Positions 1 to 33,584 of a DNA stretch of 33,584 bases are shown here, one piece after another. The translations under genes were made by a program, and so were the position numbers. The stretch lies in the NCBI RefSeq assembly GCF_016432865.1, contig NC_067398.1, positions 654,782,001 to 654,815,584 of the forward strand, read 5' to 3'. Within the stretch, counting starts at the first letter, position 1. The number at the start of each line of letters is the position of its first letter. The DNA is from Antechinus flavipes. Lineage: Eukaryota. The notes under the pieces were generated by a model, which made no database searches, was not told the DNA's origin, and worked only from the letters and a program-made list of their open reading frames with translations.

Positions 1-309
1 AATTTATAAAATGGGGACAATAAAATTTACACTACCTCACAGGGTATGCGGTGAGGAGTCTTTGTCATAAAAATGTCCAGTCAAGCAAAACACATCAACC
101 TATTGGCCAATATCTAAAAATATTTTATACATTCCTAAACATATGCTTCATTCTGTACTTACTGCCCACGACCACATTTCAGACAGGCTTTTCTACTAAG
201 TTCTTTGAAGTCGTAACAGTTACTACATTGGTCAGAATGGCTGATAAATAATTATAGAAAATTCCCATGGCATTTAATCAACCTTCGTCCTTCTATATTT
301 CCCAGTATC

Positions 310-830
310 ATTCAATCAATCAACCAACACTTATTAAGCACCTATTAAGTCAGGAGTACAAGATACAGAAACAAAAGTTAATCCCTGCCTTTAAATAATT
401 TACATTCCCTGGGCCATCCCTTCTTTCTTGTAGAATTACCCTTCTTTAGTGCCTCCGACACTGCTCTCTCCCAGTTCTCTTCCCACGCCTCTGTTTCCCT
501 GTAGGATTTACTGGTGTTCCACCCCCAGATACTGGGGTTCCATTATGACAATAATAGCTGACATTTGTACATAATTCAGTGTTTGAAAAGTGCTTTACAC
601 ACATTACCTCCCGCTGTAAAATCTCAGAGGCCCTCAAAAGTCACCTACTCAATTCAGTAAGCCTTCATTAAACACCTACTATGTGCCAGGTACTGTTCTG
701 AGTGCTGAACTAATTTAGCTCATACCTAAATAGGTTATTTCCTGAAAAGTGTTCATCCAGCCTCTGTTTGAAGGCTTCCAATGACAGGGAACTCTAGCAC
801 CTTCTGAGACCATTCTCCTTTTAGATGGCT
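310..830. mobile_element. Degraded L2/MIR fragments in ZNF653 intron 1
   Basis: L2 3'-end text (ttattaagcaccta; aacacctactatgtgccagg) and MIR-type text (aagtgctttacacacatt). Confidence 0.55.
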
Positions 831-1436
831 CTTAGTGTTGGCAAGATTTTCCTTATGTTGGCCAGCCTCTCTAATTTATATGCATTTACTCTAGCTTCGC
901 TCCCCGGAGTCAAACAGGACAAGTCTAGTTCTCTTCCAACATTCATTCCTCCTGAGGCAATCTTATTCTCCAAGCAGAGGGCTCCCGAAGCCCCACGTCC
1001 CGTTCCAACCTTTCCCCAAGCGTCCCCTAAATGTCTCACCCTCACCCCCAAACACACCGGCGGCTGTCACAGGGGCGTGCCCAGCACGCCAGGAGTGCTC
1101 CGGGAGAAGCCTCCCCTGCACCGCTCCTGTGTGCACGCTGCCTGCCCATCAGGCGAGGGCTCCTCTGGGGCACGGGCCCTTTTCTGCCCTTCTCTGCGTC
1201 CCCCGTGCTCCGCCCAGTGCCTGGCACGTAGTAGGCGCTTCGTGAGTCCTAGCTGCCTCGCCTTCCTCTCCGAGGCTGTGGCCGCTCCCGGGCCCCCGGC
1301 CAGCTCGACACCGAGCTCCTGCACAAGTCTCCCGGAACCCCGCGGGGTCTGGGCCCCCTCCTTCCCCGTCTCCCTCCCGCGTGCGCCCCGGCGGTGCGCT
1401 GCCGGCTGGTCCGGGGGGGAGGGGGCCGGGCCTCAC

Positions 1437-1747
1437 CCGTGGCGTCCGCTGCGCTGNNNNNNNNNNNNNNNNNNNNNNNNNNNNNNNNNNNNNNNNNNNN
1501 NNNNNNNNNNNNNNNNNNNNNNNNNNNNNNNNNNNNNNNNNNNNNNNNNNNNNNNNNNNNNNNNNNNNNNNNNNNNNNNNNNNNNNNNNNNNNNNNGCCG
1601 CACCCGGTCAGACTCGGTGAGGCGCGGCCTGCCCCGGGCCTTACGGCCCGCCGCGCCCTCCTCGGCCGCCGCCTCCCCGCTGCCCTCGCCCTCGGCCCCA
1701 GTCTCCGTCTCGGCCTCGGCCTCGGGCTCCGGCGTCCGCTCCGCCAT
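1437..1747 (-). CDS. ZNF653: Zinc finger protein 653, coding exon 1 (AT-hook-like GRPR motif); contains an assembly gap
   Basis: ATG at 1747 gives MAERTPEPEAEAE...EEGAAGRKARGRPRLTESDRVR-[gap]-QRSGRHG, matching the recalled mammalian ZNF653 N-terminus. It ends CAC GG|GTGAGG (phase 2 donor at 1436). Synteny with ECSIT and CNN1 agrees. Confidence 0.93.
1457..1596. other. Assembly gap (140 N) inside ZNF653 exon 1
   Basis: Run of N in the GC-richest part of the island. Confidence 1.
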
Positions 1748-2398
1748 CCCCCCCCCTCCCTGGTTACAGCCTCTCCCGTTGTTAGGAACCCGACCGGAAG
1801 TGGCGACGATCATCCGCGCCCGCCGGGAAAAATTTAACCCGGCGCTCGCGAAAAAGAGCCCCCGACGCATTGAGTGCGTCTGCGCGAGCCCTGCCCCCTT
1901 CCTGGCCAGAGCGTGGACCCAATCGTCCGGAAGAAGGGAAGGTTAGAAAGGGGAGATTGGCGTGAGTGAACGAAATGCCCAAGGTCGTCCGGAGCCACTG
2001 GGATGGTGCTGCCAGCCTGGCGCACCATAGGCCAGGCCTTGGCAGGGAGGTGACAAAATTCGGGGCTGAAACAGAACTGGCAGATTATTTAGTCCCTTCG
2101 CTGCCTCCTGGCCCTTAGATAGAGGGCACTTCAGTACCGACTGGCACAAGGGTCTTTGGCCACAGTGTGGCATTCTCTCTGGTGGGCCAGATTTCTAGCG
2201 GCGTGCCGTCTTTTGGGGAGGGTGTCTTTCTCCCGCCCTCCCCTCCACACCGCTCAGGATCCATGGCTGGCTTCAGTCAGAACTCCCCTGTGTTGGGGGC
2301 CGGGGAAGGGGGAAGGGGTTGCCTCTTAAGGGCAGTGCACAGCAGGTCTGGGGACAACCACAAAATCAGAGCAGGAAGAGTCCCCAAGGATGACACTT

Positions 2399-2404
2399 TT
2401 TATT
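2399..2404 (-). terminator. Probable ECSIT polyadenylation signal AATAAA
   Basis: Plus-strand TTTATT at 2399-2404, about 195 nt past the ECSIT stop; first canonical hexamer I found downstream of the stop. Confidence 0.7.
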
Positions 2405-2599
2405 TGCTGGCTACTCAGAGGCAAACTGCTAAGCAGAGTTAATTTCGACACACTACTGGGGGAGAGAAGGGGAGGGGGCAGCTCTGCCACAGCTCCATTC
2501 TCCCCCAAGGTCCGAAGCGTCCAGCCCAGTCTCAGCTTGTCCAATAAGCCAGGACTACACCTGCAGGCGAACAAGGAACTGGTAACCAGTCTCCGACCT

Positions 2600-2880
2600 T
2601 CAGGCAAAGGCTCCGCTCTGACCTCGCCGACCGGCTGGGGCTTGGGAGGGCTCTTCCTCCTCCTTTGGAGACAGCGGCTCCCCTTGCTCGTGGCTGTGCT
2701 GGTCTTGGCGCTCCTGATGCCCGGCAAGCTGGAGTTCTGCTCCCACTGCTCCCAGGCGGAAGACCACTGGGATTCGTGCCAGTGCTGGGTTGGTGATCTG
2801 CAAGCCCTGGATCCACTTGGCCAGTGTGGCCTGATCGTGGGCTCCAGCCATACACATGGCAAATACCGGGCCTTCCTCCA
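2600..2880 (-). CDS. ECSIT: ECSIT last coding exon
   Basis: cccatag|TG GAG GAA: (V)EEGPVFAMCMAGAHDQATLAKWIQGLQITNPALARIPVVFRL...GAFA, TGA at 2602-2600. Matches the ECSIT C-terminal domain. Confidence 0.96.
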
Positions 2881-3255
2881 CTATGGGAACAGAGGGGTGC
2901 CCTGGGCTGGAGGATCCGGGAGGTCTGCCCCAATAGAACTCCTGACCCGTGCCCCGGGGCCTGAAGCTCCTCACCTCCTAGATTTCTCCCTTCCCTTCTG
3001 CTGGCTGACAAGTAGCGTTAGACCTCATTCTGGCAAGCCCTGGCAGAAGCTCAGAAACCTGGGTCTTTACCACCCCTGCCTCACCTCCCCCCAGTAAGAC
3101 TAGTTCTCCAGGTTTGAGGCCAGTGCTGTTCTCTGGGCCTAAAGTAGTACCAGGAAGGGAAAGACGATGGCAAGGGACTTCTGCCTGAAACACAAAGGGC
3201 AGTGGAGGTGGAAGCTAGAAAACCACCCTAGAGCTATGCAGAGGAATCCCAATAC

Positions 3256-3361
3256 CTTCATCCACATCAAACTCATAGTCGTCCCAGGGTCCTCGATCCA
3301 AATCCAAGTCCAGCTGCATGGGATAATAGAAGTTACTCTCTGGCTCGATCTCCTTGTTTTC
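3256..3361 (-). CDS. ECSIT: ECSIT coding exon 6 of 7
   Basis: cagcag|ENKEIEPESNFYYPMQLDLDLDRGPWDDYEFDVDE G|gtattg; 106 nt, phase 0 to 1. Not present in the ORF track. Confidence 0.94.
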
Positions 3362-3588
3362 CTGCTGGAGGCAGCATCCATGAGGCTCAGATTAAAGCCA
3401 AACCCTCACTGGTATCTCCCCCCCTCCCCCCCCAACCAGGGTTTTCAGCACAACTGTTAGAACCACCTAGTGTTACCAATACTAGGCTCAGTGCCTGGTG
3501 CCCTTGCCAGACCCCTTTTCTGCTAACACTTGACACTAGGGCACCCCCTGATCCCTCCTCCTGGCCCCTTGAAGGTTCCTCCTCTCAC

Positions 3589-3737
3589 TCTCTCCTCAGG
3601 AGGCAGCAGGTCAGCCCGAAGCACATGGTAATAAAGACACTGGTCTTGAAGCCACAATGGGAAGGGTCCTTCAACAAAAACAGGCCTAGCAGGGTTGTGC
3701 TGAGTCAAAGCAGCCTGCTGGTCAGGACTCTGGATCC
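3589..3737 (-). CDS. ECSIT: ECSIT coding exon 5 of 7
   Basis: aatcag|(G)[49 protein letters not shown]|gtgaga; 149 nt. Confidence 0.96.
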
Positions 3738-4199
3738 CTGATTTGGGGAGAGAAATGCACATATCAATTCTAGTGCTATTTCTAGCAGGTGACTTCCATC
3801 CACCCCAACCATAGCATCTTTCAGGGGTCCAGATATAAAATGAAAATTTATACTTTATCTCCAATATCCTTTCCAGTTCTACCTCTATAAAATGAAGCAC
3901 CAAGTTTTTCTGTCATCTTATGCAAAGACTCTACATAACTTGCCTCTTGAAGCTAGCTACTTCCAACTTCACTTGCTTATCTCTCTCTGGTTTTTCTCCA
4001 GAATTCATCTTAGTTTGCATCTTCAAGTACAAAAAAGATGAGGAAGTGGGCACTGTCTTATTGGTATTCTGAGGGCTCCCTGGGCCCTTTGAAAACCCTT
4101 CAGTGTCTCCTCATATACACTTTTCTTGTCTAACCTCACTTTATCTGTGGCCATAGCAGATTGGCAATACGCTATACACCCAATGGGCACAAGACATAC

Positions 4200-4251
4200 C
4201 CACAATGTGAGGCTGTGATGAATCAGCTCCAAGATCTTCTGGCCCAGGCAT
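4200..4251 (-). CDS. ECSIT: ECSIT coding exon 4 of 7 (52 nt)
   Basis: ctgtag|MPGPEDLGADSSQPHIV G|gtatgt; the QPHIVG motif is recognised and phases fit both neighbours. Confidence 0.92.
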
Positions 4252-4476
4252 CTACAGTCAGAAAATGAAAAGAGTACCAGGTACCCAGTTCCTTCCCACC
4301 CCACCCATGTTTATCCCCCAACCCATCTGAGAGACAGAGTCCAGAGGAAACATACAAGGACAATGGGATCATCAAAGGAAAAAGTCCTGGCACTTTGTCT
4401 CAGAGACAGAGACCATAAGGGCAGAAAAAGAAGAACAGAATGGCAGCAGGGAAAATGGAGTGGTCCTGGGTGCTAC

Positions 4477-4700
4477 CTGGTACACAGTGACTCTGGCACT
4501 CAAGTCAGCTGCAATACGCTCCAAACCATGCCGGGCCAGATCAACAGGGTCTTTGGGAAGTGGTTTCGGCACCGGGAAGGGATTGATGTTCTTGAATCGG
4601 GGGAACCAATATGTCAGGCGAAGATATTTGAGCATAGGGTGACTTTTTCGTCCAAAAATTTGTAGCAGCAGAAACTCGGTTTCTTTGTTTGGCATGACCC
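4477..4700 (-). CDS. ECSIT: ECSIT coding exon 3 of 7
   Basis: cacag|(G)[42 protein letters not shown]...[10 protein letters not shown]|gtagca; 224 nt. Confidence 0.97.
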
Positions 4701-4924
4701 CTGTGCTGGGCCAGAAGATAAAGTAGCAGAAAAACAGAGAAAGGCAAAGGCAGATCAGAGGTGAACTACCACACAAAGGGTAGTATCCTCCAAGTTAAGC
4801 AGGGAACTTCCTTCCCATGCCCTTCTTTGGAAGAAAGAATGATGGAATTTCAGATACAGAAAGGGCCTTAAGGTGATCTAGTCCAATCTGTGCTTGAACA
4901 AGAATCCCTCTATAAATGAATTTC

Positions 4925-5105
4925 TTAAATTTTGGAGGGGGGAGTACCCCTTTTGGAAATCTGGTGACACTAAGGCCCCCTTCTCAAAATAATGTTTTTA
5001 AATGCATAAAACTACATTCATACAATTACAAAGAAAACCAGTTATACTGAAACAGTTATCAAAATATTTAAAAAGCAAGTTCAAAGAACCTAGGTTAAGA
5101 ATATG
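4925..5105. mobile_element. Old hAT-type MITE remnant in an ECSIT intron
   Basis: aatgcataaaa...attacaaagaaaaccagttatactgaaa...cctaggttaagaa; similar to 29695-29874 in the opposite orientation. Confidence 0.45.
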
Positions 5106-5536
5106 AGTTCTATTCTATCCTTGCCATATAATTATCTAGCCTCCTCCTAAAGGTCTATGATAGGGAATTGTATCTCATGGTAGTTCTTTCCATTTCTGGA
5201 CAGCTCTGATTGCTAATAACATTTTCCTGACCTAAAGTTTAAATCTCTTCTGCCAAAGCTGGTCCTTGCCCTGGCAAAGCATCAGGCTGACCAGCCCCTT
5301 CCCAATTTGCTCTTCCATCCTCTGGGGCCAAACAGCATGAGGATAAGCTTTCTGCCACATGACTGTCCTTTAAATTCTTGCAGATAGAACATTCATCTCT
5401 CAACTCCTCAAAAAACCTTTTCTTCAGTCTTCTCAGTTAATCACTCCCAGTTCAATGAACCCCATCTAATCCCACTCCACACTGGCTAATAGCAATGCTG
5501 GGGGTGGGGAGAGATCCTCAGACTTCTCCCTCTTAC

Positions 5537-5951
5537 CATAGTTTTCCATCTGATCTAACACTTTCACGCCACACTCCTGCTGACGGGGGTAATGGTTGAA
5601 GATTTGCTGCAGTACGTTTCGAGGCACAAAGACCTCCTTGGGGAAGATGTCCAGCAGGAGGTTATAGATAGCCAGGTCACGCTCCACCCCGTACTCTGGC
5701 ATCTTTCGCAGAGCCAAGTAGATGAAGTCAACATGGCCCCGCTTTCGTACATCCCGTTGGGCAAAGGCCTTGACTGCTCTTGAAAACCCTGTTTTATCTC
5801 GCTGTCCGCCAGTAGCTTGCTCAAAGAAGTCCTCATATGGCTCCAAGGCTTTTGTAGACACTGCAGGGGGCCTCACCATAGGGACTGGCTCAGAATCTGA
5901 GGTTAGTCTCCTTGCATTGTTGTGGAAGCCCATTTGGGGCTGGGAGAAGCC
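5537..5951 (-). CDS. ECSIT: ECSIT coding exon 2 of 7
   Basis: cccacag|GFSQPQMGFH...RKRGHVDFIYLALRKMPEYGVERDLAIYNLLLDIFPKE...YPRQQECGVKVLDQMENY G|gtaaga; 415 nt. Confidence 0.97.
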
Positions 5952-6268
5952 CTGTGGGTCAACAAGAAGAATCAGAGCTGGGATTTGAGACCTTTGCCCA
6001 CCAGGAAGTCTGTTTATCGTACTTCCTTAGGGTGGGATCCCTTAGAAGAAACCCTGTTCCTTTTCTAAAGGGAAGGTAGTACAGTGAAAAGATAAATTGG
6101 ATTAGATTAAGGAATTAGGCTTCAATTGCTACGATCAGAATTGAAGCCTAATTCTTTGAATATTTAACTCTCAACCTCTCTAGGCCTTAGTTCTTTGATT
6201 TGAACCCTTGGCCTGGGGCCTGTTATCTACAAAGGGTTCTGGCTGGCTCTGGAAAAATCTCAGGTCTT

Positions 6269-6765
6269 CAGCAGGATGAATACAAAGAGGACTGGCGAGA
6301 CTTACATGAACTGATGCTAGAATGAGCAGAACCAGGAGATCATTATATACCTCAACAATGATACTGTTTGAGGATGTATTTTGATGGAAGTGGATCTCTT
6401 CGATAAAGAGAGCTAATTCAGTTTCAATTGATCAAGGATGGACAGAAGCAGCTACACCCAAAGAAAGAACACTGGGAAATGAATATAAACTGCTTGCATT
6501 TCTGTTTTTCTTCCCAGGTTATATATCTTCTGAATCCAATTCTCCCTGTGCAACAAGAGAACTGTTTGGTTCTGCACACATATATTGTATCTAGGATATA
6601 CTGTAACCTATTTAACATGTAAAGGACTGCTTGCCATCTGGGGGAGGGGGTGGAGGAAGGGAGGGGAAAAATTGGAACAGAAGTGAGTGTAAGGGATAAT
6701 GCTGTAAAAAATTACTCTGGCATAGTTCTGTCAATAAAAAGTTATTAAAAAAAAAAAAGAGAAAA
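6269..6765 (+). mobile_element. 5'-truncated marsupial L1 (ORF2 end, 3' UTR, poly-A) with target-site duplication, in an ECSIT intron
   Basis: L1 ORF2-end text (gagacttacatgaactgatgct), AATAAA and A tail; 17-bp TSD at 6252-6268 and 6766-6782 (15/17 identical). Confidence 0.88.
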
Positions 6766-7440
6766 GAAAAAACTCGGGTCTTTTCCATCTTCCCCTCTTT
6801 GAAATCCCAAGACTCCAAAATCTTTTAATAGTATTGTATAATCTCATTAACCTAGATTTTCAATATTTAAGTATCAACTTACTCTATTCTCTCTCACCCA
6901 ACATATCCAAACCATTGTCAAATTTAGCCAGGGATTCTCAGTATATCTATTAGCTCTTCCTTCTTCCCCACAATAGCCAATATCTGTATTAAGGAAAGAA
7001 TTTTCTGTCTTCAACACAAAGTCATCCCCCTTCTCCCCCGGGCAATTTTGTTTTCTCCACTTATTTCAGATTCCTATTCCAAATTTGTCCCAGGCTTTCT
7101 GAGTACACATGGCCTGAGAAGCTGTTAAATATTCAACAGGATTTGCTGAAGGAAATGCTAGCCAGGAATGGCACAAAAATTGAATAGCCCTTCTGAAGAT
7201 TACTAAGATTCCGTTTTAGAGGAAACTGAAGAAGATAAGTAAATGGGGCACAGACAAAGGAAAGTGGGTGCCTCCTCCTGTTCCCCCATTCCACTCTGGC
7301 CAATAGGACTTAAAACTGGAAGTGATGATGGTTTTGTCAACTGTAAAAGGATGGTATGGAACTTGAAGTCAAGAAAGGTTAAATAGCTTGCCCAAAGTTA
7401 GACATGTAGGTGATGCTTCTCCCTACCCCATCCCTGCTAC

Positions 7441-7557
7441 CTGTAAAAGGCAGTTTCCTTCAGGCTGCCAAGGGCTGTGCCTTGGAGCAACTCTGGAAAG
7501 GAAGTGGTGTCCCACAGAGTGATCCCAGGTTAGTATGGTCCTCCGTATGCAGTTCAT
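7441..7557 (-). CDS. ECSIT: ECSIT first coding exon (putative mitochondrial presequence); exon probably starts at 7570
   Basis: gatcag|ggccagcagcaagATG, MNCIRRTILTWDHSVGHHFLSRVAPRHSPWQPEGNCLLQ|gtagca. 39 codons, phase 0 matches the next exon, A at -3. Supported by splice logic rather than sequence similarity. Confidence 0.8.
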
Positions 7558-8049
7558 CTTGCTGCTGGCCCTGATCAGGAACTAATGGCAAAGAGATACC
7601 TGCCTAACCAATGAAAGAATATATAGTTAGCTGGCCCAGAGGATGGCCTTGGAAACCTCTCTGAACCCTCATACCCACCTCAGAACTATGAGAATGTCAA
7701 AGGTTCATCCATCTTCTCACTAACCTTGACTCCCATCTTAGGTGTACTCCTTGATTCCACTCTCACCCAACATCTCCAATAAATTGCTAAATCACTTTTA
7801 TAGTTCACAGCATCTCTCCCATATATTATATCCTTTATCTCCAATTTCCCAGTATTTTATCATTTCAAGGTTCTTATAGTTTTAAGCCTGGACTACTACA
7901 ATAACTTTCTAATTGGGGTCCTAATTCAAGTCTTTCATAAACCCAATCCATCTTCATAAAGAACAGATCTGACCGGATCACATCCCCACCCAACTCTAGA
8001 TTTCCCTGGCTTCTTATCTCCAGTATCAGATATTCAAAACTTTTCATAG

Positions 8050-8415
8050 CCTGGTGCCTTCCCAGTTTTTTTGTTTGTGTTTTTTACACTTTACTACCTC
8101 TCTGACCCAGCTACACTGTACTCATCTCCATTTCTCTAACAGGGCATTCAGGTTACTTTCCAAGCCTAAAATGCTTTTCCTCCGTCACTTCATTTTCTTG
8201 TCTTTCTTCAAGATTCAGTTCAAAGTCCCTTTCTGCAGCAGTCTTTCCCTCTGAGATACCCTCCAGTCACTCTCTGTGGCTCTGATAGGTGCCTAATTAA
8301 TTTCGTGTTGACTCCCCCATTTGAATGTATGTTCCACGCCAGCAAGGCCGGTGTTGGCTTTTCCTTGCCTCCCCGTGGGACTGCACAGTGCTTGTTACAC
8401 AAGGAGCACTTAATA
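8050..8415 (+). mobile_element. Degraded L2 fragment
   Basis: Pyrimidine-rich L2-like body ending ...cacaaggagcacttaataag. Confidence 0.5.
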
Positions 8416-8499
8416 AGCACTTGCAGACCAACTACCACACCTCTGAGAGCTTCCACCACGCCCCTCCTAGGAGGCAATCCTCCTGTAGCACCTTGCAGC

Positions 8500-9130
8500 T
8501 GGGAACAGCCTCGGCTGTGTGCTAGCTACAGGCACGTGGGTGTCCCCTAGGTCGGGCGGGGTCTCCGGGGCCCGAAGCATGTCTCTTTCTTCCTCGCCCG
8601 GGTACTGGGTTTGGGGCGGAGTCGGGGTGGTGGCGGTGAGTGAAGGGAGCGGAGGTTGAGGGTCACACGTACACATTATAAGCACACTATACATTCACAC
8701 ACAATATATACGAACACACAGGCGGGGTTCGAGTCGCTCCGCCCCTCCCCTTCCCAAACACAATCCAAGGGGAAAAGGTCACGATGTCCGCAGACCTGTG
8801 GCAGAACGCGCTCGGAGGCCGGACACGGACGCAGAGGCCAGAGCCCGGGCTAGTTCCCGAGCGGCGCGACGGTAATTCTTTCCTACCGCAATTCTCAGCT
8901 GTCTCCGGGTCTACTTGTCAGAATTGCTGGGTGCAGCCATATTGGCCATTATAGCTTCCGGGTCATAGGTTGTTGGGCTTTCTCAGAGGATATCTTCAGG
9001 ATGGGGAGCCAAAGGAAAGACGTCATTTAAAGTTCCCACCCACCATAGTTAAGGACACGTCCCCTACCCGCTTCACTCATTCTTAGCTTAGAAGGGGCTC
9101 CTGAAGTGGATCGCCGTTAGGGGCCGAGCT
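8500..9130 (-). promoter_or_regulatory. CpG island / ECSIT promoter and non-coding exon 1
   Basis: CpG-rich. YY1 motif AATATGGC (minus, 8936-8943) next to ETS/GABP CCGGAAG (minus, 8955-8961), typical of nuclear-encoded mitochondrial genes. Candidate exon 1 donor GCG|GTAGGA at 8887/8886 is uncertain. Confidence 0.8.
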
Positions 9131-9483
9131 CTTGCGAGCTGTAATCTTCCTATCTCTGCTGTTTGCACAGGCTCATTAGCCTTTAGTTTGTTCATCTGCG
9201 AAATGGGTAAAAAGTTATTCACCAAACCCAGAGAAAGGAAGGTAGGGCACGAGGAGGCTGCGTAGTGATAAGCGAGCTTCTTTCCCGGGTCATTGCTGCC
9301 AATGGACTGGGACCTATCCAACCCCAGCCCAGCTCTGATGGATCCGGAGAGATAGGGTTTCAGAATTTCGGCCTTACCTTCTTTCATTTTACAGTTGAGG
9401 AAACTGAGTCCACGAGTTGTCAAAATGAGTTGATGTTTCATAGGATTTAGAACCCTAAGTCAGCTTAGATTCTTCACCCTCTT

Positions 9484-10100
9484 CTTTTTTATTGAAGCTT
9501 TTTATTTTCAAAACGTAGGCAAGGATAATTTTTCACCATTGTCCCTTGCAAAACCTTGTGTTCCAATTCCCTCCCTTCCCCCCATCCCCTCCCTTAGATG
9601 ACAAGTAATTCAATATATGTTAAACATGGTAAAAATATATGCAAATCCAATATAGGCATACATATTTATAAAAAGGAAAAAAAATGAGAAAGAAAATACA
9701 ATTCAAGCAAATAACAAAAGCAGTGAAAATGCTAGGTTGTAATCCACACTCAGTTATCAGAGATTTCTCTCTGGGTGTAATGGCTCTCATCTTCATGAAA
9801 TCATTGGAAGTGACCTGAATCCTTCATTGTTGAGAAGAGTCACGTCCATCAGAATTGATCATCATATAATCTTGTGCCATGTACAATGATCTCCTTGTTC
9901 TGCTCATTTCACTCAGCATCAGTTCCTGTAAGTCTCTCCAGGCCTCTCTGAAATCATCCTGCAGGTTGTTTCTTACAGAATAATATTCCACAACATCCAT
10001 ATACCATAACTTATTCAGCCATTCTGCAATTGATGGGCATCCACTCAGTTTCCAGTTTTTTGCCGCTACAAAAAGGGCTGCCACAAATATTTTTGCACAT
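9484..10100 (-). mobile_element. L1 3' fragment (ORF2 C-terminus plus 3' UTR)
   Basis: ORF 9824-10111 reads CAKIFVAALFVAAKNWKLSGCPSIAEWLNKLWY...AWRDLQELMLSE, the L1 ORF2 C-terminal region; poly-T tail near 9484. Confidence 0.9.
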
Positions 10101-12555
10101 CCCACCCTCATTTTTTAGAGATGGGAAATACTAACAGCAGAAGTTGATATATGATTGCAAAAGAGTTTCTATACAAACCATTTTTTCATCCAAACAACAA
10201 CTGTAAGAGTGAGTATTTCCATTTTTCAGTTATCCTTTCCATTTCCACAATTTCTTTTATATATGTTCTCTCCTACCACCTTAGTTGAAGTGGCCATTCA
10301 GCTTCTGCATGAAGACTGCCAGGGAGAAGAAAAACACCACCTCTGTGGTACCCATCACTCTTTTATATAATTTAAAGCATTAGAAAGTTTTTCCTGACAC
10401 AATGCAAATTATCTTCTTTGTAAGTTGCTTCTGGAGACAAGCCAAACTAGCCCAATCCCTCCTCCACATCAATATTTTAACTACTACTTAAAACACAGAG
10501 GCAGTGAAGAGTCATGGGGGAGGGAGGTACTGTCTTCAACAATCATATGGAAGTTGAGTAGGAGAGATCCTTAGAAGAAAGATGATTTATTTGACATTTT
10601 GACCCCCAAACAATGAATTATTCACTAAATGGAGTACCCTAGATGCAAAGGAATTTTCTTAAACTTTATGAAAATGTGTATGGACAAGCCCTTTATCGTT
10701 TTGAAAGGATCATGGGACTTTGGCCATTTGATGAAAGGCAAATGAGGCCACATGGGAAATAGATTATGCTTGCATGAAATGATCAAAAGTGCCTCTGGCC
10801 CTGTGTATAAAACAGTAAGTCACTTCTGAGTTTCACAGACTGATTGCAGGTCAATGAGGGGGTAGAAAAGCTCTTGAGAAATAGAACAAAGTAGAAAAGA
10901 ATAAAATAATAAATGGAAAAGATTCATTCTCTTTTTCCCACCTCCAGGACACCAGAATTAGGAAGATCCTGAAGTCCCATCAAAAATTTCACCAGTTATT
11001 AGAGTTGGTAACAGAGTCCAATAGAGCTAGATACATGATAAGTATAGGAGTCACAAGATGACGTGGTAGTAATATGGGAATCAAGATGATGTGGTATTAG
11101 TCTTGAGGTGGAGATATCCAGGTAAAGATGTTGTAAACATTAAATATTCTTGAATATCTATAAACTAAAAGCTTGTGTTTTCCCTTCCCTTGGCACCTGA
11201 GCAGCATTGGAGGAGACAGAACCAGCAATAATGAAGAGACCAGACCCAGCAGAGGAGTTCCTGGCACAATGAGATTACTGAGAACACTAAAAAAAAAAGG
11301 GATTAGAGAGTTCCTAGAAAATCCTGGGAATTTAGGATTAGGAGAAACTGGGATCTGGGCCATGGGAGCTCAAAATGGAGCTCTTGAAGAACAGAGGATT
11401 CAGCCTGGCTCAGTAGCAACTGGCAGATTCTTACCCAACAGCAAATTGGCCCTACCTGATAGCATATTAACCTTTCTTTTTTTTTTAATTTTAAATTTTT
11501 ATTTAATAATTACTTTATATTGACACATATTAACCTTTCTAAAAGAGATTGCCCTGCAAAGAGCCAACCACACCGGTAAACTTAACTATCCTACTATAAC
11601 CTGCCCTACTCTGAATTTCATAAGGGATCTCTGAAGAAAGAAAATTAATGACTATGTGCCTCATCATAATGTACTCTTTAAATCTGAGCTGACTCTCCCA
11701 AAGGCCTTGTATAATGCAAAGGAAGGGTGTTCCATTTGAGGAGAAAGATTTTTACCAACTGTTTTTACTATGTTTTTTTTTTTTTTAATAAATACCCTTG
11801 CTAAAATGTTATTGAGAATACTGGCTAATCATAAATGTGAAGTATACTAGGGAGAGCTCAGAATCAACTGTGTTAGAAACGCTAGGATTTCTAATTTGCC
11901 CACAATCTTGTGAAGAATAGTCTGAGGGACCAGACTTTTCAGTTCAAGTGGGAGTCAGAGAAGTAGTCCCACAGGGAGTGTTACATTCTAGAAATTACTA
12001 ATAGAGACTTAGCCATCACTTCTGACAGTTCTTTCAGGACCCAAGCATGTGGTTTATCAGGCCATCAGATTGAACTAGGAACTTTCATTATCTCCTTGCT
12101 TATTAGCTCCTTTCTAGCTACTGCATCTCCTACAAAAGTTATTCTTCTGGCAGAGAAAATAGGAACACAATAATTAACTTTACAAACAGGTTCCTCTCAA
12201 CCTTACTTCTCCCTACTTACTCCTTGAGATCATACAGGCTGCCTCCTGTGTGTCCCTCCTATATAATCTCTCTTTCCCATATCCATGTCTTTGTACTGGC
12301 TATTAACTCATGCCCGGAATGGTCTCCCTCTTCACCACTGTCTTGGAATCCCTAGTTAAAATTCAGCCATTATCTACATAAAGCCTTTCCTGATGTTCCC
12401 AATTCTTAGTGCTTTCCTTCCCCCAAATACCTTGCTCCTGTCCCTTCTCCCTCATCCCACAACCTCTGATTAGGTATTGAGGATGGGACTCCTAGCCTCT
12501 GAGAGCCCCAAATCCTTTCAGCCTCCCGGATGCAAAGCTCAGTTTCTCTAAGTTC

Positions 12556-12744
12556 CAGGGGGCCTCAAACTTTTTAAATAGGGGGCCAGTTCACTATCCC
12601 TCAGACTGTTGGAGGGCAGGACTATAGTAAAAACAAAAACTTTGTTTTGTGGGCCTTTAAATAAATTTCATAGCCCTGGGGTGAGGGGGATAAACGTCCT
12701 CAGCTGCTGCATCTAGCTCACAGGCCGTAGTTTGAGGACCCCTG
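12556..12744. mobile_element. hAT MITE, OposCharlie1 (OC1)-like non-autonomous element, 189 bp
   Basis: TIRs CAGGGGGCCTCAAACT (12556-12571) and AGTTTGAGGACCCCTG (12729-12744), 15/16 complementary. Family assignment is from memory of the OC1 termini. No 8-bp TSD seen. Confidence 0.8.
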
Positions 12745-12827
12745 CACCGTCCTATGCCCCAGGCTAAGGGACCTGGAGGGCCAGGGAGCTGGCAATGACT
12801 GCCACAGTCACCTCTTGGACTCCTGAG

Positions 12828-12833
12828 TTTATT
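12828..12833 (-). terminator. Candidate poly(A) signal AATAAA of the unannotated gene
   Basis: Plus-strand TTTATT at 12828-12833, 80 nt past the predicted stop. Confidence 0.55.
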
Positions 12834-12912
12834 CCAGTCAGTCTACTCCTCAAGAAGGGTAGCCATGGGTACCAGGCAGGGAGCCAGGATTCCTGAGAGC
12901 GAGACGCCAAGG

Positions 12913-13101
12913 TCAGCGCTGGGAGCTCCCTGGGAAGCCAAGGGTATCCCTGCTCCAGATGGGGAGAGGCGTGTCCTCCGACTCGGATTGGCTGGTACAG
13001 CTGCAGGGGCGGGGCTCCTGTGCAGTGACTTTGGGACCAGCATGATGCTCCTGCAGTCGCAGCTTTTGAGTCCTGATGTGCTGAGCGACCCTTCCAGTCC
13101 A
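12913..13101 (-). CDS. Candidate unannotated gene, terminal coding exon WTGRVAQHIRTQKLRLQEHH...FPGSSQR*
   Basis: ataag|TGG, 62 codons to TGA at 12915-12913. GC-rich and not recognisably repeat-derived. The acceptor choice is ambiguous (see findings). Confidence 0.5.
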   Translation of the reverse strand, partial: WTGRVAQHIRTQKLRLQEHHAGPKVTAQEPRPCSCTSQSESEDTPLPIWSRDTLGFPGSSQR

Positions 13102-13174
13102 CTTATCCAGCAGTAGGGAGCTGCCTGTCCCCAGGATCTATCCCCTCACCCCAACTCCCACCCCCACTACTTAC

Positions 13175-13253
13175 TTCATCTGTCTTCTCAATCTGAAGCC
13201 TGTCAACTCGGGTAATCCTGCAATTGACACACCTGAACTTGTTCCACAGGTAC
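13175..13253 (-). CDS. Candidate unannotated gene, exon YLWNKFRCVNCRITRVDRLQIEKTDE
   Basis: ccctgtag|G TAC ... GAT GAA|gtaagt (consensus intronic donor); 79 nt, phase 2 to 0; contains CxxC. Confidence 0.6.
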
Positions 13254-13534
13254 CTACAGGGTGCTTCAAGCACAGTCTTCCTACCACCAGTCTCCATTTC
13301 GCCGAATCAGGGACTCAGAACCTCAGTATTTTCCAAGAGACCTCCATCCTGAGCTCCCAGGGCTACCAATCCAGCTTCTCCTAATCCTAAATCTCCAGGA
13401 TTTCCCAGGAACTCTAAATCCCCTGTTTTAGGAATTCCCATTAATTTAAGTGTCCCCAAAACTCTCTAGCCCACCTCCAATCTCAGACTCTCCTGTCCTG
13501 ACATCTTAGCCTCCGCCACTCTACCAAGAACTCG

Positions 13535-13895
13535 GATTCAAAATGATGACAGCCAATTCTAGTAGACTTGTGATGGAAAGTGCCATCCGTGTCCAGAGAG
13601 AAAACTATGAACACTGAATGTGGATCAAAACATACCTTTTCACCTTTTTTGCTGTTTTTTTCTTTTGATCTGATTTTGTGTGTGTATGTTTGTATATGCA
13701 ACACAATGAATGTAGACATATGTTTAGAAGAATTGTACATGTTTAACTTATATCTGATTGCTTGCCATCTTGGGGAGGGGGAAAGGGAGAATAGAGGAAG
13801 AAAAATTTGGAACACAATGCTTTGAAAATGTGAATATTGAGAGCTATCTGCATGTATTTGGAAAAATAAAATACCATAAAAAAACAAAACAAAAG
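13535..13895 (+). mobile_element. L1 3' UTR fragment (in an intron of the candidate gene, antisense to it)
   Basis: Shares marsupial L1 3' UTR text with the copies at 6400-6760 and 23230-23620; A-rich tail. Confidence 0.8.
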
Positions 13896-13999
13896 TAAAA
13901 TGAAGGCTTCTTCTGCTGTTTTCCTTCCCTCTTCTGCCTGGGATCCCTTTTGATCTTTCCTGAAATCAGCTGTACCTCAGCTATTGTGAACGGGTGGAC

Positions 14000-14074
14000 C
14001 TGGATCCTGGTTCTTCCCCTAAATGATCAGGGTTGAGGTCATATTTCTGGAAAATGTTATAGGCTGCTTGCAAT
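14000..14074 (-). CDS. Candidate unannotated gene, exon LQAAYNIFQKYDLNPDHLGEEPGS(R)
   Basis: ccttttttag|A TTG ... TCC AG|gtccac; 75 nt, phase 2 to 2; the donor is weak. Confidence 0.55.
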
Positions 14075-14201
14075 CTAAAAAAGGATCTCCTTCTTCACTT
14101 CCCCCCACTGTTAATTAAGGGAGAACTAATAACTAGGACAGAGAAGAGAAGTGCTTGAACCTACGTCAGAGGTGAATGATCAGGACTAGGACTGCCTTCA
14201 C

Positions 14202-14301
14202 CTTAGAGCTGGCAGATCTGCAATCCTAGTAATCTTGTCCCCATTACTTTCTTCAAAGTCTCTAGGCCTGGACCGCCCCACAGGGATGTAGTCTTGCCTA
14301 T
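14202..14301 (-). CDS. Candidate unannotated gene, exon (D)RQDYIPVGRSRPRDFEESNGDKITRIADLPAL(R)
   Basis: ctccccactccttccctag|AT ... CTA AG|gtgaag; 100 nt, phase 1 to 2, good pyrimidine tract. Confidence 0.6.
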
Positions 14302-14367
14302 CTAGGGAAGGAGTGGGGAGCCCTTTCACTGGTTAACATTTACTGGGAGTAAAGAAAGGCTAGCTAC

Positions 14368-14430
14368 CCTCCTTGATTCTTCTGTGGATTTTAATCTGTC
14401 CCAGATTTATCCTCTGCTTTGCCCAGGCCA
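14368..14430 (-). CDS. Candidate unannotated gene, exon (V)AWAKQRINLGQIKIHRRIKE
   Basis: cttctatgtctcag|TG ... GAG G|gtagct; 63 nt, phase 1 to 1, no stops. Confidence 0.5.
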
Positions 14431-14444
14431 CTGAGACATAGAAG

Positions 14445-14770
14445 GTGTCTATGTGTCTGTATGTGCACTGTTATGAGAGTGGATTGTGTGTGCTAATATA
14501 TCTTTTAGAGGGAAAGTAGGTTTGTGTATTTTTGAGTATGAATCAGCAACCACATCCCTCTGTGTGTATGGCAATATCCGATGTGACTATGTAATGATAG
14601 ATGTAGGGAATATATATGTCTTTTAGTACCCTCCTATCTGTGTCTATAAATATGTGTATCAATAACTAAGTCTAAGTGTCTGTGCCTGTATATGTCACAA
14701 AGATAAATCTGATGCTGAACATCTATGTGTCTATATATCTAGTCTGCATTTCAGTGAGTCCATTTGTGCC
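14445..14770. repeat. TG/TA-rich low-complexity tract (CA-rich on the minus strand)
   Basis: Repeated tgtg/tatg motifs. Confidence 0.7.
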
Positions 14771-15271
14771 TGAGTGAATGTCTGCCTAAGCTGGTCCCAG
14801 AGTGTCCCACAGAGTGTCAATTCTCTGTTCTCTCTCTCTCCTTTGGTCTATCTTCCTATCTCTGGACAAATATACTGTACTTTCCCCTCCTCCTAGCCAT
14901 CACCCAGGAAGGGAGCCAGAACTTCTGGGTTCTAACATCTCCTAATTCTGGTTTCTGGGGCTCCATAGGTGGAGGTCAGAGCACAGCCTCAGGCAAGTTG
15001 GGAAGGGCTGATTTATTCCTTGATTCAGATACATGACACATGTGGGAGGAGGCCTTCTGAGAGAAGTGATGTTGTCCCTGTCCTTGCCCAGGCCCTGCCA
15101 TGGTGAAATCCCAGAGGTGGGATTTTCTCTACTTTAGTGGTTTGAGAGGTTCTGTCATGGCCTTCCTTCTCTGTTCTGCTTTCAGTTCTCATGTATCCTG
15201 CTACTTCAGCACTATCCACCATAATTTGGACCCCTCCCCCAAGCAAAAGGAGTGATTCAACCTTGTCCAAC

Positions 15272-15347
15272 CTCTCTTAAATTCCAAATCAGGGCCCTCA
15301 TGGAGTCTTTCCTGGGAATCCCCAGGCTGAGATCTGCTATTTTCCAT
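15272..15347 (-). CDS. Candidate unannotated gene, putative first coding exon (MENSRSQPGDSQERLHEGPDLEFKR)
   Basis: ggacag|T ATG G; ends AGA G|gttgga (phase 1, weak donor). Least certain exon of the model. Confidence 0.4.
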
Positions 15348-16554
15348 ACTGTCCACAGTGACAATTTTGGAGAATTGGTTAGGGGAGTGAAGGCAGAACC
15401 CATGGGTAAGAGAAATTTGGGGATGAATAAAATCACAGGCTTTAGAGCTAGAAGAAACCTTAGAGATCGTCTGATTATTAGTTTTAATGACCAATCTATG
15501 TAAAACACACTCACTCATAAAAATCATTAATCACTCATTCATTGACCTCCCAGCACCTTCCAACATTTCTGCCTGATGGAATTTTGGGTTCTTACTAGGA
15601 ATCTGCCTAGTCATCTAAATCCTAACCCCTTTTAAACAAAGGGACAAAAGGAGACTCAGATAAGAGGGATGGTTTTCCAGAGATCATCCAAATCTTGGTG
15701 GAATCTTACTTACAAAAGAGAATGTTGTTTTGTCCTATTCTGTCCGACTCTTCCTGACCCCATTTGCAGATTTGAACCCATGGCCTCTGACTCAAAATCC
15801 ATCACTTCTTCTAGGAATGCCTTTGAGTGGGGTATTTAAGTCCCAGTATCCAGTAATTTTTCTGTCACAATAGAAAGTCTGTCTTCAGACATCTCTGTCT
15901 TCAGAAAGTCCATAGTCTGGTTCATAGAGATAAGACATGGAACCCCAAACTTACAAAACAAGGCCAAGTGTAAGGGTCAAAATTCTACAGTGAGATCACG
16001 TAGCTGGAGTCATCCTTCGTAGAAGGCTTCATTCAGGAGATGTATTGGTTAGGAGGGGCCCTTGGAGCATGAATCAAACAGGTTTTGGCAAATAGAAACA
16101 AGGGATTCCAGGCAGAGAGGAGTGTGAAGGCAGGCCTGGAGCTGATTTGGTGCCATGTCGAGCTTAGAAGACTTGGGGAAGACAGAGTAGATGGTGAAAA
16201 ATGTGAAAACAAAGCATCCCCAATGCTGAGACTCTGTGTGTTTCCTTCTACCTCCTGACCTCAGATTCTTTCCCACCAGTATCTCCTGATCCTTCAGCCT
16301 TAGCCCTGACCCCAATAAAGTTGGGGAGCTATCCCTTGGATTCTTCCTCTCTCTTCCACCATCTCTCTTGATCTGTTCTCATCACTCTGTCCTTCTGGGG
16401 ACTTAGGCCAGCAAGTAGTCAATCAATCAGCAAATTTCATTTATTAAGAGTGCCAGGCACAATGCTCAGTATTGATGTATAATATAGAAAGAGTGGAAAA
16501 GTAGGAAGGGGCCAGACTGTAAAAAGCTTTTAAATATCATAGCCAGAATTTATA

Positions 16555-16765
16555 AGGGCAGCTAGAGGGTACAGTGGATAGAATACTGGGCTTACAATCA
16601 GGAAGATTTTCATGAGTTCAAATCTGTCCTCAAATGAGGGCAAGCCTCTGTTTTCTCATCTGAAAAATGAACTGGAGAAGGAAATGACAAATTATTCCAG
16701 TATGTCTTTGGAGAAAGCCCCATCTGGAGTCATGAAGAGTCAAAACAACTAAATAACAACAAAGC
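16555..16765 (+). mobile_element. CORE-SINE (Mar1/MIR-like)
   Basis: tRNA-like head, core (ttttctcatctgaaaaatga) and tail (ggagaaggaaatgacaa...). Confidence 0.75.
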
Positions 16766-18169
16766 ATTCCTATACATAGCCCTTTAAGATTTGCCAAGTT
16801 CTTTACAAATATTATCTCTTTTGATCCGCATAAGAACCCTGGGAGGTGGTTGCTATTATCACCCTCTCTGTTTTATAGATGAGGATATTGAGCCTGAGTT
16901 TAAATGATTTTTCTAAAGTCACAGAGCTAATCTGAGAGCAGACTTGGATTCTAGTGAGCTCTATAGTTGTTGCTGCTCTAAATGATAGTTTTTATTAGAT
17001 ACTTCCATAGTTGGGAATGGAGAGAAGCATGCCATAGTCAAACATACACTTTAGACAAACCACCCCAAACAGTTTCTCCCTTACTAATGATCTTTCCCAC
17101 CCATCCTCATCTCCCTCCAGAATACAAGGTTTTCTGCACTTTGCCAACTTCTGTCAGGTCTGAGTTCACATATTTCTTCAGTAATTCATAATAATTATAT
17201 GCATTTATATATTTATTTAAGGCTTGCAAATGGCTTCTCTCTCTCTTGATCTTCACAACAATCTTATCCTTATTTACAGAGGGAGAAATTGAGGTTCAGC
17301 ATGATGCAAAATTTTCCATCACAGGTATCAAATCCAGGCCTCTCCTAACTTCAAGTGCAGCCCATTTATTTTTTAGACCAGAACTGTGATTTCATCAGCA
17401 TAGGAAACTTCCTATATGGAAACTCTCCAATGAAATAACTGATCCTACTCTTCAGCTTAGAAAGATACCTGGGACAGCTCCAAAAGATTTATGATGTCAC
17501 TTGCTCTCAAGTTTCAAATAAAGACTTGGTAGTCACAAAGTATCTATTGAACGATATCCTTTTTCCCTTTCTCCCTTGCTTTTTGGGGAGGAAGGAGTCA
17601 TGGCAAGTGCAGAAATATGTTTTTCATGACTTTACATGTATGATGGATATCATATTTCTTGATTTCTCAAGGATAGGAGATGGGAACAAAAAAATTAAAA
17701 TTAAAATTAAGAAGGAAACCTGTGGCACTGAAAAGTTTAAATATCTTGTTAAGAGTCAGTCTGCCACTATCAGTCTTAGGCAGGAATTGAACATAGGTCT
17801 TGATCACTCTTATGTTGTTAGCCCTGTCCTCTCCTCCAAACTTTTCCTTACTTAAACCCATTGGGTAGGAGTAGAGTGGGGCTAGGAGAAAAGGGGAGGG
17901 CAAAAGAATTCCCTAATATTAAATCCCTTTCCCCTTCACATTTAAGATAGGGAGAAAATTAGTTCCAGATCTAACTCCTACACTTATCACAGATGAGACC
18001 ACGACTTTGTCAGTTAATCTTTCTGAGACAATCTATTGTCCCGTTTTGAAAAAGATAGCAATACTTTACCCTTGTAAAACATAGGATCAGAGGATCATTA
18101 CAGGCCATAGAAATGCAAATCGCCCTTTCCCTTACTATAAAGACTCCAATGTGTGTTTCCTTCACACTA

Positions 18170-18225
18170 ACCTCTCTCTGTCTCTGTCCATCTCTCTGTC
18201 TCTCTCTCTCTCACACACACACATA

Positions 18226-18265
<40 letters not shown>

Positions 18266-18278
18266 CACACACACACAC
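18170..18278. repeat. Compound (TC)n-(CA)n microsatellite
   Basis: Directly visible. Confidence 0.95.
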
Positions 18279-18364
18279 TCCTTCTGCCCTCATTTTGTCC
18301 CTTTTCCCGGGTGGTTCTTAGACAAAACAGGCTTGCCCACCTTTTTTTTATATATACATTTGAT

Positions 18365-18718
18365 CTATTTAAAAAATTTTAATAATAGCTTTTTATTTTC
18401 AAAATACACGTGAAGCTAGTTTTCAACATTCATCCTTGAAAAACCTTGTTTCAAATTTTTCTCCCTCTTTTCCCTCCTCTCCCTCCCCTGGACAGCAAGT
18501 AATCCAATATAGGCTAAACATTTTCAATTCTTCTAAACATTTCCATATTTATCATGCTGCACAAGAAAAATCAAATCAAAAGGGAAAACTGTGAGGAAAA
18601 AAAGCAAGCAAACATCAACAAAAAAGGTGAAAATACTATGTTGTGATCCACATTTAATCCCCATAATCCTCTTTCTGGCTGAAGATGGCTCTCTCCATCA
18701 CAAGTCTATTGGAATTTG
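18365..18718 (-). mobile_element. L1 3' UTR fragment
   Basis: Reverse complement of the same 3' UTR family (ttattttcaaaatac..., ccatcacaagtctattggaatt). Confidence 0.8.
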
Positions 18719-19099
18719 GCCCAGCTTTTCAAAGACTGTCATCTCAAATGACTTAGCCCTGGTGTTGGTCTTCTTGCTTTCTCCCATCTTGCTTGGCTCC
18801 CATCTACTATAGCTTGATGCTTGGGTGGGCTGGCACCAAATCCCTAGTCAAATGGTGGATTTGTCATGCCTGGGTCCTTAACTCCGTGAGCCTCAGCATC
18901 TTCAGAGTTCTATGGTTGTAAGGCATCTAGAGTGGCCTGCCAGGTTTCATTCAAAAAGAGTCCCAAGAGCAGGACTAGATAAGAAGAAAGAAATTGGGGA
19001 GCAATTGAGGAGGTGGGCGACCTTCCTCAGAGGGACCCTCCCCCTCATTTGGGGAATCCCTGCCTGGCTGTGAACTAATGCCTATGGATTGTTTCTCTT

Positions 19100-19300
19100 T
19101 CGTTCTGGAAGAGGACCATGACATCAGGGAGGTGATGCTGTGACAAGCACGTGAATTGGATTTGGGGGAGGGCGACTGTGCAAGGTCCCCTGCCTCACTT
19201 TCCCTTCCAGAGCCATCTGGGTCCCTTGGCAAGATATAGGCAGGATGACTGGGGACGGCTCTGGATGCAACGGGACACCGATTAAACTGAACTCGATAAG
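19100..19300 (+). mobile_element. Marsupial interspersed repeat (WALLSI-like), copy 1
   Basis: ggaccatgacatcagggaggtgatg...gaattggattt...gtgcaaggtc...caggatgact, shared with 19875-20130 and 21680-21885. Family name tentative. Confidence 0.65.
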
Positions 19301-19359
19301 CCAAGGACTATACGGCCGCTTATTAGAGATTCTCCTCTCTTCCCCTTCTCCTCCCTCAC

Positions 19360-19700
19360 CTCCCCCTTCAAGGCTTCCCAGACAGGACAGTTAGGAGAGG
19401 GGCGATCCGAAGTCCAGAGCATCCCTAGAGGGCGCCGGCGCCACGTGCCCGCAAACGCTCAAACACCTTGGAGAACGAGGCGGCCCACAAGTTATGAATG
19501 GTGTTTGGGATGGGGGCTCCCACGATTGGTCAAGTCCCGAGTTCTTGTAGCCAATCAAGTGCCAGTTCAAGAGGGGCTCGCCTTCCTTTTGCGGATCTCC
19601 GCGGTTTCTCGGACCTGGTGCGGTCTCCTGCGTGACCCCGAACTGCCTTCTCCTGGCCACGTTTCCGAGGCGCTCATAGGTCTGTGACGGGTCCTGGAGC
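19360..19700 (-). promoter_or_regulatory. Orphan CpG-rich promoter-like island with candidate first exon
   Basis: CpG cluster; E-box CACGTG 19442-19447; ATTGG 19525-19529 and CCAAT 19551-19555; strong donor GAG|GTGAGG at 19360/19359 on the minus strand. Confidence 0.6.
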
Positions 19701-19874
19701 CTTGGCTAAAGACTCCAAAGATGCAGCACATCCATCCACAGCATACATGACACGTTTGGCTGAGCGTCCCTTATTAAGCGCTTACTGTTTGCTGCAGGCA
19801 CCTTGCTAGGTTCCCGGACTGCAGAAGGGGAAAGGACACCGTCCTTGTTTCCAAGAAACTTACAATTAGATATT

Positions 19875-20130
19875 GTTCTTTGTCTTTCCTTCTGCAGATA
19901 GGGAGGGGACGCCGTGACCTGCAAGTGAGTTGGAGTTCAGTGAGGGAGGGCTGGGCAAGGTCCTCCTGAGCCAGATACAGAATCAGGATGGAGATGACCC
20001 TGGATGCAGCGCAAGACCTTTTCAAGCTGAAGTCTTCAATGGGGCTCAGTTTGACTCAGACAACACCCATTCAGTGATTAAGACTAGGTAGTAATTGAGG
20101 CAAATTGTTTCCTTTCACCTGGTCCAAAAA
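19875..20130 (+). mobile_element. Marsupial interspersed repeat (WALLSI-like), copy 2
   Basis: gtgagttggagttcagtgagggagggctgggcaaggtc...ggatgcagcgcaagacctt; homologous to copies 1 and 3. Confidence 0.65.

Positions 20131-33584: not shown

What the first reader, a model, noticed from the sequence alone, without database searches (positions are those of the whole stretch)
19360..19700. Third, orphan CpG-island promoter in the intergenic region
A CpG-dense patch about 10 kb from the ECSIT promoter and about 11.5 kb from CNN1 exon 1. It has CACGTG (19442-19447), two oppositely oriented CCAAT boxes (19525-19529, 19551-19555) and a GAG|GTGAGG donor at 19360 pointing toward the candidate gene. Retained CpG implies germline hypomethylation (inference). 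It is evidence for a transcription unit here, independent of the exon model.
Basis: partly seen in the sequence, partly recalled or inferred. Interest (0 to 1): 0.7.

Follow-up and report, generated by a model that had tools for sequence, protein, structure and literature searches.

The report
Small CpG island with promoter-type motifs
A 500-base CpG-rich island sits alone between the marsupial genes ECSIT and CNN1 and is built like an ordinary promoter, but I could not show that any RNA starts there, so it stays a plausible, unproven member of a well-known class.

Summary
Window 19360-19700 has GC 0.61 and 24 CpG, observed/expected 0.76. The other 20 kb of the ECSIT-CNN1 interval has 0.12 (Poisson P about 5e-12). 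A 500-base stretch, 19268-19767, also meets the strict Takai-Jones island criteria. Every motif is at the stated coordinate.

Two things strengthen the finding. Only three full NF-Y sites (RRCCAATSR) occur in the 33.6-kb window, and two sit back to back 26 bases apart at the island's centre. The minus-strand donor GAG|GTGAGG at 19359/19360 is among the eight strongest donor matches in the window.

The patch is not a tRNA, an Rfam RNA, a coding exon or a repeat with copies in the DNA I could reach. It lies between old SINE copies.

Promoter activity itself is untested. The related-marsupial locus I fetched ends about 1.1 kb short of the patch.

My reading: an unmethylated, NF-Y-type CpG-island promoter firing mainly on the minus strand (about 0.45). 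Its product would be a non-coding RNA or an alternative ECSIT 5' exon.

If real, it is one more orphan CpG-island promoter. First-reader notes record similar readings elsewhere in this genome.

The parts
19268..19767 (.). CpG island by strict criteria (500 bases, GC 0.572, o/e 0.76, 31 CpG)
   Evidence: profile
19360..19700 (.).
19523..19531 (-). NF-Y-type CCAAT box with full flanks, GACCAATCG
19549..19557 (+). NF-Y-type CCAAT box with full flanks, AGCCAATCA. It lies back to back with the first, 26 bases centre to centre
19442..19447 (.). E-box CACGTG
19422..19436 (+). CTCF-like match TCCCTAGAGGGCGCC (13 of 15 to CCASYAGRKGGCRSY). Not above chance in the window
   Evidence: 7 matches against 3.45 expected
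19354..19362 (-). Splice-donor match GAG|GTGAGG. The putative first exon would end at 19360
   Evidence: rough score 10.2; 8 sites this strong in the window
19360..19422 (-). ATG at 19422 followed by 21 open codons ending exactly at the donor (phase 0). Probably non-coding or a short upstream ORF
19089..19255 (+). Old SINE copy A bounding the patch on the left (71% identical to the copy at 21682-21838)
19873..20145 (+). SINE copy B with a poly(A) tail, bounding the patch on the right. It carries the plus-strand donor match CAA|GTGAGT at 19925

Best explanation
The stretch at about 19268-19767 is a short CpG island that has escaped CpG decay. Most likely this is because it stays unmethylated in the germ line (inferred from sequence).

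Its centre carries two back-to-back NF-Y boxes, with an E-box about 80-110 bases away on the minus-strand downstream side. I read it as a TATA-less, NF-Y-type CpG-island promoter (inferred).

Transcription would start mainly on the minus strand at around 19430-19480. It would give a first exon of about 70-120 nt ending at the donor at 19360, which is then spliced towards lower coordinates (inferred).

The product is more likely non-coding than a new protein gene. It could be a separate long non-coding RNA, or an alternative distal 5' exon of ECSIT, which lies downstream on the same strand.
For: - CpG density is six times the surrounding interval and equal to the ECSIT island. Strict island criteria are met.
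- TpG+CpA is not in excess inside the patch (0.98) but is in the flanks (1.12-1.14).
- Two of the window's three RRCCAATSR sites sit 26 bases apart at the island's centre, P about 0.0016.
- A strong minus-strand donor lies 60-170 nt beyond the E-box and NF-Y module, P about 0.024.
- Plus-strand GC skew is negative over 19300-19450, so the minus strand is G-rich, as is usual just downstream of CpG-island start sites. There is no matching skew on the plus side.
- The patch is not an RNA gene, not coding, and has no copy in the window or in loci L001 and L002.
- It lies between two copies of one repeat family, confirmed by alignment within the window.
- Base rate: 42% of human orphan islands show start-site evidence, 60% if H3K4me3 is counted (PMC2944787).
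- Weak: one run on record as RNA, of a related species, holds 5% of the sampled words of 18900-20100, and three more runs guessed to be RNA hold 5-6%.
Against:
- The donor 9-mer occurs four times on the minus strand of the window, including in non-exonic DNA.
- The island is small.
- About 40-60% of orphan islands in the cited study showed no promoter mark.
- The run table cannot say which part of the stretch the RNA runs hold, and small DNA libraries can hold it by chance.
Confidence: 0.45

Rival explanations
1. It is an unmethylated CpG island that is not a promoter today. It could be a distal enhancer or insulator between the ECSIT and CNN1 domains, a Polycomb-type silent island, or the relic promoter of a gene that was lost or moved.
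For: A CTCF-like match at 19422-19436. 40-58% of orphan islands lacked start-site evidence in PMC2944787. No coding gene could be tied to it. In the related marsupial locus L001 no protein gene is called in the 10 kb upstream of CNN1. First-reader notes describe relic promoters elsewhere in this genome (untested here).
Against: The CTCF-like match is not above chance (7 against 3.45 expected). A single factor footprint does not explain 500 bases of retained CpG. A paired NF-Y module plus a strong downstream donor is more typical of a start site.
Confidence: 0.27
2. It is not a regulatory element at all. It would be a CpG-rich piece of a repeat or other recent insertion whose CpGs have not yet decayed, or a local product of GC-biased gene conversion.
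For: The patch is flanked on both sides by retroposons, so the neighbourhood accepts insertions. NF-Y boxes also occur in some retroviral LTRs (general knowledge). Copy number could be tested only against 59 kb of DNA.
Against: There is no copy in the window, L001 or L002. There is no poly(A) tail, no LTR-type ends, no target-site duplication, and no ORF or Pfam domain. CpG o/e stays at 0.5-0.6 in the immediately adjoining stretches (19200-19349 and 19700-19849), which fits a protected domain better than a sharp-edged insert. At two sites SINE copy B keeps CG where the other two copies read TG or CA (three copies only).
Confidence: 0.13
3. One reading: it is the promoter and first exon of a new protein-coding gene that includes exon 14202-14301.
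For: The donor points that way. Exon 14202-14301 has good splice sites and one open frame. An ATG at 19422 opens 21 codons to the donor.
Against: Against 1.84 billion representative proteins the exon's open frame found only two hits. P0088 is a tandem-repeat protein in which one weak 22-residue match is counted many times. P0089 is a weaker multi-stretch match to a Por-secretion-tail protein of non-vertebrate type. An annotated marsupial ortholog would have matched strongly. The phase-0 end of the 19360 exon would read exon 14301-14202 in the frame that hits a stop inside it (read). No ORF in 9300-19360 has a domain or looks coding.
Confidence: 0.07

Closest known systems
Orphan CpG islands acting as unannotated or tissue-restricted promoters (Illingworth et al. 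2010, PMC2944787)
   Same: Intergenic and far from the two nearest known start sites. CpG density of about 7 per 100 bases. Promoter-type motif content.
   Different: Those islands were defined by binding of unmethylated CpG and tested with H3K4me3, polymerase, run-on and CAGE data. Here only the sequence is known. 'Orphan' status could not be checked against an annotation.
Distal CpG islands used as alternative promoters of a downstream gene (Sarda et al. 2017, PMC5378174, title and abstract seen)
   Same: It lies about 10.5 kb upstream of ECSIT on ECSIT's strand. It has a donor that faces ECSIT and ends in phase 0, and an ECSIT coding exon with a phase-0 acceptor begins near 5951.
   Different: ECSIT has its own well-formed island promoter at about 8450-9250. 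No spliced read links the two. A phase match has a one-in-three chance.
NF-Y-dependent TATA-less promoters
   Same: Two CCAAT boxes with the full RRCCAATSR context, close together in a CpG island, with no TATA box.
   Different: The defining position of the boxes relative to a start site (general knowledge: about 60-100 bases upstream) cannot be checked without a mapped start site. No binding data.

Membership tests
CpG island (Gardiner-Garden and Frommer) | At least 200 bases, GC at least 0.50, CpG observed/expected at least 0.60 | tested here: met
   19360-19700: 341 bases, GC 0.607, o/e 0.76
CpG island (Takai and Jones, strict) | At least 500 bases, GC at least 0.55, o/e at least 0.65 | tested here: met
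   19268-19767: GC 0.572, o/e 0.76, 31 CpG. 294 overlapping 500-base windows qualify
CpG island (functional definition) | Unmethylated in the germ line | not testable with these tools
   Inferred only from retained CpG and the lack of TpG/CpA excess. No bisulfite data within reach
Orphan CpG-island promoter | Not at an annotated start site | tested here: inconclusive
   It is 10.5 kb from the ECSIT island and 11.6 kb from the CNN1 ATG. No protein gene is called in the 10 kb upstream of CNN1 in L001. No annotation of non-coding genes was available
Orphan CpG-island promoter | Evidence of transcription initiation (capped 5' ends, initiating polymerase, H3K4me3) | not tested
The run table gives only shares of words
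NF-Y-type promoter | CCAAT box in the RRCCAATSR context | tested here: met
   GACCAATCG at 19531-19523 (minus strand) and AGCCAATCA at 19549-19557 (plus strand). Only 3 such sites in the window
NF-Y-type promoter | Box placed about 60-100 bases upstream of the start site | not testable with these tools
   No start site is mapped
Repeat-derived CpG-rich fragment | Several copies in the genome | tested here: inconclusive
   No second copy in the 33.6-kb window or in L001 and L002. This sample is far too small to exclude a low-copy family
Repeat-derived CpG-rich fragment | Structural marks of insertion (poly(A) tail, LTR ends, target-site duplication, transposon ORF) | tested here: not met
   None seen in 19256-19872. 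No Pfam domain in its open frames
Small RNA gene (tRNA, snRNA and the like) | Match to a covariance model or tRNA fold | tested here: not met
   No Rfam match at gathering score. Only a chance-level mir-1249 match outside the patch (E 0.78). No tRNA

The most novel reading that the evidence does not exclude
The island is the promoter and first coding exon of a marsupial transcript with no eutherian counterpart. One form is a lineage-specific small-protein gene between ECSIT and CNN1. The other is an ECSIT isoform whose usual N-terminus is replaced by the 21 residues encoded at 19422-19360, which end in the same phase as the ECSIT exon that begins near 5951.
Probability: 0.07. Interest if true: 0.5.

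Novelty: new member of a known kind. Interest (0 to 1): 0.25.

Why it matters
If it fires, it marks an unannotated transcript or an alternative ECSIT start site in a marsupial genome. It would then be a useful anchor for annotating this interval. It would not change how CpG islands or promoters are understood, because orphan CpG-island promoters are common and well described. Its value is local, for annotation and for comparing marsupial and eutherian regulation of ECSIT and CNN1.

Tried and rejected
There is therefore no read evidence.

2. Using the patch's chance ORFs as handles to fetch other species' or RNA contigs. There were no homologs and no exact entries. A control ORF from L002 was found, so the method works but this locus is not in the collection.

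3. Orthologous DNA through CNN1. An ORF running into CNN1 exon 1 recovered marsupial CNN1 proteins. One diprotodont locus, L001, came with DNA, but it aligns to the window only from 20829 on, about 1.1 kb short of the patch. The Trichosurus and Vombatus places came without DNA. Walking left with ORFs from L001 failed.

4. The candidate exon against 1.84 billion representative proteins gave only repeat-protein artefacts.

5. A metagenome scan for the NF-Y module found nothing, which says nothing either way.

6. The CTCF reading is not above chance.

7. The idea that the patch is the true, only ECSIT promoter. I raised it from my recollection of human and mouse gene spans and set it aside, because the 8450-9250 island has its own CRE-, ETS- and CCAAT-type motifs. 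An alternative distal ECSIT start remains possible.

8. The small libraries X7 and X8 holding 63% and 37% of the words looked like enrichment. Selection among many small runs can produce the same result, so I do not count it.

The joined, spliced models (19360 joined to 14301, or to about 5951) were not built or searched. Only phases were compared.

Full report
**What is there.** I read 18900-20200 directly.
- CACGTG is at 19442-19447.
- ATTGG is at 19525-19529 and CCAAT at 19551-19555.
- On the minus strand GAG|GTGAGG has its last exon base at 19360.
- The stretch 19360-19700 has GC 0.607 and 24 CpG, observed/expected 0.76. The whole window averages 0.25.

**Is the CpG density above chance?** Yes.
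- The rest of the ECSIT-CNN1 interval (9300-19000 and 20150-30600) has o/e 0.11-0.13.
- At that background the patch should hold 3.85 CpG and holds 24, Poisson P 4.6e-12.
- No other 341-base window in the interval has more than 10 CpG.
- The density equals that of the neighbouring ECSIT island (0.71 over 8450-9250).
- The 500 bases 19268-19767 (GC 0.572, o/e 0.76, 31 CpG) meet the strict island criteria.
- Inside the patch TpG+CpA is at expectation (0.98). In the flanks it is in excess (1.12-1.14), the usual mark of CpG decay.

**What it is not.**
- There is no Rfam family at gathering score in the window. Nothing meaningful appears at permissive thresholds over 18900-20150, and there is no tRNA.
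- The two long open frames across the patch have no relatives among 5.8 billion proteins and no Pfam domain.
- The patch has no second copy in the window or in the two other loci I fetched.
- I see no poly(A) tail, LTR-type ends or target duplication.

**Surroundings.** The patch is bracketed by two copies of one retroposon family. Copy A is at 19089-19255. Copy B is at 19873-20145 and has a poly(A) tail. A third copy lies at about 21680-21840. By eye, 19765-19870 is a piece of an old MIR-like SINE. That identification rests on my memory of such sequences and was not tested.

CpG o/e stays at 0.5-0.6 in the stretches that adjoin the core, then falls to 0.1-0.3 further out. At two sites copy B keeps CG where the other two copies read TG or CA. 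This fits a protected domain rather than a sharply bounded young insert, but three copies are few.

**Promoter-type anatomy.** Both CCAAT boxes carry the full NF-Y context, GACCAATCG on the minus strand and AGCCAATCA on the plus strand. Only three such sites exist in the 33.6-kb window, against 5.66 expected from shuffles. Two of them lie back to back, 26 bases apart, in the middle of the island. The chance of two or more in the patch is about 0.0016, computed after the fact.

On a rough donor matrix that I wrote from general knowledge, the minus-strand donor scores 10.2. Eight sites in 67 kb score as high, so the chance of one in a given 200 nt is about 0.024. The same 9-mer occurs four times on that strand, not only at exons.

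Plus-strand GC skew is negative over 19300-19450, which makes the minus strand G-rich downstream of a putative minus-strand start. The plus side shows no such skew. The only strong plus-strand donor (19925) lies inside SINE copy B.

A CTCF-like match at 19422-19436 is not above chance. CACGTG alone is weak evidence.

**Which transcript?** On the minus strand an ATG at 19422 opens 21 codons that end exactly at the donor, in phase 0. That peptide has three acidic residues and does not look like a targeting sequence.

Read from a phase-0 junction, it meets a stop at its end. Its open frame found only two hits among 1.84 billion representative proteins. P0088 is a tandem-repeat protein in which one weak 22-residue match is counted many times over. 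P0089 is a weaker multi-stretch match to a protein with a Por secretion tail, a non-vertebrate type. An annotated marsupial protein containing this exon would have matched strongly, so the coding-gene reading lacks support.

ECSIT lies downstream on the same strand. One of its coding exons begins after a clean acceptor near 5951, also in phase 0. An alternative distal ECSIT 5' exon is therefore possible, though a phase match has a one-in-three chance. ECSIT also has its own island at 8450-9250 with CRE-, ETS- and CCAAT-type motifs. I did not build or search any joined exon model.

**Evidence from elsewhere.** The run search on 18900-20100 found 20 holders. Three closely related organisms hold 63-83% of the words, two further ones hold 13-20%, and four runs (one on record as RNA, three guessed to be RNA) from two related organisms hold 5-6%. 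This hints that part of the stretch is transcribed in relatives. It cannot be localised, and the small libraries that hold much of the stretch may do so by chance.

To reach orthologous DNA I used an open frame that runs into CNN1 exon 1. That gave marsupial CNN1 proteins and one diprotodont locus with DNA, L001. L001 aligns to the window at 72-80% identity, but only from 20829 onwards, about 1.1 kb short of the patch. It shows no protein gene in the 10 kb upstream of CNN1. Two other species came without DNA. L002, a Logan contig of unknown species, shared only short conserved blocks with the window, and I did not pursue it. I met no contig that I took for human.

**Species.** I did not test that.

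**Comparison with what is known.** This is the class described by Illingworth et al. 2010 (PMC2944787). About half of mammalian CpG islands are remote from annotated promoters. In that study 42% of the human ones showed start-site evidence, and 60% did if H3K4me3 is counted. I started from that base rate. I raised it somewhat for the NF-Y pair, the donor and the skew. I held it down for the lack of any direct data.

| Reading | Probability |
|---|---|
| Active promoter, mainly minus strand, non-coding or ECSIT-linked product | 0.45 |
| Non-promoter or relic island | 0.27 |
| Repeat, insertion or conversion product | 0.13 |
| Promoter of a new coding gene | 0.07 |

**Verdict.** The promoter reading is reasonable but unproven. 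The link to the candidate gene is unsupported. If real, it is an ordinary new member of a well-known kind.

Noticed in passing
I did not send these letters to any search tool afterwards.
   Followed up: no
window 8880-9070, minus strand: The ECSIT island carries a compact motif cluster: TGACGTC (CRE-like), CCGGAAG (ETS-like) and ATGGCCAATATGGC (CCAAT with a YY1-like core). A possible donor CACAG|GTCTGC lies near 8795.
   Followed up: partly
window 7441-7557, minus strand: An ATG-led 39-codon open stretch (4 basic and 2 acidic residues) ends at a weak phase-0 donor. It is the only candidate my filter found for an N-terminal ECSIT exon upstream of the exon that begins near 5951. The ECSIT start codon is therefore not settled.
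   Followed up: partly
window 19089-19255, 19873-20145, about 21680-21840: Three copies of one retroposon family, 71-77% alike. The copy nearest the island's right edge keeps CG at two sites where the others read TG or CA.
   Followed up: partly
Trichosurus vulpecula CNN1 place (no DNA): A 105-residue Ribosomal_L36e gene is annotated on the opposite strand and spans the whole 25-kb CNN1 locus and beyond. This is an odd model. No RPL36-like frame is visible in this window.
   Followed up: no
P0088: A 996-residue protein made of units of about 59 residues. It gave E 1.5e-10 to a 32-residue query only because one weak match is repeated many times. This is a caution for short queries against the representative library.
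   Followed up: yes
window 9377, minus strand: A strong donor match, AAG|GTAAGG (rough score 11.3), lies just upstream of the ECSIT island in what I read by eye as repeat-derived sequence. It may be chance, or the end of an upstream exon.
   Followed up: no
window 18212-18278: A (CA)33 microsatellite about 1.1 kb left of the island.
   Followed up: no
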